A stretch of DNA of 36,070 bases, from positions 1-36,070 of the IMG/VR virus record IMGVR_UViG_3300016472_000345; one strand, written 5' to 3'. The notes under the pieces were generated by a model, which was not told the DNA's origin, made no database searches, and worked only from the letters and a program-made list of their open reading frames with translations. This document shows, in pieces, positions 1 to 36,070 of this stretch. Position numbers and translations under genes: made by a program. Each line of letters opens with the position of its first letter. The first letter of the stretch is position 1. This stretch comes from a virus (Duplodnaviria > Caudoviricetes).

Positions 1-104
1 TTTTTTACAAAATTGAATTTATAATCTTTTTTCTGCACACTAATGTATTTATTTCTTATGGTGGTTTTAGTGCTTTTATTTTGTGTTTGTTTTTGGTTTT
101 TCAT
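1..104 (-). CDS. 5' part of a 59-aa membrane-anchored hypothetical protein that continues across the window junction into 36070..35995
   Basis: ATG at 104 with GAAAGGA upstream. The frame stays open to base 1 and, joined to base 36070, reads MKNQKQ...FNFVKK-RFIKLKTMIVLSILFILLILINKY*. Confidence 0.6.
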   Translation of the reverse strand, partial: MKNQKQTQNKSTKTTIRNKYISVQKKDYKFNFVK

Positions 105-243
105 TATTTATCCTTTCAACTAATTTAGAATATTCGTGTATTCCTACATCTAGTTCTATCATTGACACTATCTGTTCTACTTCTTTTGTGTCTTTAATTA
201 TTTTATGAAGTAGGTTAACTATGTTTGAATTTATTTTATACAT
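76..243 (-). CDS. hypothetical protein, 55 aa
   Basis: Translated by hand (MYKINSNIVNLLHK...). AAGGGAG lies upstream of the ATG and the ORF fills the gap between its neighbours. Confidence 0.5.
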   Translation of the reverse strand: MYKINSNIVNLLHKIIKDTKEVEQIVSMIELDVGIHEYSKLVERINNEKPKTNTK

Positions 244-461
244 ACATCTCCCTTATTAAGTTCTAAATGTTTAAGACTTTTTTCATACATACTTTGACAA
301 TTTAGGCATTGACCTGTAATCATCATTGCTAGTTCAATGTGGTCAATAGGTGATACATTGCAGTAGTAACATTTAATAGAATTTAATACTTTTTTTGTTG
401 ATACTTTTTTAGTATCTTGAGTCTTGGGTATAATGGTGGTTATATATTCCTTTTTTTCCAT
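231..461 (-). CDS. small Zn-finger-like hypothetical protein
   Basis: Two CxxC motifs (CYYC, CLNC), an AAAGGA RBS and a promoter at 492-520. Confidence 0.65.
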   Translation of the reverse strand: MEKKEYITTIIPKTQDTKKVSTKKVLNSIKCYYCNVSPIDHIELAMMITGQCLNCQSMYEKSLKHLELNKGDVCIK

Positions 462-491
462 TTTTTCCTTTTTTAATTTTTTACTATATTA

Positions 492-520
492 ATAATATAA
501 TAATTTTAATTATATGTCAA
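492..520 (-). promoter_or_regulatory. sigma70-type promoter
   Basis: TTGACA-N17-TATTAT on the minus strand. Confidence 0.7.
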
Positions 521-525
521 GGGGT

Positions 526-565
526 AAAAAAAAAGACACAAAGTACATATAGTATTTTGTGTCTT
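526..565 (-). terminator. intrinsic terminator
   Basis: Stem AAGACACAAAATAC / GTACTTTGTGTCTT followed by a T tract on the minus strand, just after the stop at 574. Confidence 0.75.
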
Positions 566-573
566 GTGCGATA

Positions 574-738
574 TTATCGCTTGTTAGTTGAGTTCCGAAT
601 TACCTCAGCTTGGCGTTCAAGGCGTTCTGCTTTTTCACGCTGTTTGTCTGCCTCTGCTTGTAGTCGTTCGGCTTTTTCTTGCAGGATTTCTTTTGCAGAT
701 TGAAACCCAGAGTTGCTTGTATTTTTTTTGTCGGACAT
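574..738 (-). CDS. small coiled-coil protein, 54 aa (ATG 738 preferred to TTG 777)
   Basis: CAGGAGAG RBS before ATG 738, heptad-like EKAERL repeats, and a terminator downstream. Confidence 0.65.
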   Translation of the reverse strand: MSDKKNTSNSGFQSAKEILQEKAERLQAEADKQREKAERLERQAEVIRNSTNKR

Positions 739-945
739 TTTATCTCTCCTGATTGTATTCTGTCCTATTTGTAGCAATCGCTACTTTTTAGATAAATTCC
801 AAAAAGTAATTATCGCTACACGATGGGAGTAACCTCTGTCATATTACTCCCTGCTTTTTGCTTTTTAATAATAAATCCTAATAGGTATGCCCACGCCGAT
901 TAATAATAAGCCTAGATATACCATTTAAGATTTATTATTAATATA

Positions 946-974
946 ATTATATAATGATTATTATTATTTGTCAA
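946..974 (-). promoter_or_regulatory. consensus sigma70-type promoter
   Basis: TTGACA(974-969)-N17-TATAAT(951-946). Confidence 0.8.
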
Positions 975-1153
975 CTATTTTCTTCAATTATTTTTTTAAG
1001 TCTAAGGTATTGTTGTTTAGATATAACGATTTTTCCGTTTTTGATAGTGTTAAGATAAGATTGTGATAAATTAGATAATCTTGATAGTTTATAATCTGTG
1101 ATGTTTTCAAATAAGTGTTTATCTTCAATTTTATTTTTTTCGTAGTAATACAT
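971..1153 (-). CDS. XRE/Cro-like helix-turn-helix regulator
   Basis: TDYKLSRLSNLSQSYLNTIKNGK fits the XRE HTH pattern; 60 aa. Confidence 0.7.
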   Translation of the reverse strand: MYYYEKNKIEDKHLFENITDYKLSRLSNLSQSYLNTIKNGKIVISKQQYLRLKKIIEENS

Positions 1154-1186
1154 ATACTCTATTATATATTATATTTGTAAAATTTA

Positions 1187-2080
1187 CTATAAATTTGTAA
1201 ATTTTGAATATCCTGTGTAGCCCATACTATCAAAAATTGGTTTATCTTGAAATGATAGAGTTTCCTCATCTAAATAAAAAACACACTCACCTGATAAACC
1301 TGTTCTATTTTTTAAAATTCTTAGTCTTGTAATACTTCTTTCTGTTTTGGATTTGCTGTCTTTATCTCGTACTATTCCCCATACTGAATGAGCGAAGTTT
1401 GTAATATTTCCTGAACCTTTTATATTTTCTAAACTTGGAATAATGACATCTGCTTTAGGCATTTGTCCATCAATTAATTTTTTACTTGATATTGTATCTT
1501 TTCTAATATGGTGCGTTAAAATAATTGATTTGTTATAAGTATTGGCAAACTCTTGTAATTTTTTTATTAAATCACTTTGTTCCTTGTATATGTCTTGTGC
1601 ATTGACTTTTGAACTTAAACTTTCTAAATTATCAACTAAATATACTTCAACTTGACTTTTATAGATTTCTAATTTTTCTATTATGCTTTCTACAATGTTA
1701 GTTTCGTCTAATTGTTCGTAATACCATATAGAAATTAAATCTTCTAATTCTTGAAATTTTAATTTTGCTATTTCAATATTTTCTTGATTAAAAATCTCAT
1801 TGTTCATAAAACAATAATTTCTTAATAATCTCTGTGTTGTAATGTCGTAACCATTTTCAAGTTCAAAATATACTGATTTAATTTTTTCTCTTGCTAGGTT
1901 TATTAATATTTGTGTTGCGAATAAACTTTTTCCAACTCCTGTTCCACTTGCAATAATAGTTAATGCACCTTTAGGAAGTCCTCCTAATTCATCTAATTTT
2001 TTAAAACCTGTGTTTAAACCTTTTTTGTAATTTGGGTCAAATAATTTTAAAAATCTGTCAATCATTTCTGTACCTTTCAT
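1187..2080 (-). CDS. DnaB-like (SF4) replicative helicase, C-terminal ATPase domain only
   Basis: TGFKKLD, Walker A GTGVGKS, YFELE, Walker B YLVDNL, KGSGNI and KNR motifs; follows the initiator gene. Confidence 0.9.
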   Translation of the reverse strand: MKGTEMIDRFLKLFDPNYKKGLNTGFKKLDELGGLPKGALTIIASGTGVGKSLFATQILINLAREKIKSVYFELENGYDITTQRLLRNYCFMNNEIFNQENIEIAKLKFQELEDLISIWYYEQLDETNIVESIIEKLEIYKSQVEVYLVDNLESLSSKVNAQDIYKEQSDLIKKLQEFANTYNKSIILTHHIRKDTISSKKLIDGQMPKADVIIPSLENIKGSGNITNFAHSVWGIVRDKDSKSKTERSITRLRILKNRTGLSGECVFYLDEETLSFQDKPIFDSMGYTGYSKFTNL

Positions 2081-3044
2081 TATAAATTTGATGTGCTTCT
2101 ATATGAGAACCTTTTAGATATCCTGTTTCTTCTAAATTAGGTACTTGCATTAGTAATGCTTCACCAATTCTGTCTATTGGATTTCCTTTACTATCTTTTT
2201 GTCTGAAATGAAGTTCTAAACTTGTTTGTCCTTCCCATTTTTTCTTACATAGTAGAATATGAAATATGCTTCTAACAATATCATCTTCACAATATCCGTC
2301 AGGATTATCATTACTTTTAAGCCAATAATCGCAATTTTTAGCCCAAACTTTAAAACCTCTAACAGCAGGTCTTCCTTCTATTGAATTATAGGTGTTAATA
2401 ATATTCTCATAAAACTTTATATTTTCTTTCTTGTAAGGTGTATTAATTGTATTAGATGTTTTAGGTAAGTTAGGTGTTTTTTTAGAAAATTTATTTTCTA
2501 TATTCTCTTTAATATTTTGTTTATTATTATGTTTAATATTAATGTCTATTACTTTTGTAATATAGGTATCTAACTTTTGTAATATAGGTATATCACTTTT
2601 GTTATATAGGTCTATTTCTCTAGTAATATAGGTATCTAACTTTTGTGTTGTAGGTATATCACTTTTGTTATATAGGTCTATCACTTTTGTATCATCTTTT
2701 TTATCTGTATTAGATATTTCAATTGTTTCAATTTGTTTCTTTGGTTCTACGATATAAAGTTTTCTATTGTTACCTTTTTCTTTATCTATTACTGATTTTA
2801 TATAGCCCAGACTTATAAGTTTATTAATTGTTATTGAAATGTAATTAGGTTTAACATCATACAAACCTGCGAAGTATTTATTATTTGCATAACAATAACC
2901 ATACTTATTTGATAGTGCTACAATTTCTGAATATAAAAGTTTTTGAGTACTTGTTAGTCTTTTATCGTATCTTACATCTGCTGTAATGATTGAGTAATAA
3001 TTTGGATTTTCTTTTTCTACTTCCACTATTGCCTTTCTGAGCAA
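2058..3044 (-). CDS. phage replisome organiser / replication initiator with N-terminal HTH (start may be GTG 3026)
   Basis: PNYYSIITADVRYDKRLT...KLLYSEI..LSNKYGYCYANNKYFA N-terminus, internal iterons, and position upstream of the helicase. Confidence 0.85.
   Translation of the reverse strand: MLRKAIVEVEKENPNYYSIITADVRYDKRLTSTQKLLYSEIVALSNKYGYCYANNKYFAGLYDVKPNYISITINKLISLGYIKSVIDKEKGNNRKLYIVEPKKQIETIEISNTDKKDDTKVIDLYNKSDIPTTQKLDTYITREIDLYNKSDIPILQKLDTYITKVIDINIKHNNKQNIKENIENKFSKKTPNLPKTSNTINTPYKKENIKFYENIINTYNSIEGRPAVRGFKVWAKNCDYWLKSNDNPDGYCEDDIVRSIFHILLCKKKWEGQTSLELHFRQKDSKGNPIDRIGEALLMQVPNLEETGYLKGSHIEAHQIYNERYRND
2551..2690. repeat. six tandem 22-bp iteron-like repeats plus a partial copy (probable origin of replication)
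   Basis: Units start at 2551, 2573, 2595, 2617, 2639 and 2661 (consensus about ACTTTTGTWATATAGGTMTMTM), with a 66-bp higher-order period, inside the initiator gene. Confidence 0.85.
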
Positions 3045-3045
3045 T

Positions 3046-3158
3046 AAAAAAACTGCTCTAAATCAAAGTACCTAGCCTAACAAAGTTTGCGACATTTACT
3101 AGGCACTTTAATACAGAACAGTTTTCTGCACCTTGTTAGTTTTGGTTGTCGCTACCAT
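3046..3158 (-). ncRNA. structured leader/attenuator upstream of the initiator, with a C4/CI-antisense-like architecture
   Basis: A stem of about 27 bp with several G-U pairs on the minus strand ends in a T tract. Its loop segments TGTCGC and CTTTGTTAG are complementary to upstream GCGACA and CTAACAAGG. Confidence 0.6.
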
Positions 3159-3174
3159 ATTTAATTGTAATGTA

Positions 3175-3203
3175 ATTATATATTAACTTATATTAAAAAT
3201 CAA
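3175..3203 (-). promoter_or_regulatory. sigma70-type promoter for the replication operon
   Basis: TTGATT-N17-TATAAT. Confidence 0.6.
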
Positions 3204-3207
3204 CTAT

Positions 3208-3390
3208 TTATTTTGTAACTATAATTACTTTATAACTCCAAGTACTCGTAAAGTTAAACAGACTAATACCTAAAAATGTTTTTTTTGTATGTACTGCTGT
3301 AATTGATATAACTTCTTTATCTTTTATATAATGATTTATTTTAATTTCTAATCCTACTTTTGTATCATCTTCAATTATTTTACAAACCAT
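3208..3390 (-). CDS. hypothetical protein, 60 aa
   Basis: AAAGGAG RBS; tightly packed in the operon. Confidence 0.6.
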   Translation of the reverse strand: MVCKIIEDDTKVGLEIKINHYIKDKEVISITAVHTKKTFLGISLFNFTSTWSYKVIIVTK

Positions 3391-3392
3391 TT

Positions 3393-3620
3393 CTAACTCC
3401 TTTCTTTTATTAAGTTTTTAATATAACTACCAATTTCTTTAAAATTGTTATTATTTTCTTTTTTAATTAAATCAATACCTTCTTGCGTAGGCATTAAATC
3501 TATAAAATCGTAAGTATTCCAAAGATATGGTAAATCATCTACATTTTTATTGCTTTTGAAAACTAATTCCCTAATTTTTATGATATTTGTATTAATATAA
3601 TTTTTTAATTCTTTTTGCAT
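3393..3620 (-). CDS. hypothetical protein, 75 aa
   Basis: 2-bp gaps to both neighbours; phage-typical composition. Confidence 0.6.
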   Translation of the reverse strand: MQKELKNYINTNIIKIRELVFKSNKNVDDLPYLWNTYDFIDLMPTQEGIDLIKKENNNNFKEIGSYIKNLIKERS

Positions 3621-3622
3621 AT

Positions 3623-3862
3623 TTATTTTTTGATTAAATCTAATATATCTTCTACACAGGAACTGATAAGTGCGTCTAATACTTGTGGTCTAGTTTTGTT
3701 AATGAATACTTCATCAAAATAATTGTAATTAGAGAATATGTAGGATAAATCTTGCTCATTTATTTTTAACTCTTTGGCAATATCTTCAATATTAGTCATA
3801 TTAACCATATAATCTACTACTAGACTTTGTACATCATAATAATTTTTTAATTTTTCTTTCAT
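3623..3862 (-). CDS. hypothetical protein, 79 aa (possible HTH)
   Basis: AAAAGGAG RBS, its own consensus promoter, and an HTH-like segment NIEDIAKELKINE. Confidence 0.7.
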   Translation of the reverse strand: MKEKLKNYYDVQSLVVDYMVNMTNIEDIAKELKINEQDLSYIFSNYNYFDEVFINKTRPQVLDALISSCVEDILDLIKK

Positions 3863-3938
3863 AAAAAACTCCTTTTGTTTTTTAAATTAATAATAATATT
3901 ATTATATAATATATTTTATTATATGTCAATATTTATTT
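3858..3938 (-). repeat. 81-bp promoter+RBS direct repeat, copy 1
   Basis: Matches 4228-4308 at all but 2 positions. Contains TTGACA(3929-3924)-N17-TATAAT(3906-3901) and AAAAGGAG before the ATG. Confidence 0.9.
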
Positions 3939-4232
3939 ATCTTCTTTTTTTTCAGTTTGTTCTAAATTAAACACTTTACTATAGCCGTTTATAATAGGTA
4001 CATTTTTAATGACTTCTTTGTCTCCTTCTTTTACTTTCTTCGTACCTGTGCTAAAACCATTAAAGATAGTTACTGCTTTACTACCTTTTTTAATTTTTAG
4101 GTTCTTTTGATTAGCTTGTAGAAAAGTAACCCAAGCATTTGATTTATAATTGTTTTGAACTCTAACACTTTCTAAAACAACTTGATTTTCACCTTGATAT
4201 AAATTTCCTGTAATTAAATTATAATTTTTCAT
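3933..4232 (-). CDS. ArdC-like ssDNA-binding (antirestriction) N-terminal domain protein
   Basis: N..TG..YQG.N, WVTFLQA, IKKGSKA and VFNLEQT motifs; no C-terminal metallopeptidase domain. Confidence 0.85.
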   Translation of the reverse strand: MKNYNLITGNLYQGENQVVLESVRVQNNYKSNAWVTFLQANQKNLKIKKGSKAVTIFNGFSTGTKKVKEGDKEVIKNVPIINGYSKVFNLEQTEKKEDK

Positions 4233-4308
4233 AAAAAACTCCTTTTGTTTTTTAAATTAATAATATTATTATTATATAATATATTTAATTATATGTCAAT
4301 ATTTATTT
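4228..4308 (-). repeat. 81-bp promoter+RBS direct repeat, copy 2
   Basis: TTGACA(4299-4294)-N17-TATAAT(4276-4271) and AAAAGGAG RBS; 370 bp from copy 1. Confidence 0.9.
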
Positions 4309-4342
4309 TTATTTTCACAAAATAAGATAAAATGAAAATAAT

Positions 4343-4573
4343 ATGATAATCAAAACAGATAGTAGACAAAATAATGTTACTACTATTCGTTGCTGTTTAT
4401 GTACTATCGGAATTGGTAATTCAATTATTGATAACGAGTGGCATAGGCATTATTATCGTACTCCTTATGTTCTTAGATATAAAAACAAAGATTATATTTT
4501 AGATTATGATTGTTACCAATTAGTTTTAAAAAATCCAAGTAAATTAAAAAAAGCATATAAACTTAAAAATTAA
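4343..4573 (+). CDS. hypothetical protein, the only credible plus-strand gene
   Basis: Fills an otherwise empty gap, carries a CCLC motif, and converges on the hairpin at 4578-4606. Confidence 0.55.
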   Translation: MIIKTDSRQNNVTTIRCCLCTIGIGNSIIDNEWHRHYYRTPYVLRYKNKDYILDYDCYQLVLKNPSKLKKAYKLKN

Positions 4574-4577
4574 AAAT

Positions 4578-4606
4578 ACCCCAATAAATATATAATCCAT
4601 TGGGGT
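4578..4606. terminator. hairpin between convergent genes
   Basis: ACCCCAAT-N13-ATTGGGGT. Confidence 0.5.
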
Positions 4607-4846
4607 CTATGAGAAGTAATTGCTTCTTTTGTCAATCCTTCTGTAGTGGTGATAATAATGACAAGCCCTACATAATGTTTGTAGATTACTTGGGTCATTA
4701 TTCTCGTGATTATGGTCAATGTGGTGGACTTCCAGAATTATTTTGGAATATCTACCCCCCTGCTTACAGCTTTGACAAATAAACTCGTCCCTTTCTAAGA
4801 TTTGCAATCGTAACGCCATCCACTCGTGTTTTGGCATTCTGACCAT
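4607..4846 (-). CDS. HNH endonuclease
   Basis: RD..CQSC...LEVHHIDH..ENN.PSNLQTLCRACH. Confidence 0.9.
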   Translation of the reverse strand: MVRMPKHEWMALRLQILERDEFICQSCKQGGRYSKIILEVHHIDHNHENNDPSNLQTLCRACHYYHHYRRIDKRSNYFS

Positions 4847-4848
4847 TG

Positions 4849-5031
4849 TTAGTCCCTCAATTCGTACTCCATTTTAGAGAGTTCGTAACCATCGTGTTGC
4901 ATAGCCCGTATGTATCTATCAACCTGGTTCCAAAGCAAAAAATGGTTTTGTGCTTGAAACTCGCATTGATAATCATATCGGAATACACTTTTGTAGAATA
5001 CAAACTTGATTTTCGCTGTTATTAGATACAT
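4849..5031 (-). CDS. hypothetical protein, 60 aa
   Basis: AGGAGG RBS; in an operon with the HNH gene. Confidence 0.65.
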   Translation of the reverse strand: MYLITAKIKFVFYKSVFRYDYQCEFQAQNHFLLWNQVDRYIRAMQHDGYELSKMEYELRD

Positions 5032-5040
5032 TTTGACCTC

Positions 5041-5226
5041 CTAATTGTAGGTTATTGTGTATTGAACGAGTTTGTAACCTTTATCAGATAATTGCCCGAC
5101 AAATTCCCTAAATCTAAGAAATGCGTCAAGCTCGTACCTGCCCGTAAATGATTTGGTGATTTGGATAAATTCGGTGTTGTCACAATCTGGACAACTTAAA
5201 GTAAGGGTGGCTGTTAGAACTATCAC
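5041..5226 (-). CDS. hypothetical protein, 61 aa, with CPDC motif
   Basis: AAGGAG RBS before a GTG start. Confidence 0.65.
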   Translation of the reverse strand: MIVLTATLTLSCPDCDNTEFIQITKSFTGRYELDAFLRFREFVGQLSDKGYKLVQYTITYN

Positions 5227-5290
5227 GGATATCTCCTTGTCAAAGTTCTTTGTATTTCAATTATGTATCAATTATTTAAAAATACAATGT

Positions 5291-5512
5291 TTATTTACTT
5301 TTATATTTTTTAAAAAAATCTAGCAGTATGTTAATAAGATATAAACTCATTGCTCCAGCCATAGTTTCATCAATTTGAAAATCATTAATTGAAATTCCAT
5401 TACTCATTATTCTTTCTTGTATTGTTATTAAATACAAAATAAATAAAGGGGCTAAAAAAGTAAGTGAATTATTTAACCATTTATTGTATTTTTCTTGACT
5501 TAAGATTTTCAT
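5291..5512 (-). CDS. putative holin
   Basis: Two hydrophobic helices and a basic C-terminus; overlaps the end of the endolysin gene. Confidence 0.6.
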   Translation of the reverse strand: MKILSQEKYNKWLNNSLTFLAPLFILYLITIQERIMSNGISINDFQIDETMAGAMSLYLINILLDFFKKYKSK

Positions 5513-6335
5513 ATATTTCTTTCAATTTTTTTAAATTATTAATAATAATATTATTTTCTGTATTAGATGTATTTATTTTTTTTATGTTTTGGAGTTCGTT
5601 TTGGTATTTTAGGACATCTTTACTGCTGTTATCTAGTTCTACCTTAACCTCACTTAATTCGTTGCTTAAATTGGCGTTTTTGACTTTCTCGTTATTTAAT
5701 AATTGTTCTAATTCTTCACACAATAATTTTAATTTATTGAAAGAATTTTCTTTTTCTTTTATCTCTTTTTTTAAATCTTTAATTTCACTTTCTAAATTTC
5801 TTGCTTTTTCTTTCCAATCTTCTTTATTCTTAGTCATTTCTTCTAATGCTTTTCTTAATGTATCAACGCTGTCTGTTGAAACACCTGTTTCATAAACATC
5901 TACCCAATCAATTTTTTTCTTATCAAATGGGTCAATGTAACCTGCATAACCATTATCTCTGTTTCTGGGTTTTGGAAATACTCCAAAATGTAAATGGGGT
6001 CCTGTACTATTACCTGTGTTGCCTGATATAGCGATTAAATCCCCTGCTTTAACAATATCTCCTACTTTTAATTTAGGTAATTCTTTTAGATGTCCGTACA
6101 AAATACCACACTCATCATTTTCTATTTTGATATAAATTCCGTATCCGTTTTTATCGTTGGCAGTTTCTGTTATTGTTCCTGAAATTGCTGAAAATAATTT
6201 TGTACCCACAGGTGTTGCGTAATCTATTCCATTATGACCTTTAAGCCCAAAAGGTTTATACCACTCTGGATTTGTTCCAAAAGGTTGGCTTAAAACAAAG
6301 TCCCCTTCAAATAATCCTCTTTTTAGTTTTATCAT
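5481..6335 (-). CDS. M23-family peptidase endolysin with a C-terminal coiled coil
   Basis: HNGID, YGHL and GNSTGPHLHF motifs; located after the tail genes. Confidence 0.9.
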   Translation of the reverse strand: MIKLKRGLFEGDFVLSQPFGTNPEWYKPFGLKGHNGIDYATPVGTKLFSAISGTITETANDKNGYGIYIKIENDECGILYGHLKELPKLKVGDIVKAGDLIAISGNTGNSTGPHLHFGVFPKPRNRDNGYAGYIDPFDKKKIDWVDVYETGVSTDSVDTLRKALEEMTKNKEDWKEKARNLESEIKDLKKEIKEKENSFNKLKLLCEELEQLLNNEKVKNANLSNELSEVKVELDNSSKDVLKYQNELQNIKKINTSNTENNIIINNLKKLKEIYENLKSRKIQ

Positions 6336-6343
6336 ATTTTATA

Positions 6344-6559
6344 TTATAGTTTACTATTTATAGATTGTATATCTTTTTGAATTTCTGCAAGTCTTACCTC
6401 TATTTTTAAGAAAGTTTCGTCTAACTTCTCAATTTCTTGTTCAAGTTTAGTTATTCGCACTTCAAAAGTATTTATTCTTGTTGTAATAACACCCCAAGCT
6501 ACTGCAATGCCTAATAAAGGAATTAGTATTTTAATTAGTGGTTCGTAGTTTAGTTTCAT
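6344..6559 (-). CDS. small membrane protein with coiled coil (lysis accessory or holin-like)
   Basis: N-terminal TM helix followed by heptad repeats; directly upstream of the endolysin. Confidence 0.6.
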   Translation of the reverse strand: MKLNYEPLIKILIPLLGIAVAWGVITTRINTFEVRITKLEQEIEKLDETFLKIEVRLAEIQKDIQSINSKL

Positions 6560-6765
6560 TGATTTAAATAAAATGAATAGTTTTCTTTAATTAATTCTAT
6601 TACACTTGTTGGAATATACAAAAGATTGAAAGTTCCCCCCTCAGAACTTGGTATATCAACACTTTCTGTTTTTGTGTTTTCTAAAATTGTTAATATTTCA
6701 TTTACTATTCTTTTAATTTCTAAATCTTTTCCTTTTTCTGTTATTGTTAATTCTGTTGTTTCCAT
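6556..6765 (-). CDS. hypothetical protein, 69 aa
   Basis: ATGA overlap with the next gene. Confidence 0.55.
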   Translation of the reverse strand: METTELTITEKGKDLEIKRIVNEILTILENTKTESVDIPSSEGGTFNLLYIPTSVIELIKENYSFYLNQ

Positions 6766-6777
6766 AGTTTTATTTTT

Positions 6778-7431
6778 TTAAATTAATAAAAATGAACCCC
6801 CTTTAATTTTGGCAGGTTCTATAACTACTACTGCTTGACTATATGCTGTTGAACCTGAGCTAAAACCTGACCACCCCATTGTTGTTGTTCCTGCACTTAC
6901 ATTTGCTTTGTAACTTGCTCCCCCACTATCGTCACCACTTCTACTTGCAATTGTTGTTTGTCCTGAACTTGGACTTCCTGCTGAAGTATTAATGTTGAAT
7001 TGTCCCTCTATAACTATTGAACCTGATAAATCTATTGTAACCGTATTGCTAAAACTTGAACCTGTACCCACTTGTTCATCTGTTCTTGTGATTGTTCCTT
7101 GTTTTGCATTTCTAATATCTATAACTCCAATTACTGCTCTATTATCTTCTGTTCCTGCTAAAGTGTAAGCAATTGTATTACTTCCTACATCTGGATTATC
7201 TAAATAAAATATTTGGGTCAAACATTGGTCAAAAGCTGTTGATTGTTTAGCAAGTGTCATTGACCTTGTATTTGCTGTAACACTTGTTATTGTTTCACCA
7301 CCCCTACCTGCGTGAATTAAAATTAGTTTTCTATCTGAACCTGTAACAACCGTATGACTAAAACTACCACTACTAACATTTCCTATATTATGTTGTGTTG
7401 TATTTCCTACTGCGATTGTTTTATAACTCAT
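6778..7431 (-). CDS. putative virion/tail-associated beta-rich protein
   Basis: S/T/G-rich sequence, translationally coupled to the upstream tail gene. Confidence 0.6.
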   Translation of the reverse strand: MSYKTIAVGNTTQHNIGNVSSGSFSHTVVTGSDRKLILIHAGRGGETITSVTANTRSMTLAKQSTAFDQCLTQIFYLDNPDVGSNTIAYTLAGTEDNRAVIGVIDIRNAKQGTITRTDEQVGTGSSFSNTVTIDLSGSIVIEGQFNINTSAGSPSSGQTTIASRSGDDSGGASYKANVSAGTTTMGWSGFSSGSTAYSQAVVVIEPAKIKGGSFLLI

Positions 7432-7883
7432 TATAAATTTTGTCCTATAATAAATCCGTCAAAATTACCTGACGAACTACACATAAATCCAAATACATCA
7501 ATCTTATTAGGAGATGTTGTAAGTGTTGGGGTTGTTCCGTCAGCCCACTTAATTGTTGAAAAGAAAGTAATAGTTCTACTTCCTGTTCCGTCTTGAATTA
7601 ATCTTAAAATAATTCTTTGCCCCACTCCAATATTTGATATTGTTAAGGTTCTGTTTCCCCCTAATGTAACTTGAAAAACATTACCTAGATTTCCGTCTAT
7701 ATTAATTGTTGAATTGTCTGTTAATGTAACAATTCCCCCCTTAATTGCAGTTGGATTGATTATGCTGTGTGTTCCGTCTGTGTTATGTTCAGGATTAATT
7801 TGTGAATTAATATTTGTAAAGTTTTGATTTACTTCACTTGCCTTTGCTGTTGTGTTAGGTGTAAATGTGTATAATGTAGCCAT
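7431..7883 (-). CDS. putative minor tail / tail-fibre-associated protein
   Basis: N-terminal TFTPNTTAKASEVNQNF attachment-like motif and a VTLGGNRTL..IQDGTGSRTI..W..GTTPTLTT domain common in phage fibres. Confidence 0.7.
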   Translation of the reverse strand: MATLYTFTPNTTAKASEVNQNFTNINSQINPEHNTDGTHSIINPTAIKGGIVTLTDNSTINIDGNLGNVFQVTLGGNRTLTISNIGVGQRIILRLIQDGTGSRTITFFSTIKWADGTTPTLTTSPNKIDVFGFMCSSSGNFDGFIIGQNL

Positions 7884-7885
7884 TT

Positions 7886-9238
7886 TTAAACTTCCGTTGG
7901 TATAGTTGGATTACCAACTAAATTATTACTTTCAACTTTTAAATTAATATCTTCAATTCTTCTATTTATTTCTGGCAGTCTTGTTGTTGCTTCAAGCTCC
8001 AAAAAATCAGGATTATAAGTAATTCGTACAATTTGCATTAAATCTGATAATTCTGCACTACGGACATTATCCCACAGGTTTTGTTCCCACACAAAGTTGT
8101 CCCATAATGTTGGATTTGGTATTGCTCCTGTTAATTCACTAATTGATATATTTTCCCCCACCTTAATACTTTCTATGTCATAACCTATATCTGAATATGT
8201 TGAACCATTACTATCTGCAATTCTAACTATTGTTCTTCTTGTAGGATTTGCTTTTTCTTGTAATCTTCTTTGTATAATTTTTGTTGCCGTTTGTGTATTT
8301 GTAACCCCTGCGTCAAAAACTTTTTCTGCTTGTTTTCCATAATCATCAATAGATGTTGTATCTTTTGTAAATAAAAATAAATTACTTCCCCCTGTTTCAC
8401 CCCCTATAAAGTAAATTTCGTTTGCAAAATCATCAATATTTCTTTCGGGTTGTAAATATAGGACATCTTTTTTTGTACTTATTTGGTGATTAATAATAAT
8501 TGGTTTTTCTTGAAAATAAATCTTATTAGTGCTATCAATTCTATAAAACCACCCAAAAGGACTAAATTCAATTATCTTATCTAATGCTTCTTTATAAGTT
8601 ACAGTGTTAAATGTATATGTTACTTGTGTATTTGTTAATTGGATATTTGTTCCTGAATAACCTATTTCTCCTAAATCATTTTGAAACTTGTTTATTACAT
8701 CTTTTAGTATGTTGCTTGGGTCTTGGTTTGTGTATGTTATTGTTGTGTTGCCTGAATTATCTTTCATTATTCTGTTTAAAGTAGCTGTATATCCTTTTAC
8801 TCTGACATCTAAATATTGATTATCATCTTCAAGTGTTGGCATATAACCTGCAATAAATCCTGAAAATAATGTTTTTCCATTTGGTTCTTCTTTGTCGTAG
8901 ATAATACACTCAACCTTATTATTTAATTCTACATCTAAGTTTTCACCAAAATTATCAAAAGGTCTTGCAAGTCTTATAACCATTTCTGCGTCACCTGAAT
9001 TGATTGTTGATTGAAATGTGGGTTCACTTATTACATCATTTCGCCATATTGCGATTAAACCTTTTTCAAGTCCTGTACTCCACTTCCCAATATCCCACTT
9101 AAAACTATCCCACTCAAAAGTTGATTTAGCATAAACTTTGTAAATGTAATTTTTTTTGTAATAAGTTGTATCTGCTACTAAAAAACCTAAGTAATTATAA
9201 TTTTCTTGATTATATTTAAAATTTGCGTTGTAAATCAT
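7886..9238 (-). CDS. putative baseplate hub / Tal-like tail protein
   Basis: Size, position downstream of the Dit-like gene, LFSGFI, NEIYFIGG and SIDDYG motifs, and WDxxxW repeats. Confidence 0.65.
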   Translation of the reverse strand: MIYNANFKYNQENYNYLGFLVADTTYYKKNYIYKVYAKSTFEWDSFKWDIGKWSTGLEKGLIAIWRNDVISEPTFQSTINSGDAEMVIRLARPFDNFGENLDVELNNKVECIIYDKEEPNGKTLFSGFIAGYMPTLEDDNQYLDVRVKGYTATLNRIMKDNSGNTTITYTNQDPSNILKDVINKFQNDLGEIGYSGTNIQLTNTQVTYTFNTVTYKEALDKIIEFSPFGWFYRIDSTNKIYFQEKPIIINHQISTKKDVLYLQPERNIDDFANEIYFIGGETGGSNLFLFTKDTTSIDDYGKQAEKVFDAGVTNTQTATKIIQRRLQEKANPTRRTIVRIADSNGSTYSDIGYDIESIKVGENISISELTGAIPNPTLWDNFVWEQNLWDNVRSAELSDLMQIVRITYNPDFLELEATTRLPEINRRIEDINLKVESNNLVGNPTIPTEV

Positions 9239-9250
9239 TTTAATTAAATT

Positions 9251-10276
9251 TTATAACCCATAATTTCCACTAGCGTATACCGTTTTATTTCCTGAACCTG
9301 TCCAAGTAGCTGGAGCGTTAAAAGTTTTATAAAAAGTAATTGAAGTTTCCGTTTCTGTTATTGACCACCTTGACGCTACTGTTAATACAGAACCATTATC
9401 TTGTGCATATAACGATGAGCCACCAAAATAATTTGTACCTGTAAAAGAACCACAAGCCATAGGTACTTTGGCTGAAAAAGAAGTTGAATTACTTGTTCCT
9501 TCAACATAACAGACAAAATTTAATATTCTACTTGTAATTTGATAATTCATATCCGAAGCAGTTGTTGCTGATAAACCTGTCGGTGTTGCAACTGCGTTGA
9601 GCCACCTTGTTTCATAAATTGGTCTTTGAATTAAATTATTTGCATTAAAAGTAGGAACACTCCAAGTGTAACCTGCACCTGCACTTAATGTTGCACCAAA
9701 TCTTCCTATTACCGTTATTTTTGATGCACTTGTTGATTGTTTTGAACCTACAAACTCACTAAATAACTTTTCGCTTGTAGTTGAGTCAACAAAATCTGAT
9801 AACAAGTTTGCATAAGGTATTCTTGCAAAACCAATAAACATTGCTGATGAAGTAACACTATAACCAACATAAACAAAATAATCCACTTCTTTTGTTGCAA
9901 GTTCTGCTGAACCTGAATTAAAATAATTAGACCCTGCGTTTAGCGTACTTGATAAAGCTCCTGTTATTGTTCTTATCTCATCTCCAATTCTTATATATAT
10001 TGGGTCATTTGCTGACGGATCATTACCTGCTAGTGTCTTTAGTGCTACCGTTAAATTGCTACTTGCTACACTAGGTACTATTTTGTAATTGTTAATTGTT
10101 CTAATTTTATAATCTAAACTACTTGTATCTGTTGAATTATTTACTCCCACTTTTGTTTGTAATGCTTCAACACTATCGTTAATGTCGCTATGTTGTTGGC
10201 TATGTGATGGACTTGTTAAGTCACTTGTAGGTGTTGGGTTTATAAAAGTATCTAAACTTGTTGGATAATTAATCAT
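9251..10276 (-). CDS. putative tail fibre / receptor-binding protein
   Basis: NYPTSLD...H...NDSVEALQTKVG N-terminus and an S/T/A/G-rich beta region. Confidence 0.7.
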   Translation of the reverse strand: MINYPTSLDTFINPTPTSDLTSPSHSQQHSDINDSVEALQTKVGVNNSTDTSSLDYKIRTINNYKIVPSVASSNLTVALKTLAGNDPSANDPIYIRIGDEIRTITGALSSTLNAGSNYFNSGSAELATKEVDYFVYVGYSVTSSAMFIGFARIPYANLLSDFVDSTTSEKLFSEFVGSKQSTSASKITVIGRFGATLSAGAGYTWSVPTFNANNLIQRPIYETRWLNAVATPTGLSATTASDMNYQITSRILNFVCYVEGTSNSTSFSAKVPMACGSFTGTNYFGGSSLYAQDNGSVLTVASRWSITETETSITFYKTFNAPATWTGSGNKTVYASGNYGL

Positions 10277-11028
10277 TAATGATAAAATCGTGGGGTATAA
10301 GTAATATCACCATTTATTTTAAAGTCTGTCTTGCCTTCTAATTCAATAGTAAGATTATTTACTCCACTATCCCATTTTGAAAATTGACCCGTATAATCTG
10401 ACAAAATTCCTGAATTATTTACGGTTGCATTTTCATAATTTAATACGGTTTCTGTTCCTGATAAAAAAGAACCACTAATAGTTACATTACTTCCTTTTTC
10501 TAGGTGATACAAACTAATTCTACTAATTGTGTTAATTCCACTATATGATAGTGTGATTTGAGGTTCAATGTTTGCACTTCCTGATATTGTTGTTGTTATT
10601 AAGGTTGATTGTATTCCACTTCCTATTACAAATCCTGCTGTTAATGTTGAGCCATAACTATACGGACTACTGCTAAAAAATTCTAATTCAAAGGGTTGTG
10701 CTGATTGTGTGTATCTAAGTTCAGGAAAATCGGCTTTAGAACAGGTCGCATAATAAACCCTGCCTGTATCAATTGTGAGTTGTTGTTCGGGTATTGATAA
10801 TTCTTTCTGCATTACATCTTTAATTCCCTGCAATCCTGAAGCACTTGGGCTTATTATTATTCCTTTAATACTTATTGTTTTTGTCCCAAACTCATCATTA
10901 ATAAACTTGTTACCACTTCTTCTACTTATAGGGTATGAATTAATAATTCTATCTGCCATTTGGCTGTGTTGTACACTTTCAGTAATGATGTTGTCTGTTT
11001 GTAAGTTTAAATTTCCGTACTTAATCAT
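10276..11028 (-). CDS. distal tail (Dit-like) protein
   Basis: Directly after the tape measure gene; F...PYSYG, P.ITL, G.N.L and terminal YTPRFY pattern. Confidence 0.75.
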   Translation of the reverse strand: MIKYGNLNLQTDNIITESVQHSQMADRIINSYPISRRSGNKFINDEFGTKTISIKGIIISPSASGLQGIKDVMQKELSIPEQQLTIDTGRVYYATCSKADFPELRYTQSAQPFELEFFSSSPYSYGSTLTAGFVIGSGIQSTLITTTISGSANIEPQITLSYSGINTISRISLYHLEKGSNVTISGSFLSGTETVLNYENATVNNSGILSDYTGQFSKWDSGVNNLTIELEGKTDFKINGDITYTPRFYH

Positions 11029-12908
11029 AGTAGCCCCTGTCTATACAATAAATTTTCCCTATTAAATAAATTCTTAACTTCGTTAGAAATTTTGTTTATA
11101 TCGTTGTCATTTCTAACACTCATATTTCCATTAAAATTAATCAATACATTACTATTATTTGTGTTGTACTGGCTACTTTGTTTATTTAAGGGTGTTAAAG
11201 GTTGGGGGTTTGAGTAGAAATCTTTAATTGATTGACTTTGAATTGCCTTATCAAATGCTTCTTTTGGATTTAAGTTTTTTATTGAAACGGATTTTCCTCC
11301 TGAAAAGGCATTTGATATTATTTCTTTAATTTTTTCAGCCCAACCCAATGCGTAATCTATTATTGCAGTAAACCAACTAATCACTCCCTCAAATAATGAC
11401 TTCATAATATTTATGATAAAATCTGCAACATTTCCAAATGTATCTTTAATTAAATTAAAACCCACATCAACTATTTGTCTTGCTCCCTCCATCGCAAGTC
11501 CCCAATCTCCTGTAAATATTCCAAAAAATACTTTCATAACCCCTTCTATTATTCCAAGTATTGCTGTTATAGTATCTTTAATTTGATTAAAAACAAATTC
11601 AATTGTAGTGTAAATTATTCTAACTGCTGTAATTACAATTTGTTTAATTGTTTCCCAAATTATTTGAATTGCAAATTTTAATGTTTCTAAAATAAAAATT
11701 ATTGCTGTCTTGTTTTCTTCAAAAAATGTTTTTACTTTATTTAAAACTTCAAATGTAATATCTCTTATTCCGTATAAGTTTTGTTCCCATATTGTTTTAA
11801 CAAATGCTATTGTTGTTGCTATTGTAAGTAAAATTAAATTAAACGGATTAAGTAGTCCTGTTATTGTTCCTACTATTGTTAATAATGTAAATGCAACTGC
11901 TAAACCTATTAGAAAATTTTTAACTAATTCCCCATTTTGTTTTACCCAATCGCTAAACTTTTTAAAATTCGTATTTACTTTTTCAACAAATTCAATTAAT
12001 TTTGGATTATCTTTTAATCCTTTAAAAAAGTTAACAAATGCGTCTTTATTTTCTGTTAGATATTTTGAAAGTTCAATTAATTTATTATTAATAAAACCAA
12101 ATACCCCTGTTCCCTCAACTATATCTGCGAGTAAAACATTTGCAATATCTTTTAAATTACTGATAACTAAATTAAATGAATTACCCTGTTTTTGTAATGC
12201 GTTTTCAAATAATCCCCCTTCTTCTTGTGCTACTTTTAGTGCATAAACAATATCTTCATAACTATTTGTTAATGTTCTACCTGCTTTCTTACCTGCTTCT
12301 TCCATTAACTTATATATGTTAATACCTGCAAAACCAAATTGTCTAATATCCATTGCAGACGCTTCACCTACATTTTTTATTTGTTGTAAGTTTCCTATCA
12401 TACGAGAAAATTCTGCTTGTCCCCCACCTGTTGCTACAATCGCATTTCCTAGTGCTAAAACTGCTTCTCTACTTGCGTCTGTTGATAAACCTGTACTTAT
12501 TAACATTTGATTTGCTCTTGCTATTTCTCTTAAGTCAAAGGGTGTTTTCATTGCGTCTATTTTAATTTGTTTCATTGCTTTGTCTGCTTCTTCTGCACTA
12601 CCTGTTAATGTTTCTAATCCCAATCTAATTTGTTGTAAATCACCTGCCATCATTACACCTTTTGTTCCTAATCCTACTATTGCTGTTGTTAGACCTGCAA
12701 TACCTATTTGAGCTAATGTACTTGCTTTTCTTGACGCCTCCATAAATGAGTCGCCTACATTTGCAATAGTACCTTTAAGCGTACTACTTACTTTGTTTAA
12801 TGATAAAATTTTATTTTCTACTTGATTAACACTTTTTCCAAAGCTATTTATTTCTGCACTTGCTCTATCTTCTGCTGATATTACTATTTTTAATTCTTTG
12901 TTCATCAA
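11025..12908 (-). CDS. tail tape measure protein
   Basis: LETLTGSAEEA..A.KTPF tape-measure domain, periodic W/F amphipathic repeats, and position after the chaperones. Confidence 0.9.
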   Translation of the reverse strand: MMNKELKIVISAEDRASAEINSFGKSVNQVENKILSLNKVSSTLKGTIANVGDSFMEASRKASTLAQIGIAGLTTAIVGLGTKGVMMAGDLQQIRLGLETLTGSAEEADKAMKQIKIDAMKTPFDLREIARANQMLISTGLSTDASREAVLALGNAIVATGGGQAEFSRMIGNLQQIKNVGEASAMDIRQFGFAGINIYKLMEEAGKKAGRTLTNSYEDIVYALKVAQEEGGLFENALQKQGNSFNLVISNLKDIANVLLADIVEGTGVFGFINNKLIELSKYLTENKDAFVNFFKGLKDNPKLIEFVEKVNTNFKKFSDWVKQNGELVKNFLIGLAVAFTLLTIVGTITGLLNPFNLILLTIATTIAFVKTIWEQNLYGIRDITFEVLNKVKTFFEENKTAIIFILETLKFAIQIIWETIKQIVITAVRIIYTTIEFVFNQIKDTITAILGIIEGVMKVFFGIFTGDWGLAMEGARQIVDVGFNLIKDTFGNVADFIINIMKSLFEGVISWFTAIIDYALGWAEKIKEIISNAFSGGKSVSIKNLNPKEAFDKAIQSQSIKDFYSNPQPLTPLNKQSSQYNTNNSNVLINFNGNMSVRNDNDINKISNEVKNLFNRENLLYRQGLL

Positions 12909-13083
12909 GTTTATTTTCTAAATTTTTCATCAAAAGCCAACTATCAACTAATTTTGTGGGTAAATTATCGTATTCAAATGGACTAACTCTAAATAACTCA
13001 CAAAATTTCATTTTTCTGTATTCGCTATTTTTTATACTCCCATTTTTTGAAGTTAAAAAAGCAATCAATTCCTTAGTTAAGAT
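12865..13083 (-). CDS. tail assembly chaperone -1 frameshift extension (gpGT-like)
   Basis: The -1 frame is open from the A9 run (ILTKELIAFLTSK...) to the TAG at 12865 and has no ATG near its 5' end. Confidence 0.75.
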   Translation of the reverse strand: MLTKELIAFLTSKNGSIKNSEYRKMKFCELFRVSPFEYDNLPTKLVDSWLLMKNLENKLDEQRIKNSNISRR

Positions 13084-13397
13084 TTTTTTTTATCTTCATT
13101 GGGTTTAATAATTTCACTTGCTTCTTCAATAATCCATTTAACCAAGTTTGCACCCAATAAATTAACACTATCTTCTGTTATAGGTAATTTATTACCTTGT
13201 TCATCTCCAAAGTTCCAATCACAAACAATATGCGTAATAAAAACTACACTTCTTTTATAATCGCTTATACTTTCATCTTGTAAAACTTCTGCTACCCCCA
13301 TTGGTATGTCCTTATAAAAAGTAACTACCAATTCATTATCTTGGGGGTATGTTTTTTCTATCGTATTAATTACTGATTTAATAGGTTTTATGTTCAT
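13077..13397 (-). CDS. tail assembly chaperone (gpG-like)
   Basis: DWNF.DEQG.KLPIT motif; lies between tail tube and tape measure genes; ends KKKS over a slippery run. Confidence 0.85.
   Translation of the reverse strand: MNIKPIKSVINTIEKTYPQDNELVVTFYKDIPMGVAEVLQDESISDYKRSVVFITHIVCDWNFGDEQGNKLPITEDSVNLLGANLVKWIIEEASEIIKPNEDKKKS
13083..13091 (-). other. programmed -1 frameshift slippery site (A9)
   Basis: GAT AAA AAA AAA TCT TAA at the end of the chaperone gene. Confidence 0.75.
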
Positions 13398-13406
13398 AAT
13401 ATAAGT

Positions 13407-13423
13407 GGGGGTCTTTCACCCCC
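13407..13423 (-). terminator. GC-rich hairpin after the tail tube gene
   Basis: GGGGGT-GAAAG-ACCCCC with a weak T tract. Confidence 0.45.
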
Positions 13424-13430
13424 TCTGTTA

Positions 13431-14405
13431 TTAGTACAAAGTGGTTTTACCATTTTGTAAATTAACTACAACTATTTGTCCGTTTGTGTCATTAATTGCT
13501 CTATATGTACCTGTTATTGCAAATAATGTATCTTGACCTGTTTCTATACTCTTATCCTCTAAAACAATTCTATCAAATGCAATTTCTAGTTTTTCAATTC
13601 CTGTTCCTATGTTTGCACCTTCTAAACTTAATACCATTGCATTTTTGCTATTATTATTATAATAATCCAAATGAGTATCATTTTCAAAGAATAATGTATA
13701 TTCCCCTGTTACTTCACAATCACCCATTAATATCTCGTCAACTGAATTACTACCCGACCTATAAATCATTTGTAAATTATTTGCTATTGACATTGTAAAG
13801 TTTGTTATTTTTGTTGGTGTTGAATTTCTTGCATTTGCAACCGTATCGCCAAACCTTAAACTACCATTAGCCCAAGTTAGTAATGTACCACTTGTTGTTG
13901 TTAAGGTGGGTGCTGAACTTGATGTACTTTCTGAACCCATAAAACTTGCTGTCATTGTTGCTAAATCTTCATTAGTTATTTCTAATTCTAAAGTATCAAT
14001 TGTTAATTTTGAAGTTTGTTGAATTGTAGGTCCTGTTCCTCTATATAACCAAGCTGTTGCAGTTTTTGGATTGTTTCCTGAAGCTGTTACAAAAAATTGG
14101 TGATTATCTATTCCAGATGATACATTTGTTTTAACTTCATTTCCTAGTGCGAGTTTAAATAGGTATCCTGAATTAATTGCGTCTAAATACATTGAAACAT
14201 CACCTTCTGTCCATTTTCTACCTGCTACACTATCACGATTTGCAATTCTTGAAGCTCTTGAACTTATATCCATTAACTTTTCGTGTTTTTTTTCTAAGTT
14301 TTGTTCTGTAAAAGGTAAAAATACACTAGGACTTGCTTCTGGTGTTCCTGCAACACTTTCAATCGCTAAACCTAAATAACCTTGCCTTCCTGTAAATATT
14401 GTCAT
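13431..14405 (-). CDS. major tail tube protein
   Basis: G..GYLGLA.E..AGT N-terminus, GAGGTGA RBS, and position before the chaperones. Confidence 0.85.
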   Translation of the reverse strand: MTIFTGRQGYLGLAIESVAGTPEASPSVFLPFTEQNLEKKHEKLMDISSRASRIANRDSVAGRKWTEGDVSMYLDAINSGYLFKLALGNEVKTNVSSGIDNHQFFVTASGNNPKTATAWLYRGTGPTIQQTSKLTIDTLELEITNEDLATMTASFMGSESTSSSAPTLTTTSGTLLTWANGSLRFGDTVANARNSTPTKITNFTMSIANNLQMIYRSGSNSVDEILMGDCEVTGEYTLFFENDTHLDYYNNNSKNAMVLSLEGANIGTGIEKLEIAFDRIVLEDKSIETGQDTLFAITGTYRAINDTNGQIVVVNLQNGKTTLY

Positions 14406-14449
14406 TTTAATATCACCTCTTTCATTTTTTTAAAATTTAATAAATATTT

Positions 14450-14884
14450 TTAACTCGCATTTACTATATCTTTACAATTAAGTAAAACATCTGCACTTAT
14501 AATTGTATTACCCATATTTAAAGTATTAAAACTTCCACTTATAACTTGAACTTGTAATACCTCGCCCCCTAATGTTGTGTAATTATCAAATGTGTTAATT
14601 ATTTCATCAATTGTTTCTTCTATTACTCTTTGGGCTTTTTCTGCTCCAAAACCATCTTCATCTCTTTCAACATATACTCTAATTATAAAGTTAAAGTTTC
14701 TAATATTTCTTTTACTAATTGCACTAAAATCTCCAAAACTTCCATCAAAACTTTCAGGTATGACAATTGCGTAAGGGTAGCCCTCTGTGTACGCTTTATC
14801 AAATCCATAAACATTTCTAATATGCGTTATTTGAGCTACTTTATTTTTTATTACATTTTTTATTGTTTCAATTCTGTTACTCAT
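14450..14884 (-). CDS. putative tail terminator / completion protein
   Basis: YPYAIV.P and TLGG.V motifs; synteny. Confidence 0.65.
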   Translation of the reverse strand: MSNRIETIKNVIKNKVAQITHIRNVYGFDKAYTEGYPYAIVIPESFDGSFGDFSAISKRNIRNFNFIIRVYVERDEDGFGAEKAQRVIEETIDEIINTFDNYTTLGGEVLQVQVISGSFNTLNMGNTIISADVLLNCKDIVNAS

Positions 14885-14885
14885 A

Positions 14886-15347
14886 TTAACTAATCATAAT
14901 CCTTATTAATTGGTCTGCTAATTCATTAAAATTTTTTTCTATATTAATAATATTACTCTCGTATGCAGGTTTAAAAAAAGGTTGTGCATCTGTTCCCTTT
15001 TTACCTATTTTCTTTTGAACTGCGTATGCAAGAGATGAACTTCCTAATTTTAATCTCGCCCACCTTTCTAAAGGGGCTATTGGTGGGTAATGGGGTTTTG
15101 TTCCTTCTTCAACAAATACTGCGTAGGGTTTTTCTGCCCATATCTTGGCAGTTAATCCCTCAACATAATGATTGATTGATTGTTTTAAATCTCCAAATGC
15201 AACAGGTGAATTATCTTTTGCGTCATATTTAATTTTTGTTGCCGACTTATTTAACGCACTTCTTGTTAATGGGTATACGGCTTGACTTGCTTTTCCTGAT
15301 TGTTCTATTAATTTTGATAATTCTTTCATTTCTATTTTTATTTTCAT
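14886..15347 (-). CDS. HK97 gp10-like neck protein
   Basis: PV..G.LKQSI, YAVFVEEGT and AQPFFKPA motifs. Confidence 0.85.
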   Translation of the reverse strand: MKIKIEMKELSKLIEQSGKASQAVYPLTRSALNKSATKIKYDAKDNSPVAFGDLKQSINHYVEGLTAKIWAEKPYAVFVEEGTKPHYPPIAPLERWARLKLGSSSLAYAVQKKIGKKGTDAQPFFKPAYESNIINIEKNFNELADQLIRIMIS

Positions 15348-15679
15348 TTTAGTAAAGCGTTTAAATTAATTTGATAGTAATTTAGCACTCCCTTACTCCA
15401 ATCGCTTACCCCCTCAACTATTAATTGTCTGTTTAATTCTCCGTCATAATATCCGGATACCGTTACCCTTTGTCCTTCTCTTATTCCTGAATATGTTGCA
15501 GATACAAACATTGTGTGAGATTTACCAAACATACCTGTTGCTATTTCAGCAGGATTACTACTAACAGGTTGTATATTACATGGCACACCTATTAAATCAT
15601 CTACAAAACTTTCTTTGTCATTATCATTGTCTAAATTTAACCTCTTAAAATCTGCGTAATGTGTAATTATAGGAACCAT
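15344..15679 (-). CDS. putative head closure (stopper) protein
   Basis: PCNIQP motif, 111 aa, synteny. Confidence 0.65.
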   Translation of the reverse strand: MVPIITHYADFKRLNLDNDNDKESFVDDLIGVPCNIQPVSSNPAEIATGMFGKSHTMFVSATYSGIREGQRVTVSGYYDGELNRQLIVEGVSDWSKGVLNYYQINLNALLK

Positions 15680-16306
15680 TTAAAATCCTCCTACTTTTTT
15701 ATACCCTTTTAATAATCTTTCTGCGTCTTTTACCAAATCACTTCTTCCATTTCCATAAGTAATTGAAATTCCCCCCTGATTGATACTTGTTGCTCCTGAT
15801 AGATTACTTCTTCTTGCTATACTATCAAGTGTGAATAATGCTGTTGCTTCTTTTATTATGTTTGGAATTGTGCTGTAACCTGCTGTGTATGTAATTTTGG
15901 AATAAAAATCTACATTTCTCAAAGTACTAAAATCTAATAAATCTACTGAATTAAGAGTAATATCATCAACGGGTAAGATTATTCTGTCTTTTGTTGTTGG
16001 TATTGTATAACTAAAACTTCCATTACTATCTGTTAAAGTCAATTCTACCTCTGCGTCACCTTTAACTATTTTAAGACTTGTTAGAGTTTGAATTGGTTTT
16101 TTTCTTGGAAAGACTACTAAACTATTATCTGCGTCAATGTATGCTTTGCTTATTTCATCTGTGATTGTTTCTAAATTAAATGATTGTTCGCAATAATCAT
16201 CAACTTTATCTGTTGCTTTTTCTATTAACGATGTTAATGCTTCATTAGTATAAGCACTATAGTCTTGTGGATATTCACTTTTAAGTTCGTTTATTGTTAT
16301 ATACAT
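15680..16306 (-). CDS. head-tail adaptor (gp6/gp15-like)
   Basis: YITINELK, A...VDDYC, ITYTAGY..IP..IKEA and terminal LLKGYK motifs. Confidence 0.8.
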   Translation of the reverse strand: MYITINELKSEYPQDYSAYTNEALTSLIEKATDKVDDYCEQSFNLETITDEISKAYIDADNSLVVFPRKKPIQTLTSLKIVKGDAEVELTLTDSNGSFSYTIPTTKDRIILPVDDITLNSVDLLDFSTLRNVDFYSKITYTAGYSTIPNIIKEATALFTLDSIARRSNLSGATSINQGGISITYGNGRSDLVKDAERLLKGYKKVGGF

Positions 16307-16309
16307 ATT

Positions 16310-16368
16310 TTCTTGCTTTCAAGTTGTGAGGACTTAATCAACTTGAATAAAAAAGTCCTCAACAAGAA
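16310..16368 (-). promoter_or_regulatory. interleaved inverted repeats (alternative hairpins or pseudoknot) filling the capsid-adaptor spacer
   Basis: TGAGGACTT/AAGTCCTCA and TTCAAGTTG/CAACTTGAA are interleaved and enclosed by TTCTTG/CAAGAA. Confidence 0.6.
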
Positions 16369-17412
16369 TTATATTGCTAATCCTGCAATCTCAAATTGAT
16401 ATGGTTCTCCAATTACTCTTAGTACGGTTGCCTCAAATACAAAACTTATCATAGATAAATTTGAACTTGGAACATCTACTCTACTCATAGGAATTAAATC
16501 TTGCATATCAATATAAACTTCACCTGCTGGACTTCTGTCAGTTAATAAAAAGGCATTACCTCCAACATATCTTGAAGTCATTACATCAATTAATGTTCCG
16601 TCTATTGGGTTTACAATTTTAGCAAGTCTCATGCCCCCAATACCATTACCTTGATTATCTACCATTATTCTTTGGATTGAACCACTACCTTGTAATTCGT
16701 CTGCTAATGCTCTTGTTTGTCTAGCATTTGCAACTAACATTGTAGGACTTGAACCCTTCCTGAATAAGGTTTCGCAATAAACTCCAATTCCACTAGCTGT
16801 TAATAAACTTGCTGTTCCTGAATTGGTTGTAATTTGTCTGCCTAAACCATCAAATTCTAATGAATTGGTGGCTGTACTTCCTGAGATTATCATTGCTTCT
16901 TCGCCTAACATTACTTCCATCATCTTTATTCTTTGTCTGTGGGCAAACATATCAGTTTCGGGTGTTATACCACCTTTTGAAGCTACATTTGCTAACATAC
17001 CAACTTCAATTTTTCTACCCAACAATTTGTAGGGGGCTGAAGTTACTACATAAGTTTGAGATGTTTCGGCTGGTGCACCTGCGTCTGCAAAAGCGACTGA
17101 AGTGTTTGTTCCTATGGTATAACCATCTGAACCAACTTGTAATTGACTTGTAAGTCTTTTCCAAGCACTTGCTTCTCCGTAACCTCTACTTCTTGATAAT
17201 CTGTTTCTAATAGGAGTATCAGTAGGAACCATTAACTTAACATCTGCTTCTAAGTTTTCAGGACTAAAAATGCTTCTTGTATCAGGACTAAAAGTATACG
17301 TACTTTTTAATTCTGCACTTTTTGCAATTTCTGCCTTAAACTGATTAATAAAAGCACTATCAGTTAATATTCCTTTTTTAATATCGTTTATGTTCATTTT
17401 CTTATTCACCAC
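16369..17412 (-). CDS. major capsid protein
   Basis: 347 aa after the protease/scaffold gene; GAGAGGTGG RBS; TPIRNRL, EE.MIISG and EFDGL motifs typical of HK97-fold capsids. Confidence 0.85.
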   Translation of the reverse strand: MVNKKMNINDIKKGILTDSAFINQFKAEIAKSAELKSTYTFSPDTRSIFSPENLEADVKLMVPTDTPIRNRLSRSRGYGEASAWKRLTSQLQVGSDGYTIGTNTSVAFADAGAPAETSQTYVVTSAPYKLLGRKIEVGMLANVASKGGITPETDMFAHRQRIKMMEVMLGEEAMIISGSTATNSLEFDGLGRQITTNSGTASLLTASGIGVYCETLFRKGSSPTMLVANARQTRALADELQGSGSIQRIMVDNQGNGIGGMRLAKIVNPIDGTLIDVMTSRYVGGNAFLLTDRSPAGEVYIDMQDLIPMSRVDVPSSNLSMISFVFEATVLRVIGEPYQFEIAGLAI

Positions 17413-17432
17413 CTCTCAAATGGTTTTTTAAT

Positions 17433-19289
17433 TTAATTTTTTCTAATTTTATCTAGCAATTGAAATGCTCTAATACTCATATTTTCTAGTGCGTATCTGT
17501 CAGGGTTTGTTTCTCTTATTTTAATAAGTTCGTCTAACTCAGCTTGTGCTTTTTCAATTTCTGGATTTACTTTTTTAACTTCAACATCTCCTAGACTTTT
17601 TTCAACTAGATATGTTGCTTTTGTTTTTGTTTCTGCTGGAGTATTTTCTACTTTTGATAATCTCTCATCAATTTTTACTAATAAATCTGCAATCTTTGAA
17701 ATTGCTTTATCCATTTTTTCAATGGTATTTATTTTTTCAATTTTTTGATTGTATTTATTTTCTAATTGATTAATCTTATCTATACTTTTTTGTAGGTCGG
17801 TTGGTTCGTCTGATACTTCTTTAATTTCATTTGTTTCTTCTGTATCCTCAGTTTCTTCTGTTTCATCTGTTTCTTCTGTATCTTCGGAAGTGTCAGTTTC
17901 AACATCTTCTTCTGTTACCTCTGTTGTTTCTTCTAAATTTTCATCTTCTTCTGAAAATTCTTTAAGAATTGTATCAACTTCTGTAACTTCATCGGATATT
18001 AAAACTTCTTGATTATCACTATTATCATTAGATACTTCTGATATATCAACTTTTTTATCATTATTTACATCGTTTTTATTCATTTTAAACTGACTCACCT
18101 CCTTAAAATTGTTTAAATTAATAAATTTTATTGCCGTTGTTCTTTTAACGCTATTTGCTTTATGTCCTACTATTTTGTCTGTTGGTTTGTATATGTTATT
18201 TTCATCTTTTCTATAAACTCTGATAAGTAATGCTGGGTTGTCTTTTTCTGCTGTAATTGTAAAATTACTATCAGGAATATTAACACTTCCTTCTCTTATA
18301 ATTCTTGTTATCTTACCTCTTGCAATTCCCCCACTACTATTCCACTCAACAAAATCACCTACTTTAAAATTTTGTTCTGCTTTTTTAATCTTTTTAACTT
18401 TGTTTGTTTTGTTTGTTTTGTTCGGGTTGTATCCCCAATTTTTTAAACTAATATCTCTTTTTGACGGACAATCGCCTACTTTCTCTCCTTGTTCTGCTCC
18501 TCGCATTCTTGATATAAAACTAATTGTCCTGTTTGCTGTTGTAACATCACTCATTGTCCAATCACTCTTTTTCTTTCTTAATAGATTTAAATTTCTATTT
18601 ATAGGACTTCTTGATAAACTTGCTTTCTTACTGCACTCTGTTTTGCTCCAAGCTTCTAATTCACTTGCACTCATATTTACAAGTGAGTGGTATTTTGAAT
18701 AAACTTCATTTATTTCATCGGCTTTAAAGAGTGTTATTACTGCATTTTTATTTGCAGGTACATCTACTAGACTAATTTCTGTTAAATCTAAACTCTTAAT
18801 GACATTATCAACCATTTGTTTAACTCTGCCCCCAATGCTAAATCCATTAAAAACTCCTTCTTTAACTTTTTTCCAAGCGTTATCATCTACAATCTTTGCA
18901 CTTATAAATAATCCTTTTTCATCTATGTTTGCTCCTCTTGTTCTTCCTACTGCGTTTGTTGTGTGCATTTCTCTAATTGTTGGAAACTTCATATAATTAG
19001 GTAATGCTTCTTTTAATGCTTCTATTTCTACGATTTCCCCCTGACTATCTAAATCAGGCGTTGAAGCGTATCCATATACTATTTGTTCTTCACTATTTAT
19101 TTTTGAAATTGGTAAGTATTTGTTAAATTCAAATGTTTTCATAGTTTTATTATCTTTTTTATTTTCTGATTTAACTTCAAATTCTGCTTGTAATTTTCCA
19201 CATATTTTTTTAGATGTTTTAAGGTCATAACCATTTTCTTGTTGTTTTTTTAAACACTCTTTAAAATCTTTAAATCCTGCAAAAGGCAT
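17433..19289 (-). CDS. HK97-type prohead protease with inserted domains and an acidic/coiled-coil scaffold C-terminus
   Basis: VYGYAS..D.QGE, REMH, GFSIGG and EISLVD.PAN..A motifs, followed by extra domains and a TEE-rich region. Confidence 0.9.
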   Translation of the reverse strand: MPFAGFKDFKECLKKQQENGYDLKTSKKICGKLQAEFEVKSENKKDNKTMKTFEFNKYLPISKINSEEQIVYGYASTPDLDSQGEIVEIEALKEALPNYMKFPTIREMHTTNAVGRTRGANIDEKGLFISAKIVDDNAWKKVKEGVFNGFSIGGRVKQMVDNVIKSLDLTEISLVDVPANKNAVITLFKADEINEVYSKYHSLVNMSASELEAWSKTECSKKASLSRSPINRNLNLLRKKKSDWTMSDVTTANRTISFISRMRGAEQGEKVGDCPSKRDISLKNWGYNPNKTNKTNKVKKIKKAEQNFKVGDFVEWNSSGGIARGKITRIIREGSVNIPDSNFTITAEKDNPALLIRVYRKDENNIYKPTDKIVGHKANSVKRTTAIKFINLNNFKEVSQFKMNKNDVNNDKKVDISEVSNDNSDNQEVLISDEVTEVDTILKEFSEEDENLEETTEVTEEDVETDTSEDTEETDETEETEDTEETNEIKEVSDEPTDLQKSIDKINQLENKYNQKIEKINTIEKMDKAISKIADLLVKIDERLSKVENTPAETKTKATYLVEKSLGDVEVKKVNPEIEKAQAELDELIKIRETNPDRYALENMSIRAFQLLDKIRKN

Positions 19290-19302
19290 TTTATTTTTTT
19301 TT

Positions 19303-19336
19303 AAAAAAAAATCTGCTAGGTTTTGCCTAACAGATT
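19303..19336 (-). terminator. intrinsic terminator just upstream of the prohead protease
   Basis: AATCTGTTAGG-CAAAA-CCTAGCAGATT followed by a T tract. Confidence 0.7.
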
Positions 19337-19401
19337 AATTAAATCTAAATTTAATAATTGTTCTATTTTGTTTTTAGCACTTATTTTAAATGTTTGCAAA
19401 C

Positions 19402-19599
19402 TTATATCTCGTCAGATTGTAAATTACCCCAAACTAAATCACCTAAAACTTGTTCACCATTTATATTTTCTTCAATAAGTTCTCTAACCTCTAATAAATA
19501 TTTGTAAGATGTTGCGTATTGATTTTGTTTATCTAAATTATCAATACTAAAATATTCGTCAAATTTATCAAAAGATAAATCATAACTAAATTGTTCCAA
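19402..19599 (-). CDS. acidic ORF, probably the -1 frame continuation of 19533..20024
   Basis: No ATG; the frame is open back to about 19640 and overlaps the upstream ORF. Confidence 0.45.
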   Translation of the reverse strand: MEQFSYDLSFDKFDEYFSIDNLDKQNQYATSYKYLLEVRELIEENINGEQVLGDLVWGNLQSDEI

Positions 19600-20024
19600 T
19601 AATTTATTTTCATCTTTTCTTGAATTTTTATCTCTTTTTGATTAATTACTTCTACTTTTTGAATATCTTGTTGGTTTGTTACTTCTACTTTTTGAATTTC
19701 TTGTTGATTTGTAACTTCTACTTTTTCAACAAAATCATTTGGCTTTTTATTTATTATTTCAACTTTTTGAACCTCTGGAAACTTAACTTCTTTTTGGTTT
19801 GTTATTTCTACTTTTCCCTCAATCTTTTGTGTTTCAAATGGTTTATCAAAAATACCTGCAACTTTTTTAAATTCATCTAATTCTTGAACTATATTTTTTA
19901 ATTCGGATATTTTATTTAATAATTCTTCAAAGACCATTTTACCGACCACAGGTTTTACTGCATTTCTAATTTTAATTTTTTCATCTAAATTAATTTGTTC
20001 TGTATTTTCTATTTTCCTGTCCAT
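19533..20024 (-). CDS. head-module protein with KVE(V/I)xNQ repeats
   Basis: Five KVExxN units, three of them in an 11-aa period; GAGGTATGG upstream of the ATG. Confidence 0.7.
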   Translation of the reverse strand: MDRKIENTEQINLDEKIKIRNAVKPVVGKMVFEELLNKISELKNIVQELDEFKKVAGIFDKPFETQKIEGKVEITNQKEVKFPEVQKVEIINKKPNDFVEKVEVTNQQEIQKVEVTNQQDIQKVEVINQKEIKIQEKMKINYWNNLVMIYLLINLTNILVLII

Positions 20025-20830
20025 ATATTTGTCCCATACCTTTCACTTGGTTCAACATAACATCTACAATTAATATGTATTGGTGGGTATTGTCCACTTG
20101 ATGTTTGGCTTACCCAAAGCCCACCTGTTCTAATTATTGTATTATGTAGAGGTTCACAAATTTCACAAACTGCTTCATCTCTTGCAGTTATCCATCTTAA
20201 TTCTACTACACCTGATTTTTTATATACTTCATTTTGTATCACGCCTGATATATTTGCAAGTTCGTTTCTGACTATTGTTTCTACTCTATTTTCTGTTAAT
20301 TTTTCTAATTCTTGTTTAACATATTTTGTAGTTTCATTGACTTCTAAAAAACTCTCTCTTGCTATTTGTATCTTTTCAGTTATTTGTTTTGCTGTTGTTA
20401 CATCTAATTGGGGTAACATTTCTTGTAATCTTCTATCTATAATTGTTTTATTTTCTAAATTAAATTTTGTTTCTTTATCTTTATTTGTTAATTTATCAAC
20501 TGCATTTTGTCCTGCAAGATTAGCTGTAACCGTAAGTAATGCAACAAAATCATTATAAATTTTTTTGTTTAGAAGCAAAGGTGCTAACTGCCTGCTTACT
20601 AAGACTAAAATTGTATTATTTAAATCAACTTTTGTTAGTAAAAATGCTTGTTCTACTAATTCGTATGTTATTGCATTATTTACTTGTTTTTTTATTTCTG
20701 ATTTTAAATCTTTAATTAGTTTTTTTGTTTCAGGTAAATCTTCTGCTAAATCTAAAACAACATTTACCCTTAAATTTCCTAAACTTTTATTAATTATTTT
20801 TTTAAGTAAATTAAATTTTATTGAGTTCAT
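20009..20830 (-). CDS. head morphogenesis protein (SPP1 gp7 / Mu gpF-like)
   Basis: R.ETIVRNE, W.TA.D..VC.IC..LH and PPIHINCRC motifs; follows the portal gene. Confidence 0.9.
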   Translation of the reverse strand: MNSIKFNLLKKIINKSLGNLRVNVVLDLAEDLPETKKLIKDLKSEIKKQVNNAITYELVEQAFLLTKVDLNNTILVLVSRQLAPLLLNKKIYNDFVALLTVTANLAGQNAVDKLTNKDKETKFNLENKTIIDRRLQEMLPQLDVTTAKQITEKIQIARESFLEVNETTKYVKQELEKLTENRVETIVRNELANISGVIQNEVYKKSGVVELRWITARDEAVCEICEPLHNTIIRTGGLWVSQTSSGQYPPIHINCRCYVEPSERYGTNIWTGK

Positions 20831-22520
20831 ATAGCATTTTTTTTAAAGTTTGAATTGTTTTGTATTCTTTATTTGAATATTGGCTAAATATTTTTACAAT
20901 ATCACCTTTTGTATTTGCTTCTTCTAATTGAGTTTTAATATCATTTACAATTTCGTTTGAAATTTTATTTGCAATAAAACCATCAAAACTTCTCCCCTTT
21001 TTAATGCTGTTAATACAATATTTTTTCCATTGTAAGATTTCTTTTCTTTCTAATTCTTCTGTTTCAGCTTCTTCTGCTTCTTCTGCTTCTTCTTCTTCTT
21101 TAACCTCAACTTGTCTTGTGTTTTGTTGTATGGGTTTAACTTCTATTGTTGCAGGATTAATTATATCCTTAACTAACATAGGTCCTGTTCCTGTCATTAC
21201 ATAATGTTCTAATCCTATTGGGTCTAAACCCTGTGCTATTCTAACCTCATCTACACTTAAAATACCTGATTTAATTTTAATGTTTTCAACCTCTGCTTCT
21301 TCTCTTACATCTGTTGGATTTACATTTATAAATTTAAATTCAAAATCTACATATTCTAAATCTCTTTGAATAATATTTGTAAATAATTCTTCTAAAAAGT
21401 TAATTAATGCTCTGCCAATTCTTTCTTGTCCTTTTTCTGATTGTACTTCTGCTGTTGCTCTGTTTGTGTTATGCGTAAAGCCAAGGTCTTGTGGGGGTAC
21501 ACCAAATACTGCACAAGTTTGTTCCAATAACCATAGTTCAAATCTTTCAAAAGGTAAATCTTTTGGGTCTTTAGTGCTAATGTAATTTACTCCGTAAGGC
21601 ATCATTTTAATTCTTCTTTGATATCTTGGGTCTCCTGCTACCATAGCGTCAAAATATGTTTGAAATTCTGATATTTGGTCACTTGTCCAATCCTCAGGTA
21701 CGGACATAAAACCTTCAACATTGTTACTATCGGTAAAAAACTTCCAATTGTATAATGTTCCTGCTAGTGCTGATTGTACTTGAAGAATTAAACTCTCTAA
21801 TGGACTTAATCCAAATATTGTATTTGTTCTTGCGTTTCTTATTCTCAAAATAAAGTCATCTTTTGTAAGTTCTGCTACTTTTGTTCCCATAATCCATTGT
21901 TCGTATGCAATTTCTGGGGGGTTGGGTATTCTTCCATTTTCATTAACTCTAACTTTTATTGTTCCAACATCAACAGGAAGTAATGATACTAATTGTCCAC
22001 CTCTTGTTTTTAATTTTTCTATTCCAATTGCTCCCATTACTAGATAATCTTCAATTATTTGTTCTTGAAAAGTTCTCATTGTGCTGTCATTACCTGCAGG
22101 TTGTTTGAAAAAATTAACTAATTCTTGTTGTATATTTTCGTTAAAATTATCAACTAATGGTATTATGCCCCAATCTAGGTGTGTTGTTTTGTTCTTAATA
22201 TAATCAATACAAGCCCTTACTATCGGATAATCTACCGAAAATGTCCTTAAAATACTTGGATTAATTGTTCCCTCTGGTTTATCCTTTATATTACTTCTTG
22301 TTTGTGCGTTAAAAAAACTTGGATAAAAATTAAATTGTTTTAATTGTTCTTGTGGGGATTTAGAAGTTGAATTTTGATTTGCTAATTGTTTTTGTAATTC
22401 TTGAATTTTTAGTTCGTTGTTTCCGTTTAACTCTATTACTTTTTCTATTTCTGTTTTAAACTTTTCAAATAAAAAATTGTTGATTGTTTTGGATATAAAA
22501 TTTTGTTTTTGTTTCGTCAT
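20811..22520 (-). CDS. portal protein
   Basis: FGLSPLE, CAVFGVPP..LG, NRATAE and GILSVDEVR..GLDP motifs; follows terL. Confidence 0.92.
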   Translation of the reverse strand: MTKQKQNFISKTINNFLFEKFKTEIEKVIELNGNNELKIQELQKQLANQNSTSKSPQEQLKQFNFYPSFFNAQTRSNIKDKPEGTINPSILRTFSVDYPIVRACIDYIKNKTTHLDWGIIPLVDNFNENIQQELVNFFKQPAGNDSTMRTFQEQIIEDYLVMGAIGIEKLKTRGGQLVSLLPVDVGTIKVRVNENGRIPNPPEIAYEQWIMGTKVAELTKDDFILRIRNARTNTIFGLSPLESLILQVQSALAGTLYNWKFFTDSNNVEGFMSVPEDWTSDQISEFQTYFDAMVAGDPRYQRRIKMMPYGVNYISTKDPKDLPFERFELWLLEQTCAVFGVPPQDLGFTHNTNRATAEVQSEKGQERIGRALINFLEELFTNIIQRDLEYVDFEFKFINVNPTDVREEAEVENIKIKSGILSVDEVRIAQGLDPIGLEHYVMTGTGPMLVKDIINPATIEVKPIQQNTRQVEVKEEEEAEEAEEAETEELERKEILQWKKYCINSIKKGRSFDGFIANKISNEIVNDIKTQLEEANTKGDIVKIFSQYSNKEYKTIQTLKKMLYELNKI

Positions 22521-23772
22521 TTTTACTTTCTTTTTTATAAAAATCTAAAATACCTGTATTACTTTCATTTAATGCTTTAATCGTTAGTGCTAATGCTATA
22601 ACACAATCATCGTGTTCTCCATCAGGTGCATTATATCTCATTATACCTGTTTCAGATTGCTGATATTCAAAAATGCTTAATTCATCTATTAATGTTTCAA
22701 TGTTTGGATAAGTTATTTCTTTATTTTCCAAAGCAATAACTAATCCTTTGATTAGATTTTCTTTACTTAAATTTGTAAATTTATAGGGCTTAATATTTAC
22801 CCTGTTTCTTAATAAATCAAATACGGGGTCGCCAACTCCTGTACTATCTAATAAGATGTTAGCATTATTATATTTTTTACTCAAACTAACAATTCTTTCA
22901 ATCTGGTCATCGTATGGTACATTATTATATCTATCCCAAGCGACTATGTGTCTTGTATCGTGCCTTATTACATAACACACCGTATAATCTGTTGTCTTTG
23001 CTAAATCTACTCCCATTGAGTATTTGCCTAATGTGAAAGGTTCTTCAAAATCTCCATCAACACAGGCGTTTATATTTCTAAATACTGAACCTACATCATC
23101 AATAAATTCTGCTAAAAATTCTTGTCTAAATATAGGATTATCTATGCCAAATTCTTGAATTAAATGTTCCCACTCATCTTTTGGGAAGTATGGGTTGTCA
23201 ATACTTCTACAATTCCAACTTTTGTAATTTAATTCGTTTTTAAATCCTTTTCTGTAATCTCTGAAATACCAATTTTTACTTCCTTTGGGTGTTGAGATAA
23301 ATATTCCCTTGCCTTTTCTATCTGATAATGTTGGTCTTAATGCTTCTCTCCAAGCAACTTCTTTAATTCTACTTGCTTCATCACCAATTAATAAATCTAA
23401 ACCCTCACCTATTAATCCTGTTGGGTCGTCAGTTGATTTACACTCTATAAAACTTCCTGTTTTTGTAATTAGTTTTAAATTACCCCTTGCTGTGTAAATA
23501 TTTTCTACAAATGGACTTAAAGGTCCTAAAAACCATTTATATACCTCTCTCCAAATCTTTTCTGTTAATGAATTTGTTGGGGCAACAATCCAAATTCTTT
23601 TATTACTTTGTAAAACTTCGTATGTTGCAAAATAAGCCCCTAATAATGATTTTCCAAATCTTCTACCTGCGTTTAAAAACTTAAATCTGCTATCATCTAA
23701 TATTATTTCTTCTTGTTTATCAAATAGGTAAAAATTAATTATCTTTTGTAGGTTCTTGTGATATATCTTCAC
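22465..23772 (-). CDS. terL: terminase large subunit
   Basis: AGRRFGKS Walker A, DEA Walker B, STPKG, GVDLA, DSTGVG and HDDCV.A motifs. Confidence 0.95.
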   Translation of the reverse strand: MKIYHKNLQKIINFYLFDKQEEIILDDSRFKFLNAGRRFGKSLLGAYFATYEVLQSNKRIWIVAPTNSLTEKIWREVYKWFLGPLSPFVENIYTARGNLKLITKTGSFIECKSTDDPTGLIGEGLDLLIGDEASRIKEVAWREALRPTLSDRKGKGIFISTPKGSKNWYFRDYRKGFKNELNYKSWNCRSIDNPYFPKDEWEHLIQEFGIDNPIFRQEFLAEFIDDVGSVFRNINACVDGDFEEPFTLGKYSMGVDLAKTTDYTVCYVIRHDTRHIVAWDRYNNVPYDDQIERIVSLSKKYNNANILLDSTGVGDPVFDLLRNRVNIKPYKFTNLSKENLIKGLVIALENKEITYPNIETLIDELSIFEYQQSETGIMRYNAPDGEHDDCVIALALTIKALNESNTGILDFYKKESKNDETKTKFYIQNNQQFFI

Positions 23773-24154
23773 CTGTTTCTCCTGTTAATTCCCCTAATAG
23801 ATTGGCAAGTCTTAAATCACCACTAATATTTGTTGTTTGTAATGCCCTACCCTCTGTTCTATCTGCTAAATCTTTATATTCGTTTAAATCTTTTCTTGCT
23901 CTTTTAACTCTTTCGTATGCTATTGCTTCTGCAACATACATATCATTTATTTTTTTTGTTTCTGTATATTTTGTAAATTCGTCTAAAGTTAAATCTTTGA
24001 AAAATTGTAACCAATAACCAAATCTTTGTTCGTTCTTTTTCCTTCCCCCAAAATTAATGTTCTGAGGATTATCAACAAAACCCCCTATTCCTGTTGGATT
24101 TTGAATTACATTTGGTAAAAATCTTCCTTTGCTATCTCTGTTTTTATTATTCAT
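23735..24154 (-). CDS. terS: putative terminase small subunit (ATG 24154 preferred to TTG 24169)
   Basis: Overlaps the terL start; RD.KGRF..NP.G..GGRKK N-terminus and DRTEGRA C-terminal motif. Confidence 0.7.
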   Translation of the reverse strand: MNNKNRDSKGRFLPNVIQNPTGIGGFVDNPQNINFGGRKKNEQRFGYWLQFFKDLTLDEFTKYTETKKINDMYVAEAIAYERVKRARKDLNEYKDLADRTEGRALQTTNISGDLRLANLLGELTGETGEDISQEPTKDN

Positions 24155-24219
24155 AATAAAATTATACAATATTAATATTTAAAGTTTTTTCTATTAATGT
24201 AATGAACATTTATTGAGAG

Positions 24220-24245
24220 GGTGGCTACAACAGAAAAAAGCCACC
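24220..24245 (-). terminator. hairpin downstream of the transporter gene
   Basis: GGTGGCT-N12-AGCCACC. Confidence 0.4.
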
Positions 24246-24251
24246 ATAGTT

Positions 24252-24872
24252 CTATGACCTTTCAGTCTTAACCAGGTAAATTCCTGGAATACTAAAAATA
24301 GTCATCAAACCTTTCACCAAAATGTTTGAAATGATAATTGATATTACTACTTCAATAGGTAAATCACCTACAAAAGCAATCAATCCAAACACTACGCTGT
24401 CAATTGGAATTGATAGGGCATTTGAAAACAATACCCGACCCCATTGGAATTTCTTACTTATTCGATTGATAAAGAAACTATATGCCTCAGTATCAATCAA
24501 CTCACTAATGACTTCTGCTAGAATTGAAGCAATCACAATTCGCCACAAAGGACCAAGGATTGTTTCAAACTCTGCTTGAAATCCCCAAGTAGGGTCAGCA
24601 GGTAACCAGATGATAAAACTAAAAAACAGTGCCATCAGAAGATTAATTGCACCTGCCGTTAGAACTACCTTTTTTGCCATTGCCTTACCCCAAGCCTTGT
24701 GTATCATATCACGCAAGGTAAAAGTAAATGGATACACAAATGTACCCCCATCAATTGCAAGTCCTGCCACCATTGCAATCTTCGTTGACGAAATATCAGC
24801 AAAAATCTGTGCTGAGATATAACCTGCCACCGAGAGCATAGCAATTGTGGTCAATGCATCTTTCTTGTCCAT
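24252..24872 (-). CDS. yhhQ: queuosine precursor (preQ0/preQ1) transporter, YhhQ/Vut_1 family
   Basis: About six TM helices; K......G...YP.TF...D......G...AK, RIVIAS..A..ISE..D and R...SN..S..IDS..F..IAF motifs; GGGAG RBS. Confidence 0.9.
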   Translation of the reverse strand: MDKKDALTTIAMLSVAGYISAQIFADISSTKIAMVAGLAIDGGTFVYPFTFTLRDMIHKAWGKAMAKKVVLTAGAINLLMALFFSFIIWLPADPTWGFQAEFETILGPLWRIVIASILAEVISELIDTEAYSFFINRISKKFQWGRVLFSNALSIPIDSVVFGLIAFVGDLPIEVVISIIISNILVKGLMTIFSIPGIYLVKTERS

Positions 24873-24943
24873 ACATCACTCCCAAATTTATTAATCGGTT
24901 TGATTAATCTGTTGTATTTATATTTTAACATATATATTTTATT

Positions 24944-25669
24944 TTAATGTAGGTATTTTTTTTGTTGTTCTAAAGTATATTTAACATTGTGTAAATCTTT
25001 TTCTATATGATTAACATTTTTTTTTCCTCTAATTGATGAGCCAAATACTCTGTTAAATTTTCCACCTGTTAGCCAAGTAGTGCTATCTGAACTATAAAAA
25101 TGCCTAAATAACGGATTACTAAATCTTGTGTAACCAAATCCGTGAACTTTTGAATTATTATCTTTTGCAATTTTTAAAAACAAAGGTAAATACTTATTTG
25201 GAACTTCTGAACCCCCTTCTGGTGTTGTTATAAAACCTGAAAATCCAATTATTGGATAAGTTTTAGCCATAAATTTCCAATAATCAAAACCTCTATCTCT
25301 ATGCCATACTACAACAGGTGGTATTCCTATTTCTTCTGTTAATTTTTTAGTCCATTTTTCAACTTGTGGTAATCCAACAATGTTTTCAATATCTAATTCA
25401 ACATACATTTCAATATGTTTTTTATATTTATTTATAAAAACTATATACTCATTTAAAAATTTATCGTAATCAACTTTAACTACTCCTTTTTGAAAAGTAT
25501 GAGCACCACTATCAATCATAATATTACAATTTAAACTTATTAATTCTTCAAATGTTTTAATTAAAGATTGATTTTTGTTTAAATCGTAATAATTGTATAA
25601 AAAGTTTCTTGCCCCTACATCATATAAAAGTTTTGCTCTTGAACCTGCACCACTAAAAAATATTTTCAT
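24944..25669 (-). CDS. tRNA-guanine transglycosylase-fold protein, probable DpdA-like 7-deazaguanine DNA transglycosylase
   Basis: DSGAHTF, ELD, P.V.WH, VHGFG and S.DSTTW motifs; adjacent to yhhQ. Confidence 0.75.
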   Translation of the reverse strand: MKIFFSGAGSRAKLLYDVGARNFLYNYYDLNKNQSLIKTFEELISLNCNIMIDSGAHTFQKGVVKVDYDKFLNEYIVFINKYKKHIEMYVELDIENIVGLPQVEKWTKKLTEEIGIPPVVVWHRDRGFDYWKFMAKTYPIIGFSGFITTPEGGSEVPNKYLPLFLKIAKDNNSKVHGFGYTRFSNPLFRHFYSSDSTTWLTGGKFNRVFGSSIRGKKNVNHIEKDLHNVKYTLEQQKKYLH

Positions 25670-26355
25670 TTACCTAAAAAATCTGCACAAATTAATTCTA
25701 ATGCTCTGCCTATTGGTTTAATTCCATCATTTTCAACAACTTCTAATGCTTGATTAATTATCTCTGCTTGTGCGTTTGTAACATTAATTTTTTTAACTTT
25801 AACAATTGAAACTTTATGTCCGTTTTCTTTTTCTTCTAAACTTTCAGCAAATTCTTTAAGTTTAATATAATTTTCAACACTTAATGTATAAGTTTTTTTT
25901 GTTTCAATTTGAGTAATATCAAATCTTAATTCTTCCTCTAATTTATCGTAATCAATTAAATCTGATAAACCAAAAACTATATCTAATTCATTTTTAGTAA
26001 ACCCTAAGTCCATTAAAAAATCTTTATCATACGAACTTAATAAATCCCAATCCCAATCTCCTGTATTTTTATTGCTTCTAATTAGATATTCTTCTAATTC
26101 TTCTTTGTTTAATTTTCTACTTGGTACTCTTACATCAATTTCTTCTTCACCTCTACCTAATAACTGCATTATTTTAAGTCTTTGATGTCCTGCGATTATT
26201 GTATTATCTGTATTTATTGCTGGAATTTCTACCAAATTGTATTTTGTAATTGATTGTTTTAGTTGTTCAACTTGTTCTTCTCTCATTAATCTTGGGTTTG
26301 CTTCATAGGGTAATAAATCATTAATTTTTCTTTTTTCTGTATTCCATTTAAGCAT
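25666..26355 (-). CDS. ParB-like N-terminal domain protein with a possible C-terminal ribbon-helix-helix
   Basis: L.PY..NPR, SI..Y..V..P, IIAGHQR and N...GDWD...L motifs; ATGA-type overlap with the TGT-like gene. Confidence 0.85.
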   Translation of the reverse strand: MLKWNTEKRKINDLLPYEANPRLMREEQVEQLKQSITKYNLVEIPAINTDNTIIAGHQRLKIMQLLGRGEEEIDVRVPSRKLNKEELEEYLIRSNKNTGDWDWDLLSSYDKDFLMDLGFTKNELDIVFGLSDLIDYDKLEEELRFDITQIETKKTYTLSVENYIKLKEFAESLEEKENGHKVSIVKVKKINVTNAQAEIINQALEVVENDGIKPIGRALELICADFLGK

Positions 26356-26357
26356 TT

Positions 26358-26572
26358 TTATTTCCTGTAAATTTTTTTTATTTCTGTGTATTTTATAAAT
26401 TCTTCTAAAGTTAAATCTTTAAAAAATTGCAACCAATAACCAAACCTTTGCTCATTTTTTTTCTACCACCAAAATTTATATTTCCTGGATTATCTTTAAA
26501 TCCTCCTTTACCTGTTGGGTTTGCAATGTTATTTGGTAAAAATCTTCCTTTATTGTCTTGAAATTTATTCAT
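26358..26572 (-). pseudogene. frameshifted, truncated paralogue of terS
   Basis: Reads MNKFQDNKGRFLPNNIANPTGKGGFKDNPGNINFGGRKK, then in the -1 frame NEQRFGYWLQFFKDLTLEEFIKYTEIKKIYRK*, nearly identical to the N-terminal half of 23735..24154. Confidence 0.85.
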
Positions 26573-26584
26573 AAAATATTTATA

Positions 26585-27430
26585 TTACAATTTTTCATTT
26601 ACACTCTTTAACCTATCTAATCTCTTTTGTTCTCTTTCTGTCTTTTTATTTCTTATCCTAATTAATTCATCAGTAATTGGTAAACAATTCCACATTTGCC
26701 TTAAAGAATAATATACTATTGAATATCTAACTGAATTTGCAGTTTGTTTATATATTGAAGTCACGCCGTGCAATATGCCTTGACCGTCAAACATTAAAAC
26801 TGAATTATTTGCTAATTCTATTCCTAAATCTAATTCTGGTAATGCTAAATGCCCTCCTTTTATATCTTTTTTTAAAACTAACATAGCTGAATAAACTTCT
26901 TTAAAATTACCAGTATCAAAATGATATTTTAACTGATTGTCTTTATTAATGATGCCAGAAGTAAATGGTGTTTTTGGTAATGTATATTCTTCATTTACAT
27001 TTTGTTGTGTTACTTCTAAATGTTTTTTATACATAATAGGGTCTGAAATATGATAAATGTTTGCTATTTTTTCTCCATACCTACAAACTAGACTATGTTC
27101 TTTAGGATAATCTCTTGCAAGCGATGTAGTTGAACAAAAATCTTTTCTCGTAACTAATCGGGGGCTGTAGCCAAAAATTCTAGAGGTTGATAATAGACCG
27201 CCTTGCCTTGTGCTAGTAAGGAATTTTATATTATCTAAACCTCTTAACAATGGTTTGTAATCTAATTCTTCTTCATCTAATTTTTTATAAATACATAATA
27301 TTTCACCTGTATTTTTATCTGCAATAATACAAGACTCTTTTATAAAATTTGTATAATCTGTGTCTAAAGCTGTTCTATTTTTAAATTTATTTAAATCTAT
27401 TTTTTTTCTTTCAACTAATATTGTCTGCAT
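26585..27430 (-). CDS. TET/JBP-like 2OG-Fe(II) dioxygenase
   Basis: PFTSGIINK..LKYHFD.GN (HxD), GG.L..PE, FDG...LHGVT (distal H) and RYSIVYY (2OG-binding R). Confidence 0.85.
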   Translation of the reverse strand: MQTILVERKKIDLNKFKNRTALDTDYTNFIKESCIIADKNTGEILCIYKKLDEEELDYKPLLRGLDNIKFLTSTRQGGLLSTSRIFGYSPRLVTRKDFCSTTSLARDYPKEHSLVCRYGEKIANIYHISDPIMYKKHLEVTQQNVNEEYTLPKTPFTSGIINKDNQLKYHFDTGNFKEVYSAMLVLKKDIKGGHLALPELDLGIELANNSVLMFDGQGILHGVTSIYKQTANSVRYSIVYYSLRQMWNCLPITDELIRIRNKKTEREQKRLDRLKSVNEKL

Positions 27431-28019
27431 AATATGTTTCTATCAAAAAATTAAACACATCTGTATTATTTCCTAAATTTTTCTCTGCTTTAATTTTATT
27501 TATTTTATCCATTATTTCTAAATATTCTTGATTTGTGTAATAAAACACAATTTGTTTAATATTTCCATTTAAAAACTTTTCCATACTTTCTTTTGTATTA
27601 TTTTCATCATAATCTCTTTCGTTTTCATCGTCATATCTCCATATGTCAGTATTAATTCCCCACTCTTGCAAAGGTAAATCGTCCCACTCGTTTTGTAAAA
27701 TAATATCGTCATAACTTCCTGACAATCCTGTTGGGCTATTATCTTTAATTGCAAACTCTTGCTTTTGTTTTAAGTTCCAAGTTTCAGGTAATTGTTTAAA
27801 ATATTTTTCATCGTACTCAACCTCACCCTGCTCAACTAGCATTTTATATGCTAAAAACCTTTGATTACCTCCCCATATTACAAAATCTTTATCATAAATA
27901 ATTTGTCTTATTTCCAACATTTCCATAAAGTTTTTTAATGAATTTTTCAATGATGTAAATTGTGTATCGCTAATTTGTCTTGGATTATTTTCTAACAATT
28001 TAAGTTTATTTAGTAGCAT
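27411..28019 (-). CDS. ParB-like N-terminal domain protein with a possible C-terminal ribbon-helix-helix
   Basis: NNPRQI, SL..F..ML..R.I, GGNQR and EF.IKDN motifs; overlaps the dioxygenase start. Confidence 0.85.
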   Translation of the reverse strand: MLLNKLKLLENNPRQISDTQFTSLKNSLKNFMEMLEIRQIIYDKDFVIWGGNQRFLAYKMLVEQGEVEYDEKYFKQLPETWNLKQKQEFAIKDNSPTGLSGSYDDIILQNEWDDLPLQEWGINTDIWRYDDENERDYDENNTKESMEKFLNGNIKQIVFYYTNQEYLEIMDKINKIKAEKNLGNNTDVFNFLIETYYADNIS

Positions 28020-28034
28020 AATTTTATTTTATCA

Positions 28035-28075
28035 TATAGAAAAACCCCCTTGTTTAAGAGAGGGTTTGTTCTATA
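28035..28075 (-). terminator. intrinsic terminator separating the glycosyltransferase block from the ParB-TET block
   Basis: GAACAAACCCTCT-loop-AGGGGGTTTTTC. Confidence 0.65.
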
Positions 28076-28233
28076 ATATCTTTGTCTAATAAATAGATAC
28101 ACTCATTTTATCATAACAGGACAACAACATAATCGGTTGGGGGGGATTTTAATTAATAGTAATTAAAGGACAACTCAATAATAACTGAAGCAACTTAATT
28201 GTAATCTGTTAAAAAGATGTCGTTATTTCTATT

Positions 28234-29718
28234 CTAATCGTTGCTTCCGTTGTTTCCGTTGTTTCCGTGACAATGTTTGTATTTTTTTCCTGAACTACAA
28301 AAGCAAATGTCATTTCTATTTAATTTTATATTAATTTTTCTTTGTTTTTCTAATTCGTTATAAGCCTTATCAAAAATCTGTTCCCACTTATTAACTACAT
28401 TGTCCCAACTAATTGTTTGAACCCAATTATACCCCTGCTGTGCTATTTTATTTGCTTTATCTTTATTTTTATAAACCCAATCTAATTTAACTACAATGTC
28501 TTCTATATCTGTTTTGGGTCTTATAACTCCATTGTCTATAATTCCCATACATATAAAATCATTAAGTCCATAACCTGATTTAACAGGTATTCCTCTTAGT
28601 GTGTTTATATTTTTCTCAATATAATCAATATTAACTTCTTTTTCATAAATATCTTTCATTCCTATTATTTCAGGAATTGAACTATTTGCTGGAGCTATTA
28701 TTATCTTATTAACTGCCATTGCTTCTGTATTGATAAATCCCCAACCCTCCCCTAATGTTGTTGTTAGTAATACATCTGCACTATTGTATATTTTGTTTAT
28801 TGTTTCTATTGGAAAGCCATACATTTCGTTGAAATTAATCGGAAGTAATATATCTGTTTCTTTAAGTCCCACTTGTTTTGCAATTTCCCATAAGTCACCC
28901 CCTACATCATTTCTTTTTGAGTGTAGATATAATTTTGCTTTATCATTTATCTTTTTATACTCTGCATACGCTTTTAGTGTACTCATTAAATCTTTTCTTA
29001 TTTGGTTTCTTGATACATTAACTATAAGAAAATCATCATCTTTAACTTCATTTTGAAAATACCTCTTTCTAAACTCTTTTATTTCTTCATCTTTTAAGGG
29101 GTAGAAGTCTTTTGTATTTACTCCGTGGGGTATTATCTCAACTCTATTTTTTAAGTTTAACTTATCGGTATCAAATCTCAACATTTCATCTTTTCCAAAT
29201 TCTGTATAACTAATAGGATAATCACATAATGCAATTCCTTGTGTTACCCAATAATCTTGTAACCTACCATCTACAGGGTAGTAACCAATCCAATTAAATA
29301 AATAATTTTTATCTACTTTTTCATTTAATAAAATTTCTTTTTGTAATTGTTTAATTCTTAAGCTGAAATTGTACCCTTCGGCTAAATTATCTGTTCCAGC
29401 TAATATAAAATGGTCTTGAATTGTAAATAATAAATCAAAACCTGCTTTAATATCTATGTCTTTACCTGTGAGTATTTGGATTGTTCTTCCCCTGCCATAA
29501 ATATCTGAATAACCTACAGGTTGAGCAGGTGTCATTGTATAAGGATATTTTTCTAAATCTTCTTTGTTGATTGTTCCTCTGTAATTAATTCCTACTACCG
29601 TTATATCGTACTTATCTGTTTCATTTAATTTCTTTAGTATGTTTTTTGCGAGTATTCCAAATCCTGTTGATACCGTTGGGCTATCCATTAATGCTAATAT
29701 TTTAATTTTTTTATTCAT
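28234..29718 (-). CDS. GT-B (GT4-like) glycosyltransferase with a C-terminal SEC-C Zn motif
   Basis: DSP..STGFG, IPHGV, RNQ.RK and EGWG...EAMA motifs; RNDICFCSSGKKYKHCHG at the end. Confidence 0.9.
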   Translation of the reverse strand: MNKKIKILALMDSPTVSTGFGILAKNILKKLNETDKYDITVVGINYRGTINKEDLEKYPYTMTPAQPVGYSDIYGRGRTIQILTGKDIDIKAGFDLLFTIQDHFILAGTDNLAEGYNFSLRIKQLQKEILLNEKVDKNYLFNWIGYYPVDGRLQDYWVTQGIALCDYPISYTEFGKDEMLRFDTDKLNLKNRVEIIPHGVNTKDFYPLKDEEIKEFRKRYFQNEVKDDDFLIVNVSRNQIRKDLMSTLKAYAEYKKINDKAKLYLHSKRNDVGGDLWEIAKQVGLKETDILLPINFNEMYGFPIETINKIYNSADVLLTTTLGEGWGFINTEAMAVNKIIIAPANSSIPEIIGMKDIYEKEVNIDYIEKNINTLRGIPVKSGYGLNDFICMGIIDNGVIRPKTDIEDIVVKLDWVYKNKDKANKIAQQGYNWVQTISWDNVVNKWEQIFDKAYNELEKQRKINIKLNRNDICFCSSGKKYKHCHGNNGNNGSND

Positions 29719-30376
29719 AATCTTCTACTTTTTCAACTTCTTCAACTTCTTCATCTTCATAAAAATAATATGGACTATTACCATAGGTTCTGTCTATTCC
29801 CTCACTTGTTAATTGTTCACTATATATTTTTAATCTCGGTAAATTTTCTTTACTATATGGAACTATAAAATCTGCATTGTGCCACCTGAGTAAGTTATTT
29901 GGTTGACAACAAAAGTTTCCGTCATCTAAAACTATGAAGTGATAGCATTTTGAGTCTTGGTCATTTGAATATCCGACATTTAACTCGTTTAAATCTCCTT
30001 CGTAATCATCAATTGTAAATAAATAAACTCCACTTCTCCAAATCTTATCTCTACACCTTACATCTACTCTTTTGTTTTGCAGAAATGCAAATGTTGTTAC
30101 TGCTATATTATTGGATTGACAATCCCAAGTTTGTAATAGTGATAATCTTTTTTCTTCTTTAAAATTTAAAATATCGTATTCTTCTTTGTGAATAAATGCT
30201 GATATTGGCATATTCCAAAACATTGCACCAATACTTGATAGAAAATGAAAATGTAAAGGTCTATTAATCATTGACTTAACTGCGAAGATGTAGCCCTCTA
30301 AATCTTTTTCATATCCTGTATATTTTTTTCTAATTCTACATAGTATATAAGGTGTGTTTGCGTTTAATTGTGCCAT
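29711..30376 (-). CDS. conserved phage hypothetical protein
   Basis: MA.LNAN.P, GA.F...PISAF, WDC, YLFTID and K..H...LDDGNF..QPNN...W motifs resemble a widespread uncharacterised phage family (from memory). Confidence 0.7.
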   Translation of the reverse strand: MAQLNANTPYILCRIRKKYTGYEKDLEGYIFAVKSMINRPLHFHFLSSIGAMFWNMPISAFIHKEEYDILNFKEEKRLSLLQTWDCQSNNIAVTTFAFLQNKRVDVRCRDKIWRSGVYLFTIDDYEGDLNELNVGYSNDQDSKCYHFIVLDDGNFCCQPNNLLRWHNADFIVPYSKENLPRLKIYSEQLTSEGIDRTYGNSPYYFYEDEEVEEVEKVEDYE

Positions 30377-31194
30377 ATTTTTTTATACTCATTAGGAATA
30401 TTTTTCCAATCTGTAATGTTGTATTTATCATCGTTGTATGGTTTTTGATAACCTAATCCGTCCATACATAGTGCTGGAATATGTCCCCATTTTTCAATAA
30501 ATACTCTTTCTGTTTTACTTGAGTTAATTCCTAAATATGGATTTGATTTAATTGTCATACTTCCAAAATGATAATAAGGTGCGTAACTTATTCTTTTTGC
30601 AATTTTATTTAATTTAACAATTCTTAAGTGATAGTCATTATCTTCATAATATGCAGGTATAAAATTCTCATCAAAAAAGCCAACTTGTTGTAAAGTATGG
30701 ATTGAAATTAAAGGACAGCTAAAATCTGGTCCTTGTTCTCTCCAATTTGTAATTTCTTTTTTATCAAATTCAAAATCTCCTAAAACTTTACATAAATTAA
30801 AAGTAGTTAAATCCATTTCAGGGGCTATATTACTTCCTGTAACCATTACATATTTATTATTGTATATTCTATTTAATTCTTCATACGCAAAAACTAAATT
30901 ATCAATTGTACTTGAGTGAAAAATTACATCATTATTAGGAAAGAAAATGTATTCAATGTCTTTATTTTTAAGGGCATTTATAAATCCAAAATTCCACGCT
31001 TTTGATAAACATACTCTGGGTTCAAATCTATGATACCTTATATTATTTTCTTTCAGCCAATCTATTGTTCCATCATTACTTTCTTGGTCTATTATTAATA
31101 ATTCGTATTCATATTTTGTTTTAATGCTTTTAATTGCATTTTTTAAATATTCTAAATTATTGAGTGTTACTATATTTATTTGTAATTTTTTCAT
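30364..31194 (-). CDS. GT2-family (GT-A) glycosyltransferase
   Basis: IID..S.DGT, AWN.G, NNDV, G.FDE.F..AYYED.DY and HFGS motifs. Confidence 0.9.
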   Translation of the reverse strand: MKKLQINIVTLNNLEYLKNAIKSIKTKYEYELLIIDQESNDGTIDWLKENNIRYHRFEPRVCLSKAWNFGFINALKNKDIEYIFFPNNDVIFHSSTIDNLVFAYEELNRIYNNKYVMVTGSNIAPEMDLTTFNLCKVLGDFEFDKKEITNWREQGPDFSCPLISIHTLQQVGFFDENFIPAYYEDNDYHLRIVKLNKIAKRISYAPYYHFGSMTIKSNPYLGINSSKTERVFIEKWGHIPALCMDGLGYQKPYNDDKYNITDWKNIPNEYKKIWHN

Positions 31195-31721
31195 AAATCT
31201 TTATAAAATTCTTTATTTAAAATCCACCAATCCTCACTAATATCACTATCAATATATAATGGATTATTTCTATCATAATCTCTCATTTTTAAATTAAATT
31301 TTCCATTACAAGTAATTCTGTCATTTAATTCTTTTTCATCATAACTCCACCTATGTAAGTCTGTAATATGTCCTTGATATGCTCCGTAGGTATTTACATT
31401 AAATATAAATGTGTCAATTTTTCCTTCTAACCATCTTTTTGCTAATTCTCTCATATTTGGAATATGAATTGATAATATCCCTCCTACTTTTAAAACTCTG
31501 TACCACTCTCTTATTGTTTCTTCTTGTTCGTGCAATGGTATGTGTTCCCATAAATGGTGAGCTAATAATATATCGCAACTATTATCTTCAAATGGTAATT
31601 TCTTAACATCTGCTATGTGGTCTATCTTATACTTTTCACCATTTTCTTTGTATTGCTCCCTAATATCTACATTAACCCAATTATCAAAAGGTCTTTGCCC
31701 ACTTGCTAGATTTACTCGCAT
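31191..31721 (-). CDS. class I SAM-dependent methyltransferase (Methyltransf_11-like)
   Basis: NLASG...W.NVD, LPFEDNS.D, H..EH and W.RVLK.GG motifs. Confidence 0.85.
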   Translation of the reverse strand: MRVNLASGQRPFDNWVNVDIREQYKENGEKYKIDHIADVKKLPFEDNSCDILLAHHLWEHIPLHEQEETIREWYRVLKVGGILSIHIPNMRELAKRWLEGKIDTFIFNVNTYGAYQGHITDLHRWSYDEKELNDRITCNGKFNLKMRDYDRNNPLYIDSDISEDWWILNKEFYKDL

Positions 31722-32266
31722 TTAAAAACTCCTAACTTGTTTCCATAGACTGCAATTAATTTAAATTTTGGGTCTAAAGTGTCATTAACAGCTCTTAAAA
31801 CATCTGGTAGTGAGTCGTGTCCATAATCATCAAATAATACATAACCATTTTTATTTATGTGTTTTGTCCATAATTCAATATCTTTTTTAACAAAATTGTA
31901 TTCGTGATTTCCGTCAATGTGAATTAAGTCTATTTCTTTATTCCAATTTTTGTACGCTTCTTCGCTTGTTTGTTTTATTAAATTAAACTTCCAATTATAT
32001 TTATTTGTTTGATTTTCTATGTGTGCCTGTGCCTCTAATCCATTATCTTGAATAAACGGATCAATTGCTGTAAAGTCAAAACTCTTTATTTTTGATACTT
32101 CATTTATTACTGCCGTACTTCTTCCAAACTCAACCCCTATTTCAACTATTACTGCATTGTCACTAAGTGATAAAAGTGTAGAAAATAATCCTAATGCTTC
32201 ATCTCTGTTAAATGCACACTCATTACTACTTTCTTCAACTATTCTATAAACTTCTTCAAATTTCAT
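31712..32266 (-). CDS. class I SAM-dependent methyltransferase (Methyltransf_24-like)
   Basis: VEIG...GRS, IDPF, IDLIHIDG.H.Y..V..D and G...FDDY motifs. Confidence 0.88.
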   Translation of the reverse strand: MKFEEVYRIVEESSNECAFNRDEALGLFSTLLSLSDNAVIVEIGVEFGRSTAVINEVSKIKSFDFTAIDPFIQDNGLEAQAHIENQTNKYNWKFNLIKQTSEEAYKNWNKEIDLIHIDGNHEYNFVKKDIELWTKHINKNGYVLFDDYGHDSLPDVLRAVNDTLDPKFKLIAVYGNKLGVFKCE

Positions 32267-32976
32267 AAAATTATACTTTCTGGTGCAATTTGTTTTGCTA
32301 GTTTTAAACTTTCTTCATATCCTACTATTGGGTTTCCCTCGGTGTTTGTTATTCCACAATGTGCGATTGTTTGTTTTTTTAAACAACCTACTTTTAAGCC
32401 ATCATTTCTAATTCTTTGGCAATATTCCCAATCTTCTGATTTTCCTGTTCCTATTGAATTATCCATTAATAGTCCGTACTTGTCCCACACTTCATAATCT
32501 AAAAACCAACTCCAACCTGATATTGCATCGTGGCTTGTTATGTCATTGTTACCTTCATCTATTCTTGCTTGTAAATATGGGTGTATTCCACAACCTAACA
32601 ACTTATATTCATTTTTATATTTTTCAAAGGTCTGGATTAAGTTTTCAGACCATTTTTCTGTAAAGTAAACATCACCATCAAATAAATATAAATATCTTCC
32701 CTTATTGTATTTTTGAGCCAAATTAACCCCTATATTCTTTGAAGCCCCTACTCCTAATTGTTGATTGTTTGTACTTATTATTATTTTCTCATCATTTATA
32801 AAACTTGAATTATTAATGTCGTCTAAAAATTCATAAAAACTTGAATTATCATTAATTATGATTAATTTATTTAATAATTCTTTGGGTGTGTTTTTAAGTA
32901 GGGTAACTATTGTTTGGTCAAATAATTCATATCTTTTATTATCATCTATTTTAACTGCAACTACAAAATCAATCAT
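32263..32976 (-). CDS. GT2-family glycosyltransferase
   Basis: IND.S, G...SKN.G, DGD (DxD), EDWEYC.R and H.G motifs. Confidence 0.85.
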   Translation of the reverse strand: MIDFVVAVKIDDNKRYELFDQTIVTLLKNTPKELLNKLIIINDNSSFYEFLDDINNSSFINDEKIIISTNNQQLGVGASKNIGVNLAQKYNKGRYLYLFDGDVYFTEKWSENLIQTFEKYKNEYKLLGCGIHPYLQARIDEGNNDITSHDAISGWSWFLDYEVWDKYGLLMDNSIGTGKSEDWEYCQRIRNDGLKVGCLKKQTIAHCGITNTEGNPIVGYEESLKLAKQIAPESIIL

Positions 32977-33806
32977 ATTCTAAAAGGTAATTTAATTTTA
33001 ATATTTTCATTTTTTCTGTAATCCCATTTTTCATAACCTTTAATGTGGGCGAAGTCGTGTACTTCACTTTTAGATTGTTTAAAATCTGCGTTCCAATTTT
33101 CATTAACATCAGTTATACCCCCTATATGATTTATTTCTGCATTTATACAAATTACCTGATAACCTAATTCGTATGCTTGAAGTCCTAATTCCGTATCATA
33201 GAAGTGGTGATAACCTAATGTTTCATCTAATCTTATTTTAGTATCAACTTTTATAATTTGGCTAAATCCGTCTAAACAAGCAACTTTTATCCAATCCTGA
33301 CTAAATTGTGCGTGGTGGTGTACTTCGGGTTTTAATAAACATTTTGTACCTGCAACAGGATTAATTCTTGCTAATTGTCCTTTATAGTAATGTGTTTTGT
33401 AAATATCGTAAGTTCCGACCCCAAATGCTCCATAAAATCCTGCAATACCTACTTCTTGTATTTTGTTTGCTTCTTCTATTGATTTAATTATTTTTAAATC
33501 CCAATCTTTTTCAAACATTTCAATATCACTATGAGTGCAAAATAAATAATCAATATTTAAACTTTTTGCCTTTTCTAACATTGTGTTGTATGCAATGGGC
33601 AGTCCGTTATTTTTATCACTATGAATTAAAATGTCTGTTTCTTCTTTTTTTAACCATTTAACAACTGCTGGGTCGCTTCCATTATCATATAGAATATAAG
33701 TTAAGTTTTTTGATTGATTTTCTTTTAAGAGTTTAATTGTTTTTAAAGTTTGATTTTTAACAATTTCTTGAGTAGCTAAAATTGGAATTGCAACTGCTAA
33801 TCTCAT
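32973..33806 (-). CDS. GT2-family glycosyltransferase
   Basis: DNGS, N.G...AYN, HSD, LDG, DE..G.H.YD and HIGG motifs. Confidence 0.85.
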   Translation of the reverse strand: MRLAVAIPILATQEIVKNQTLKTIKLLKENQSKNLTYILYDNGSDPAVVKWLKKEETDILIHSDKNNGLPIAYNTMLEKAKSLNIDYLFCTHSDIEMFEKDWDLKIIKSIEEANKIQEVGIAGFYGAFGVGTYDIYKTHYYKGQLARINPVAGTKCLLKPEVHHHAQFSQDWIKVACLDGFSQIIKVDTKIRLDETLGYHHFYDTELGLQAYELGYQVICINAEINHIGGITDVNENWNADFKQSKSEVHDFAHIKGYEKWDYRKNENIKIKLPFRI

Positions 33807-33827
33807 TTTTAAATTATATCATAATTT

Positions 33828-34088
33828 TTAATATTTTATATTTTTTTTTCCGGCTGTTTTCCAACCTTTTGCGTCATTTTTATAACTATGATTTTCTACT
33901 ATGTTTCCTTTTTTATTCACTGCATAAGGTTTGTTATTTTTGTCGGCATATATTGCTACTACGCTATTATCGCTACTACTAGCAATGTAACCTATATCAG
34001 AACAATTGTTGCATTGTTCTATTACCTTTCCCTCTATAAATATTGTTTTAGTGTGGTTTGCTATTTGGTTGCAATTTTTGCATTTCAT
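33828..34088 (-). CDS. small Zn-ribbon hypothetical protein
   Basis: CKNC...CNNC motifs. Confidence 0.6.
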   Translation of the reverse strand: MKCKNCNQIANHTKTIFIEGKVIEQCNNCSDIGYIASSSDNSVVAIYADKNNKPYAVNKKGNIVENHSYKNDAKGWKTAGKKNIKY

Positions 34089-34590
34089 TTATTTTTTCCA
34101 AAACAAATTCTTCATTAATGATTGTAATTTTATTTTTATTATTTTCAATATATATTAAATCTTTAATTCTATGTTTAATTAAATAATCTAAAAACCATTT
34201 TGGGTCATTATGGGCTGATTTTATTCCAAATGTGTGGTGTGTTGGACATAACCAAGCCCTGTTTTGCAAATCCCACCTTAGTGTTTTATTAATTCTTCCA
34301 ACAATGTGATGGGCTTGTAACTGCGTATAATTAACTTTCATTTCTGGATATGTTACACAAATTTCACAAACGGCTTTTTCTTTTCCTACTTTTCGCCATA
34401 ATTCATCGGCTTTATTTTTAAGTGTGGTTATTTTAACTTTTATTTTTTTTAGTTTAATTTTTTTTTGTGATTTTTTAACACTTTTTTTAATTACAACCGA
34501 GTTACAATCATAAGAACAATACTTATTAAGAGAACTTCTTGGTATAAATTCTTTATTACAAATCTTACATTTTTTTAATTTAACAACCAC
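34048..34590 (-). CDS. NinG/Rap-like HNH-fold recombination endonuclease
   Basis: CKIC..EF.P......CS..C N-terminus, C..C, AHH..GR...LRWD..N...LC..HH. Confidence 0.8.
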   Translation of the reverse strand: MVVKLKKCKICNKEFIPRSSLNKYCSYDCNSVVIKKSVKKSQKKIKLKKIKVKITTLKNKADELWRKVGKEKAVCEICVTYPEMKVNYTQLQAHHIVGRINKTLRWDLQNRAWLCPTHHTFGIKSAHNDPKWFLDYLIKHRIKDLIYIENNKNKITIINEEFVLEKINEMQKLQPNSKPH

Positions 34591-34604
34591 TATTTAATTA
34601 TACA

Positions 34605-34754
34605 TTAGACAATTATTGTTTTTATAAATTCATCTACCCACTCAACCACATCATCTATGTCTTGTTCAGATAGCCAATCCTCAAAACTTTCGTACTCTTT
34701 ACATCTTGGGTCTTTCATATATTTTTCTTCAATTAGATATTCTTTATAGGTCAT
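34605..34754 (-). CDS. small acidic hypothetical protein, 49 aa
   Basis: Translated by hand as MTYKEYLIEEKYMKDPRCKEYESFEDWLSEQDIDDVVEWVDEFIKTIIV; fills the gap. Confidence 0.6.
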   Translation of the reverse strand: MTYKEYLIEEKYMKDPRCKEYESFEDWLSEQDIDDVVEWVDEFIKTIIV

Positions 34755-34875
34755 ATTTTTTTCTTAAATTTATTACAAAGCAGGAAATAATGCAAAGGAG
34801 TAGTAAAAAAACATTATTCCCTGCTTAATAGGGGTGAGCAAGGCGATATAATAAAAGTTAACTCACCCCATTATA

Positions 34876-35229
34876 CTAAAAGTCAATATTCAAATCTAAA
34901 TCTGATAAATCCTCTGCTACTTCATCAGCAATATCTTTGACAAAAACATCAAAGTTTTTGTAAGTTCTTTTAGTTTTTGGATTAAGTTCTTGCCCTAAAT
35001 ATTCAATCTTAACTTGTTTTCCTATTACTACTTTTGACATTTTGTTATCAAGTACCGTACTTCCCCATACTCCGACAATATCGCCCCCATCTATTTCTAT
35101 TTCATATAAAGTAGAGTTATTCGCACCTAAATTTGTTTTCTTGTTTGTAAGTATTCCCTCTATTACAGGATTTATTTCAAAATCTTGTGTAATACTATCT
35201 ATATTTGTTACTTTTTTCCAATCAGACAT
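34876..35229 (-). CDS. putative single-stranded DNA-binding protein
   Basis: OB-like beta pattern (VWGSTVLD..M, VKIEYLG, YKNFDV) and an acidic tail ending in DF. Confidence 0.65.
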   Translation of the reverse strand: MSDWKKVTNIDSITQDFEINPVIEGILTNKKTNLGANNSTLYEIEIDGGDIVGVWGSTVLDNKMSKVVIGKQVKIEYLGQELNPKTKRTYKNFDVFVKDIADEVAEDLSDLDLNIDF

Positions 35230-35249
35230 TTTTTTTCCTTTCTAATTTA

Positions 35250-35618
35250 TTAATTTTCTAAATCTGCTAAATTTGATAAATCTTTAACATCTTTATTTAA
35301 GGCAATTATTCTTGCATTTTTATTAATCTCAATCCAAAGAGTCCATAATGTATATAACTTTTTATTTTCTGTTTTAAGTTCTAAGTATTTCCTATAATGG
35401 GGTTCGTATTTATCACTTGTCTGTAAATATTTTTCTATTTCTGCGTTTCTCATTTCTTGATTAGGTAAGTTTCTTATCTCTGCTGAACCTGTAAGATGTG
35501 CCTTGAGTAATGCAATTTTCTGTTCGTAATTTGTCATTTCTTGATAATTTTCATTTAAGTCGTTTGCAATTTGTATTAGTTTTTTTTCAGCTTTTGTTAA
35601 ATTTTCTATATAATTCAT
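35250..35618 (-). CDS. helical coiled-coil hypothetical protein
   Basis: GGAGG RBS and ATGA overlap with the upstream gene. Confidence 0.65.
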   Translation of the reverse strand: MNYIENLTKAEKKLIQIANDLNENYQEMTNYEQKIALLKAHLTGSAEIRNLPNQEMRNAEIEKYLQTSDKYEPHYRKYLELKTENKKLYTLWTLWIEINKNARIIALNKDVKDLSNLADLEN

Positions 35619-35983
35619 AGTTCAAACCTCCATTTATTTTTCCTTTCTAATTTTTCTAGTAATTCAATTATTTTATCTAATTTATTAGATATATCATTTT
35701 TGTTTTCAATTGTTTCATTTATTGTTTCATTTTGATTTAGATTAAAGTCAGATTTAATAGAATTTAAAGTAAATAAATTATTTTCTTTATTATTACTTTT
35801 TTTATTTCTTTTTTTATTCAATTCTCTATAATTATCAATATTAAATTCTGATTTAATAATTCTTGTAATTACTTCTGGACTTATATCTAAAAAATTAGCT
35901 AATTGTTTACGAGATTTATTTTTTTCATAAAATTTTTTAACTTCTTCTATTTTTGATTTACAGATTTGTGTTCCTCTTGGCAT
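35615..35983 (-). CDS. putative HTH DNA-binding protein
   Basis: SRKQLANFLDISPEVITRII; GAAAGG RBS. Confidence 0.65.
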   Translation of the reverse strand: MPRGTQICKSKIEEVKKFYEKNKSRKQLANFLDISPEVITRIIKSEFNIDNYRELNKKRNKKSNNKENNLFTLNSIKSDFNLNQNETINETIENKNDISNKLDKIIELLEKLERKNKWRFEL

Positions 35984-35994
35984 TTTTAACCTTT

Positions 35995-36070
35995 CTAATA
36001 TTTATTAATTAAAATTAATAAAATAAATAAAATACTTAATACAATCATTGTTTTTAATTTTATAAATCTT
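35995..36070 (-). CDS. 3' part of the junction-spanning 59-aa protein
   Basis: In frame with ATG 104 when the window is circularised; encodes a TM helix and ends at TAG 35995. Confidence 0.55.
   Translation of the reverse strand, partial: RFIKLKTMIVLSILFILLILINKY

Follow-up and report, generated by a model that had tools for sequence, protein, structure and literature searches.

Phage thymine dioxygenases that depend on a ParB protein and prefer the cognate ParB have been published (O'Toole et al. 2026, PMC13229309). In that study the variable insert was found to be essential, several ParB-linked enzymes yielded less than 5% 5hmU, and a stable complex of ParB176 with its enzyme was not observed in vitro. 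In bacteria, the ParB-fold partner DpdB is required for preQ0 insertion by DpdA, whose active site consists of D95, D130 and D256 with the base-binding H181 (Gedara et al. 2023, PMC10164549), and the DpdA of phage 9g alone makes dPreQ0 in E. coli, with no ParB needed (PMC6884629). Among DpdA-only phages, Orion shows no modification and 7-11 about 50 per million nucleotides. Modification in the characterised relatives follows a short motif genome-wide and reaches up to 25-35% of T and about 28-32% of G. A hypothesis linking ParB to packaging (Iyer et al. 2013) is taken here as cited in PMC8256090 and PMC13229309.

Here we describe a locus in a 36,070-nucleotide stretch of viral DNA (IMG/VR record IMGVR_UViG_3300016472_000345; hereafter the window), in which a ParB-TET/JBP cassette and a ParB-DpdA cassette stand in tandem before the terminase genes. 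The phage is a freshwater one. Every gene of the block from ParB-A to terL lies on the minus strand, and the features are:

28042..28067, minus strand, intrinsic terminator-like hairpin; closes the upstream glycosyltransferase/methyltransferase block
28026..28034, minus strand, extended -10-like element 12 nt 5' of the ParB-A ATG; likely a leaderless promoter
27411..28019, minus strand, ParB-A; 202 aa, ParB-type N domain (GxxRxxA) and TET-type C-terminal tail, no HTH
26585..27430, minus strand, TET/JBP Fe(II)/2OG dioxygenase; 281 aa, H170-D172, H221, R235, 32-aa extension past C249
26358..26572, minus strand, truncated second copy of terS; 5' part with a frameshift, probably a scar of recombination
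25666..26355, minus strand, ParB-B; 229 aa, ParB NTP-binding fold and a tail unlike that of ParB-A
24944..25669, minus strand, minimal TGT-fold DpdA-like transglycosylase; 241 aa, D53, D93, H123, D195, no Zn site
24252..24872, minus strand, YhhQ queuosine-precursor transporter; 206 aa, from family profiles
24220..24245, minus strand, 7-bp inverted repeat 3' of yhhQ; found by eye, absent from the terminator scan, possible terminator
23735..24154, minus strand, intact small terminase-like gene terS; from position and homologs before terL in L002 and L242
22465..23772, minus strand, terL, terminase large subunit; from profile matches

A preliminary description of this DNA had given the same gene order, with each enzyme gene overlapping its own ParB gene, and the open reading frame coordinates bear this out: ParB-A and the dioxygenase gene share 20 nt, and ParB-B and the DpdA-like gene an ATGA overlap of 4 nt. 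Its TET/JBP, TGT/DpdA, ParB-like and YhhQ family calls likewise hold in Pfam, TIGR, PHROG and Foldseek comparisons; one family call among the window proteins is phrog_887 (E 4e-34), and the intact terS gave zero profile matches. The whole stretch is present in one contig with 0 differences in two sequencing runs that are possibly its source (X1, X2), a third run of the same study (X3) spans the frameshift of the terS fragment, and a run of another study (X4, depth 2-3) holds exact pieces within ParB-A and at ParB-B. The region is reproduced by independent assemblies and is not an assembly artefact; a chimera at the terS repeat is ruled out by these matches.

The 281-aa protein matches PF12851 at 57.9 bits (curated cut-off 34.9), and its residues H170, D172, H221 and R235 are invariant across 120 homologs; we take the first three to be the HxD...H iron ligands and R235 the 2OG-binding Arg. 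The phrog_6059 label of queuine tRNA-ribosyltransferase was rejected, since Pfam and the catalytic motifs give TET/JBP, and PDB sequence searches with the TET and DpdA profiles returned nothing significant. Its C-terminal extension runs 32 aa beyond C249, the last conserved Cys. Identity to the enzyme of surveyed locus L280 is 26%, and by eye the variable insert holds a few residues after R75 against ~30 in 5mYOX176, the computed alignments beginning downstream. Because of this low identity and the apparent lack of most of the insert, the dioxygenase may behave differently from clade C1 enzymes.

ParB-A aligns through the tail (hhalign, probability 99.8) to the ParB of L280, which by eye corresponds to ParB185 of PMC13229309. 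An HMM of TET-linked tails, trained with ParB-A left out, found ParB-A at E 2.7e-22 and gave no match to ParB-B; among 155 DpdA-linked ParBs it found 0 at E<1e-5 and 3 at E<1e-3. Since ParB-dependent thymine dioxygenases are published and ParB-A carries a TET-type tail that ParB-B does not, ParB-A is, by analogy, likely a dedicated activator of the dioxygenase. The earlier proposal that each ParB activates its own enzyme is thus likely for this first cassette; ParB-B is a candidate activator of DpdA, as judged from the coupling of the two genes and from DpdB as an analogue. Two further candidates were discarded: the upstream glycosyltransferase/methyltransferase block as a tailoring set for TET, because L242 and L409 have the block but no TET, and 5mC as the main substrate, because no C5 DNA methyltransferase is found among the scanned window proteins (small ORFs unscanned; the genome may be incomplete).

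For the 241-aa protein, the structure search proposed in the preliminary description leads to the TGT family: the best 17 PDB matches of its model (pLDDT 89.5) in Foldseek are all TGTs (top E 1.3e-5, TM 0.62), and the viral matches include annotated phage TGTs. D53, D93, H123 and D195 are invariant across 31 homologs and can be matched to D95, D130, H181 and D256 of bacterial DpdA by the order of the motifs rather than by superposed structures. The protein has a single Cys and no CXCX2CX22H zinc site, and no DpdC-like neighbour is found among the window proteins scanned. YhhQ matches PF02592 (129.5 bits, cut-off 27.2) and TIGR00697 (102.5 bits, cut-off 50.95) and shares 74% identity with its L083 counterpart; the GC content of its gene is 38% versus 26% for the neighbours.

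The top Foldseek matches of ParB-B are ParB/Noc NTP-binding domains (6sdk, E 1.3e-5), and ParB-A and ParB-B both match the ParB-like phrog_620 (E 8e-9 and 2e-22) and both have a GxxR motif. The HTH-sized middle domain of chromosome-segregation ParB is absent from these ParB-like proteins, and ParA from the proteins scanned. The ParB-B tail is predicted at low confidence as strand-helix-strand-helix-helix (pLDDT 41-66 for the strand-helix-helix end); with a weak match to NikR (E 0.21) and RHH_7 matches in 4 of 38 tails (best E 0.004), a ribbon-helix-helix identity of the ParB tail is only hinted at. An acidic DxDxFF linker, counted by regular expression, occurs in 104/155 DpdA-linked and 2/64 TET-linked ParBs and is absent from ParB-B. 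The nearest relatives of the ParB-B N domain are paired with methyltransferases or a Mom-like gene, or have no enzyme partner. The sole full-length relative of ParB-B (P0153) was found on an NCBI contig of 7,840 bp, and a DpdA at 54% identity (P0126) on a contig of that same length, probably the same contig. Complex prediction for two copies of ParB-B with DpdA gave 0.30 versus a mark of 0.32 (controls not folded) and counts neither for nor against binding, and the literature yielded no test of a ParB-fold activator for phage DpdA.

The ParBs might be non-specific proteins of the packaging region, or regulators, carried along with the enzymes, with DpdA at least acting alone, as suggested by the solitary activity of 9g DpdA, by the many partners or none of ParB-B-type N domains and by the lack of a stable ParB176-enzyme complex in vitro. 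We regard this as very improbable, since the TET-type tail coincides with TET loci in nearly every case, enzymes of the TET class have been shown to depend on ParB, and ParB lies directly 5' of DpdA in 142 of the 164 testable loci (64/70, 38/49 and 40/45), that is, those with enough upstream DNA.

The gene-neighbourhood survey that the preliminary description had called for found the TET-DpdA pairing to be rare and each half to be common alone. ParB lies within 4 kb of TET in 72/73 loci, TET and DpdA share a locus in 0 of 146 TET and 0 of 218 DpdA loci, and no paper on both in one phage was found. A full QueC/D/E/FolE set is present at 77 of 160 DpdA loci, YhhQ at 50/160, and YhhQ without any que gene at 44/160. 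Stand-alone modules of ParB-TET-terS (L035, L060) and of ParB-DpdA-YhhQ-terS (L083, L085, L096, L178, L282) occur, as do ParBs before terS without any enzyme (L251, L252, L263-L265, L268) and other stacked ParB cassettes, and most loci keep the location 5' of terS-terL. Close relatives show four other fillings of this variable slot: GP88, ParB, TET and TAGT in L002 (terL 73%), ParB and TAGT without TET in L242 (terL 70%) and, by eye, an HNH-like gene only in L409 and a sugar epimerase/dehydratase-like gene only in L408. Each cassette is a known module that is common in this slot and can take the other's place there.

Between the cassettes, the terS fragment is 85% identical to the intact terS over 108 nt; a single base is missing at the A-run around 26460, and the fragment ends just before the start of ParB-B. 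Across 61 codons (81% nucleotide identity) 17 differences are silent and 9 change the amino acid, and because the differences are mostly silent the fragment is probably a recombination scar. A decayed duplicate of the neighbouring terS was rejected, as silent-rich differences mean divergence under selection, and so was a terS-ParB fusion by programmed frameshift, the product being only about 70 aa and stopping before ParB-B. Recombination between related phages is the likely origin of the tandem.

Such a junction could also belong to a transient recombinant, in which only one cassette effectively works and the tandem will resolve, the TET enzyme decaying after glycosyltransferase loss or DpdA lying idle without precursor as in Orion. 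Cassette A may be in decay, because 70 of 81 TET loci retain a tailoring partner (TAGT at 56/81, and in L002) and none is present here. No que genes are found among the window proteins scanned, there are 0 other double carriers, and 4-base palindromes number 16 versus 513 expected in the window and 0 versus 120 in L242, showing a lineage unshielded by its marks. However, all four proteins, the two enzymes and the two ParBs, are full-length and keep every invariant residue, L035 and L060 are partner-less ParB-TET-terS loci, YhhQ is present and the runs of two studies hold identical sequence, so that we consider a transient state rather unlikely.

The terminator reported upstream of ParB-A was recovered at 28067-28042, in a scan that returned 7 sites in the window versus 1.4 +/- 1.1 in shuffles. 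The promoter placed at about 28030-28075 stood in part: the sigma-70 scan was empty upstream of ParB-A (33 versus 31.7 overall, chance level), and an extended -10-like motif was found 12 nt before the ATG. The same motif at the same spacing precedes the first glycosyltransferase gene, and a plain TATAAT lies 12 nt 5' of the terS ATG; such elements occur at 3 of the 21 starts looked at, with a background of 0.3% per position. Behind a hairpin, terS-terL seem to be served by a promoter of their own.

Both marks are probably partial, because there is no tailoring glycosyltransferase and no preQ0 pathway and restriction-site avoidance is strong. Their localisation near the packaging start, raised in the preliminary description, finds no support, as characterised relatives modify genome-wide by short motif and terS-terL seem separately promoted. 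It would suit a model in which the enzymes are brought to a specific site there, each by its own ParB, the marks labelling or controlling pac and terminase loading. The usual position before terS-terL, the enzyme-less ParBs before terS, the packaging hypothesis as cited in PMC8256090 and the site avoidance, which speaks against a global shield, agree with that model; nevertheless L408 and L409 package without such a cassette and the 20 largest direct-repeat families contain no repeat array or parS-like site besides the terS copy, making it improbable.

Our preferred reading, to which we give a probability of about 60%, is a tandem of two known cassettes in a variable slot, joined by recombination and writing two partial, motif-dependent post-replication marks, 5-hydroxymethyluracil and a 7-deazaguanine, probably dPreQ0. 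What the analysis establishes is the gene content, the folds, the intact catalytic motifs, the TET-type tail on ParB-A, the variability of the slot and the rarity of the pair; the steps that follow are inferred. The promoter before ParB-A would give a single transcript through yhhQ, each enzyme being translationally coupled to its ParB. Like ParB176 and ParB185, ParB-A would act as a dimer and switch on its dioxygenase on double-stranded DNA; the substrate would be T, because no C5-methyltransferase is found among the scanned window proteins, and the mark would end at 5hmU, because there is no TAGT, ADDT or kinase partner. With preQ0 or preQ1 from YhhQ import or host supply, DpdA would swap G through a covalent Asp195 intermediate, and there is about an even chance that ParB-B stimulates it as DpdB does bacterial DpdA. 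One cassette would have come from a relative, an illegitimate left junction cutting one terS and leaving the second intact. Mark levels would probably be low to moderate, spread over the genome by short sequence context.

A broader possibility, which we hold only tentatively, is that ParB-fold proteins of phages serve as a common platform for activation, in which a single NTP-binding domain takes exchangeable tails, each for a different DNA-modifying enzyme, so that DpdA would require ParB-B and both marks would be made via non-interchangeable ParBs. If true, a phage DpdA would for the first time have a required activator in ParB-B, a smaller, viral analogue of DpdB within a cassette seen at >100 loci, and this would be the first phage shown to write 5hmU and 7-deazaguanine. 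Both pairs in one genome offer a 2x2 test of ParB dedication and of the need of DpdA for a ParB-fold partner; the ParB-DpdA question concerns a cassette in most of the 218 DpdA loci, on which no paper was found. For this phage alone the biological gain is modest: both modules are known, and what is rare is their recombination into one genome. The locus also illustrates cassette swapping in a terS-anchored slot with a terS scar left behind.

Compared with known systems, the first cassette resembles the clade C1 pairs 5mYOX176/ParB176 and 5mYOX185/ParB185 (PMC13229309) in a ParB of NBD and C-terminal tail, without HTH, directly 5' of TET/JBP, and further in the homologous tail, the C-terminal extension of the enzyme, the lack of an adjacent C5-methyltransferase and a terminase often near. 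Unlike them, its enzyme belongs to a distant subfamily (26% to L280) and has, by eye, a far shorter variable insert; the cassette has no GATase, kinase, AADT or GT partner and is followed by a DpdA cassette, which the main text and 12 supplements of PMC13229309 never mention. The second cassette shares a TGT fold, catalytic Asp/His, YhhQ and a host or salvage precursor with group 3 of the phage DpdAs of Hutinet et al., in which preQ0 genes are absent and YhhQ is present in some. ParB is not mentioned in that paper, and the enzyme here, at 241 aa, is a minimal barrel and has no Zn site. Bacterial DpdA/DpdB (PMC10164549) likewise joins a ParB-fold NTPase to a DNA guanine transglycosylase, but DpdB differs from ParB-B in being an ATPase of DndB/SspE type, with a DGQQR motif and a C domain made of helices, and its DpdA has a Zn site and insertions, while the window locus has no DpdC or restriction genes. 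Acadian (ParB gp1, then TET and TAGT, then terminase, with the same ATGA coupling) and Bipper (ParB gp1, then DpdA and que genes, then terminase) use the same slot as here; their records hold one cassette per genome, whereas the window phage holds both.

The stretch is a single virus record of 36,070 bases in which every gene lies on the minus strand, and genes for replication, lysis, tail, head, portal and terminase can be identified. The gene order given in the preliminary description was correct: ParB-A, a TET/JBP gene, a fragment of the small terminase gene terS, ParB-B, a TGT-like gene, yhhQ, terS and the large terminase gene terL. Each enzyme gene overlaps its own ParB gene as claimed, TET/JBP by 20 nt and the TGT-like gene by 4 nt, and a terminator-like hairpin is present at 28067-28042, in line with the terminator proposed upstream. 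An extended -10-like element sits 12 nt upstream of the ATG of ParB-A and likewise of the gene that opens the glycosyltransferase block upstream; terS has TATAAT at the same 12-nt spacing, behind a 7-bp inverted repeat. The spacing of TA(T/A)AAT, exactly 12 nt 5' of the ATG, suggests that each of three units starts with a leaderless transcript:

33806-33818, minus strand, TA(T/A)AAT at the head of a unit
28019-28034, minus strand, TA(T/A)AAT at the head of a unit
24154-24166, minus strand, TA(T/A)AAT at the head of a unit

A single transcript would run from ParB-A to yhhQ, and terS-terL would be carried on a separate one. Contigs from two sequencing runs (X1 and X2, which may be the source) cover the whole stretch with 0 differences. 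A third run, X3, reads through the frameshift of the terS fragment, and run X4, from a different study, yielded exact pieces of the ParB-A and ParB-B genes at a depth of 2-3. Further features of the window are as follows:

28234-33806, minus strand, three GT2 genes, a GT1 gene with a SEC-C motif and two genes for SAM methyltransferases in one block
2503-2700, 22-nt repeats arrayed within the replication initiator gene
464-526, 918-980, 3159-3209, 3857-3943 and 4227-4313, repeated intergenic elements containing TTGAC on the minus strand

The 22-nt repeats are probably origin iterons and the TTGAC elements are likely early promoters. Since much of the block at 28234-33806 is conserved in the related loci L002, L242 and L409, whether TET is present or not, it probably serves to glycosylate the virion, the host surface or a protein, and not DNA.

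Both enzyme family assignments hold. The 281-aa protein of cassette A scores above the Pfam TET_JBP cut-off and keeps H170, D172, H221 and R235, which are invariant across 120 homologs. A homolog with 36% identity to it is gp2 of Mycobacterium phage Acadian (L244:813-1691), which is followed by TAGT. Many actinophage records label genes of this type queuine tRNA-ribosyltransferase or DpdA; we reject this label, as the gene is a TET/JBP homolog. The queuine tRNA-ribosyltransferase mislabel of TET/JBP homologs is also carried by phrog_6059, and mislabelled actinophages may be counted wrongly as DpdA-only in surveys.

The 241-aa protein of cassette B is a predicted TIM barrel (pLDDT 89.5) whose best 17 PDB matches are all tRNA-guanine transglycosylases. 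Its residues D53, D93, H123 and D195, invariant in 31 homologs, follow the order of catalytic D95, D130, H181 and D256 reported for bacterial DpdA (PMC10164549), and no zinc site was found in the protein sequence. QueC, QueD, QueE and FolE are present at 77 of 160 viral and metagenomic loci of this DpdA family, and YhhQ without que genes at 44 of the 160, the window being of the latter type. By these neighbours the family is tied to 7-deazaguanine metabolism, and cassette B would be reliant on a host or imported precursor. The composition of yhhQ is foreign (38% GC; GC3 0.33 against 0.10-0.21), and the window YhhQ is 74% identical to that of comparison locus L083, whose DpdA is only 45% identical. 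Within the genome collection, the DpdA closest to that of the window (51%) lies in a ParB-DpdA-YhhQ-terS-terL cassette at L282:6352-8720; its contig was assigned to a Candidatus Saccharibacteria bin, which gives a weak hint of the host. At L108, L115, L118, L124, L136, L158, L234 and L291, one ParB gene is followed by two tandem DpdA-family genes and then queC.

The combination of the two enzymes is rare. DpdA was found at none of 146 TET loci (62 groups with no sampled 60-mer in common; the best 80 of 282 and the best 80 of 375) and TET at none of 218 loci of one DpdA family (138 such groups; the best 80 of at least 515, the best 80 of 311 and all 58), many of these loci being fragments and other DpdA subfamilies being able to escape the survey. 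A whole-record search, in which both profiles detected the window itself, found no double carrier in 50 records (49 TET carriers and L242) nor in 48 DpdA carriers. ParB cassette stacking in itself is not unique to the window: a ParB-C5-methyltransferase pair is stacked with ParB-TET at L003/L004 and L342, and two successive ParB-TET pairs with a third ParB between them occur at L344/L345 and L348. A literature search, with subscription papers mostly outside its reach, turned up neither a report of TET/JBP together with DpdA in a single phage nor one of ParB as a partner of phage DpdA.

Relatives with the same terminase and upstream GT1 gene differ in what occupies the slot between them.

Slot content in four related loci
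L002: GP88, ParB, TET, TAGT
L242: ParB, TAGT
L409: HNH-like gene (named by eye)
L408: epimerase/dehydratase-like gene (named by eye)

In L242 (2749-4342), the ParB has a further tail type and is followed by TAGT with no TET; no acceptor-making enzyme is visible in this glycosyltransferase cassette. The terS fragment of the window has 81% nucleotide identity to the intact terS and 78% to that of L242. The 17 silent versus 9 amino-acid-changing codons, of 61, that separate fragment and intact gene do not fit a decaying duplicate; the fragment fits a second functional terS, imported or cut through recombination. Transfer in either direction would fit, with either cassette as the newcomer.

The ParB-B N domain matches ParB/Noc NTP-binding domains, and both ParB proteins match a ParB-like PHROG; they are 29% alike and their tails, whose resemblance to a ribbon-helix-helix is a hint, differ. 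A profile built from 64 TET-locus tails matched ParB-A (E 2.7e-22), gave no hit to ParB-B and matched none of 155 DpdA-linked ParBs at E<1e-5 (3 at E<1e-3). The ParB-A tail can also be aligned with that of the L280 ParB, which with its TET was identified by eye as the characterised pair ParB185/5mYOX185. ParBs of this kind are reported to activate the oxidation of T to 5hmU, with both ParB domains required and a modest preference for the cognate enzyme; the best pairs converted 25-35% of the T of E. coli DNA, several stayed under 5%, and no stable ParB-enzyme complex was detected (PMC13229309).

Each ParB had been proposed to be the dedicated loader or activator of its enzyme. The TET-type tail, together with the published ParB-dependent T-dioxygenases, makes ParB-A a likely dedicated activator of the window TET, although this enzyme belongs to a distant subfamily (26% identity to that of L280) and, by eye, has little of the essential variable insert of characterised enzymes. 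The case for ParB-B as activator of DpdA is weaker. Where the upstream DNA is long enough to tell, the gene directly 5' of DpdA encodes a ParB at 64 of 70 loci from viruses, 38 of 49 from metagenomes and 40 of 45 from genomes; the sole full-length ParB-B relative and a 54%-identical DpdA each lie on a 7,840-bp contig, probably the same one, and bacterial DpdA is reported to require DpdB, a ParB-fold ATPase (PMC10164549). However, DpdA of phage 9g is reported to insert preQ0 alone (PMC6884629), ParB-B is without the acidic linker found in 104 of 155 DpdA-linked ParBs, and the closest relatives of its N domain accompany methyltransferases, a Mom-like gene (read from sequence) or no enzyme.

The window proteins scanned include neither a C5-methyltransferase nor a TAGT, ADDT or kinase partner, and cassette A would therefore stop at 5hmU; a partner gene is present at 70 of 81 TET loci, and partner-less loci such as L035 and L060 show that a form of this type occurs. 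Two measured DpdA-only phages are reported with no marks or about 50 per million nt (PMC6884629). Eight 4-base palindromes, chosen on the window itself, occur there 16 times versus 513 expected, and 0 versus 120 times in L242 and 40 versus 281 in L002. In our reading, this avoidance reflects strong pressure from restriction, which the marks have not lifted; it favours partial marks and may explain repeated cassette acquisition in the slot. CGCG, GCGC, GGCC, ACGT, GATC, TCGA, CATG, CCGG and GCNGC are nearly absent from all three sequences, and yhhQ holds the sole TCGA and 2 of the 4 CCWGG sites of the window. A 99-aa gene at 3933-4232 matches the anti-restriction PHROG phrog_7245 (E 1e-14). The preliminary description stands in gene order, overlaps, family calls and the likely activator of cassette A; its suggestion that the marks may be confined to the packaging start is not supported: nothing in the analysis points there, and L408 and L409 are without any such cassette.

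The slot alternates likewise in cultured actinophages, with ParB-TET-TAGT in Acadian and ParB-DpdA-QueD/E-FolE in Bipper. Both modules are known and common, with the ParB activator role published for the TET module and putative for the phage DpdA module; their union in the window is rare, and the broken terS within it is a probable scar of recombination.
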